Shown here piece after piece: positions 1 to 64,000 of a DNA stretch of 64,000 bases; position 1 is the first letter of the stretch, and every line of letters starts with the position of its first letter. Origin of the DNA: Blastocystis sp. Blastoise (Eukaryota > Protista > Bigyra: Opalinata); contig JBBPEB010000011.1 in NCBI GenBank assembly GCA_039096225.1, forward strand, positions 124,001 through 188,000. Reading direction: 5' to 3'. Under the pieces are notes generated by a model that saw only the letters and a program-made list of their open reading frames with translations, was not told where the DNA came from and did not search any database. The translations under genes were made by a program, and so were the position numbers.

Positions 1-1010
1 GAAGACTGTGATGAAGAATTACAATCAGACTCTATGGCAGTTTTGATTCCGTTTCTTGAACCCTTACTGAATAGTATGTGCGTCAAGCAAAATAACATCA
101 GAAACTCATCTCTACAATGCTTATATAATATACTCTTATTGAAAACTACTCTGCTAGATCATTATTATGATATATATATAAATGTATATATTATTTATTA
201 GTATTGTAATGTGTATTTATATCTATTGTTTTTTTTATTGTAATATATATTTATATGTATTGTTTATTATAGTATCTTTATTGCCTATTTTTCTTTATAT
301 TTGGTTACTATTATAATCACTACTTGATTCATTTCTCTATATAATCAATATATATATATTAACTATTATAATTTCTTTGTTTATTATTCTATAAATATAT
401 ATTGAATAGAACTTGTTTCAATTGTCTTCAGATTCTTCTATAACTGTTCGTTCTATGGTTATTTCAAGTCTTTCGGAATTATTTTTTCAGAATCCATCGA
501 TTTTCCTCTCTTGTTACCCTTCCTTCTTTTCTATATTATGTATTCTCCTTAAAGACACAGATTCTACTATATCTACACAAGCAACAGGTATATATTTTTT
601 ATAAACTATTATATATATATATATTTATAATATATATTTATAATTTATATATTTATTTACTATAGACTTTTGGACGGCATTTATAGAAGTAGATTATGAC
701 ACTATTCAATCTGTTCTATATACATATATATCGCAAGTTATTCCTATTGTTCTGAAGGTAATTATATATATACATATATATTATATATATATTTGTTTTT
801 CTTCTACACATTCAATAGTTCTATATTTATATCTTTAGAATATTCGATTAGAAGAATCTGAGATCTATGACATATCTTCCAGTCCTTTCTTCCTTGTCTC
901 CTCTTCTATTCATTCTCATTCGTATAGTGAACATGTCAAGTATATTCTTTGATTATCTATATATATACAAATTAATTTATTTATAATTTGATTAACTAAC
1001 ATAATCACAT

Positions 1011-1047
<37 letters not shown>

Positions 1048-1225
1048 TTTATTCTATTAATAGTTGTCTATTCTCTGATATATAAGTCTCTCTTCAATAT
1101 ATTTCTATTCTTTATACATCGTGTTATTTGTTCTATACATTTGTTTTATAAATATGTTCTTCTAAATCTTTTATCCTATTTTATATTATATATATGCATA
1201 TATATATAATTTAGATAACAATCTT

Positions 1226-1272
<47 letters not shown>

Positions 1273-4047
1273 CATAATAATCTTTCTCTTCTCTTATTAG
1301 AGATGATATATTTAATATAACTTATGGAGAATGGACACTTCGAAAAGCGTCAGGTACATGCTTAGAACAATATGCTTCTTATTACCCAGATCTTATTATT
1401 CCATATTGTACTGAATCTATTCTTGTATATATATTTATAAAAGTTTACTATCTTTTAATGATATATTTTCTTTGTTTATTCTCCTCTTATTCTATAGGAA
1501 TCATTGTATTCTTCTGAGTGGATCACTCAAGAAATGGCCGTTGTCGCTCTTGCCGCCATGGCAAATGGCGCGCAAACGCAACTCTATCCTTATCTACCTA
1601 CATTTATTAAGTATATAAATTATTTATGTGTTTTTTTATATATGAGTAGTTCATATATTTTTTCATTTTTTTATATATATTTTTATCTTTCCTATTCTTT
1701 AATATATATATATAGAGTTCTCTTTCCTATTCTTTAATATATATATATATAGAGTTCTCTTTCCTATTCTTTAATATATATATATAGAGTCCTCTTTCCT
1801 ATTCTTTAATATATATATATAGAGTTCTCTTTCCTATTCTTTAATATATATATATAGAGTTCTCTTTCCTATTCTCTGTGATCCTCCTAATACATCATTA
1901 TTTTCCTCTATAACTTGGACACTTGGCAAGTATTCATTATATATACTAGAGAGAGAAAAACAAAGCTTCTTACCAAATATGATCCATATACTACTACAAG
2001 CAAGTGACCAACCAAATCCACTTGTATATATTCATATATATAGTTATTATAGTTATTATAATTAAAATATTAATAATAATAATAATAATAATTATTATTA
2101 TCTATATATATAGCTTCAAAGAGCTTCATATTTATGTATAAATTCAATTATTGAGAATGACAATGAGTGCGTCATGGACTGCTATTTCGACTTGATATTT
2201 CAATCCATTTATTCACAATATACTAACAATACTGTATATTTTCTATTTATTATATTCTTTAATTATTATTCTATATAGATTTATAATTATTCAATATTGC
2301 TAATGCTACTAGGGAATTTAGCGAAGCATTATTCAGATCATTTCTCCCAAGGGAATTATCCTGAAATGACTCTGGATATACTTATTAATCGTTGGAAATC
2401 TTTAGGGAATCTTGAAGAAGGAATGATCTATGTCATGAATAGTCTTAGTAATGTTATCTATGTATATATGTTTTAATATATACTTATATTATTATAATTA
2501 TATATGTAGTATATACATCTATATAATGTGATACTATCTATAGGCTTTGGGTGATAAAATGGATATATATATAGAAGATATATATAAGAGGATAATGAGT
2601 ATTATAGAAGAAAGTTTTAATATATATGACTTGAAACAAGTAATTAATTATAATAATGTTATAATAAAAGCTATACTATTAATTTTTATAGGAAAAAGAT
2701 GAAGAAGAAAATGATGAAGATGAGGATGAGATCTTTTTAATATCTTCTTCATTTGGTTTACTGAGTACAATAATTGAAACTGCTCCTTCAAAAATATCTT
2801 TACTTTTAGAACACTCATCTCTCCTTTCTTCTCTCTATAAAGGATGTGTTGTATATATATATTATATATTATATATATTATATATATTATATATATTATA
2901 TATATTATATATATTATATATTATATGTATTATATAATAATAAAATATAATAATAATAAAACATAATAATAAATAAAATAATACTATATGACTCTGTATA
3001 TAGTCCACAAGTGATTCTCTTCGTATTTCTTCCTTTTATCTTTTAGGTACTATTTCTTTCTCTCTATTCCCTCTTATCTCTACATCTGTATCTCAAGTTA
3101 TTCAACTATGCTTTCAATATATTGATATTCAGTATTCTATATATTCTTGTTTTCTCATTTAATATTATAACAAATACTATTATATTAATTAATAAATTAA
3201 ATAAATAATTTTAATATTAGTAACTACTTTTTAAAAATTCTTCTATATCTATATATATATAGATATCCTGAAGTTACTTCTTCCTGTTTATGGACACTTG
3301 GTGTTCTCTTTAATAATATTCAACAAGATACTTCTTCTTATATATCCATTCTATATATATTCACTCTATATATGTATATATATATATATTCACTCTCTCT
3401 CAATATATATATACCATAATATATACTCTAAAAATATATATACTACCTATATATATTCATCTTTCATATCTACTAAAAACAACTAATATCATCATAATCC
3501 ATATCTATTCTTAATTAAAAATAAATATCGTTAATTGATTCTACGATAATTCCTCTTCTCCGTACAAATGACCCTCTTCCTTTCTCTGTACAAGAATCTC
3601 TGACGAATACTATTGGATATATATGTAGATATTGTACTTCTACGATTCATCCATTGCTATCAAAGGACTTTGGTACTCTCTGCTCTTGTTTATCCTATAA
3701 TGATAATAATCAAGAGAAAAATGATAGTTGTCTTGGAATTATTGATATGATTCATTACGATCCTGAACTTCTTAATAAATATTATAAACAAATTATGGAA
3801 CTTATCACATCTTGGTATTTACTTTTTTATCTTTTTTTAACAAGTCTTTTTTTTTGAGATATACGTTTTTATCTTATTTTTAATATTACTTATTAGGGGA
3901 CCCACAGTTGATCAAAATCTAGCAACAAGTTTCTCGAAAATCTTATTCTTATTCAAAGAAAACCATTTGTCCGAGTGGTCAATCATTACACAAACTATAC
4001 CTACAAATGTTTTGATAAGTCTTCAATCTATATATCAGTTTGAATAA
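1..4047 (+). CDS. TNPO1: Transportin-1 / karyopherin-beta2-like importin (multi-exon, 5' end outside window)
   Basis: Spliced HEAT-repeat peptides match recalled transportin motifs: DFWTAF, acidic loop then EWTLRKASGTCLE, EMAVVALAAMANG, ITWTLGKYS, CLWTLG, QESLTNTIG, QEKNDSCLGI. Stop TAA at 4045-4047. Confidence 0.85.
1686..1876 (+). repeat. Tandem repeat (35-37 bp unit, 5 copies) spanning a 3' splice site
   Basis: Unit (AT)nAGAGTTCTCTTTCCTATTCTTTA, with acceptor AGs ending at 1715, 1752, 1787, 1822 and 1857. Confidence 0.95.
3342..3524 (+). other. Putative U12-type intron with AT-AA termini in transportin
   Basis: Starts ATATCCATT, branch-like TTCTTAAT at 3508-3515, no AG inside the interval; removal gives SSY|ISLIDSTIIPLLR in frame. 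Confidence 0.6.
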
Positions 4048-4446
4048 TTTATATTTATTTATTTTTATTTGTTTTCTTTTAATGTATTTTCTTTTTAATT
4101 TTTCAATATATATCTTTTTTTTTCTTATATATGCTATTATTATGATGCACATATATCGATCAAATGGATAAAATGATTCTTTGATTAGCAAGAGTGCTTT
4201 ATCTTTTTGTTTTTTAGAAGATTTCCCCCTATTATATAAGTGCATTAAGCTCTTTTTTTTCCTTGGTTGTTTCTATAACAAACTGGTATCGTAGCTCATC
4301 CACATTCTTGTTTTCCTTTTTGCTTTTTCTTTTCTATTTTTTTGTATATTATTAACCACAAAAAGTTGCATTTCGTTATTATAATTGTTTCTTCTTTTTT
4401 ATAATATTTCTCATCACTGTACATAAATCAGCTGTAAATGATGTTG

Positions 4447-4488
4447 TTGGCTGATAAGTATTGGCTATTTTTTCGTTCTTAGCCAATC
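4447..4488. promoter_or_regulatory. Cluster of CCAAT-like boxes / inverted repeat upstream of the RRM gene
   Basis: TTGGCTGAT (4447), ATTGGCTA (4460-4467) and TAGCCAATC (4480-4488), about 270-300 bp upstream of the ATG. Confidence 0.35.
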
Positions 4489-4751
4489 ATGCCGCTTTAT
4501 TATTCAAATTAGGACTGAATTTCTGTTTTAGTTCAATTTTTAGTCACACATGGTCTTTTCATCATTTTAGACAAAATACTGGAATAATTAGGGAAGAAAA
4601 ACCCAATAAAGGAATCAATTTAAATTTATGATTTATTAACAATTATGAAGGTGATTCATAGAAATAATCATAAATAAATAACTTACCCTAGGAATTAAAA
4701 GTTTTCAGTAGGCATTTATTTTTTTTTCTTTTATTACTTATTATGGTTGCT

Positions 4752-7234
4752 ATGGAGTCCAATTTTCAAAGTATATATTACTAACAAGATCTCTTTTATT
4801 ATATGATGACTTGAATAACTATATTTTATGTTATATAATGGATCATCCATAATTATATGTATTTTTAGGCGAAGAAGTTTTAGATATTCATCAAATGTAC
4901 AAGTCTGCTGTTCTGTATTTAACAAAAATACCATCTTCAATTACTGTTGTATGTTTCTATTCAGTTTATGTTTTTTTAATTGTTCGTGCAATGACTATTT
5001 TCATCTTAAAACTATAGAACCTTCTTGAACATTTGATATCTAAATATGGGGTTGTTAAAAGGTCTATTATTTTAAGACCTAAAAATGAAGTATGTTTTTT
5101 TCTAGTTAAATTTTATATATATTCATATAAAAATTAATTTAATTACTGTATAGGCTCTTGTTGAGATGAATACTCTTGAAGAGGCTGTGTCACTTCATGA
5201 TTTATGTCAAGAGAATCCACTAAATTTGAATAATAACTGTGTAGAAGTTACTTACAGCAAATATACAAATTTAGAAAGTTTAGTAAATAGGAATCCTGTC
5301 AGTCCAGTTTTATTGGTAACAATATGTTCTGAGGAAACCAAACATTTAAAAATGAAAGAATTACTAGTTGTATATTTTTTAAATTATTTTATTTTTTATT
5401 ATATATTTTTTAAATATATATTAGTTAATAAGAACGTATTATTAATTATTATTCTTATTATTATATTAAAAATCAATAAAAGTTGAATATAATTATTGTA
5501 TTACATACCTTTATTCTAAATTATTATATTTTATAGATTGTAGAATCGTATGTCAAGGTATCCAAAATGCATTTATTTGTTCATCGACGGGTTTCTCAAG
5601 CTCTCGTTGAGTTTAATAATGTAAACGATGCCTTCTTTGCTAAGACCAAATTAGAAGAGTTCACGTATACTACGAATAATCGTGTGTATCGTTTTGAAGT
5701 TCAATTCTCTAAAATAACCACGATTAGCATCATTAAGTCTTCTTCTACTAGTTACGATTGTACATTAGTTGGTAAATCTTCTATTAAGAACAAGTCAAAT
5801 AGTGAAGTATATATTTTGATTATATAGAGTTATTATTATATATTTTAATTATATAGAGTTATTATTATTATTATATTGATATATAAAGTTATTATTATTA
5901 TATTTTGATTATATAAATTTATTATTATTTTATATTTATAATATAAATTTATTACTATTATATATTTATAATATAAATTTATTATTATTATATATTTATA
6001 ATATAAATTTATAATAAATTATATATAGAAATATGACGATTCGGATGATCATAGTTCTTCATCTTCTTCTTGTTATTCTAATTCTCCTTCTTCTTCTTCT
6101 TCTTGTTATTCTAATTCTTCTCCTCATAGAGTTGAATCTTGTAATAATAATAATACAGATAGTACGAAGAAGAATTATAAGACAAAGTCGTCCTCTATAA
6201 ATAAGAATAATTCTACTATGAATTCTTCTTCTGTTCCTAGTTCTCCTCAATATGATACTAATATATATTCGGATTCTACAGCTAGATATGCATTCTATCC
6301 TCCTTCTGAAGATAGATTTCATGATTATTATGACTCAACTGTATTACACAATAATGATTCTTCAAGAACTAATCGACAATATTCTATATATCGATCTTCT
6401 ACAGATCCTTCTTTAAACTATGATATATATAATAGACAAAAGACGGATTTCTATACAGATTTAGTCGATTCTTCTCATTACTCGAATCATTCTGTATATA
6501 CAGAAACACATTCTACATCTCCTTATTCTTCTCCTCATACACTCTCTGGATCTAGATCTGCTATACATTCGTCACAAGTTCTTCTTGGGACATCCTCTAT
6601 AGTTGACATCCCTTCGGAATATCCTACAGAAATGTATCAAGAGATGGAATATACAACACCTCAAGAAAGTTGTTTATATGAGTATAATAAACATCATTCT
6701 TATCCTTTATTTGATAAGAAACAAGACTGCTGCGCGTCTACTATATCTAGTAATTCCTTAAACTCCACTCTCTCTTCATCCCCTCATTCATTTAAACCAT
6801 ATCGTAATAATAATTATCAACAATCTTTACCTCCTCTTAATACTACTACTACTACTAATACTACTAATACTACTAATACTACAGATACAACTGCTGTATC
6901 TAATACTAATTCTCCTTTATCTTCAAATACTTATCCAATTAATACTAAATATAATTCTACATCATCATATACTTATTCTAATCCATCAATTACTTCTCTA
7001 CCTTCTTCAAATAGAACTTTTGTTGTTTATGGATATCCTATAGAAAATAATCTTCATTATTTATATGATTATCTCCTTCATTTCTCTGATATATTCTATA
7101 ATATCACAGCTCTTTTTAGACGACAAGGATATATTCATATTTGTGGTGAATTAAAGTATTCTATACATTCCTTTAATAATATTTTACGGAAATATCCATA
7201 TAATGACTACATTATTCATCTTGAAGAATTGTAA
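4752..7234 (+). CDS. PTB/hnRNP-L-like RRM RNA-binding protein with Ser/Tyr/Asn-rich low-complexity region (6 exons)
   Basis: RRM1 SAVLYLTKIP...KYGVVK...ALVEM...VEVTYSKY and RRM2 SPVLLVTI...QALVEF...FEVQFSK resemble the PTB/hnRNP-L family. All five introns are GT-AG. Alternative ATG at 4743. Confidence 0.75.
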
Positions 7235-8675
7235 ACCTTTTTCATTTTTTAATTTTTTTTTCTTTTATGGGATAAGATATATATACATTTTTTAAATTTT
7301 CTTTTATTATTATTATTTCAATTATAATTATTATTTTATAATTATGTCTTTTTTTAAAAATATTCTTTTACTTTAAATATACTCACTCTCTTATTTTAAA
7401 GATATTATTTGATATGCTTTCTTTTCGATGTTTCTTTTATTAGCTTTAGCATCATTTTTTCAAATTTATTTTTTCTTATTCTATTGCATTATAGATTACA
7501 TTTACTCTTTCTTAAAGAATTTATGTAAGTAACTCTCTATTTTGAATTTATGCTATTGTTTTTAGACATAATTATTATTGAATTATTTTATTATTATTAT
7601 TATTATTATTATAAAATCATTAGTATCACTCTACTTCAAACTACTAGCTGCTCCACTTATTCTTTTAATAATATCAGCATTCCTTTTTCTTTTTAGCTTC
7701 TGTCTAATATATTTTACTACCTTCTCGTTCTTCTATTTTTTATATACTGATGCTCTATCTTTATAATTTTCTTTCTTTATTATTATTACTATTATTATTA
7801 TTACTATTATTATTCAATTATTCTATTTATTGTGGTGATATATATCGTATCTATAAATGTAGATTCTCTCCTGTTTTATTCTTTTTTTTTTTATTATTTT
7901 AATAAATTAAATTTTTTACAAATCTTATTTAATTATACATTTATCTATATATATATACATCATCAGTCAGTCTTTCTCTCTCCATTTTTTTTTTTGTTTT
8001 TTGTTTTTATGTATTTATTTCTACCTAAGTAATTATCATATATTCTTCTTATGCTAACTATCACATTCTATCTATTTATCTTTGCTCTTTTTTATTTGAT
8101 AGATAAATTTTTTTCCTAAAGAATTATTCTTTTTTTTTTAAATACTAATATCATTTATTTAATTCTATGTATATTTTTATAATAATGTAGATCTTTTATT
8201 TATATTTATTTATATTTATATTTTTTTATTTATATTTTTTTATTTATATATTTTTTTTATTTATATTTTTTTTATTTATATTTTTTTATTTATATTTATA
8301 TTTATATTTTTTTATTTATATTTTTTTATTTATATTTATTTATATTTATACGTGAAAAATACATTATTAAAAATATATATATATCTAATTAATAAACTCT
8401 TTTTATTAGTATACATTCATTAACATTTCTTAATCTATAGTAATATGGTGAATAAAGTATATAATACTTTTGAATTCTTAGTTTTTATTATATACTTTCA
8501 ATTCTTCTATTACTTTTTCTTTTGTAATATTCATTCTATTATATACTCAATTTATTATATATAATATGAACTGTGTTTAATTATGTATCCTTAACTATAT
8601 AATACTTTAACAGTATATCAATTGTCTATCTTATTTAGATTATTTTTTTATATAGTATACATATTAAACATATCA

Positions 8676-8825
8676 TTTTTTATATATAATATTGATTTTA
8701 TATATTAAATATATAATATTATTTTTATATATTAAATATATAATATTGATTTTATATATTAAACATATAATTTTTATATATTAAACATATAATATTAACT
8801 TTATATATTAAATATATAATTTTTT
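8676..8825. repeat. Degenerate AT-rich minisatellite (about 23-29 bp unit) in intergenic region
   Basis: Repeated TTTTATATATTAAA(T/C)ATATAAT core, about 5-6 copies. Confidence 0.8.
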
Positions 8826-9522
8826 TTTTATAATATGGGTGCTGTTTCTCTTATATATCAATGTCATAAATAGCACCTGCAATTTTTTTTATCTATAAGG
8901 TTAATTCCTTTTTAAAAATATTTTTTTTTGTTTTATTTATGAATTCTCAACGATATCACTGCTTCATTCAACATCACAACTCCTTGAAACTCAAAAAATA
9001 ATGACATTACTTTTTTCTACAATTCTTTAATTACTCAATTATTATAACTGGCTAACATATAGATTATATATGTATGCTTTTCTTTTTAATTAAAAGCAAC
9101 AATAAATAATTAACACCACATAAAAGTGTATTAAAGAAATAGAATACGCTTTCAAGAACATCAATCGTCTCACTTAGACAAATTATAAATATATCTATTG
9201 ATAGAAAACTTTTTGTTTATGTAATAAAAGCAACTTGAACAATAATCTTCTTTTTATTTGAAAAATAAAAATTTCCACTTAATATGTTGTTTCCCCATGA
9301 ATTTCTTGAACACGTTGGAATCCAACAAAGAGGAGAACCTCCATTTCTTCCCATTATATACGGGTATCTGTTGCCTACAATCTTAATATCGAAAATGAAG
9401 TGTCTTTTATCAATTTTTCCTTTTAGACTTTTTAGAATACATTTCTTATCGTATACTGTGAATTTTCTAAGGTATTTTTCTTTGTTCTTACTTTACATTA
9501 GGTATATAATCTTTAGAAAACA

Positions 9523-10392
9523 ATGTTCCGTCTTGCTCGTCTTGCTCCTGCTGCTCGTAATGCTTTCCAAGTTAGAAGCTTCGCTGCTGCTCAAGTATGT
9601 TAACATCTAATAAACGCTCAATTCAATTATTATTTATTAATATACAAACTTTATATCGCTACTATTCTTTTTATTAATCACATTTTTCTTTCACTTAATT
9701 TTTTTTATTATTCATTACATTACTTTCATTATCTTAATTGTCATATCTTTTATATTAAAATATTCGTTTTTTTTAAATAGATAGAAAATTACTATTTTTT
9801 TTTTCGATTTTTTTTTTTTTTTTTTGAATAATTCACTTTTAATAATTATTTAATCAATTTATTATATTTATTTGTTATTGAATTATAATCTATTATATAT
9901 ATATAGTCTTTCTTAGATAAAGCTCTTGTAACTGATCGTATGGTTAGTGTTGTTAAGGGTTTTGATGCCGTTGATGCTGCTAAGGTATATAGATATATAT
10001 ACTTATTCATTGTATTGTTTTTAAATTCAAAAGACATTTTTATCAATTATATTTTCCAATTATTCTCTATTTATTCTGTATAAAATACCTTTATATATAA
10101 TAATCTATTATTATTATTTTTTAAATATTTAATTATAAATTCAATTCAATTCATTTATATCTTTATTATTTATATATATAAGAATAATAATTAAAAATTA
10201 TTTTTTTTTCTTTAGGTTACTCCTAAAGCTCACTTCACTAAAGATTTAGGTCTTGATTCATTAAATGTTGTTGAATTATTATTAGCTGTTGAAGAAGAAT
10301 TCTGCGTTGAAATTCCTGATGATGTTGCTGAAAAGATTCACAGTGTTGATGATGCTATCAACTTTGTCTCTAGCCATCCTCAAGCTAAGTAA
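9523..10392 (+). CDS. NDUFAB1: Mitochondrial acyl carrier protein (3 exons)
   Basis: Arg/Ala-rich presequence MFRLARLAPAARNAFQVRSFAAAQ, then FTKDLGLDSLNVVELLLAVEEEFCVEIPDDVAEKIHSVDDAINFV. GT-AG introns. Confidence 0.93.
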
Positions 10393-10892
10393 ATTTTATT
10401 TTATTTTTTTAGCTTTTATATATATTCTATTATATATTTTATATATTTGAAATTCTAATATTATTTTCACATTTTCATTTGTCTTGTCTATATTAAAACA
10501 AAAGGAATGACATTGTATTTATCTTATTTCTTTTTCATTCTATATAAATATATATAACAATATTGTATTTTATATTTTCTCTTTTTTTTAAACAAATAAT
10601 TAATATCTTGAAATTAACAAAAATAACTTATTATATCTTCATTAATTTTTATTTTTGTTAAAAACTTAATAAAAAATCACAATACATATAATATAATTGT
10701 TATAAAAACGAAACACATTGACTTTTTTGGCCTAACTTGTTCTATATTTTAATTACAAATAAAAAAAGAATTGGATAACTTTTTGAATATATATTTAAAA
10801 CATAGGAAAATACACACTGAAATATTATTTGAATTAAATATATATGAATAGTACATATATATAATAATAACAAAAATTGATCTATATTCAGC

Positions 10893-11418
10893 TTAGATGT
10901 TAAGCTTCGTACGTCTCCAATGACGTCTCTTAGAATTGTATCTATAAAATAGAAATATTCGATATTCTTGGAATAATATATAAATAATAATAATAATATA
11001 AATAATATTATAATATAAATAATAGTAAATTGAATAATAATAAATTGAATAATAAAAATAACACCAATATATTAAAAGATGAATAAAAAACAATATCAAC
11101 AAACAAAAAATAATAATAATATCTATACAAAACATAATATTATAATATTTCAATAAAAAATAAGCAATCATATATGAAAAAACATCATAAAAAAAAGTAA
11201 ATGAAATCAAAGAATGTAATAAAGTATAAATAAGTATCTGATAGTGTTATCAGTACGCATACGGATCCATTGAGGAAGAGGTCTGTTTTGATTCATCTTT
11301 TTAGCGAGAATCTTCTTAGTACGGAAAGACTTATGAGAAGGCAATAGGATAAATAGAATGAGCAATTGATGTATCCTTCATTGATTTAAGAAATTATGAA
11401 TAATAGAAGACTTACCAT
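10893..11418 (-). CDS. RPL39: 60S ribosomal protein L39 (exons 11418-11416, 11341-11238, 10941-10893)
   Basis: Spliced 156 nt = 51 aa + TAA: [51 protein letters not shown]. Needs two non-canonical junctions. Confidence 0.96.
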
Positions 11419-11515
11419 GACACAATATGAGTAGTAAGGCCAAATATATTGTCTAAATAAAGAAAGCAAGAGAAAATTTTGGTTACAAGGAAAAAGAAGT
11501 GATTTTTTAAAATAT

Positions 11516-11580
11516 GGGGGTATTTTCTTCTATATAAACAATTTGTATGTATTTCATATTTCATCCAGGGGGTATTTTCT
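11516..11580. promoter_or_regulatory. Duplicated 13-bp motif GGGGGTATTTTCT upstream of RPL39
   Basis: Exact copies at 11516-11528 and 11568-11580, 100-160 bp upstream of the ATG, in otherwise G-poor DNA. Confidence 0.5.
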
Positions 11581-13107
11581 ATTTTTCATTCCTGCTCCCT
11601 AGTTCCGTGATTCTTTCATTCATTTCTCCATTTCTTATTATCTAATCTTGATTATTTCATTTTTTTCAATCTCACATAAAATGTGTATTTCATTGTATTA
11701 AAGGCATTTATTATTTATGTTCTCATTGTCTTATGATCTCCATTAGTCTTTATTATCATATGAATAAAAAAATAAGCAATAATAAGGATTTCTTAATTTC
11801 GTAGTGTTCTTCATGAATGTGTATGCTTGTAAATAGTTCATAAAATTCATTTATGAAGGAATCTTGATTGTCTAGTTTCATAATCAATTTTTAAAATTAC
11901 CATTTTTATAGAAATTCAGTATTTTCTATTGATTTATGTAGAGTTTAATATAATAAATTAGTTCAAAATATTAAGAATTATTATCTACATGATATTGGAA
12001 ATTATAAATAGGATATTATACTTGGAAACGATCAATTATATCGAAAAAAAAACTTTCATTTATTATTTCATAAAAATAAAATAATTCTATAGAGCAAAAC
12101 AAAAACATTCAGACGTAAAACTTGTAAAAAAAGCCATAAATAAGAAAAAACTTATATACAAGAGATTGAAAATAAGAAAATACTACAAAAAAATAATGTA
12201 TAAAAACAAACATCTGAATTCTACAGAGTGATGAAAACAATAGATATGACCAAAATAGATATAAATAAAAACAATTTAGAAACTAAAACATAATATTCTA
12301 AATTGACTCATAAATCTTATAAAAAAAAATAAAATATAGATAAAAAAAAGAAAGAAAAAAAACAATATATGTATATATATATAAAGATGATAAAGAGAAG
12401 AACAACAAATAAATATAAATATAATATTATATCAAATAGTATTTACAATTCGTATATAAACAGTAAATGAATACCAGTAGACTGGCAATGAATATATCGA
12501 TAATTCATAGAACAAAGAAAATATCTTATGAGAAAAATATACGTTATACAATAGTAAAATATATGTTATATATATACATAAAAAGTGAATTTCACTATTA
12601 CATTGAAAATAAAAATTTAAAAAAAAAAATGTTTTTAACAATTTAAATAAAATAAATTGTTATTAAATAGAGTATAGAAATGAATTCATTATAAGACCAA
12701 TAGGATAATATATATAGATATATGTTCTTATAAATATAATATTAAAAAGATTACAACATATTAATAATAAACTTATAAATATGAATAGATTAATTAATAT
12801 GAACGAGAGAGACTTTTTCAACGATCTTAATAATGTGAGTATATAATAATAAGAAATATAATATAGAGAAGAGACTCTTAAAGAAGAATGTCATATATAT
12901 ATATTATATAGAAATAGAAAGAATATATATATATATATTAAGAATAATATACTTTATTCTATATAGATAATAAGTAAATAGCAATTAAATATTATGATAT
13001 AAATGATAACATAAATACTTTATATTTATCAATAATATATAATAATATATTATAAACATATATTATATATATATAATATAAAATATGAATGAATATGATG
13101 ATGATTA

Positions 13108-16100
13108 TTAAGAAGAGTTTGAAGGTATTTGAGCCATAAAGAGTGTTCTATACATATCATTATTCTCTAATAAAGCAGCATGAGTGCCACTAGCAAGTAT
13201 TTCTCCTTTATTCATGAGATATATAGTATTACATACAGTTAACATATTCATATTATTCGACATAAATAATACAGTACAAGCATGATTCTGTTTCCATTCA
13301 AGAAATGAAGATAAAAACCGTTTTTGAGTAGGATTATCAAACATTGTGAATGGATCATCAAATATCATAAATGAGGGTCTTCGAATAAGTGCACGTGCAA
13401 AACATATCTTCTGCTTGTCTGCCATCGAAAGTTGATCTTGAATTTCTCGAATAGGGGTGTTTAATCTATAGATATTAATATTCATAATCATTAATGTATA
13501 TAAAGTAATATAGTATTATGGTATAGAAGAAAATTAAAAGGAAAAAAGAAAAGAAAATAAGTAAAATTTTAAAAAATTTAAAGGAAACATAAAAAATATA
13601 TATATAATAAAATAAAAATTAAAAAAAAAAATAAAATAAAATAAAAATTTAAAAATAAAATAAAATAAAAATAGAAATACTTTTGAGGGAGTTTCATAAT
13701 ACTATCGAAACAGGATGCCATCAGTAATACTTCAATAATATCAGCTTCTGTCGGATATCCTTTTCCATTCATTCCCATGATTATATTGTCCCTGACTGTC
13801 CCTTCAAATAATACAGGAGTTCTCCAAAATACACTGATATTATTACGAATCAGTTTCTCAGACCATTTACGTATGTCTTTATCATCTATGTTTATTATAC
13901 CCACTATAGAAGAAGATAGAATATATAATATAGGTAATAGTTTTAATAAATATAACTATATATATAATAATAAATATAACTATATATAATAATAAATATA
14001 ACTACATATATAATAATAAATATAACTATATATATAATAATAAATATAACTATATATATAATAATAAATATAACTATATATAATAATAAATATAACTATA
14101 TATAATAATAATAAATATAACTACATATATAATAATAAATATAACTATATACTTGAAATATAGAATCGTTCTAAGACACTTACAATACAATCACGGCCAC
14201 AATCTGGATCTCCAACAAAAGCTACCATATCTCCCGCGGGAATAGAGAAGGAAATATGGCGTAAGACATTCACGGGATTATCTTCAGGATATCGTAAAGT
14301 GACGTTGTTAAACTCAATAGCTCCCTTAATATCTTGAAATTGATTGGATGAGATTGATTTGTGATCTTTATTTGGATATTTAAGAAGATTTGAAAGATAC
14401 TGTGACGCATCTTGTGTAGGTATATCCTTAAAAACAGTATTCAATAGTGTTCTGACATAAAAACCACTATATAATAATAATAATAATAAATATATATATA
14501 CCCAAATTGAATACAGACCATACAATAGAAGAGAGATTCATAAGTAATATACCCATGATTCACAAAAACACTACCAATATACAGATACACGGGGAAAATA
14601 AGATATATAATAAACTATAGAGAAGATATGTATTGTTATCGATAATAATAATATTAATATTAATATATATACATAATCAATAGTAATAATGAATATAAAT
14701 AGAATAAATATGATATAATAATAAACATATGAATGAATATAAATATAATAAATATGAATATAATAAATATATACCTGTTCTAATGTATAATATAAGGAAT
14801 GAATATTGATTCCTGATTTATTATAAATATCCACGGTTTTATGGAGGTCTTTAACTAATGACGACGTAAATGCATTCCCAAGATTATAATTATATATAGA
14901 TGGATAATTACTTAGGAAACTTGTAAATATTTGAGTATACTAGAAATAAGAATAATAGCGACAATATTCATAATATATATTAATAAATATATACATATAA
15001 ATATATATATTAATATATATATATATATAATATATATATTAATATATATATATATATAAATCATAATATAAAATGAAATAAAACACTAAATTTTATAAAT
15101 AAAAAAACTAGAATAAAATAGATATAAATAACTACATACAGCAAAAAGATATCGATTGATTCTTCTTGTATTTTTATATTTATTATGTCTTATCGCATAA
15201 TCTGTATAGATAAGAAGAATTGTTGATACAACGAAAGTTAAACCAAAGTATATATTTGTAAAACAAATTAATATATAAATAGTAATAGCAACTAAGATAA
15301 CATGAGTATAAGTAGGAACATTCCAAATCATATAATATCGAATAGGAGTGAAAATATTAACCATTAAACATGCTACTGCATCTATATAAGATATAGAAAT
15401 ATACTTATAATAATGACAATAAATACTATTATTAATAATATTATATACATATATAATGATAAAATAAAAGAAATATCAAATAATTATTATATATCACATA
15501 ACAATAAATAATATTATAGATGATTATATATATATAAATCCAATGATAAATAAATACAAGGTGTATCATTAAGAGAATCAAAATAACTTTGATCTCTATG
15601 GAGTATCTGATTGACAGCTTTGATTTTAAGTGACGCCATGATACTATCGGCGAATAAAGAGGTACCTAAATTACAACCACAAAAAACAAGAAAGAAGACA
15701 AAACATGATAAAAGAGTATATAAGAATGATTTAAGAACAGCATAATCATTCGTAAATATCTCTATAGAACATATAGAATAGTATGAAATAAATATAAAAA
15801 TAATCATCATTAGTATGAATATCTCAAACAAACAAAAAAATTATAAATAGAAAAAAATTTATAAATAGAAAAAAATTAAAAAATAAACATAATATATATA
15901 TATACCATCATTATAGCATACATCAAATATATTTTTAACATAATTGATTAAGAATGGATAGAGTGTACATTTAATTATACTAAAAATAACAATAAGAATA
16001 TAATAAATATGATGATTTTCTGCATTATGTATAATTTCAAGAAGAGGTATGGTAGGATCTCTTCTATTTTGTTCTATATCATTATCTACGGTCTTTTTAT

Positions 16101-18870
16101 GACCTAATATACATATAGTATTACTATGTCGACTTGGCTTATGATTTGTGATCATACTATCTTTTCTTCCTTTATATTTAACAGATCCTGTTATTTGAGA
16201 TGAAGAAGAAGATATAGCAGTAGGAGAAGGAAGATTGGTATCATAATAAATAGAATAGATAGAATCGATCTTCTGTAAAGATTCATAAGTTCCTTTCGCT
16301 ATAAATTGATTGGATTCCATTATATAGATACGATCTGATAATGTACAATTATGAATCATCTGACCTGTAGTTAATAAACACATATTATTACGATTCATAT
16401 ATTTATATATATTAGTCAATAATTGACTTTCTAATTGAGGATCAAAAGAACTTAAAACATCATCTAAAATCAACATCTTTGGGTGTGTCATCAATGCACG
16501 TGCAATACAGACTAAGCATGCAATATCTGTAGGTATTTTTATAGAAGAATCACCTACCATAGTATTAAACCCATTAGGTAACTTTTGTATAAGTGTATGT
16601 AAGCCACATAATTCAATAATTTCTTGGAATTCATTTTGATTTATTTCTTCTTTATTAAAACATAATACTATATTCTCTTTAATTGTTCCCATAAATAATT
16701 GAGGTTGATGAGAAACATATGCAATCATTTGACTGTATAGAGTAGAGTTAATATCCTTTATATTAATATTATTAAGAGTAATAGTTCCTTCATAACCAGA
16801 ACGGAAACGAAGAAGAAGAGATAAAAATGTTGTTTTTCCTGAACCACTTGGACCTACTATACAGATATGTTCCCCTTGGGAAATAGAGAAGGAAATATCA
16901 TTGATAGAAGGTTTCTCTGCTGATTTAAAGAGGTATATAAGATGTTCACAAGCAAGAGAAAAGGTATTGAAATCTGAAATTGAATATTTATTATTATTAT
17001 TCACAAGTTGTTTATTCGGTTGATGATGACAAACAGAATAGAAGTTTGATGAGTATTGAAATATAGTTCTTATCGTTGTATAGTTAGTATGTACAGAATA
17101 GAGAAGAGATAAAGATAATAATGCTAGAATAAGTCCTACTAATTTACGACTTGTTAATGTAAAGGAAGTTTGTATAAATGAAAAACTGGATATTTCATTA
17201 CACTATATATATAATGAATTATAGAAGAATCATTAAAAGGTGATTTATAATTGAGATTATAAAAATATAGAAATATAAAGAAGAATATATAAATATAAAG
17301 AATAAGAATAGAAAAATATAAAGAAAAAATAATAATATAAATATATAAAGAATAAATAATAATTTATATACATAAGATTGACATGTTTCTGATAAACTAT
17401 GATAATATTGACCACATAAATTATAGAGATGAATAGTATTTCCAGAGGTACAATTGTGTTCAATAAATAATGTATAATAATAATTACGATCATAATTTTG
17501 AGAATAAGAAGTAGCAAAGAAGAGTCCAGAAATACAGAATATAAGAGAGAATACAGATAAACCCAAGAAGAAACTTATTGTATATTGTCTCTTAGCAGTA
17601 ACATGTTTTGTATCCATGATCTAGAGATATCATATATATATATATAAGATTATTATCTAATGAATATATAATGAATATATATATAATAGATAGAATAATA
17701 AAACTACTACTAGAATAAAAAATAATAATAAATATTAATATATATACTGAAGATTGGAATCGATTAATAAATTCTTGTTCACTAGTAAATGATTTAATAA
17801 TATGAATATTCCCAATAAAACTGGTCATTAAGGCGATACTAGCTGTTTTTACATCACCAAAGTATTTTTGTAACTGGTTGAACTTATTAGAATACATTTT
17901 AAAAGTACAGAAATAAAAGGTATATAATAATATCATAACTACAAACGTCTTCCAGTCCTATATATAATAAATAAATAAATATAATAAATAAATATAATAA
18001 ATAAATATAATAATAATAAATAAATAAATATAATAAATAAATATAATAATAATAAATAAATATAATAAATATAATAATAATAAATAAATAAATATAATAA
18101 ATAAATATAATAATAATAAATAAATAAATATAATAATAAACAAATGAATATGATAAATATAATAAATAAGCATAATAATAATAAAAAATAAGCAAATAAA
18201 TACATAATAAAGTCCAAAGATAAGAATGCCAATATAATTTGAATTGGATAATATATAATCATATAAAGCATCCGCCATCTTGGAGAAATAGTCTTTTGCT
18301 TCTCTAGATAGTATTTGAGCCATTTTCTGAGGCTTCGAATACTCAATAAATTCAAAATCTTGAGATAATAGTGATCCTATCATGTTGTCACGAGCACGAA
18401 TATAAATATGATCTATAATAGTGAAATAAGTAAATCAATATATATATATATATAGTATTCATTTTTAAGATTATATACTAACAAAAATAGACGTAAAGTA
18501 ATTTGCTAGTGAGCTTGTAATTGTTAAAATGAGAATTATAGCTATCCAGAATAGAAATAAATGTAAGACAGTCGTGTCATTCTTATCTTGAGAAAAACTG
18601 TAATCAAAAAAATAACCACATAAAATATAAGGAAGAGGATATAGCAAACCATGAATTAAGCATACTATATATAAAAAGAAATTAATATATCTAACATATG
18701 TTTATAAATAGCAAACACTTACAGATCATTCCGAAATAGACATATATATTATCTGACGGTACAGAAAAGTATCTCATGAAACTACATAGATTAGTCACCT
18801 TAGGCATATTATCCTCCATTATATCACAAGAATCATTTGTGGATTCTGGATTACTTTGGTCGTTATTCAT
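13108..18870 (-). CDS. Full-length ABCB/MDR-like transporter (TMD-NBD-TMD-NBD) with degenerate ATPase motifs
   Basis: NBD1 has GPSGSGKTT, QPQLFMGTIKENI and IARAL. NBD2 has IKGAIEFNNVTLRYP, PVLFEGTVRDNI and FARAL. Hydrophobic exons precede each NBD; introns are GT-AG. Confidence 0.88.
13945..14148. repeat. Intronic minisatellite (about 22-25 bp unit, about 8-9 copies)
   Basis: Unit AATAATAAATATAACTA(T/C)ATATAT inside an ABCB intron. Confidence 0.9.
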
Positions 18871-20038
18871 AATATGCTTCTAGTTATTGTGTTTAAAATA
18901 ATAAATAGACAAAAATTTTGAAATTTCATTTGTTGTTTTCTTTTAGTAATTCGATATTTTTATATTTATACTACAAAAATATGAGATTCTCACGATTATA
19001 TTATTTTGAATTATTCTTTTTTTATTGGATAAAAATTTCAAAAAGATCATTCACCAATAACGGATTCACCCCTTTGTTTTTATTCTTTCGTTTTCATCAT
19101 CTTTAATCATTATTTCTTTCTAAATCGTAATCATTCTGATGCAGTACTAATTTAAAGTGTAGAATGTTTTTTCTCTTATTGCAGTTATAATATATATATA
19201 TATATTTGATGTTGATATGATTATTGAATCATTATTTTTACATATATTGTTAGCTACTAATAAGTCTGAATGATCCCTGAATGGTTCGAGACGGCATTGA
19301 AAAAAAAGTTTATCATAAAAAAATATTTTTTGCATTAGAAATAGGAAACAGACGTTTTTATTCCTTTTTTCATTATCACTATAAAACAGATGTTTTGAAA
19401 ACAAAGTCTAGGAAAACAATATTCTCGTTTTAAATACATATAGATGAACTTGTCTTTTGAAATGGACTAAGTCTATACTTGTTTTATAAACTAGATAGTA
19501 ATGTGAATCTCTAGAAAGAATAAGAAATGTTAAAAAAACAAAAATGTCTTTATAACATGAAATTTCTCTTTTATAATATGCTTATTTGAATATCAGGATG
19601 AAAGCTATGTATTTCCGTTAGTAAGGATATAAATATTTATATGATTTAAAAAAAAAATAAAGCGAGATTATTTTAATTAGTCACAAAAAAATTGTTTTAG
19701 AATATAGAAGCGAGTATATCTTGCTAGGAAGCATTTCTATGAACAAGACAAAATACTTTAAAACTTCATAATGAATCATAAATGTATGTCTAAGAGTAAA
19801 ACAAGGAAAGTTCTTCATAAACAGTTTTTTGTTCTACAAATTTCAAAAATAGGAGCATTTTTCAATCAACCAATTTCTTCTATTCATTATACATAAATAG
19901 ATTTCCCATGAATATATTTATTTTTGCTAAGAGTTTTCAAAAATAATTGCGAGGAAAACAAATGATCACTATTTATCGTTTTTTTTTAATTAAAATTGTT
20001 TTATTTATTGTGATATTATTGTATTAATTTGAAATAAA

Positions 20039-20408
20039 ATGTCTGAACAAGGTGAATTGATATGATAGCATAGACTATAACTAATCTATAGGTGAACAAG
20101 CTACTCCTATAAAAGATGAACAAGTTGTTCCTGTATTTTGTTATTCTTTCTATTTGTAGTTTATGTTTATGATGATCTAGGAAGCTGCTGATAATGAAGA
20201 ATTTGCTTCTAAGGATATGTCTGCTGAAGAACTCAAGAGTCTTCCCATCAGAGCTTATCTCGATAAGACAGTTGTCCCTATTTTATTATTAGGTTTAAGT
20301 GAATTAACCAAAGAAAGACCTGCTGATCCAATCAAGTTTTTAGCTGAATACTTATTACACAATAATCCTCAGAGTCCTCCTACTAATCCTGATGATAAGA
20401 AACGATAA
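20039..20408 (+). CDS. DPY30: DPY-30 homolog (COMPASS subunit), 3 exons
   Basis: [40 protein letters not shown] is the Dpy-30 motif. Short GT-AG introns at 20052-20091 and 20133-20180. Confidence 0.92.
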
Positions 20409-20587
20409 ATCATTCACTTGTTTATGTTTTTATAGTCTCTGTTTATTTTTCTTTTTGTTTGTTACGTTTCAGTTATTTATATAATTTATTCACAATAACA
20501 AAAAGAAAGAATTATTATTAATGAAGAACAAAAGTCAAATCCTTATTTTTTAAATGAAAAAATTATTCTTTTAGACATATATTACTA

Positions 20588-21196
20588 TTATTCAGTATAT
20601 TTTGATAGAGATTCCTATAGATATTTAAAAGATTTAAATAGATAAAGAGAAATATGAATACTTTCATATAAGCGAAGAATGAATTATTGATTTGAACCTC
20701 AGAATTCATTTCATTTATTGAATTAAATAGTAATAACATTAAAGAATTCTATTCATATGTATATATATATTGATGTAATAGGAAAAGAGGAAATGAAAAG
20801 GATATAAGGAACAGTTAATTGACCAACAGTTATATGATATTTATCGACAAATGCTACGAAATCTGATATTTGATTGGTTAATAGTATATCGTCAAATGTA
20901 TAGAAGTGTATCTATAGGAAGTAGTATAGTATTCAATATATATATATATATAAATATACATAATTTTTTATCTAAATTTACATAATAATATATATACATC
21001 TTTATTTAATAATGAACAAGCGATCCATTGTAATAAAAACTTTATTGGAGCGTAACCGCGAAATGCCTATATAGTATAGTAATAATAATAATTATTATTA
21101 TTATATCTAATAATAATATATATATATATGCTCCACATCCCCATTTGCCTGTAGCAATAGCATCCTTTGTTTCTGGAGATGAAAACCCTATATATG

Positions 21197-21277
<81 letters not shown>

Positions 21278-21378
21278 TTTATTAAATTCTCTTAGTAATG
21301 TATTTTGAAGTAGTTGTTCTTGAGGATAAGAACGGAAATGAAGTGCATCAATTGCAATAATAGTATCAGATGTATTAC

Positions 21379-21425
<47 letters not shown>

Positions 21426-22893
21426 AAGAATGTAGTACAGTAAGAATAATAATAAATTATATATATATAATTATATTATGATTAAAAAGAATTGAATAAA
21501 CATAAATTTTTAATAAAAACAATAAAGATTAATTCTATATATATATATATATACGTAGAATTAAGAAGAGGTCCATCAAATTTGAATGTCCAAGCATATC
21601 CTGTATATTTCGAATAAGGTCTAGTCCCTTCAATACATATAGATTCTACATCTTTCATAACATCACAGAATAACATACTAACTATCAATTCAGGAGCTAT
21701 AGTAAACATAATCTCTTCCTGAACACAACCAGTACCTAACACTCCTCCTCCTATATACCTATATACTATTACATAGAGTATATATAATATATAGTATAGT
21801 ATATAGTATATATATAGAATAGTATATATAGTATAGTATATATATTTCATAAACAAATAATAAAAAAACAAGGTTTCTATATAATAATATTATATATACT
21901 TATTTGCAAAATCGACTTTAATATCTTTGGGAATATCTCCAATTAATCCTTGCTGAAAGAGTCTGACTGGTTTGAGAGGAGTACAATCACTAGTCAACAT
22001 CTCTTTGGTATATATATGTGATAATACATGACGGGAGATCTTTATAGTACCTTCAGGCTTTGTTAATATAAATTGACGAAAATACTCAAATAAACATAAT
22101 AATTTCTCACAATAAATAGATTCATAACCACAAAGCCATTGAAATAAATCCACATGAATATTCTTTCCAGGCATATCATAAATACCTATAAAAGAGTAAT
22201 AAATATATATTTATATATTTATAGAAATATAAATATTAATAAAACAATTATATATATAGAAATAAAATAGAAATAAATACCTATAAAAAAGTAATAAAAA
22301 AATTATATATATCGAAATAAAAATACTAATAAAACAATTATATATATAGAAATAAAATAGAAATAAATACCTATAAAAGAGTAATAAATATATATTTATA
22401 TATTTATAAAAATATAAATATTAATAAAACAATTATATATATAGAAATAAAATAGAAATAAATACCTATAAAAAGCAATAAAAAAAAATATATATATATA
22501 GAAATATAAATATTAATAAACATCAATCAAAATAAATTAAAAAAAAAAATCTATAAACTTACCAAAAAACATAGCTATCAATAAATCACATGTTTCTGAT
22601 TTCGTTAATGATATAGATTTTTGTATATTACATTTCAGACGATCTAAAACGGACATGGATCTACTCTTTAAAAAGGCTTTCACACGGTTAATCATCCATG
22701 GTAATATTGTTGAAAAAAATAAATTATAATATTCATTATATTGAGGATGATTTTTCATCTTCAAAAAGGGTTCCATCTTTACTATAGTATCTAGATCATA
22801 TACATTTTTGATAAGTTTTGCAAAAGACTCTAGATTTTTAGGAGATTCTTCTACCATGAGTAAAGTTATTTTAGCCTGCTTATTGATTTGCAT
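20588..22893 (-). CDS. PARG: Poly(ADP-ribose) glycohydrolase
   Basis: [32 protein letters not shown] (catalytic GGG-x6-QEE), YSKYTGYA, IAIDA, REFNKAYIGF, ATGKWGCGAFRG, LLQWIA. C-terminus extended to 20588 via an AT-AC intron and a GT-AG intron. Confidence 0.92.
20730..20805 (-). other. U12-type AT-AC intron (76 nt) in PARG
   Basis: 5' end ATATCCTTTT, branch-like TTCTTTAAT (20746-20738), ends TTAC. Splicing opens a 68-nt exon flanked by a canonical in-phase GT-AG intron. Confidence 0.8.
21198..21277 (-). other. GC-AG intron consisting solely of GC(AT)38AG
   Basis: 80 nt; removal restores REFNK|AYIGF. Confidence 0.85.
22186..22562 (-). repeat. PARG intron 1 built of four 90-97 nt GT...AG tandem units
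   Basis: TATAG|GTATTT junctions near 22465, 22370, 22280 and 22185; units share sequence. Confidence 0.85.
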
Positions 22894-23345
22894 CTTGTTT
22901 AAATTAATGTTAAGAAATAAAAAAATATGTTTTTTGAAAGATTTAAAAAAATTCTCTAATACACAAACAAAAAAAAAACTGAATTTATTTCATAATTGTG
23001 TTGAATAAGAAAAGGACATTAATGTTGTGATTTAAAGTAAGATCCGTTGGAATCGAATATAGTCTTAATATAGATTAAAACTTAACAACAATATATCATT
23101 AATATAAAATAGTATAGACCATAAAAGAGAAAGTGTACTCCTAGATAATAAGAGTACAGATACTATTCATGTATCGTTATAGAATAATAAAAAAAGAATT
23201 ATAATTGTAAGAATTGTAAATATTAAAAAATAAAATGAAGATTAAAAGCCAAAACAAGAAATGACAAATAATTCAAGAAAAAAAAAGACAAAGAAATGTT
23301 AAAAAAAAGTGCAAAAAACATCAATTAAAAAAAAACTAGAAACAA

Positions 23346-24292
23346 TTAAAAGAAATCTTCTTCTAAATCTTCTTCTTGCATACTTAATAAATCAAGTTTC
23401 CAACGTAATATACCACCAATACCACCAAATCCCTTACAGAATTGAGCACCTTCTTGAGATTTATTAGTAATAAACTCAAGAGTACAACCGAATTTCTTGT
23501 AGTTATCTGCAAGCCATTCAAGGAAGAGTTCCTTTTCAACGACATCAAGATCATTTCCATCCTTATCCTTAAAGTTATTACCATCACGAGATTCCTCTTC
23601 AGTTAAGAATAAAACATTAGTTTCTCCAGTTTGATTATTCTTAACAGTAATACGTTGAGTACCAAGACTCTCCCATACTAATAAAGTTTCTATAGCACCC
23701 ATTTCTAAACACTTAAGAGTATCAGAAATACCATAACAGAATTTACCAGTATCTTTAGCTAATTCATCAAAATAAGCACCAATAAGTTTCTTTTCTTATA
23801 ATAATAATAATAAACATAATAATAAACATAATAATAATAATAATAAACATAATAATAATAATAATAATAATAAACATAATAATAATAATAAACATAATAA
23901 TAAACATAAACATAAACATAACAATATTCTTGAATGAATTTGACGTCAGCAAGAGTATCAGCAGCTAATTCAATGGCTTGATTGAATCCATTATCACCAC
24001 CGTAGGACACATCCACTACTTTTACAACCATCTCTTTTAATCTAGCATCAAATAAATCAGAGATTAATAATTGATCTTTGAATTCAGCAGCACCAGCTAA
24101 GACAAGACCAGCAACATTAGGACGATCGTTAGTAATAAAGAATTGAACAGCACATTCACAACACTTTCTCATATAATTATGTCTCTTTTCTAAACGAATA
24201 CGAGCGAAACGAAGAGCAGATTGACCACCACGACCATGCTTCTTAGGAAGATCAACCTATAGAGAATAATAATAAATATAAATAGAATAATA

Positions 24293-24373
<81 letters not shown>

Positions 24374-25184
24374 TATACAGTAAAACGATGAAGTACAGTT
24401 CTGGTATTACCACAAAGAGTACCATATAAACAACCACCACCATCCATAACGATGAAACCAAATACAGCATCATCCTGGAGTAATTCTTGAAGAGCCTATA
24501 TAGGAATATATATAATATATAGAATAATAATAATAAATATAATAATAATAATAAACATAATAATAATAATAAATAAATACTTCAGTATGGAATTTATTAT
24601 CACATAAATAAAGAGAAGTATTAATAGGTTTAAAAGGTTCAAAATCAATATTAACTTTCTTTTCTTTACCATCATCAGTTAAACAAGTACCACAATAAAT
24701 AACTAAACCATTATCAGGAACTTTATTATATAACTTCAGACGTTGTTGGGTAGAAGTAATAGCACCTAAGACAGAAAGACGATTGACACGAGACTTAATG
24801 TTAGATGCAGTACCATATTCACCAACTAACATAGTAGCCGTATTGGAAATCTATAAGAAATAATATAAATGTCATAATAATTATTGCTTAAAATATATAT
24901 AAACATCTACATTCATATATAGATATCATATAAACATAGAAAAACATACAGGTTCCTTAGGACGAATAATAAGAGAAATCATACTAGTACCATTACTATA
25001 TAAAAACAAAGTAAAAAATAGCCAAGTACTCTAGAAACAACGTATATATAATATTCATACCCTCTAGCAGCTTCTAAATTTTTAATAAGTTTCTTGATCT
25101 TCCACATTTCAACGTGGGCTTCTTCAGATGTAAGTTCCTTGCTCTAGAATCATTACACATATTTGAAATATGATATTATACCAT
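23346..25184 (-). CDS. ETF1: Eukaryotic peptide chain release factor 1 (7 exons)
   Basis: [38 protein letters not shown] and [10 protein letters not shown] all present. Last intron is non-canonical. Confidence 0.97.
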
Positions 25185-25917
25185 CTTTTCTTGTTTTGGA
25201 TAAATGAATAATTCTTACAGTATAGTTTTGGCTTGTTTGTGATGAATTAAACAAGCCGTTTTCATTTATTCAACAAAATAACAAAAAAGTCACGATTATT
25301 TGGAAACATGTTCAGTGATTCTTTGTTTTCTGTTGTTTATCATCTCCTTTTTGTGTTCAAATCCCATTATTATCCATGTGAACTACTGGATGAATATCAA
25401 TTCGTTATTTTTTTTTCTCCCTTCATTTTAGGAATACTTTCAAGAATATTTTAAAATTATTCATTTCAAATTCGATTTATCGATTTATATCTCTTCTGCA
25501 AGCATAACTTATTTCTAGAAGCATTTCAACTCATGGCAATAGAATCATCATATACTTTAGAGACTCAATTTTGGAAAATTACTCATGAATTGACTCGTAA
25601 TTCGTTTCTTATTCGAATTTTTCAATATTCTAGCGTCAATAGTTATGCAGCAATATATGTTTATAAAAAACAAAACAAGTAAAAGACAATAATATAAAAA
25701 AAACAGTGATTAATTTTAAAAAAAAGTGAAAAATTCAAATAGCAATCATTATAACGTATTCATTTTAAAATAAATATATATCTAAAGAAATATTAAGAAA
25801 AATATACTATATATATAAAATATATATGTAAGAAAAGTATCTGTGTTTTGAAAAGAAGAAAATAATTAAAAAAAAAAGAAAACAATTAAATGAAAGGATA
25901 CAGTAAAAAAAGAATAA

Positions 25918-26908
25918 TTAAATGAAGGATAAATTAATAAGAATACTATTTAAAGCGTAAATAGATTATCTTGTATGCCATATTTTCTTTGAAGATATGA
26001 AGTAATAATTTGTTTAGAGGATTCACTTAGTGATTTTGAAATATATTGAGTTATTTCTTTATTCTTCTTTAATAGTAGTTGACACTATATTAGAAACAAT
26101 TAGTAATAATTTATATATATATATACATAATATTAAATAGACTATAAAATAAAGAATTACATACAATGAATTGACTTGTAAAGAATCGAATATAGAGATG
26201 GGATGACGTTAACAACAATTGTACGGAGCAGAAAAAAGTCATATCTTCATAATGAATATCTTTTATTTGAATGAATGAAATTATATGTGTCAAGAATGAT
26301 ATATAAAACTAAAAAAAAAAATTATAATGATAAGAATAAAGTATAAATAATAATGTCTCTATTATATTATATTATATTATATTATATTATATTATATTAT
26401 ATTATATACTATTATATTATATTATATTATATACTAATATATTATATACTATTATATTATATACTATTATATTATATTATATTATATTATATTATATTAT
26501 ATTATATACAGTAAATGAATTTATAGGTGTTTCCATGGTATTTGAAAGAGTATTTAGTTGTCTTATTAGAGATAGATATATATCCATTTTATATACATAA
26601 TCAAAATGATCAGACCACATGAAGAATAAATAGGAATAAGACATTAAATTCTATATATTTATAGTATATTATATTATTTATTATATTAGTCTATATATGA
26701 ATATGTATAAATGAATATATATACAGAGAATGATAGAGATTCAAGACTAGATGAAAGAGACTCATATATCTGTGAATAATGATCATATTCTAGATTGATA
26801 CTAGATTGAATAAAAAGAGACAAACAATCTACGATAAGATCATGCTTTGATGTCTATATATATATTTAATAAATAATATATATATATATAAATAAAAATA
26901 AATAAAAT

Positions 26909-26940
<32 letters not shown>

Positions 26941-27632
26941 TAAATAAATAGAATAACTATTAATAAATAAAATAACTATAATAAACCTATAAATACATCA
27001 CAAATAGTCTCTTGAAGACAATAAGTAATACATATAAAAATGAGTTGTTGATTTTCTGAAGATAATTGTGTTAACAATGACGCATCTTTCGACAATGAGG
27101 GATATATCGCTTGCAAATAATCATAGCACGTCATCTTCTGGGTTTCTATATTGGTATTCTTATATAAATTAAGAATATTTAATAAGAATTCTAATGTTTG
27201 ATTACTTTCTGTATTTAAATTCATCGATATATTCTGTATACTCTTATTCAATACATCTAAATTATGAATACTTGTATCCATTTGATTCATCATGTCTCGA
27301 GTATTATTTAATATTTCTTCAAATGATTTTAATGAATCATCCGAAGGAGATAAAGAAAGATTTATAGAATTCGAAGAATGATGAGATGGACTCATTAGTG
27401 GAGATATATCATGTGACTGAATGGTGTTGAGTTCGTCATCATGACGACGCTTAATGCCTGATGACGCAGCATGTGTTGGAGAAGAAGCAAGAATTGATGT
27501 TGAACTATTGATATTCTCTTTCTTATCTTCTTTTACAGTAGTTGGTATTTCTATAGAGATTGTATTGACAGATAGACTTTGAGTAGTAGAAGTAACAAGA
27601 GAAGGAATTGCAGGATATATGACTTTTATAGA

Positions 27633-27702
<70 letters not shown>

Positions 27703-27703
27703 G

Positions 27704-27801
<98 letters not shown>

Positions 27802-27802
27802 G

Positions 27803-27856
<54 letters not shown>

Positions 27857-30800
27857 CTAATTGGTTTTGAATTAATTGATTTTCATTTGTATTTTTCAAT
27901 ATATCATGATTATTCTGTGAAGGTAAGGGAGAAAGAAGTTGAAAGGATGTCAAAGAGTTTGTCAGTGATGCATTAGAGAGAGAATGGATCTTTGATGTAT
28001 CTTTTGAAGATAAAACACTTTCAGAACTAGTATAAGGGTTTGTTAAAGAAGAATCAAGGGCTGTAGCAGGAAGAGGAGAAGAAGAAGGAGATAATTTTAT
28101 ACGTTTACTAGAAGGAGAAGAAGTAGATTTCAAAGAAATATAATAATTATTATTATTATCTAAGATATTATTATTATTATTATTATTATTATTATCTAAG
28201 ATATTATTATTATTATTATTATTTTCAATAATGTTGTCCTGTTTTCCTGTAGAATTTATGATTGAAGAATCAATTATAGGTTTAGACATGTCTATACATA
28301 GAGGAAGATTGGATACAACTTGTATATCATTCCCATGTGAATCTGATATTGTTGTTGGAAGTATATGCTGTGTAGATTGATTTGTACTATTATTAATTTG
28401 AATAAGAGAAGAGCTTGAGGATTGAAAGGAAGAAGGTGATGTATTATAAGAAAAACTAAGGGATGAAGGCACAAAGACTCCTTTTTTGGGTTCTATCGGA
28501 CTAAAGGGTGGAAAACATGAAGAAGGAGGAAAAGTAATAGCTTTATTTATTTGAGGAGAAACATGATTATTTATTTGAGGAGAAATATTATTATTTATTA
28601 GAGGAGAATCATGATTATTTATTTGAGGAGAAACATTATTATTTATTTGAGGAGGAACATTAATAGTATTATTTGGTAACGATGGAGAAGAAGATGAAGC
28701 ATTGTTTTTAGATAATATATTCGAAGGTTGAGTAGAAGAATTAGCTATAGAAGATGTATGTATATCTTGTTGATTGATATTAATATGACTATTATCAATA
28801 GAATGATCTTGAGAAAGAGATTCATGAGTATTATTCATTATAATCATATGAATCGAATCATTCATGACATCATAGTCATTATTATTCTTTTCATTTTCTT
28901 TTGAATTATCATTTTCGGTAGGTATATTCTTTTCATTCTCTGTGTTACTATTATTATCATTATCATGAAATTGTATTTCTTTCTCCTCATTTGAAAAGGA
29001 TACTGTAGGAGAATAACTCGCAATAGTATTCCTTTCTGATTCAACAGATGATTGTACAGGTTCTAATCGAGGGATTCTATTTATATCCTTATCTATAGAT
29101 ATATATTTGGAATTTACATATATATTTGTATGAATAGAATTTCCTTCGCTATTCATATCATTCTCTTGTTCTATCTCCATATCATTAGATTTATTATTAT
29201 TAGTGTTGATACTCACAGAAGTCTCATGACTTATGCTCTCTTTATTCTCTTCAAATTCATTTGAATTCATATTATTCTCTTCAAATTCATTTGAACTCTT
29301 ATTATTCTCTTCAAATTCATTTGAATTCTTATTATCCTCTTCAAATTCATTTATATTCTGATCATTCTCTTCAAATTCATTTGAATTCATATTATTCTTA
29401 TGAGAATCTTCATGATATAAAGTACCTAATAAAGAATCATCACTATCTTCATCATCTTGTTGTATAGAATGATTTATAGTGCTATTATCTTGATTCTTCT
29501 CGTCTTCACTTGAGTTACTATGAACAGATAACAACGATAAACGTTTAACTAATGAAAGACGCGTCACTTCAGGAATAGATAAACGATTTAATGGATGTGA
29601 AATACTATTTCGTTCAGATGATGTTAATATAGAAATAGAAGGAAAAGATACACGTCTATTATTACTATTATTATAATTATTATTATTAGTAGTAGTATCA
29701 GAAGAAGCTTGAATATCCGTATTAAGAATGGTCTTTCTATTAGTTGTATCTACTTGTATAGAAAGAGAATGAATAGGAGGAAGACTGTCTGTCTGCTCTT
29801 CTATATCCATTGGCTCTTTTATGGATTGTAAAGGAATGAAAGTACTATTGTTAGTAATATTTTTCTCATCATCTTCATTATTATTATTATTTTTATCTTC
29901 ATCTATATTATTATTATTTCTCTCTTCATCTTCATTTTTAATATTTTTCTCATCATCTATTTTATTATTAATTTTTTTCTCATCATTTATATTATTCTCA
30001 ATTTCCTTTTTATCATTTGAAAGAGAGGAAATTGAAGATTTTTGTTCTGTTTGAGTATCTGTCATAATTCCATTCACATTCTTAACGTCTTCGGAGATTA
30101 TTGGAATATTATTTGTATTTATATTTATTATTTCTGTGGATGGAGATGAAGAAGTATTTTTATTTATAGGCAGACAAGTATGATCTTCTATATTATTTGA
30201 AGGAGATAGAATAACATTAGAAGAAGAAGTATTAGATGTAATACTAGTTGATAGAGGAAGAGAAGAGAGTTGATTATTATTCTTGGTTATTTGATTATTT
30301 TCTAAATTATTTGAAGTAGTAGTAAAAGAAGAAGTAGATACAGGAGTAACTACTGGGAGAGATGAAGATGAAATAGATGTATTATTTATATTCAAAGAAA
30401 GTGAGTTATTCATAGTTATTTCTGTAGGAAGAGGAGAAGAAGGAGAGGATTGAACAGTATTTTCTTTTAATATAGTATCATTAGTATTAATAAGATTATT
30501 ATTATTATTATTATTATTTTGAATACTATTATTATCAATAATTTCCTTATTATTCTTATTATCAATAGTTTCTTTATTATTCTTATTATCAATAATTTCC
30601 TTACTATTCTTATTATCAATAACTTCCTTACTATTCTTATTATCAATAATTTCCTTATTATTCTTATTATCAATAATTTCCTTATTATTCTTATCTTCAA
30701 CAGTATTCTTAATAACATTATTATTATTATTATCTTCAACAGTATCAGGAGGCAAAGGAATCGAATCATTAATCTCTCTATATAAACATATACACATATA

Positions 30801-32616
30801 TATATAAACATAATAGAATATATATATATAAGCATACAAGAGTTGTTCTCCACGCTTGACTTGTTCTAGCCAATCAGATCCCATAGTTGTTTCTATATAC
30901 GTCTTTTCATTGGGTAAACAATTATTATAGATATCTATAATATTCACAGGTATAAAAGTATATATTAATGTGAATAATAACTGTACTGAAGGGATCAACC
31001 GACGTATATGGATATATACAATCTATATATATATAATTAAATAATAAATAAATAAATATATAATTGAGAAAAAATATATATACTTTTTTAATAAAAATTT
31101 CTATAACTCTTCGTTTGATTTTAAGTTCATTTCTTCTCGTTTGAATCATTGTAATCAGACCATTTAAGCAAATTTCAGTTTGATTTTCTTTTCTATTTTC
31201 TAAAGAAGTAAGTAAACCTACAAAAACATGTGTATTTCCATGGGAATATAAGAAATCTAATAGACCTATAGTAATGTCTTTGATTTTTTGAGATGACATT
31301 TGACTGCAAGGTAATAACTATAGAATATTATTTATATATAATATAATATATAATAATAATAAATAAATAATAAATAAATAATAAATAAATAATAATAATA
31401 ATAAATAATAAATAAATAATAAATAAATAATAATAAATAATAAATAAATAATAATAAATAATAATAAATAAATAATAAATAAATAATAAATAAATAATAA
31501 ATAAATAATAATAAATAATAAATAAATAATAAATAAATAATAAATAATAATAAATAAATAATAATATACACAACGAATAGTTTTTTCTCCTTCTAAATCA
31601 GAATCTATGCATTGATATACATAACAGAATCCTAATAATTCTAATCCGGCAATTCTTACTTTTTGATTATGATTTTCAACTAATATAATAACAGCATCAT
31701 AAAGGTTTCTTTCATTTAAGCCACATAATTCTTCAGAAGTCACATGTGAATCCGATTTTGATTGTACTAATGTTAATAGTCTATTCTTAATGGAATCACT
31801 TATTTGTATTTGATTAAACCAATCAGATGAAGGAAGACTTTTAATAGATTCTTTTAATATATCAATTTCTGATTGAGAATTCTCTAAAACCATCATTCCT
31901 GCCATTGGAGATACGCGGGCTGCACGTATTTCTCCAGTAGAATTAAATGATTGGTTAAATCGATCTTTTGATGAAACTGACGCACGTGATACTGTTGAAG
32001 ATTGTGAACGATTCATTGGAGCACGTGATGTGGATATAACTCCTATAATAATAATAATAATTATTATTATAATGCAAATGATAAGAATAAAATAACAAGA
32101 ATACATTAATAATAATAATAATAATATATAAATATAAATACTTCCTGGAGGAGATAATAAGCCCATATTCATCTTCGACGTATAATTCCCACGGTTTTTC
32201 ATTGATGTTGATATATTTGTTTCATTCATAAAAGTATCGTTTTTAGTATTAGTCGATAGAGTTCGTTTAGAAGAGGGGATATCTGTATAGAGACTAGATA
32301 TCGAGAGAGAACTGGTATTATTATCATCATTTGAGGAGGGATATAAAGAGGATCTTTCGACACGTGTATATGTATGTGATGAAGGAACAGAAGAACTCGA
32401 ATGGAATACTTTAGAAGGAAGGTCTGATTCTGATATATAAATATTTTTATATAATAATAGTAATAATAATAATATTATAATATGAATAATAAGAATAAAA
32501 AAGTATATATATACGAGTATTTTGATTAATTGATTGTATTTCAGAAATTTCTATATATAGAGTAGAGAATGAATTGAATTATTATGTTTTATATTATAAA
32601 TGATAAATGAAATAGA

Positions 32617-32653
<37 letters not shown>

Positions 32654-34088
32654 TAGTTTTCCTAGTAGGTGTCATTCGATTGGGTGCTCCTAAGTATGTA
32701 TTTATAGGTATTTGTTCTTGTATAGGAGAGAGAGGAGATATAGATGGAGGAGATACAAGAGAAGAAGAAGAAGAAGGAGGAGGAGATTGAAGAGAAGAAC
32801 CTACTTTATTTATATTAGTCTTTGGAGTATTAATATTCATAGATATAGGCATAGAATTATTTGAAGCTTCTATAAAGAGAGAAATAACAGAATAATAATC
32901 ATAGTTTATAAATGGAAAATATAGCATAAAGAATTTATTTTTATTAAAAAGAAGATTAATCAATAGAATGAATACTTGAAATATCTTTATTGGATTTAGG
33001 TATTTCTGGCTTTGAATTCCCGTGATTAATTGCAGTAAGAGATAGATTACTATATTCACGTACTTTATCGTTACGATCACTTAAACCGATTTGAATAGCA
33101 TTATATATAGCATCATATTGTCTATTGAGAGAGGAGAAGATATATTATAATAAAATATAATATAAAATAAAATAATATAATATAATATAAAAAAAAAATT
33201 ATTATTATTATAATAAAAAAAAATCATATTATTATCATAATAAAAAAAGACTTAATATTATAATACAAAAAAAAAAATCATATATATATACTTATCAAGA
33301 ATATCTTTGCTCCAGTTTTGTATGCATATAGAAAGACCTTCCATACATGCATATCGTATCTTATCATTTGCTTTATTTTCAAGACCAGTAAGTAACGCTG
33401 AAATGATCTTAATTGATCCTATAGGTAAAGATCGTAATATAGTCATCAAGGCCTCACGACTCTGCTTAGAATTCACATAATTACTACCCTAAAGAAGATA
33501 TAATATATAATTATTAAAAAACATTCTATATATATTAATTAAATGCCAGAAAAGTAATAATAAAATAAATAATCTAAATAAAAATATTAAAAAAATAAAT
33601 ATATAAAAATAACAATATGAACAATAACATATACATACGGCACAACAACTAATTAATTCTGTAACTAAAAGAATAAGACTATTCTCTATGGATTCCTTAT
33701 ATGCTTGTGTTAAAAGAACAAGTGTATTACACGTTGCAGATGCCTTTAAAATAGAATTATCAAGAATATAATACATTATAAAAGACAAATGATATATAAA
33801 CTAATGAAATAAGATATTTTAAAACAGTATATACAACACTAGATCGTTCATCGCGAAGACATGAATATAAAGAGGGAACCATTCGTCTCAACGCTTGAAT
33901 ATCTGGTAATGCAAGTGTCTTTGAAGTATTTGGTAATGTCTGAATATATAATAATTCATTATAAAAAGAGAAGAACACAATCAATATACTCCTAATAGTA
34001 CAATTCCATTCTTTCTACTCTCCCAATTTTCAGATGATACTTTGATAAGTGATTCAACTTGCTCAAGTTGCTTTAATACAGAACTCAT
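25918..34088 (-). CDS. CLASP-like TOG/HEAT microtubule-associated protein with long Asn/Ser low-complexity insert
   Basis: N-terminal TOG features (ENWESRK, LRDERSSVASATCNTL, KIRYAC, SDRNDKVRE), Ser/Arg-rich linker, second TOG-like block (SSDWFNQ, NQKVRIAG), C-terminal LSESSKQIITSYLQR. All introns spliced as GT-AG in frame. Confidence 0.65.
27633..27855 (-). repeat. (AAT)n coding poly-Asn tract with two internal KT interruptions
   Basis: Read directly from the sequence and the 1340-aa ORF. Confidence 0.95.
29241..29399 (-). repeat. Coding 30-bp tandem repeat (xNEFEENNxx x5)
   Basis: SNEFEENDQN INEFEEDNKN SNEFEENNKS SNEFEENNMN SNEFEENK. Confidence 0.9.
30529..30745 (-). repeat. Coding 27-bp tandem repeat (IIDNKNxKE, about 6-7 copies)
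   Basis: Seen in the 1340-aa ORF translation. Confidence 0.9.
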
Positions 34089-35158
34089 TTAGTTTGTAGT
34101 GATCAATGGACTTTAATTTCGATCCTTTACATAATATAGAATACATATATAATTCAAACATACTATTTACAAATAAAATATCAAAAAAATAAATCTATTT
34201 TGACTACAAAAACCTTAGAATAGAATTTTTTATTCTTTATTAAAAGCAAACCACGAAAAAAATAATAAAAGTCCAAGAAAAATTGATTATTTTTATGTTT
34301 TTTTTCCAAATTCAAAAAAATTGGCTTTTTTATCTGAAATTATTTCAGTCATTCCTAATCTTTCTCTAATCATATGATGTAATATATATTATATATTATT
34401 TTTCATACTAGTGTAAGAATCTGAAATAGTGCATCTCTGATAATATATGAAAAATAAATCATTTTAGTCACTTCATATTTGTGATTCACATTTAAAACTA
34501 CTTATTTGAATATGAATGAGTTCTAAAAATGAAAAGAAAAAGAACAAAAACATATTCTCATTTCATACATTTAAAAAACGTAAAGTTTACTATAGAAAAT
34601 CAGTTAATTAGTTTTTTATTGAAAATATTTCTAATTTCTCATTCACATTACTATAATCAAGTTATGTCTAGTATCTCTTATATATGATTTTATAAAACTT
34701 TTCTTAAATAACAAATTATTTGAATTTATTGTGTTTATTTATTTAGAAAACTAAGTCTAAATTCATAAGAAGATCTTTGTGATTTATTTATACTTTGTAT
34801 ATTTGTGAAAAGGATATAGAATTTTATTGTTTCAGTTAATTTACAAATGAAACTCAATAAAATTAAATATATTATTTACATATCAATATATGAAAATATC
34901 ATATATGTAAGAAAACATATAACATATGATTTCTAAGTATCATAAAATAAAAGAAAACAAATTGATATTTTGTTTTTATTGGATACTCACAAAAGAAAAT
35001 TGAAAGTGTTTTCCCGTGAAGACCAAAGGAGAATAACGTTATTTTTTTATTTTAATCATGTTTTTCGAGATGGTTTCTGGGTGATTTTTATTACACAATT
35101 AACGCCAACAGAGAGATTTGTGAAGTTAGTATTTCTTGATTAAGGTATACTATAAATA

Positions 35159-37784
35159 ATGGAGTTGAAATATTTGCCTGAGGGATATTTCTCAGTTAAT
35201 GAAACATGGTCGAATGAAAGAAAGCCAAGAAGACACTCATCTCACAGTGGATCCATGAAGAAAGTCAAACGATATTATCAGAATACTCGTTTTATTGTTA
35301 TATTGGTTGTTGTTGTTGTTTTTATCCTTTTAGTTGGTATTATAACTACAGCTGCTCTCATGTTAACTCAACAACAAGTTGATCCTTTATTAACTTGTCC
35401 AACTGGATTTAATTTAACTGGATGTGGTCGAGATGATTTCCTTGGTTATATGTCTTGGACAAAAGAATCTGGTTTTCGTATTAATGATGAAGTTTTTACA
35501 CAAGGTGTTGCTTTTCGTATTTATGCACCTATAGTTGAAGCTGTGCTAATTAAAGTTTCAAATTCAAAAACGACATCAACTATTCAAATGACGTATATAA
35601 ATAAATATATTCTTTTTTTTTTTAAATAATTATATTTTTTTTATTTTTTTTTAATAATTATTTATATATTATTATTCTTATTATAGTAGTCAAGTAAATG
35701 GTTATTGGTTTGCAATTCTTGGTGGATATACTTATGGTGATAACTTTATATTTAATTTCTTATATCAAGGTCAATATTATATTCGTCATAGCTTAGAATC
35801 TTATGAATTGTATATATTTATTGTATTGTTATTATTATTTGGTTATTTTTAATTTATATGTAATGTATTATTGATATTATTATTTGATTAATTTAAATTT
35901 ATATATATATTATATATTTTTGAATGTTATATAAGTATAGTTATTTATTTGAGACCAATAATGTTCAGGATATTATTACAGATCTTTCCTTTGATTGGGA
36001 GGGATATAAATCTATTAATCATATCAGTAGACAACAATTAATACTATATCATATACATATACCTACATTCAATCCTACTGGAAGTATATTATTTTATTTT
36101 TTATTATTATTATTTTATTTATTATTATTATTTTATTTATTTTTATTGTTTTATTTTTTTTTTATTTATTATTATTATTGTCTTATTTTATTTTATTTAT
36201 TATTATCTATTATATAATAATAATAATAATAATATATATATATATATATAGTAAGTACGTTAGGTTCTTATTCCTCCGTTGAGAGCCGTTTAGATTATTT
36301 ACAGGAATTAGGTATAAATACTCTTGTTCTTATGCCCATAGAACCTTTAGAATGTTCTATAACAACTTCTAGTAAATGTTGGAGTATATATATATATTAT
36401 ATATATATATATATTTAATATAAAATAATATATACTTGTATTCATATTATGTATATATATAATCTATTTATATATATATACTGTCTATCCTATATACTAC
36501 TATATCTTCCTTGTCTCTATAGGTGATGCTAGTACCTTATACCCTGGTAAACTTCATCCTTCTCATGGATCCTTATATCAATTAAAATCATTAATTAAAT
36601 CAGCTCATAAACATAATTTATTTGTTATATTTGAAGTCAATTGGTCATTATTCTCATCATCCTGTTTCTTATATAATTATGAAATGGGATATACCAATTA
36701 TTGGGGACCTTTCTTTAATGAATATAATCTAGAGGATTGTCCATTAAATAAGAATAGACTGAATTTGACTGAAACTAGTAGAGGTCGTCAATTCTTAACA
36801 AATATTATTCAGAAATGGAAAACATCTCTGGGTATTGATGGTATATCATTTAAAAATTTCCTTTGTTTTCGTACTCTGGGATATGACTGTTCCCGCGGGA
36901 ATTCCACTGATAATACGATAGCTATTGAATTCTTCAGACAATTAACAACTGATTTATCGATGTATTATGTATATATTTATATATTATTATTTTATTATTA
37001 TTATTATATATATAAATTATGTATTTAGATTGCTGAAGATAATATAAATGGATATACTATAAAGAGTAAAATAAAGAATGTTGTATTATCGGCTTTAGAT
37101 GGAGGTCTGGGGTTTACAGGACAATATGAACAAACTTTGTTTTCTAATGTGATTATTCAATTAGCTAATAATACTATATCTTATAATGCTTTAGAGAATT
37201 ATTTCAATCACATGGGGTTAAATTATTATTCCTCTATTGCTTTTATTGAATATCCAACCTATCTTACTGTACATATTAATGATTATATATATTATTTATT
37301 ATATTTATTATATTTATTATGTTTATTATATTTGTTATTATATTTATTATGTTTATTATATATAGTCCGTTAGGTTGCGTCGTCTCTTTTCTCCTTCTTC
37401 TCCTACTACTACAACCGCATTCCGAAAACAACTTCTCTCTCTCTTCTTCTTATTCACACTCCCAGATATACCTTATTTATTTATGGGTATGTATTATTAT
37501 ATTTTATTTTTATTATATTTATTATATTTATTATATTTATTATATTTATTATATTTATTATATTTATTATATTTATTATATTTATTATATTTATTATTAT
37601 TATTATATTTATTATATGTATTATAATTGAATATATTATTACATAAATATTATCTAATATATATATATGTTTATATACTATATATATTATATATAGGTAC
37701 TGAGTATATGACCGTTATTCCATTTGCTGCTAATCCCCAAAGTCTCAATCTCGATGATGTTGGTGTATATGAAAATGGAAGGTA

Positions 37785-37835
<51 letters not shown>

Positions 37836-38464
37836 TATATATATATTTATATAGATGGATTGCTCAAGGTTCATTGTATCCTTCTTTCTTAGCTACACAA
37901 ACACTTATTTCATTACGTAAAGCTTATACTGTATATATCTATATATCTGCTTATATCTATGTCTATATTATTATTATATTATATATTATTGCTTATATAT
38001 ATATATATTCTAGTCCTTTGCTAGTTCTCAATATGTATTATATTATCATAATACTCGTCTGAAGTTACTTGCATTCTATAAAGATACACTTGTATTTGTT
38101 ATTAACTATAGTTTAAGAGATATCCTAACTACTGAGTATATATATTATATATATTATTATTATTATAAATCATATAGTATATAAGAATTATTATTATTAT
38201 AAATCATATTATATATATAGTGAAGTTCAGATTGATTTCCCTTATGGTAATCCTCAAGATAATTATTATAAGTTATTATTTACTTCCGATAGTACTGATT
38301 ATCATGCTTCCTTTACTAATATAGGTAGAGATGTGTCATTAGAAGACTGTTCAGAAGAAGGGAACTTTAAATATCCTTATTGTTCAACTATTCCTATTGC
38401 TCGTTTATCTGTACTTATATATGAACTTCGTACAAGAACTTCTACTTCAACATCTTCTATATAA
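35159..38464 (+). CDS. Type II membrane protein with CBM48 + GH13 (alpha-amylase superfamily) domain, probably inactive
   Basis: N-terminal TM (FIVILVVVVVFILLVGIITTAALML), GVAFRIYAP, LYHIHIPTF, RLDYLQELGINTLVLMPI, LIKSAHKHNL, GIDG, IAED, GGLGF, PYLFMGTEY. Confidence 0.85.
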
Positions 38465-38879
38465 ATATTATTCATTAATTATATAATCTTTGAAAAACTA
38501 TCTCTATTTTACTTATGTTATTCTATGTCAATTATTTTTTAAATATATATGTATATCATTATTGTTATTAAAACATTTATATATATATTATTTTTCTTTC
38601 TATTCTTCTTTTTTTTTTACGTAAAGAATATATAAAATAAAATGAATATATAAATTATATGGTACTTGTAATATAAATTATTTATTTAATAAAATCATTA
38701 TTTTTATATATATATTCATTTCTATTTTGTATTATTTTATATAAACTTTTTTTATATACTTTTTATTTTATATTATTTTATATAAACTTTTTTAAATATA
38801 TTTATATATATATATTTATATTTTCTTTGTTCATTTGCTATATATTCTATATTGCACAGTCTTGCATGTATACTAATTC

Positions 38880-38920
<41 letters not shown>

Positions 38921-39229
38921 CATATATATATTCATTTATATCTAGCTTTCTTAAAACATTTTTATTCTTTTCATATATACTTTATTTTTAGCTATTTCAT
39001 ATTCTTAATATTATATTTATTAATTTTATTACTCTTTTTTTTTTAAATTCATTTAGAGTATATTCTAGAGAATTATCTTTATAATTTTTACAAATTAAAA
39101 AAAAATATATGTTACTCAGCAATATATATATATTTTCTTCTTTAAAAAAAACTACAATTTGTGTTATAAGCTATTCTATCCTGTTTTGTTTTAAATAATC
39201 TATTTGATTTATAGAGGAAAAGACGATAA

Positions 39230-39261
<32 letters not shown>

Positions 39262-39427
39262 AAAACGATCAGCAATAATAAAGAATAGTATAATTTTTTA
39301 TTTTACATTAAAAAACATATAAAAATGGCTTTTTAATATATATTAAATGAAAGAAAGAAAAAGAATAAAACAGATTTCACATTATAAACAGAAATGATAC
39401 GCATATCTAGAATAATAAGACCAATTA

Positions 39428-40646
39428 TTAATTTTTCTTTTGCTTTTTGCAATTGTCATATTCAAATGTTAAAACATCTGGTATATTACTATAATCCTAT
39501 ATATATAATTATAATTATATAATAAAAAAAAGCATATATATATATATACTTTAAACTGGAATAAAGTGAATAATTTGGTTGAACATATTGTTGAATACCA
39601 ATGAACAAAATACTATAATATATAATAGATATAATAAAATAATATAATAAATATAATAATAGAATAAATATAATAATATAATAATATAATAAATATAATA
39701 TATATAATAAATATAAATAATATATACATGATAATTAAGATAATACCAAATAGATCCATTAATAAGTCCTAATATACTTCCTACTATAAGTTGATCTAAA
39801 AAGTGTTCTCCCAAGTATAATCTTTATATATATATATATAATAATTCTATAAATATAATATTATAATTCTATAAATATAATATTATAATTCTATAAATAT
39901 AATACTATAACTCTATATATCTAATAATAGAACTCTATATAGTATACCTTGAGAAGAAAATAATAATTGTTAAGACATATATAAATAGAACAGCTACATA
40001 TTGCATCCATCTATGAATAAATTTACATCTATATATATAGAAATTATAAGAAATTATAATTCAATAAATTATTAAAAAAATAATAATAATACAAAAAAAA
40101 AATCATTATTTACCTTTTTAATAAAAAGAAAGTCATATAAACAGCAAAGAAACACATGAATTGCATGTGATCTGAAGGCATTCCATTATTATGTTGTAAT
40201 GCAGCTATAAAAAATTAAGTTTAATATAAAAATTAATATATTTCTTGAAAATACTATCAGGTCTTGGCATGTCACAAATTAATTTTAGGAAAATATTGAT
40301 AAATAAATTGATTAACTAAATAGAATACACATTAGACTTTGAATTCTTCAAGAAAATATATCAAAATAATAATAATAAATAAAAAATAATACTATAAATG
40401 ACATAACATATATACTTGACCTATTAAAAGGAAACATGTTTCAATTTCACGATGTAATAATATTTCTGAACAGTACATTACAATTACAAATCTATATTTA
40501 TAAGAAAAATAAATGTAAATGATTAGAATAATTTAATAATGAATTAAATACATAGGAGCTAAGGAGACAATGGACATAACTTTTCCAAGAAAAGGATTCG
40601 AATCCTCATACATGAAATGAGTCAAAGAAAATGAAACCCTCGTCAT
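39428..40646 (-). CDS. DOLPP1: Dolichyldiphosphatase 1-like PAP2 phosphatase
   Basis: SFSLTHFMY N-terminus, C1 KLICDMPRP, C2 GMPSDHMQFM, C3 SRLYLGEHFLDQLIVG, lysine-rich C-terminus. Confidence 0.85.
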
Positions 40647-41137
40647 CCTTTTTTATATATATTAAATTAATTTTTGATAGATTGTTTAAATATTAAACTT
40701 TATAAAAAATATATATATTTTGTTTATTCATTGTATACGTCATTTCTTTTGCGAATTCTAAATGATATTTTTAAACATATTCATTATTGACTAATATTCA
40801 TAGAAATAATCAAGAAGATCATTTTTTGTATTCTTTCACAGAACGATGAATACCTACCTAGTACAGAATAAAAGACATAAATATAGAAAATTCATAATTT
40901 ATACTATGATTCCTTGAATAATCAAGATTCTAAAAAAAATCAAGATATTCATGGTTTTTTCAATAATTTCTCAAGTTGTTTTTCTTTGGGTTTTCTTGAG
41001 TTCTGGTCAATAATTACTTTTTGATATATTTCTATATTAAACTATAGAAACATTAATATAAAGTAAATATTATTATTTCACAGATCATTTGGTTCAATAA
41101 TTAAATAAAGTTTATTTACATTATTGAGTCATTTACT

Positions 41138-42759
41138 ATGGAACAAGATTTATTTAATCCAAAGTATTTAATTTATATTATTATAAAATATTCATATAAT
41201 TTAAAATATATATAATATTTCTATTTTTCTTTAGAAAGTGTTTAGATACATTATTACAATTTCGAAGTAATATTGTTAGTATTATCCAAAATAAATGTGA
41301 TTTACTTTTGAGTAATACGACTCAAGATGATTCTGAAATCATGGATATATTAGAAAGTTTTTCTTATATATCATTTCTTTGTCCTCAAATATTTCCTTCT
41401 TTAGAAAGTTTTTTAAAACAATCTAAAATATATGAAATACTGATTCAGAAAGATTCTGATCGTATTTTACATATATTATATTTTTTCTTTTCTTCTATGA
41501 AGAATCAAATGATATATTTATGTGATTGGAGTTTTTTATATACTTATTTAACTTCACAATCTGTTATTAGTCGTTATTATGCTTCAGAAATATTATATAA
41601 TTTATTAAATTTAGAAACTATAGAAAAATCGGGTATTTCTAAGAATTTAGGTTTAATAAAAGATTCAATGTTTTCAATACATGATGATCAATTAATTACT
41701 TCTCTTAAAGAAACAGATGCTTCTATATTCTCAAAATTATCTTTTTTACATTCAAATATGTTTTTTGTAGAATCTTCATCCTCTTCTTTATTATCTATAG
41801 ATTCTACGAAATCAATTAATAATAATAATAATTCACAAATTACATCTTCATCTTCATCTACTACTACTACTACTTCTTCATCTACTGCTTCTACTACTTC
41901 TTCTTCTCAACTTCAACAATTTGTTGATGTATGTGGTATAACACTTCCTTATAAACAATATTCAAAAGATATTACTTATGAATCTACAAAGGATATACAA
42001 TCTACTTTTTATTATACACCTACTGTTGAGAAGAATATGAAATTACTTGCTTTATCCTTATGCAATAAACAACCTATATTACTTCAAGGAGAAGGTAGTT
42101 GTGGTAAAACAAGTATACTCTATGAATTAGCTCGTATTACAGGAAATAAAGATATGATACAAATGTATATAGATGATCAAATGGATAGTAAATCTTTATT
42201 TGGTACTTATATATGTACAGATATTCCTGGAGAATTTAAATGGCAACCAGGTGCTTTAACACAAGCTGTACAAGAAGGGAAATGGTTATTAATAGAAGAT
42301 ATTAATAAAGTACCTTTTGATATTATTACTGCTTTAATTCCATTAGTAGAAAATGGAATATTAAGTTTACCAGGTAGAGGTATAGATATACAAGTACATC
42401 CGAATTTTAGATTATTTGGAACATGGACTATTCAAAATAAAGGAAAAGGAAAAGATGGTATATATACAGAAGGGGGAAATGCTAGTATTAATAGTTTTAT
42501 TAATAACCATTGGTTTAAAATTTATATTGAACCTTTACAATTTAATGAATTATATACTATTATACAAAAACAATATCCATTATTTCCTGAAACTATTGTA
42601 TGCTTTTTTATGTGTTTATTTATATTTTCTTTTTTTTTTAATTGAATATTCTTTTATTTATTTATTTAATTTATATGTATTTATAATTTTTTTTTATTTC
42701 ATTTAATCTTTATATCTTTTCTTTTTTTTTATTGAATATTCTATATTATTCATATATAT

Positions 42760-42795
<36 letters not shown>

Positions 42796-43094
42796 TTCAG
42801 AATATGATTCAAACCTATAGTTTATTATTAACATCCGGTCAAAATGATATAGAAGAAGTAGATAGTCATGAATCTTCTATTTATACTCAAGATAAATATC
42901 TGGCTATTGTACAAACATTAAAGAAGAAACTAGAAAAATCAAAAGTCATTCTTCAAAGGTATATATATATAATTATAATATTATTATTTGTTGTTGTATA
43001 TGTTATTCTATTTTATATATTTTGTTAATAATAATAATAATAAATATAATAATAATATATATAATAATAATAATAATAAAAAAAATAATAATAA

Positions 43095-43131
<37 letters not shown>

Positions 43132-46100
43132 TATATATATATAGATATGGTAAGCCTATATCTTCTAGAGATTTATTTAAATGGGCAGAACGTATTCATT
43201 CTTTAGTAGAAACACAACTAAATAATAATTATATATCAGAACAAGTATATATATATAATATATTATATATATAATATATATATATAATATAACTATATAG
43301 AATCGTATACAAATAATACAAGAAGCATTTGAAGTATTCGCGGGGATTTTACCAGATAGTGATTGTCAGAATGTTCTATTAGAAGGCATTTCGTTGATAT
43401 GGGATATACAATATGATCGTGCTTATCAAACTATTAAGAAAGGGAAACCTCAAATACATATAGAGAATAATATGTTATATATAGGTCGATCTCATGTAGA
43501 GAAGAAAGAGAGAAGTATAATTGATAATAGATTTGCTCAAACAAGTCAATCCTTACGTCTTTTAGAAAGATTATGTGTCTGTATTAATACAAATGAACCT
43601 ATATTATTAGTAGGAGAGACAGGCTGTGGTAAAACCACGATTATTCAATATCTAGCAAAAGCTATTGGAAAAGAAATTATTGTAACGAATCTTAACGAAC
43701 AAAGTGAAACCAGCGATCTTATTGGAGGATTCAAACCTACTGAAATAAGAACATTAATTATTCCTATATATATAGAATTTTGTAATACATTTGAATTAAT
43801 ATTTAATAAACAGGTAGTTATTATATTATTATATTTATTATTTATTATTATTTGTTATTTATTATTTATTTATTATTATTATTTATTTGTTATTATTATT
43901 TATCATTATTTATTATTAATTCTAAATATTTGTCTGTATATAATTATTTTTCTTCTTTATAGACAAATGCCAAGTTTTTAAATACGATGCGATTATTATA
44001 TGAGCATAATATGTATGATAAAGTTATTGATGGATTCGAAAAATGTGTTTCTTTAATTCAAGCTAAAATGAATAAAGTATATTATTCTATAGAATGTATT
44101 ATTATTCATAATAATAGAATAATAATAATAATATTAATAATCATATTAATAATATTAATAATATTAATAATAATAATAATATTAATAATCATATTAATAA
44201 TATTAATAATATTAATAATAATAATAATATTAATATATATAGGGTTGGAAACCATCAAATGAAGTTTTTCAGAAAATACAGTTATTTATGAAACATGTTA
44301 TATATATACGTCAGAAATATATACAAATTCAAAGTTCTTTTGCTTTTTCATTTATTCCTGGTGTTTTAATTGATGCTATAACCACGGGAAAATGGATTTT
44401 ATTAGATGAATTGAATTTAGCATCTTCAGAAGTACTTCAACGTTTGTCTGGTTTATTAGAAGGATCAAATAGTCGATTTATATTAACTGAAAGAGGAGAT
44501 ACAGAGCCATTATATATACATCCTGAATTCCGATTATTTGGTGCTATGAATCCTCCTACGGATGTAGGAAAGAAGGAATTACCTGCTGCTCTTCGTAATC
44601 GATTCACAGAGATCTATGTGGATGAACTAGAAGATGAAGTTGATCTTAGAGTATATTAATTATATTTTATTATTGACTATATTTTATTATTGATTATATT
44701 TTATTATTGATTATATTTTATTATTTATTCTATTTTATTATATTTATTTTATTCTATTTATTATATTTTATTATATTTATTTTATTCTATTTATTATATA
44801 TATTATTAACATATTCTCTTAATACTAATTAATAATAATCATTATATATAGATATTAATAGAGAATTATTTAGGATGTATTGTTCCTACTATTCCTATAC
44901 CTGATATTATTCAATTTTATTTAAAAGCTCGTTCTATGACACAAACTGAATTAGTAGATGGTGCTGGATTAAAACCGCGGTTTTCTCTTCGTACATTATG
45001 TCGTGCACTTGAATTTACAAAAGATATTATTCCCTATAAATTTGGATTTGAACGTGCTCTCTATGAAGGAATGTCTATGTCATTCTTAACTATGTTAGAT
45101 GATAATTCTAGAAATAAAATGATTTTATTTATAAAGAGTGTATTTGCTAAGAAATTAAATGAAAAACAATTAAATTTACCACCAAAACGACCTGAAAGAG
45201 ATGATTCAAATGAAAATTGGATTCAAGTAGATAAATATTGGCTTAAAAGAGGTAAAGAACCTATTATGGATCAAAGTAAACCTGATTCCCACGGTAATAC
45301 TCACTTCGTATTAACTGAAAGTACAAATGCACGTGTTGGAGAATTATGTCGTTCTATATTAACTGGAAAATATCCTGTTTTATTACAAGTATATATATAA
45401 TGTTATTTGTATTCTATACTATACTATTTATTTATTTTTTTAATAATACTTTTTTTTTTAAATAAATTATTATTATATTATTCTATTTTTAAAAATAACT
45501 CTCTACATATTTCATGTTATTTATATATACATAAATACTTATACAATATAGGGTCCTACTTCAACCGGAAAGACATCTTTAGTATTATATATAGCAGCAT
45601 TAACGGGTCATAAATGTATTCGTATAAATAATCATGAATATACAGATCTTCAAGAGTATACAGGTCAATATATAACAGATAAAGATGGTAAATTAGTATT
45701 TAAAGAAGGATTATTAGTACAAGCATTAAGAAATGGCTGGTGGGTTGTTTTAGATGAATTGAATTTAGCTCCTTCTGAAGTATTAGAAGCATTAAATAGA
45801 TTATTAGATGATAATCGTGAATTATTTATACCTGAAACAAATACTATTGTTAAACCTCATCCTGATTTCATTCTATTTGCTACACAAAATCCCCCTGGTT
45901 TATATGGGGGACGTAAACAATTATCACGTGCATTTAGAAATCGATTTATCGAAATGCATATAAATGATTTACCTTATAAAGAATTAGAAGAGATTATCTT
46001 AAAACGAAGTCAAATAGCTCCTCCCTTTGCAAAGAAAATGATACAAATTATGATGGAACTACAGATGGTCCGTCAACAGAGTAATATATTCATGGGAAAA

Positions 46101-46841
46101 CAAGGATTTATAACAACTAGAGATTTATTACGATGGGCCAATCGTAATCCAAGAACTTATACTGTATATATTATTATATTATATTTATTATTATATTAAT
46201 TATATTTATTATTTTATTATTATTTCTATAATAATCAATAAATAATATATATATATATATATTTATAGGAATTAGCTTATCATGGATATATGTTATTAGC
46301 AGAGAGATTACGTAGTAATGAAGAATCTATAACTATAAAGAATATTATAGAGAAACATACAAATACTACTATTAATTTAATGGAATTATATGGTATGAAT
46401 ACTCACGATAATAATAATACTCAAGAGAATAATAATAAGAAGAATAGTATGGAAATAGAAAAAGAAGAAGGAAAAGAAGATATTCCTGAAAGTATTTGGA
46501 CATATAAGAATTTAGTTGAGTTACAGCAATCGATTCAAACACATACTTCGACTGAAAATCATGGTTTGCAGAGTATTGCACTTACCTATACATTACAGAA
46601 ACTCTTTAAATTAATTGGCACATGCTTAGAACATAATGAAGCTGTTCTATTGGTTGGTGAAACAGGTGGAGGGAAAACAACGGCTGTTCAATTAGTATCC
46701 AAAATGATGAATAAAGAATTAGTTATTTTAAATTGGTATATAATAATTATTATTTTATATTTCAGTTTTTATTATTATTATTTTTTTTTTATACTAATAT
46801 TTTATTTATGTTTTAGAATTATTCTATAATAATAAAATAAT

Positions 46842-46875
<34 letters not shown>

Positions 46876-48821
46876 ATGCGAATACGGAGACAAGTGATAT
46901 TATTGGTGGTTTACACCCTAGTCATAATCATGATAATGCTTTACAATTATTAAAACAAACTATTACTCATTATACTCTCCATTATATAGATATACCTTTA
47001 TATCCTAAGGATGTTACAAGTAAAGAATTATTTATTGAATATATGAATATACATTCTATTACTGATATTATGATATGGTTTAATGATATTATGAAGAAGA
47101 CTAAATATACTAAGGATAGCGATCAAGGTATTCTTATTCAATCTATATATGAATATAACCGTGAATATCAAAGTATATTTGTATGGGAAGATGGTCCATT
47201 ATTACAATGTATGAAACAAGGAACAATATTCCTCTTAGATGAAATCTCATTGGCTGAAGATGCTGTTCTAGAACGTATTAATAGTGTTCTTGAAACAGAT
47301 CGTAAATTAGTAGTTACTGAAAAAGGAGATACTAATGAAGAAATTACTGCTGTAGATGGATTTAGGTATATTATATTATTTATTATATTTTTATATTTGT
47401 TTATATTTATGATATTTATGATATTTAGATTTATTTATTATATATATAATAATAATAATAAATATAATAATAATAAATATAATAATAATAAATATAATAT
47501 TAATTATATATATATAGATTATTAGCTACAATGAATCCAGGTGGTGATTTTGGTAAGCGTGAGTTATCTCCTGCTCTTCGTAATCGATTCACAGAGATCT
47601 GGGTATCGAATACACAAACTATAGAAGATTTAAAGATGATTATAAGTGATCGTATACAGATGAGAGGTATTTCAGACCATACCAAAGAAGTTCTTTTACC
47701 TTATGTAGATATATTCTTAGATTTTATGAGTTTTTATAATAGATTATTAGATAGTCGTAATACAAATAATAAGACTGCAACTACCTTTATTACTTTACGT
47801 GATTTATTATCTATTATAGATTTCATGCGTATATGTGTGAATGATTTATCGATGTCTGTATCTATGTCTTTCTTTGAGTCTATTTCTATGATTCTTCTAG
47901 AAGGTATAGGTTTAGGACAAGGAATGGATAGAAATACTGCAGATAGTATTAAACATGATTGTTATCAATATATATATAGTCATACATCCTTAACAGAACA
48001 TGACCAATCTCTATTTACTTCTTCTCCTATTATTACTCAAGATACATTATTTGGTTGTTCTCCTTATTATATACCCTTATTAATCAATGAACAATCAACA
48101 CAAATACAAAATAACTTCTTATTCTCAAGTAAGACTACTTCAGTTAATTTAAGACGTGTTTTAAGAGCTTTACAAGTACATAAACCAGTATTATTAGAAG
48201 GATCTCCAGGTGTAGGGAAAACTACCTTAATTCAGGCAATAGCTGATGCTACTCATAGAAAATTAGTATATTATTAGATTTTTATGTTATTTATTTATTT
48301 TTTATTTTATTTTATTATTTTATTTATTTTATTTATTTTTATATTTATATATTTATATAAATGTATTTTATTATGATTATATTATGGTATATGAGATGAA
48401 CTATATATGTATATATATATGTTCTTAATGAATGTACACTTGATCTATGAATATAAAATACATTATTTTATTATTATATTTAATAATATTATTATAAATA
48501 TAGGTAAGAATTAATTTAAGTGAACAAACAGATATGAGTGATTTGATTGGAGGACATCTACCTGTTCCTGTAACAGCTGGTATATATATTATTTATCGTT
48601 TTATCAATCCTTTTATTTTATAATAATAATAATACTATATATATATATATATATATATATAGAAAGTGATTCCTCTTCTTCTATTCAATTTTCTTGGTCT
48701 GCTGGTATTCTTTTAGAGGCTATTATTCACGGGGATTGGGTATTATTTGATGAAATGAACTTAGCTCCTCAGAGTGTTCTCGAAGGATTAAATAGTCTTC
48801 TAGATCATCGGTATATATATA

Positions 48822-48861
<40 letters not shown>

Positions 48862-48940
48862 ATATAGTGCTTCTATATATATACCTGAAATTAATAAAGA
48901 ATATAAATGTCCACCAACATTCCAAATATTTGCAGCTCAA

Positions 48941-49014
<74 letters not shown>

Positions 49015-50565
49015 ATCTCTAGAATCCATTACAAGAAGGAGGAGGTCGTAAGGGTCTACCAAAGTCATTCCTTAATAGATTTGTTAAGGTATATAGTTAT
49101 ATATAACTATATATATAACTATATATATATATAGGTATATATAAATGCATTAACTCGTGAAGATCTTTTATTTATTGCTACAAATACATTTATAACGAAA
49201 TATACTTCTATATATACTCAACGTATGATGACAAATCCTGTGACACCCTCAGTTTCTCCAGTAGAAACTGTGTCTCAAAGTCCCTCACAATCATATGATT
49301 TATTAAATCGTCAGCATGATATAGAAGTTATGATTGGTCAAATGATAGATACTGTAACGTATTTAGATGATACAATTAATGTTAATCATAAATATGGATA
49401 TAAAAATGGTCCTTATGAATTCAATTTAAGAGATATATATAGATGGTGTGATTTAATACTTACTCATGAGTATATATATGTTTTTATTATTATTAATCAT
49501 ATTATTATTATTATTATTTATTATTATTATTATTATTTATTATTATATAGAATGGAATCATTAGATGCTTATAAATATGTTAAATTATTATTTTTAGATC
49601 GTTTACGTGATGCTCATGACAGAGAGTGCGTCAATAAAGATATCAATGTTATATTTAACCGTAATTCTATTCTTAATCAAAATCCATCTCTTTTTATAAA
49701 TAATGATCTTCTTCAAGTATATATATATATTATTATTATTATTAATCTTTATTATTTTGTTTATATGAATATAAATAGATATAATGATGAGTATATATAA
49801 TTATCTTAGTATATATGGCCTCTCAATCCATATATATATTGATATGATGATTCATAATCTTCTCTCTGATATTATCTATACTATACTATACTATATAATA
49901 TGATGAATAATATATAATCTATTACATATATATGATTAGATTGGATCCTTAATTATATCACGTAATTCTCAACTTTCTCATTCTTCAAATACTGTGATTC
50001 CCGCGGTTATGGGTTCTCTTTCAAAGGATCCTTTATTACGTCACCAACTTCCTTATATACAAGATATATTATTATGTATATATCAGAAATGGCCTGTATT
50101 ATTAATAGGAGAAGAATCTATAGGAAAAAGTTATATTATTCGTTCTATTGGTTCTTTATTAAATCGTCATATATATGAATATAGTATGAATAGTAGCAGT
50201 GATACTAATGAATTATTAGGATGTTTTGAACAATTAGAAGTATCGAAACATATATGTATTTATATTAATAAATTAAAGAAATATTTAAATAGTTTATTAT
50301 CTACATTCTTAGTTTTATATTGTGATGAATATAGAAAGAGATATAATAATATATCCAATAATACTATGAGTAATACTATGAGTAATGATGGTAAAAGACG
50401 TCGTCGAAATGATAGTGTTTCTGTGTCTCCTGTAACGTCCCCAATAGATCCCTCTTTAGATGAAGACAATCTTTCTCAAATACTTCATTTATTACAAGAA
50501 TCCATGCATCAATTAAATACCTATTTATTATTGATGTCTCAAGAAACATCTTCTTCTTCTTCTTC

Positions 50566-50652
<87 letters not shown>

Positions 50653-53600
50653 AAATGATCAAGATACCTTAATTCATACTATATTTAATTCTATAAAGAA
50701 TATATTTACTTCTATTACAATAGATATTATTCATACTCATATAAATAATACTACAATACAAATAGAACAATCTTTAATAGATGAATATAAGAATTTAGTG
50801 GCATTATATGATAAGAAATTGAAAGGTGTATTTGAATGGATAGATAGTAGTTTAATAGAAGCTATAGAATATGGTTATTGGGTTATTTTAGATAATGTTA
50901 ATTTCTGTAATGCAAATATATTAGATCGATTAAATTCATTATTAGAACCAAATGGTATATTAGTATTAAGTGAATGTGGACTACAAAATGGCCATATACG
51001 TATAATTAAACCACATCCTAATTTTAGATTATTTTTATTAATGAATCCACAATATGGTGAAATAAGTAGAGCTATGAGAAACCGTTGTGTAGAAATATTT
51101 ATTGTTCCTTTCCTTAAGAATGATTTGAATTTAATTTCTGAAGAAAAGAAGAAAGAAATAGAATTAGAAAAGATTAATGAATTAAATAAAAATAATGAAG
51201 AAAAAGAAAATGATAAGAATAATAAGAATAATAATAAAGAGGAGGAAAAGAAGAAGATGATGAAGAAATCAAAAGAAATTCAAAATGAGACTCTATCCAT
51301 TGAAAAAGATAAAGTTATTTCTATTCCTTCTATAACTATAGAAACATTATTTGATGAATATGATATACTTACTAATTGTGGTATATATAATAGTTATTTG
51401 AATATAATAATAATATCAATTCATCATGGATTACAAATAGAAGGATATAAACAAGGATATTATATAAATGAACGTTATTTGAAGAGATTTGTATTATTAT
51501 TATTAAAGCAAATACAGCAAGGTAATTCAATACAATCGATATTTAAAGATACATTACAACAAATATATCCTCTGTGTCTTCTATCTATATATAATACTAT
51601 AATAGATACATATGTACAAAGTATATCGTCACTTACTTTAGATTCTATGTTACCTACTTGTATATTACCTTCTAAATATACATCTATTGATAGTATTAAA
51701 GATAATAATAAATATATTCATAGAGAAGTATATAATTATATTATTTTATATTTATTATTATTATTATATTTATATTTATATTTATAATATTTATTATATA
51801 TTATATATATTATATATATTATTATATTTATTATATTTATTATATTTATTATATTTACTATTAAACTATCATTTATTATACATAAATTTCTACTCATTAT
51901 ACATTATATAGGCTTATTTGATTGAATATACATTTACTTTATTATATTTATCTCTTGCAAAACAATCATCATTATATTATTCTTTATATGATTTATTGTC
52001 TTCTTTCTGTTCTACTCTTTCTATTCCATTTAATATATCAAAAGAAATGTCTTATACAGAAATGATTCAGTATATATTAACTACTTTGATTCCTTCTTCT
52101 ATTAGTACTTATATTATGAATTCCCATGGTATTTTAACAGTTGATTTCTATAAAGAATTAACGGAATATATAAAAATATCTTGTCATACTTATGTTAATA
52201 ATAAAGATATAGATATTTTATTAGATCAAATTATGCAAATAACGTATTCTATATTAAATAATTTCTATACTTATGATTTATTTACTACATATACTTCTCT
52301 TCAACAAAAATTATATACTTATTCAAAATCATTAGAAATTTATCAATCTGAAGAAATATCATTATATACAGGTAATTATGATTCTACTTTAAAACCTTCT
52401 ATTTCTATGTTATTATCAAGTTTACCCAATGTACCTTATAATAATAATGATATATTAATTAATTTATTTAATGAAATATATTCTATGATCTATAAATATA
52501 ATGGTGAAAATAAACAAGAAAAAATACAAGAATATATAAATATAAAAGAAGAATTTAATAATCTTATTCAACAATTTTCTTATTTTATTTATTATATACC
52601 TTATTATATCCAATATTTATATATAAATGAATTTGATAAATTACCCTTAATTGATACTTATATGAATATAAATAGTTATTTCTATTTATCATTACAAGTA
52701 GATCTACAGAAAAAAGATAAAACACAAGTTGAAAATGTTGTTCCTTATATGTATATATATATATATATAGATTATTATTATATTTATTTATTTTATATTT
52801 TTAATTAGATATATATATATATATTTTATTTATATATATATATTATTTTAATTTCATTTAAATATATTTTATTCTAATAATCATAATAATAACTATATAT
52901 ATATATATATATAGTTCTTCTTTTATGTCTATAATAACTACAATACAACTTTCTCTTTGTTATTCTATAAATATAATAGATTTAACTACTTATCAATCTC
53001 TCCTAAAATATTATTCTAATTTCTTATATTACTTTACTTCATCTCCTATTCCTTATATGGATATGTATATATTATTAATATTACAACAATATCATACTAT
53101 ATTATTCCCTATTCTTCAACAACAATATATGGAGAATTATATGAATATATATACTTCGATAATAAAATCATTTGATGCTCAATCAGCTACATATTCCCGT
53201 GAATATTTATGGAAAAATCAGGGATTCCCATTATTACCTGGTAATAAACAAATTGCACATACAATTGATAGAATTACAAATATGGTATATAGATATTATT
53301 ATTATTATTATTTTTTATTATAATTTTATTCTTATTTTTTTATTTTTTTTTATTATAAATATATTCTAAATAGTTATTTTTATATTTTTATTTTTTTATT
53401 ATAAATACATTCTATATAGTTATCTTCTTTTATGTTACCTTCAAGATCATTAACAGTTTCGTCTATGCCAACAATGAATAATCTTTTCTTCCTTTCCTTC
53501 ACTACTGGCGATCGTTCTCTTCTGATTGACTCTATTTCAACACTTATTTGGGCAGATTCCCATGAAAAAGAACAAAATATTAATACACTATGTGAAAATA

Positions 53601-55911
53601 TTCTTGAATCTGTAACAAAAACTATAGAAACAACTAAAAATAATTTTAAGAAGAATTCAGAAATTATTCATGTGGAAGACGAAGAAAATCCATTTAATAT
53701 TCTTTATTTAAGAGATTCTATATATAATATATGGAATAAAATAGAAATAGAATTAATACAACAAAATGATTGGATTAAAATAGAATATAATTTATTAACT
53801 GAATTATTTATTAATAATTCACAAGTATATTTATTATTTATTTTATTATTATTATTTTATTATTATATATTATTTATATATTATTCATATATTATTATTA
53901 ATATATTATTCATATATTGTTATTTATATATTTATAAATCTCATTTATCTATCTATAGACTTCTTCTTTGAAATCTCGTTTATCTATTTATATTAATCAT
54001 TTAATTGCGAATAGTAATAGACAGCCGTTAACATTAGTACCTTTACAACAATTAAAATGGTTCATCCAATCAGATGCTTCTACTATCGATAAATCTATTG
54101 AAACTATTTCTTTTAGTGTTCGATATAAAGCTATATATTCTTATTTTGAATATTTATATAGTGATATTATGAAAGGTTCTGAAATTGTCTTTAGTCAATA
54201 TAAGCCACCAATAGATTTAAATAATCCTAATAATATTAATATGAATATTTATGGTTGTGATTTATTATTTAAACCTATTAAATTAACTTCTATATTAAGT
54301 TTATATTTACAAAAACAATCAACTACTTTAGAAAATGTGAAGAGTTTTATAGATATATATAAATCATTACTTTCTCAACAAGGTCAATTTATTGTTGTAT
54401 ATAATTATATTCTATATTTTATTTTATATTTATTTTATATTTTATTTTATGCTTATTTTTTATTTATTTTATATTTATTTTTTTATTTTTTTTACTATTA
54501 TATATATATATTTTACTATTATATATACATTATAAGCAACCCTTTTATACATAATTCTCTCTTTTCTATAGCCATCAAATATATCATTACTTGATAATTC
54601 TTTTACTTTATTTTATTCTCTACTTCGTGATTTATTGAATACATATATATCTCCTGTTTCTTCTATTCTATTACCTTCTACTTATAATGAACTTACACAA
54701 GAATTATTAATGAATATATATAATACTATTCAACATAGTGATGAAAATCTATTTATTTCTTTAATACAATCTATATATCTTCCTCTATTCTCTTTAATAA
54801 ATGAATATATACATCCTTCAACGACCATTCTTAAAGAGAATAATATGCCTACTAAAGCTATACTTATAGGATCCTTATATATTATATTATCTATTCTTCA
54901 ATATTCATTATTAATTCCATTAAATCCAGTAGATCCTGCATTAAAATCGTGGTTATTTAAACAAATGAATCAACAATATATTCATTCTTTAGAAACTTTA
55001 TCTCATTATATATTTTATTATATAAGTTTATATTATGGTAATAATGAAGATTCTATATTATTAAAGAATTATTTAATAGAAATTAATAATTTAATTGAAA
55101 ATGAAAAAATAAAAAATAAAGAATATGAAGAACATTCGATAGAACGAGAAGGTATTGATCAATTTAAATATTTATATAATGATTTAATTTCCTTTACAAA
55201 GTCAGTATTTAATATACAACGTATATCTACCTTACATTTACAATTATTAAAGAATATATCATTTATTACTTCATCTTCTCCTATATATAATAATATTATG
55301 AATATATATCAATTATTAATAGATCATAATCCTCAATTATTATTTAATACAAATATGAATATAAATCAACAATCACAAATAACTTTAAATACTATAACTA
55401 AAAAAGATAGTATTTTATTATTAAATGAAGTTGATATTATTGAATCTGCTTGTAAGAATTATAAATCTACATTAATGTCAAAATATACAAAATATTATGA
55501 TATATTAATACCTATATTTACTTCATTATATTTCTATCAATATGGATTAAAATTAGTATCTTCTATATTAAAGTCATCGTTATCAACAATACAATCTTTA
55601 TCTACTAATAATAATATATATATACATTCATCAACTATTCTTCAATATCCATTATCTATTATGATGAAAGAAAAACCAATTGATGATATATATACATTAA
55701 TTGAAACTGCTTCAGAATCTAATTCTACAAATATATATATTATATTATTAAATCAATTAATATTATATTCTAATTTACTTCGTAAACAAGGTCAAGAAAA
55801 TAATAAAGATATTTATATTATTATTAATCAATTATTTAAAATGTATGTTGATATATATAATAAACAAAAAGAAGATGAAATGATAAAGGTATGTTAGAGG
55901 TTATTTTTTTT

Positions 55912-55951
<40 letters not shown>

Positions 55952-58319
55952 TTATTTATTTTTTTATTTATTTTTTTATTTATTTTTAAATATATATTTT
56001 ATATATAAATAATATAATAATAATAAATATACATATATATATATATTTATAGAAACAAGAGGAGAATGAGATATTATATATAAAAGGTCATGAAGAAATA
56101 TTTGAATCCAAAGAAGAACAGCAAGAGAAAGAATATCAGCAATTATTCCCTGATTTCCACGGTTTATTTGAAGATGAAGAGAAAGAGACTGAAGAAGAGA
56201 AAGAGAAATCAATGGATATTGATGAAGATAATAATAATAATGAAGATGAAGATGAAGATGATAATAATAATAATAATAATGAGAAGAAGAAGAAAGAAAT
56301 TGAATTTATTGAAAGTTTTAATTGGAAGATTACAACTAAAGATATTCAATATATATATTTATTGCAAAAACAATTATTAATAGAAATAAATGATAAATCT
56401 ATTCAATTAATTCGTGAAGAATCACTTCAAAAATGTCTTCAAAGTAGTTCAAAATTAATTCAAGAAATATCACAAATATTATTAAGTGATATTGATGAAA
56501 AATCACGGTTATTTTGTGTTTTTGCGTTAGTACAAGGAGTAGAATCAAGTGAGTCAGGTTATGAATATAGTTTAATGAATAATAATAATATAGTTACTAA
56601 TAGTTTCCATGAATATAGTAATATAAAAGAAAGTGAATATATGTGTATGTCTTTAAGAGGTTTAAAGAAACGTATATTTGAATTATTAACATTATATCCT
56701 ACGCATGCAGGATTACAATATATATATAGAATAATAGAAAGATTATATAAAATGAATATAAATACATCTATATCTATATTATTGACAGGTATAGAAACAT
56801 TATATAATAAAATAAAAGATTGGGAAGTTGGTTCTCCTAAAGAATATTCATTAAGTAATTATATACCGACAATCACGGGACTTATTCAAAAATGGCGTAA
56901 AATGGAATTAGAATCATGGAGTGAACTTATTAATAGAGAAGTATGTAGTTGGTATTATTGTTTTTTTTTTTTTATTATTATTATTTTTTTTATTATTATT
57001 ATTTTTTTTATTTATTCTTTTTTTTAAATAATATAATTACAAAGTATATAATAATAATATATATATATATATATAGGAAATAAAGATGTCTGATCGTGCA
57101 ACGGATCGTTGGCCTTCTATATATTCGCTTCTTTTCCCTTCTTCTCTTCCTCCCTACCCTACTCCTTATATATTACATTCATTATATAAATATATAGATA
57201 TGGGTGTAGATATATATAATTTATGGATATATAATAATGAACAAAGAAGATCTGAAGGAAAAACTACTCAAGATATTATTAATATTAATAAGAAATATAT
57301 GAAATCTAAAGAAGAATATAAAAAGAATGAAACTATATTATATTTAAATAAATTATTTGATTCTTTAGATACTTATATACGTAATTGTAATATGAGTGAA
57401 TTTATTAGTCGATTACAATTATTAAGTACTTTTGCTAAATATATAAAGAAAATAATATCTACTGATAATAATAAATCAAATAAAGATGATGTCAACTTAT
57501 CTATTATTATGATGAATATGATGTATATATTTACTATATTTATTATATTTATTATATATTTATTATATATTTATTATATATTTATTATATATTTATTATA
57601 TTTATTATATTTATTATATTTATTCTATTTATTATATTTATTATTATTATTATTATTATTATATAGATATCATATATGCCGTTTCTATTCTCAATTTGTT
57701 CCTTATATTCAACAATATATTGTGAACATTAAAACACCTATTGTAAAGAAATTACAAGTATATAATAAATATATTAATAAAAATATAAATAAATATAATC
57801 ATATAATAATAATTATAATAATAATTATAATAATTATAGGATCAAATAAAGATAAGTAAATGGGATGACCAGAGTTATTATTCGCTTAAAGAAAGTAGTG
57901 AAAAGACACATCGTCTATTATTTAGATATGTGACAGAATATAAAGAAGGTATTGATGTTCCTGTCGCTCCTATTATAAATACATATATAACAAATCTTGA
58001 ATTGGATATAGAAGCTCAACAGAAAAAGCAAACAGAACGTGCAAATCGTAAGAATAAGACAAAACGTGAATTAGCAAGAGAAAAGAAAAGACAAGAAAGA
58101 ATGGAAAAATTATTAAAGAGACAAAATGAAGACAATAATAATAATAATGAGAAAGAGAAAGAAAAAACAAATGAAGATGAAGAAGAAGAAGAACGTAAAC
58201 AGATTATAGAAGATATTGAATTATATCGTTCTATAGGTACAGAAGAGAAATATACTAAAGTTATAGATAATCCTATATTCTATGATAAATATAAAAATAC
58301 TGTATTATCATCTCCTATA

Positions 58320-58368
<49 letters not shown>

Positions 58369-61300
58369 CTGATACTATTATTACATTTTCTAATAGTTCT
58401 ATTCTTATTCATAAGATTAAACAATATTTATCAAATCAAGAAATATGTTATTTCCTTGGGAATATTAATATTATTCGAGATATTGAAGAATTTAGTACTT
58501 ATATTATTGAAGAGATGGATACTCTTCGTAAAGAAAAATCATTTGTACAACGAAAACATAATGCTTATTCATCTCTTCTTAAATATCTTAAAGATCAAGT
58601 ATGTATTATTATATTTATTATTATATTTATTATTATATTCATTATTATTATTATTATTATTATATTTATTATTATATTATGTATATTATTATATATTATT
58701 ATATATACATTATTATTATTATTATATATAGGATATATCACATTTAACATCAACTCATTCTGAAGAGCAATTACAGAATAATATATTATTTACATTGAAT
58801 ATACCAGATATACATAATTGTATAAAGAGTATAATATCCACATTCCCTCAATTCCTTTCTCAAACGATTATTAATCAAATAAAAGATCAATGGAAATCAA
58901 CTGAAGATTATTATTATAAGATTATTATGTTATCTAAACAAATACACGTTGATGTTATTCATAATTTAAATACACAAATAACACCAACAGAAGCAAATCA
59001 TTCAATTGGTTATTGTGATAATATATTTACAAATATTTTACAGCAACGTCAAATATTAGATTGTTTATCAAGAGATTTATCTTCTATTTCAAATATATAT
59101 GCTTCTCTTACTCTAAATACATCGAATTCTAATGAAACTAAGAATAATCGTGATTATTTATGTATTTCGAATAAATCTATAAATATAAATACATTATTAC
59201 AAGAATTATTTAATATATATACACAAGTACTTGAAATTTTTGATGAATTATTATTATTATCTCAACGAGTAACTCAAAATGGTGGTCTTCCAATATCCGC
59301 GGTTATTATTAATTTAATTAATTCTATTCATTTAGTTTTATCTCAACAATTATTAACAATAAAACCCTATATATCACTTCCTTCTAGTTCATTATCTTCT
59401 TATATAAGTATAGATTCTATTCATATTATAGTCGATAGTTGGACTGTATTAGAACAACAACTTAATGGATATATACATACAATAAAAGAAATACAAGATC
59501 ATTCTATATATAATGATTCTAATCTATATAATGTTATTCAATACTTCCAAGAATTATGTGATAAGAAAGTAATAGTAATAAATTCTCTTCAATTATATAC
59601 ATATCATAATGGATTTGAATCTAATTATTTACAATATATTTGTCCAGAAGGTCAACTTGAATTAAATACTATTATAGAAAAAAGAAAAGTTATTGTAAAA
59701 GATATATTATTACTTATTCAACGTATAGTGTCTATATCAAAAGAAAATAAAGAATATTATATTCAGAATAATAATTCAATTACAATTGGTCATCAGACAG
59801 AAATCCTAATAAAATCATGGGAATCACTTCAATTATATAAATTATTTAAGGATTATAATGAGATGATTAATAGAATACATAATAATTCTTCTGAAGCTAC
59901 TCACATATGTTCACAGTGTCAAGGATTATCAATTATATATAATGATTTAATTCAATCTTTATCCCCATTATTTTATTATTTATTTAGTATTGTCTTTGAT
60001 CTATATAGTAATACATTATATTATACACGTTCATTATCAAAATTTAACTATATATTATTAAAAACCTTCCGTGAAATAATAATAAAAGGATTTTGTTCTC
60101 CTCCAAAACAAGAACAACAAGAAGAAGATCAACATCAAAGTATATTATATATTATTTATTATATATTATTTATTATTGATATATTTATTATTATATTATG
60201 ATATTTATTATTATATTATGATATTTATTATTATTATTATATTATTATATTATATAATATGTATTATAATTATTCACTACCCTATATATATAATATATAT
60301 AGAACAGGATGAAGAGCAAGAAGGTACAGGTATGGGAGAAGGAGAAGGTCGTGAAGATGTGTCTAAAGAAATAGATGATAAAGAACAATTAGAAGGTTTG
60401 AAAGGTGATCAGGAAGAAGAAACTGAGGATGAAGAGAATGAGAATAAAGAGAAACAAGATAAAGATGAAGGATTTGATATGGAAGATGATTTTGAAGGTA
60501 AAATGGAAGATATAAAATCAGATGAAGAAGATGATAAAGATGATGATGATGATGAAGAAGAAGAAAGTGATGATGAACGAGATATGGGTGATGCTGGTGA
60601 TGATGCTGAAGTTATTGATGAAGATATGTGGAATGATAAAGAAGAAAAAGATGAAGATGAGAAATTTGAAGAGAATGAGAAAGATCAAGAGTCTCATAAT
60701 ACTGATGAAATGACAACAAAAGAAGAAGATCAAAAAGAGAAAGAGAAAAAGAAAGAAGAAAAACAAGAGAAAGAACAAGTTAATAAAGAAGAAGAAGATA
60801 ATGTTGATGATTTTGAAGAGATAAATGATTTAAATGATCAACAGTATGAAGATAATCATTTTAATGATTTTGAAGAAGAAGAAAATGAAGATGCAGAAAA
60901 TCCTGAAGAAGCTCCTGAAAATGAAGAATTTGATGATAATATGCAATTAGATGGTGATGATAATGATAATAATGATGATGAAGAAGAAGAAGAAGAGAAT
61001 GATATGGATGATGAAGAGGATCCTACACAATTACCTGAAGATGTAGAAATGGTTGCAGAACCAAGTGATAATGAAGAAGGAAAAGAAGAAGAAGAAGAAG
61101 AGAAAGATGAAGATATAGATATGGTTGGTAATCAAGATAATATAATGAATAATGAAGATGAAGATAATAATAATAAAGATGAAGAAGAAAATAAAGATAA
61201 TGAAGATAATGAAATGGAAGAAGAAGAAAAAGAAGAAGAAAAAGATAAGAATACAGCTGCTTCAGAAGGTATTCAAGATGAGAAAGGTATTGATAATATA

Positions 61301-63272
61301 AAGAATAAAGATAAAGAGAAACCTCAGATGGGTGGTGAAAAGAAAGAAGAAGAAGAAGAAGAGAAAGAAGGAGAAGAAGAAAATGATGAAGAAGAAGAAG
61401 AAGAAGAAGATAAAGGAAAAGAAGGAGAAGAACAAGAAGGTATTGATGATGAAAAGATAGAAGATGATAATAATAATAATAATGAAGAAGAAGAAGTGAA
61501 TCCATATGAGGATAAGAAGAAAGCTATGAAGAAATGGCGTGAACGATTTGAGAAATTAGAAATGATTCCAAAAAAGAATAAAGAAGAAGATGATGAAGAT
61601 GGAATGAAAGAAAATGAAGAAGAAAAAGAAGAAGAAGAAAATGAAGAAAAAGAGAAACGTGATTTAGGAGCAAATATAAAAGAAGATGGTACAGGTGAAG
61701 AGGTAGTTGCTCCTAAAGATATAACTATGGATATTGATAAGAAGAATGAAGAAGATAATCGTATTGATATAGAAGAAGGTAAAGAAGAAGAAGATAATGA
61801 TGATGAAAATGACGAAGAAGATGATGAAGATAAGGATGAATATATGAAAGTAGAAGAAGAGAAGAAGAATCAAGATCGTGATGTAGATTTAGATTTCCCT
61901 GAAGAAGAAGAAGAAATAGAAGATAATAATAAGAATTTACCTGAAAATAGTAATTATCTTCAAACATTATTAGAACAAGAAAAAACTATACCTGAGTCTC
62001 CTGTTGATAATAATAATAATGATAATAATAAGAATAGTATATTAAGAGATACTGATTTGAATTTAGAAGTTCATGAAGAAGAAGAAGAAGAAAAAGAAGA
62101 TAATAATAATAATAATGTAGATAATTCTATAGTAAAAGATATTCATTCTCTTCATGAAGATATTGATGTATATAGAGATATACAGGTAACAGAGAATGGA
62201 ATGGAATTATGGAAATTATATGAATCTCAAACAGTTGAATTATCAACACGTTTATGTGAGCAATTAAGAATTCTATTAGAACCTTTGAAATCAACTAAAT
62301 TAGCTGGTGATTATAAGACAGGAAAACGTATCAATATGCGAAAGATTATACCATTTATTGCTAGTAATTATAAGAAAGATAAAATATGGTTAAGACGTAC
62401 AAAGCCAAGTAAACGTGAATATAATATTATTATTGCTCTAGATAATAGTATTTCGATGAAAGAGAATGGAGGTGGTGTTATAGGATTAAAAACAATGGCC
62501 CTTATTAGCAAGGCACTTACTCAGGTATGATTATTTATTTATTTTATTTATTTATTTTATTTATTTTATTTATTTTTTATTAATATTATTTTATATATTT
62601 AATATATATAATTTAACTATAGTTAGAAGCTGGTCAGTTAGGTGTTTTTTCATTTGGTAATACAGTTAAATATCTTCATTCATTGGATGCACCATTTACT
62701 GCAGAATCTGGTGCAAAGATAACAAGTCAATTTACTTTTAATGCAACAGAAACTAATTTTATTTTATCTTTGAAAACATTAAAAGAAATATGTATTGAAG
62801 CAAAAGAGAAAGCTCAAGGAGAAGCTAAGAATGCTATTCAAATAGTATTTATGATTAGTGATGGAAGAATAGATGGAGGTACTCGTTATGAAGTAAAACA
62901 ATTATTAAGAGAAATGGAAGAAAATAATATTTTAGTTGTTTTACTTATTTGTGATACAAATGGTATATTATTATGCTTATTTATTATTATTATCCAAAAT
63001 AATAATATTATTATTATTATTTGCATACTATTTTATATAATTAAATAAACCTATATCTATATATATATATATATATAGAAACTGGTAATTCAATAGTAGA
63101 TACAAAGATGGTATCTTATAAAGATCGTAAGATGGTAATTAAGTCCTATATGGAAGATTATCCTTTCTCTTATTATCTTATATTACGCGACATACATATA
63201 TTACCCGAATGTTTGTCTGACGCGCTTACTCAATGGTTCCAGCTACTCAATAATAGTAAACAATCATTATAA
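41138..63272 (+). CDS. MDN1: Midasin / Rea1 AAA ATPase (about 32 exons)
   Basis: Six AAA modules (GEGSCGKT, GETGCGKT, GPTSTGKT, GETGGGKT, GSPGVGKT, GEESIGKS), long linker, D/E-rich region, MIDAS with DNSIS and RINMRKIIPFIASNYKKDKIWLRRTKPSKR. About 31 introns, all read as GT-AG. Confidence 0.97.
50567..50650 (+). repeat. (AAT)n poly-Asn insert in midasin AAA6
   Basis: Read directly from the sequence. Confidence 0.95.
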
Positions 63273-63778
63273 ACTCTATTATTTAGTTATTTACTCTATT
63301 TATATATATATATTGAATTATTTATATTCATTTGTTCTCTATAAAGCATGTATTCTTTTTTTTATAAGATTTCTCTTTTATTCTACTTTTTAATTTTGTT
63401 AATATTTGTTTTTTTAATTTTTATGTGTTCTATTTGTTTTATATGTTTTATCAAATTTATTAATTGTGATTAAATAAAAATTGCTTGTTATGAATTTATA
63501 TATTAATAATTGTATGATTACAATAAAAATTTGATTAAACATAGCACTAATTAAGAATTAATTCTTTTAATTATTAAAACTCAATAATAACTAGAAAAAT
63601 GGAAAAGAAGAGAAGAATTTTGTTAAAAAAAAATGAAAATAGAAAAATGTAATATATATATTAATAATATTTAAATGAATTATAACCAAATAATTATAAT
63701 TTAAAATAAATAATAAAATAATTATATAGCGAATAAATAAATAAAATCCAAATTATAAATAACTATATATATATATAT

Positions 63779-64000
63779 TTAAAAATGGACTTTAATAATA
63801 CCATCACTTTCCTGAGTAAATTTAATGCTATTATTTCGAAGAAAACTTATAACTGCAGGTTTAATAACAGCTTTCTGACCAACACTATATATATATATAT
63901 ATAATGATGAATAAATATAATATTTCTTATAGATATAGAATATAAAAATAATTTTATATATATAACTATATATATATATATACCTATGAATACCTCTTCC
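63779..64000 (-). CDS. 3' end of an Smr-domain protein (N4BP2/Cue2-like), partial
   Basis: Spliced across a GT-AG intron: GRGIHSVGQKAVIKPAVISFLRNNSIKFTQESDGIIKVHF*, matching the Smr GxGxHS...IKPAV motif. Confidence 0.8.
   Translation of the reverse strand, partial: GRGIHRYIYIYSYIYKIIFIFYIYKKYYIYSSLYIYIYSVGQKAVIKPAVISFLRNNSIKFTQESDGIIKVHF

What the first reader, a model, noticed from the sequence alone, without database searches (positions are those of the whole stretch)
10942..23929. Recurring rule: non-canonical splice-site bases equal the spliced-mRNA base at that position
Seen: five introns deviate from the local GTA...TAG consensus. RPL39 intron 1 ends TG (upstream exon ends ATG). RPL39 intron 2 starts ATAC (next exon starts ATAC). 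The last eRF1 intron starts GA and ends AA (next exon starts GAA, upstream exon ends CAA). Two PARG introns start GCAT (next exons start GCAT). All six deviant bases match the mRNA across the junction, creating short direct repeats, while about 31 midasin introns are canonical. Inference, three options: (a) a spliceosome that tolerates AT/GA donors and TG/AA acceptors where junction repeats exist; (b) RNA/cDNA-templated conversion of intron edges in well-expressed genes; (c) an assembly artefact from polishing with RNA-derived reads. Options (a) and (b) would be a new system; (c) must be excluded first.
Basis: partly seen in the sequence, partly recalled or inferred. Interest (0 to 1): 0.88.

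Follow-up and report, generated by a model that had tools for sequence, protein, structure and literature searches.

The report
Intron edges overwritten by mRNA sequence
In this assembly the first or last bases of many introns, above all in ribosomal-protein genes, carry the bases that lie across the splice junction in the mRNA. The pattern is real in the sequence, but it most likely means that spliced RNA reads were used to correct the assembly, not that splicing here is new.

Summary
All five introns have the stated ends, and each deviant end base equals the base across the junction.

The rule also extends beyond the window. In eight ribosomal-protein (RP) gene copies elsewhere in this 33-Mb genome, 15 of 23 intron copies are not GT-AG. 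They are GT-TG, GT-CG, GT-AA, GA-AA, AT-AG, GG-AG and GC-AG, plus one intron with an 18-nt junction repeat. All 21 deviant end bases match the cross-junction base (joint chance about 1e-11.5).

Two RPL15 copies that are about 98-99% identical differ exactly at intron edges. One keeps GTATGT or TATAG; the other carries the neighbouring exon's letters.

U1 and U6 are standard, and RPL15, RPL39, RPS21 and RPS3A would be unspliceable as written. The same exon configuration is left intact in eRF1, transportin and midasin but altered in RPL19, so the effect seems to follow presumed expression and chance similarity.

Real mRNA-templated rewriting stays at about 0.07.

Other first-stage notes on this genome ('relaxed splice-site system', GT-TG in RPS21) probably describe the same thing.

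The parts
11342..11415 (-). RPL39 intron 1, GT-TG in the assembly. The last two bases (TG) equal the last two bases of exon 1 (ATG). It is one substitution away from the local TAG acceptor.
   Evidence: The C15 paralogue also ends in TG and has a 7-nt copy of its own exon end, TATCATG. Other taxa have an intron at this position.
11238..11341 (-). RPL39 exon 2 ([35 protein letters not shown]). Both deviant intron ends flank this short exon.
   Evidence: Pfam PF00832 relatives at up to 86% identity.
10942..11237 (-). RPL39 intron 2, AT-AG in the assembly. It starts ATAC, which is also the start of exon 3. No GT-AG alternative exists, and it has no U12 consensus.
   Evidence: In the C15 paralogue the copy is 9 nt long, ATACAATTC.
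21198..21277 (-). PARG intron a, GC(AT)n...TAG. It starts GCATATATA, which is also the start of the next exon. It is one substitution (+2) from GTA.
   Evidence: The interior is a plain TA microsatellite.
21067..21131 (-). PARG intron b, GC-AG. It starts GCAT, which is also the start of the next exon.
23796..23929 (-). eRF1 last intron, GA-AA in the assembly. Position +2 (A) equals the second base of the next exon, and position -1 (A) equals the last base of the upstream exon. Two substitutions would give GTA...TAG.
   Evidence: The interior is a (TTA)n/TTATG simple repeat found at more than 100 places in the genome.
23790..23917 (-). Alternative in-frame GT-AG model for the same eRF1 intron. 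It would replace the conserved EKK with EYCYK.
   Evidence: Read. Considered less likely, because the AAG codon for the conserved Lys sits just upstream of the alternative acceptor.

Best explanation
The deviant bases are most likely not in the organism's DNA. Sequence derived from spliced transcripts (RNA-seq or cDNA reads) probably entered the consensus or polishing step of this assembly.

Inferred mechanism: a read that ends a few bases beyond an exon edge is laid unspliced onto the genome. Its overhang, which is the start of the next exon or the end of the previous one, then lands on the intron edge. Where such reads outnumber true intron-covering reads, the polisher rewrites the intron edge to the mRNA sequence. 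That happens in very abundant transcripts, or where the overhang happens to resemble the intron edge.

Shown here: the copying rule, its contiguity from the junction, its concentration in ribosomal-protein genes, and its differences between near-identical gene copies.

Not shown: that RNA reads were used at all. That the true DNA is GTA...TAG at these sites is also an inference.
For: 1. Every deviant end base equals the cross-junction base: 21 of 21, of which 19 are independent, joint chance about 1e-11.5. The match is always contiguous from the junction.

2. Most window cases are one or two substitutions from the local GTA...TAG consensus.

3. Density seems to follow presumed expression.
- 15 of 23 intron copies are non-GT-AG in RPL39, RPS21, RPL15, RPS3A and RPL19.
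- This compares with 1 of 6 in eRF1 and none among about 20 recalled midasin-region introns.
- A next exon starting GC has altered the donor in RPL19 introns 4 and 5. It has not done so in eRF1 intron 4, transportin or midasin.
- PARG, which is presumably not abundant, is altered only where the overhang matches 3 of 4 or 8 of 9 bases.

4. The two RPL15 copies share a 1.77-kb block at about 98-99% identity, yet differ at intron edges.
- Intron 3 donor: GTATGTTG in C33 versus GATGCTG in C2, which equals the exon 4 start GATGCT.
- Intron 2 acceptor: TTATAG in C2 versus TTCAAG in C33, which equals the exon 2 end CAAG.

5. The written ends would disable essential genes. Examples are GT-CG and GT/GA-AA in both RPL15 copies, AT-AG in both RPL39 copies, GG-AG in single-copy RPS3A, and an 18-nt exon copy in RPL19. 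Meanwhile U1 (ATACTTACCT) and U6 (ACAGAGA) are standard.

6. A true U12-type intron in the window (ATATCC...TTCTTAAT, 3342-3530) does not follow the rule.

7. Overhangs of spliced reads into introns are a known source of false variants. GATK SplitNCigarReads hard-clips them for that reason (PMC5729405).
Against: - No read-level evidence was obtained. How the assembly was made is unknown.
- Some copied tracts are long (7, 9 and 18 nt), longer than a simple short-overhang misalignment would give. They would need local reassembly or noisy long cDNA reads.
- Not every susceptible ribosomal-protein intron is altered. RPS21 intron 2 keeps CAG/TAG although its exon ends AA. RPL19 intron 2 keeps AAG although its exon ends TG.
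- The single -2 changes without a -3 change need a particular aligner behaviour.
- The same deviation occurs in old, intron-diverged paralogues (TG in both RPL39 and both RPS21 copies). This could also be read as evolutionary conservation of a real feature.
- The one actin intron examined is canonical and uninformative.
Confidence: 0.78

Rival explanations
1. Real mRNA- or cDNA-templated rewriting of intron edges in highly transcribed genes. Breaks near a splice junction would be repaired using the spliced transcript as template, copying exon sequence into the intron edge. The altered introns would still have to be removed by some tolerant or repeat-guided mechanism.
For: It predicts the same sequence pattern as the artefact: an exact, contiguous copy of the cross-junction exon, an excess in ribosomal-protein genes, and copy-specific tracts. 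Tracts of 7-18 nt are easy to explain this way. Transcript-templated repair is known from yeast experiments (my own knowledge, not checked here).
Against: It leaves both RPL15 copies, both RPL39 copies, both RPS21 copies and single-copy RPS3A without usable splice sites. U1 and U6 are standard, and the introns called in low-expression genes are canonical. Two such events since a duplication that is only 1-2% diverged imply a very high rate of changes that should be lethal. No precedent is known.
Confidence: 0.07
2. Some of the five junctions are mis-modelled or are ordinary minor classes. RPL39 intron 1 and the eRF1 intron would use in-frame GT-AG alternatives, and the PARG introns would be natural GC-AG introns.
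For: In-frame GT-AG alternatives exist. For RPL39, the acceptor CATAAG| gives M-SFRTKK. For eRF1, the donor at 23917 and the acceptor at 23790 give EYCYK. GC-AG is a normal minor class of U2 introns.
Against: RPL39 intron 2, RPS21 intron 1, RPL15 introns 1 and 3, and RPS3A introns 1 and 2 have no GT-AG alternative. All four GC-AG introns seen are followed by an exon starting GC, which natural GC-AG introns have no reason to be. Relatives keep MPSHK, and in my own recollection eRF1 relatives keep EKK.
Confidence: 0.06
3. The direct repeats are scars of intron origin. The introns would have been inserted with target-site or fill-in duplications, as for introners or double-strand-break repair gains, or created by tandem duplication. 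Splice sites would then have to sit at equivalent points of the two repeat copies.
For: Junction repeats of 2-18 nt flank the introns. Introner-type non-canonical introns with direct repeats are described in Amoebophrya (PMC7789003, listed; abstract only read).
Against: RPL39 introns 1 and 2 sit at positions that other taxa also use (read-through forms ...Q|PSHK and IRY|VS). Intron interiors match only simple repeats, not an element family. Paralogue introns are diverged to saturation, yet the C15 repeats are perfect and match C15's own exon variant. Near-identical RPL15 copies differ at the edges.
Confidence: 0.04
4. A relaxed U2 spliceosome accepts TG, CG and AA acceptors and AT, GA, GG and GC donors, with no templating involved.
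For: Deviant ends recur in old paralogues. Other first-stage notes report about 9% non-GT-AG introns elsewhere in this genome.
Against: It cannot explain why 21 of 21 deviant bases copy the cross-junction base, nor the 4-18-nt exon copies. U1 and U6 are standard. In this sample the deviation is confined to ribosomal-protein genes and a few other introns (1 of 6 in eRF1, two in PARG).
Confidence: 0.03
5. The elements are removed at the DNA level, like ciliate internal eliminated sequences bounded by short 'pointer' repeats, and the assembly represents an unprocessed genome.
For: Short direct repeats of variable length flank each element.
Against: The elements keep one canonical spliceosomal end (GTAAGT or TATAG) and sit at ancient intron positions. 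No dinucleotide is shared among the repeats. TAA ends RPL39 and eRF1, so the code looks standard, and nothing else ciliate-like was seen.
Confidence: 0.02

Closest known systems
False variants from spliced-read overhangs misaligned into introns (the reason GATK SplitNCigarReads hard-clips overhangs; PMC5729405)
   Same: The wrong base at an intron edge is the base of the exon across the junction. The effect is contiguous from the junction and scales with transcript abundance.
   Different: That artefact is known in variant and RNA-editing calls. Here it would have been written into the reference assembly itself, with tracts up to 18 nt. I found no paper describing this for a polished genome.
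Reverse-transcriptase template switching, which gives false non-canonical 'introns' flanked by direct repeats (filtered in PMC4176328, listed)
   Same: Non-canonical junctions with short direct repeats at both ends are treated as a warning sign of artefact.
   Different: Those are deletions in cDNA. Here the introns are present in the genome sequence, sit at real, ancient intron positions, and keep one canonical end.
Introner-type and other non-canonical introns with direct repeats (Amoebophrya, PMC7789003; Fritillaria, from my own knowledge)
   Same: Introns lacking GT-AG and flanked by short direct repeats, tolerated by the host.
   Different: Those are genome-wide, element-derived families. 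Here the interiors are not a family, and in the genes sampled the effect is densest in ribosomal-protein genes and differs between near-identical copies.
GC-AG and U12-type (AT-AC) minor intron classes
   Same: Four of the deviant introns are formally GC-AG. The genome does have a U12-like intron (3342-3530) and a U12 snRNA candidate.
   Different: All four GC donors are followed by an exon starting GC. The AT-AG RPL39 intron lacks the ATATCC donor and the TCCTTAAC-like branch site.
Transcript-RNA-templated DNA repair and cDNA-mediated intron loss (my own knowledge)
   Same: Spliced RNA serving as a template that changes genomic DNA at intron positions.
   Different: The known outcomes are precise repair or whole-intron loss, not partial overwriting of splice sites that leaves an unspliceable intron.

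Membership tests
RNA-read polishing or consensus artefact | The deviant base equals the base across the splice junction, contiguously from the junction. | tested here: met
   21 of 21 deviant end bases match. Copied tracts are 1-18 nt and always start at the junction.
RNA-read polishing or consensus artefact | Frequency rises with transcript abundance and with chance similarity between the overhang and the intron edge. | tested here: met
   15 of 23 ribosomal-protein intron copies are altered, against 1 of 6 in eRF1 and none among about 20 recalled midasin-region introns. A next exon starting GC alters RPL19 but not eRF1 intron 4, transportin or midasin. The PARG cases have 3 of 4 and 8 of 9 similarity. 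Expression is presumed from gene identity, not measured.
RNA-read polishing or consensus artefact | Genomic DNA reads disagree with the assembly at these bases. | not testable with these tools
RNA-read polishing or consensus artefact | Changes are indifferent to function and include splice-dead ends in essential genes. | tested here: met
   GT-CG, GT-AA, GA-AA, GG-AG and AT-AG occur in RPL15, RPS3A and RPL39. Only two RPL15 copies and one RPS3A copy were found.
U12-type (minor spliceosome) introns | Donor /ATATCC or /GTATCC, with a TCCTTAAC-like branch site 10-20 nt from the 3' end. | tested here: not met
   RPL39 intron 2 starts ATACTT (ATACAA in C15) and has no such branch motif. The transportin intron at 3342-3530 does show ATATCC...TTCTTAAT.
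Natural GC-AG U2-type introns | GC donor with an AG acceptor, and no dependence on the sequence of the next exon. | tested here: inconclusive
   GC-AG ends are present in PARG a and b and in RPL19 introns 4 and 5. However, all four next exons start GC, with a chance of about 0.14 each for the C alone.
Introner or transposon-derived introns | The intron interior belongs to a multi-copy element family, with a target-site duplication of fixed length. | tested here: not met
   Interiors match only TA, TTA or other AT-rich simple repeats. Repeat lengths vary from 2 to 18 nt. RPL39 intron positions are shared with other taxa.
Altered spliceosome specificity | Changes in the U1 5' end or the U6 ACAGAGA box. 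| tested here: not met
   U1 has two copies with ATACTTACCT. U6 has ACAGAGA and the AGC triad. Prp8 and U2AF were not examined.

The most novel reading that the evidence does not exclude
The bases are real. In this organism, spliced transcripts of highly expressed genes would repeatedly serve as repair templates that overwrite intron edges with exon sequence. The resulting introns, which lack GT or AG, would still be removed exactly. This would need either a junction-repeat-guided excision step or a spliceosome that takes its cue from something other than the terminal dinucleotides.
Probability: 0.07. Interest if true: 0.92.

Novelty: not a real feature. Interest (0 to 1): 0.25.

Why it matters
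If it is an artefact, it matters in practice.
- Splice-site statistics for this genome are corrupted.
- Gene predictors that require GT-AG will break most ribosomal-protein genes, and many others.
- Several other first-stage notes on this genome probably describe the same error rather than biology. These include the 'relaxed splice-site system' note and the GT-TG introns reported in RPS21.
- The signature is a simple, assembly-only test for RNA contamination of a consensus, and it could be run on any genome. It consists of a deviant intron-end base equal to the cross-junction base, found mostly in abundant transcripts.

If the bases turned out to be real, this would be an unknown way of rewriting and removing introns.

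Tried and rejected

**Transcripts of the same species in the protein collection.**
- The RPL39 exon-2 open frame, given by reference, found only distant taxa, best 86% identity. A first try failed because the query was under 40 aa.
- A 1340-aa orphan ORF found nothing.
- So neither this species nor close relatives are in the collection, and the organism stayed unidentified.
- Spliced models were searched exon by exon, by reference only.

**Paralogue comparison for eRF1 and PARG.** Both are single copy, and their deviant introns match only simple repeats.

**Other checks.**
- Rfam on the window gave no family.
- Three contig starts were fetched; the two read (C34, C2) show no telomere repeat.
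- Actin has one canonical intron whose exon ends in AG, so it is uninformative.
- The literature search found no organism with this pattern and no report of RNA-polishing scars.
- RPS3A intron 3 could not be resolved. It is TG-AG or GT-GC, or a 1-nt error, and was left out of the counts.

**Readings rejected.**
- U12-type for RPL39 intron 2: no consensus.
- Translation starting at the ATG or TTG at the end of RPL39 intron 1: the upstream ATG plus a strong donor are conserved in both paralogues.
- Ribosomal hopping.
- Ciliate-type elimination.
Full report
**Setting**

The window is G000:C34:124001-188000 of a 33.3-Mb, 34-contig genome. It is about 22% G+C and rich in introns. TAA ends RPL39 and eRF1, so the code looks standard.

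Neither the species nor close relatives are in the protein collection. A 1340-aa ORF found nothing, and the best RPL39 match is 86% identical and from an unrelated alga. The organism stayed unidentified.

**The observation**

All genes of the finding are on the minus strand.

- RPL39 starts at ATG 11418-11416.
- RPL39 intron 1 (11415..11342) runs GTAAGT...CCTATTG. Its last two bases, TG, repeat the last two bases of exon 1.
- RPL39 intron 2 (11237..10942) runs ATACTT...TTTTATAG. Exon 3 starts ATACAA, so AGATAC stands at both ends.
- PARG intron a (21277..21198) is GC(AT)n...TAG, followed by the exon GCATATATAG.
- PARG intron b (21131..21067) starts GCATAT and is followed by GCATTT.
- The last eRF1 intron (23929..23796) runs GAATAT...TATAA. 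It lies between an exon ending CAA and one starting GAAAAG.

Most of these deviant introns are one or two substitutions away from the local GTA...TAG consensus, and the odd base is always the base found across the junction.

Two introns have in-frame GT-AG alternatives that change the protein. RPL39 intron 1 can use the acceptor CATAAG|, giving M-SFRTKK. eRF1 can use a donor at 23917 and an acceptor at 23790, giving EYCYK in place of EKK. Relatives keep MPSHK, so I rate these alternatives as less likely. RPL39 intron 2 has no canonical alternative at all.

**Is it more than chance?**

A script called 39 GTA...YAG introns between coding frames in the window, mostly in low-expression genes such as midasin and transportin. 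In these controls the intron end copies the upstream exon end for only 0-2 bases. The intron start copies the next exon for 0-3 bases, apart from one outlier.

The deviant introns of the finding have total junction repeats of 2-9 bases.

**Extension to other genes**

The genome holds a second RPL39 on contig 15. Its introns are diverged to saturation, yet it has the same TG acceptor and the same AT donor. Its copies are longer and match its own exon variant:

- The intron 1 end is TATCATG, the same as its exon 1 end.
- The intron 2 start is ATACAATTC, the same as exon 3.

A first-stage note on GT-TG in RPS21 led me to that gene. Both RPS21 copies have an exon 1 ending in TG and an intron 1 ending in TG, with no canonical alternative.

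- RPL15 (two copies) has intron 1 as GT-CG with a 7-nt copy of the exon end (AATATCG). Its intron 3 is GT-AA or GA-AA.
- RPS3A (single copy) has GT-TG with a 5-nt copy, plus GG-AG.
- RPL19 has two GC-AG introns, each followed by an exon starting GC. It also has one intron flanked by an 18-nt copy of the upstream exon end.

In all, 15 of 23 ribosomal-protein intron copies are not GT-AG as written. All 21 deviant end bases equal the cross-junction base. Nineteen of these are independent, with a joint chance of about 1e-11.5. Junction repeats exceed the controls (Mann-Whitney p about 1e-7).

**The most telling comparison**

The two RPL15 copies share a 1.77-kb block at about 98-99% identity, introns included. 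They differ exactly at intron edges.

- Intron 3 starts GTATGTTG in the C33 copy but GATGCTG in the C2 copy. The latter repeats the first six bases of exon 4.
- Intron 2 ends TTATAG in C2 but TTCAAG in C33. The latter repeats the last four bases of exon 2.

One copy thus keeps the consensus, and the other carries the neighbouring exon's letters. The copying is therefore recent and specific to each copy.

**What it is not**

- *Not an altered spliceosome.* U1 (two copies) begins ATACTTACCT, and U6 carries ACAGAGA.
- *Not the minor spliceosome.* The genome does have a U12-like intron in the window, 3342-3530, with ATATCC...TTCTTAAT. It also has a U12 snRNA candidate at 46.8 bits, below Rfam's threshold of 53. 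But that intron does not follow the rule, and RPL39 intron 2 lacks the U12 motifs.
- *Not an element family.* Intron interiors match only TA, TTA or other AT-rich simple repeats. The RPL39 intron positions are shared with other taxa: read-through proteins show ...Q|PSHK and IRY|VS.

**What it most likely is**

A templated process copies mRNA sequence onto intron edges. Two processes predict this: a technical one (spliced RNA reads in polishing or consensus) and a biological one (transcript-templated repair). I favour the technical one at about 0.78, for four reasons.

1. As written, both RPL15 copies, both RPL39 copies, both RPS21 copies and the only RPS3A copy lack usable splice sites. These genes are essential, and the splicing RNAs are standard.
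2. The effect depends on presumed abundance together with chance similarity, as a pile-up of misaligned overhangs would. A next exon starting GC has changed the donor in RPL19, but not in eRF1 intron 4, transportin or midasin. PARG is changed only where the overhang matches the intron at 3 of 4 or 8 of 9 bases.
3. The changes fade with distance from the junction and include a 1-nt length change, as consensus edits do.
4. Misaligned overhangs of spliced reads are a known source of false variants at intron edges (PMC5729405).

**Points against, stated plainly**

- I have no read-level evidence.
- Tracts of 7-18 nt are longer than simple overhang misalignment would give.
- Some susceptible ribosomal-protein introns are untouched (RPS21 intron 2, RPL19 intron 2).
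- The same deviation in old paralogues could be read as conservation.
- RPS3A intron 3 could not be resolved and was left out of the counts.

**Verdict**

Option (a) is disfavoured. Option (b) cannot be excluded without DNA reads and stays at about 0.07.

Noticed in passing
window 3342-3530 (+): The transportin intron has a U12-type donor ATATCC and a TTCTTAAT branch-like motif near its 3' end. It does not follow the cross-junction rule, so it looks like a genuine minor-spliceosome intron.
   Followed up: partly
L036 (G000:C24:844725-844868, +): A full-length U12 snRNA candidate at 46.8 bits, E 6e-7, below Rfam's gathering score of 53. The minor spliceosome is probably present.
   Followed up: no
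L026/L027 (G000:C33:1213350-1215100 and C2:26600-28350): RPL15 lies in a 1.77-kb segmental duplication that is about 98-99% identical. The block ends about 180 nt after the stop codon. The C2 copy is only about 27 kb from a contig end. A tRNA-like sequence follows the C33 copy only.
   Followed up: partly
window 26979-30998 (-): A 1340-aa open frame with no Pfam domain and no relative among 5.8 billion proteins. It is an orphan gene, or a lineage with no sequenced relatives.
   Followed up: partly
window 23796-23929 and 24285-24383 (-): eRF1 introns are built of (TTA)n/TTATG simple repeats. The same motif occurs at more than 100 places in the genome at 84-95% identity.
   Followed up: partly
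window 22186-22562 (-): PARG intron region made of about four tandem intron-like units, each ending TATAG|GTATTTATTTC. Another first-stage note already describes it.
   Followed up: no
L037 1950-2051 (G000:C32, +): RPL19 intron 3 is flanked by a perfect 18-nt direct repeat, ATTTATGCTTCTTTCTAC, which is a copy of the upstream exon end. This is the longest such tract seen.
   Followed up: yes
L024 2120-2345 (G000:C19, +): RPS3A intron 3 fits neither GT-AG nor the copying rule. It is TG-AG or GT-GC, or there is a 1-nt error at the junction.
   Followed up: partly
L002, L020/L021 versus the window: RPL39 and RPS21 each exist as two old paralogues. Coding exons are nearly identical (RPL39 150 of 153 nt; RPS21 exon 1 50 of 50), while introns cannot be aligned. 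This could reflect strong codon bias, gene conversion, or cross-mapping of RNA reads during polishing.
   Followed up: no
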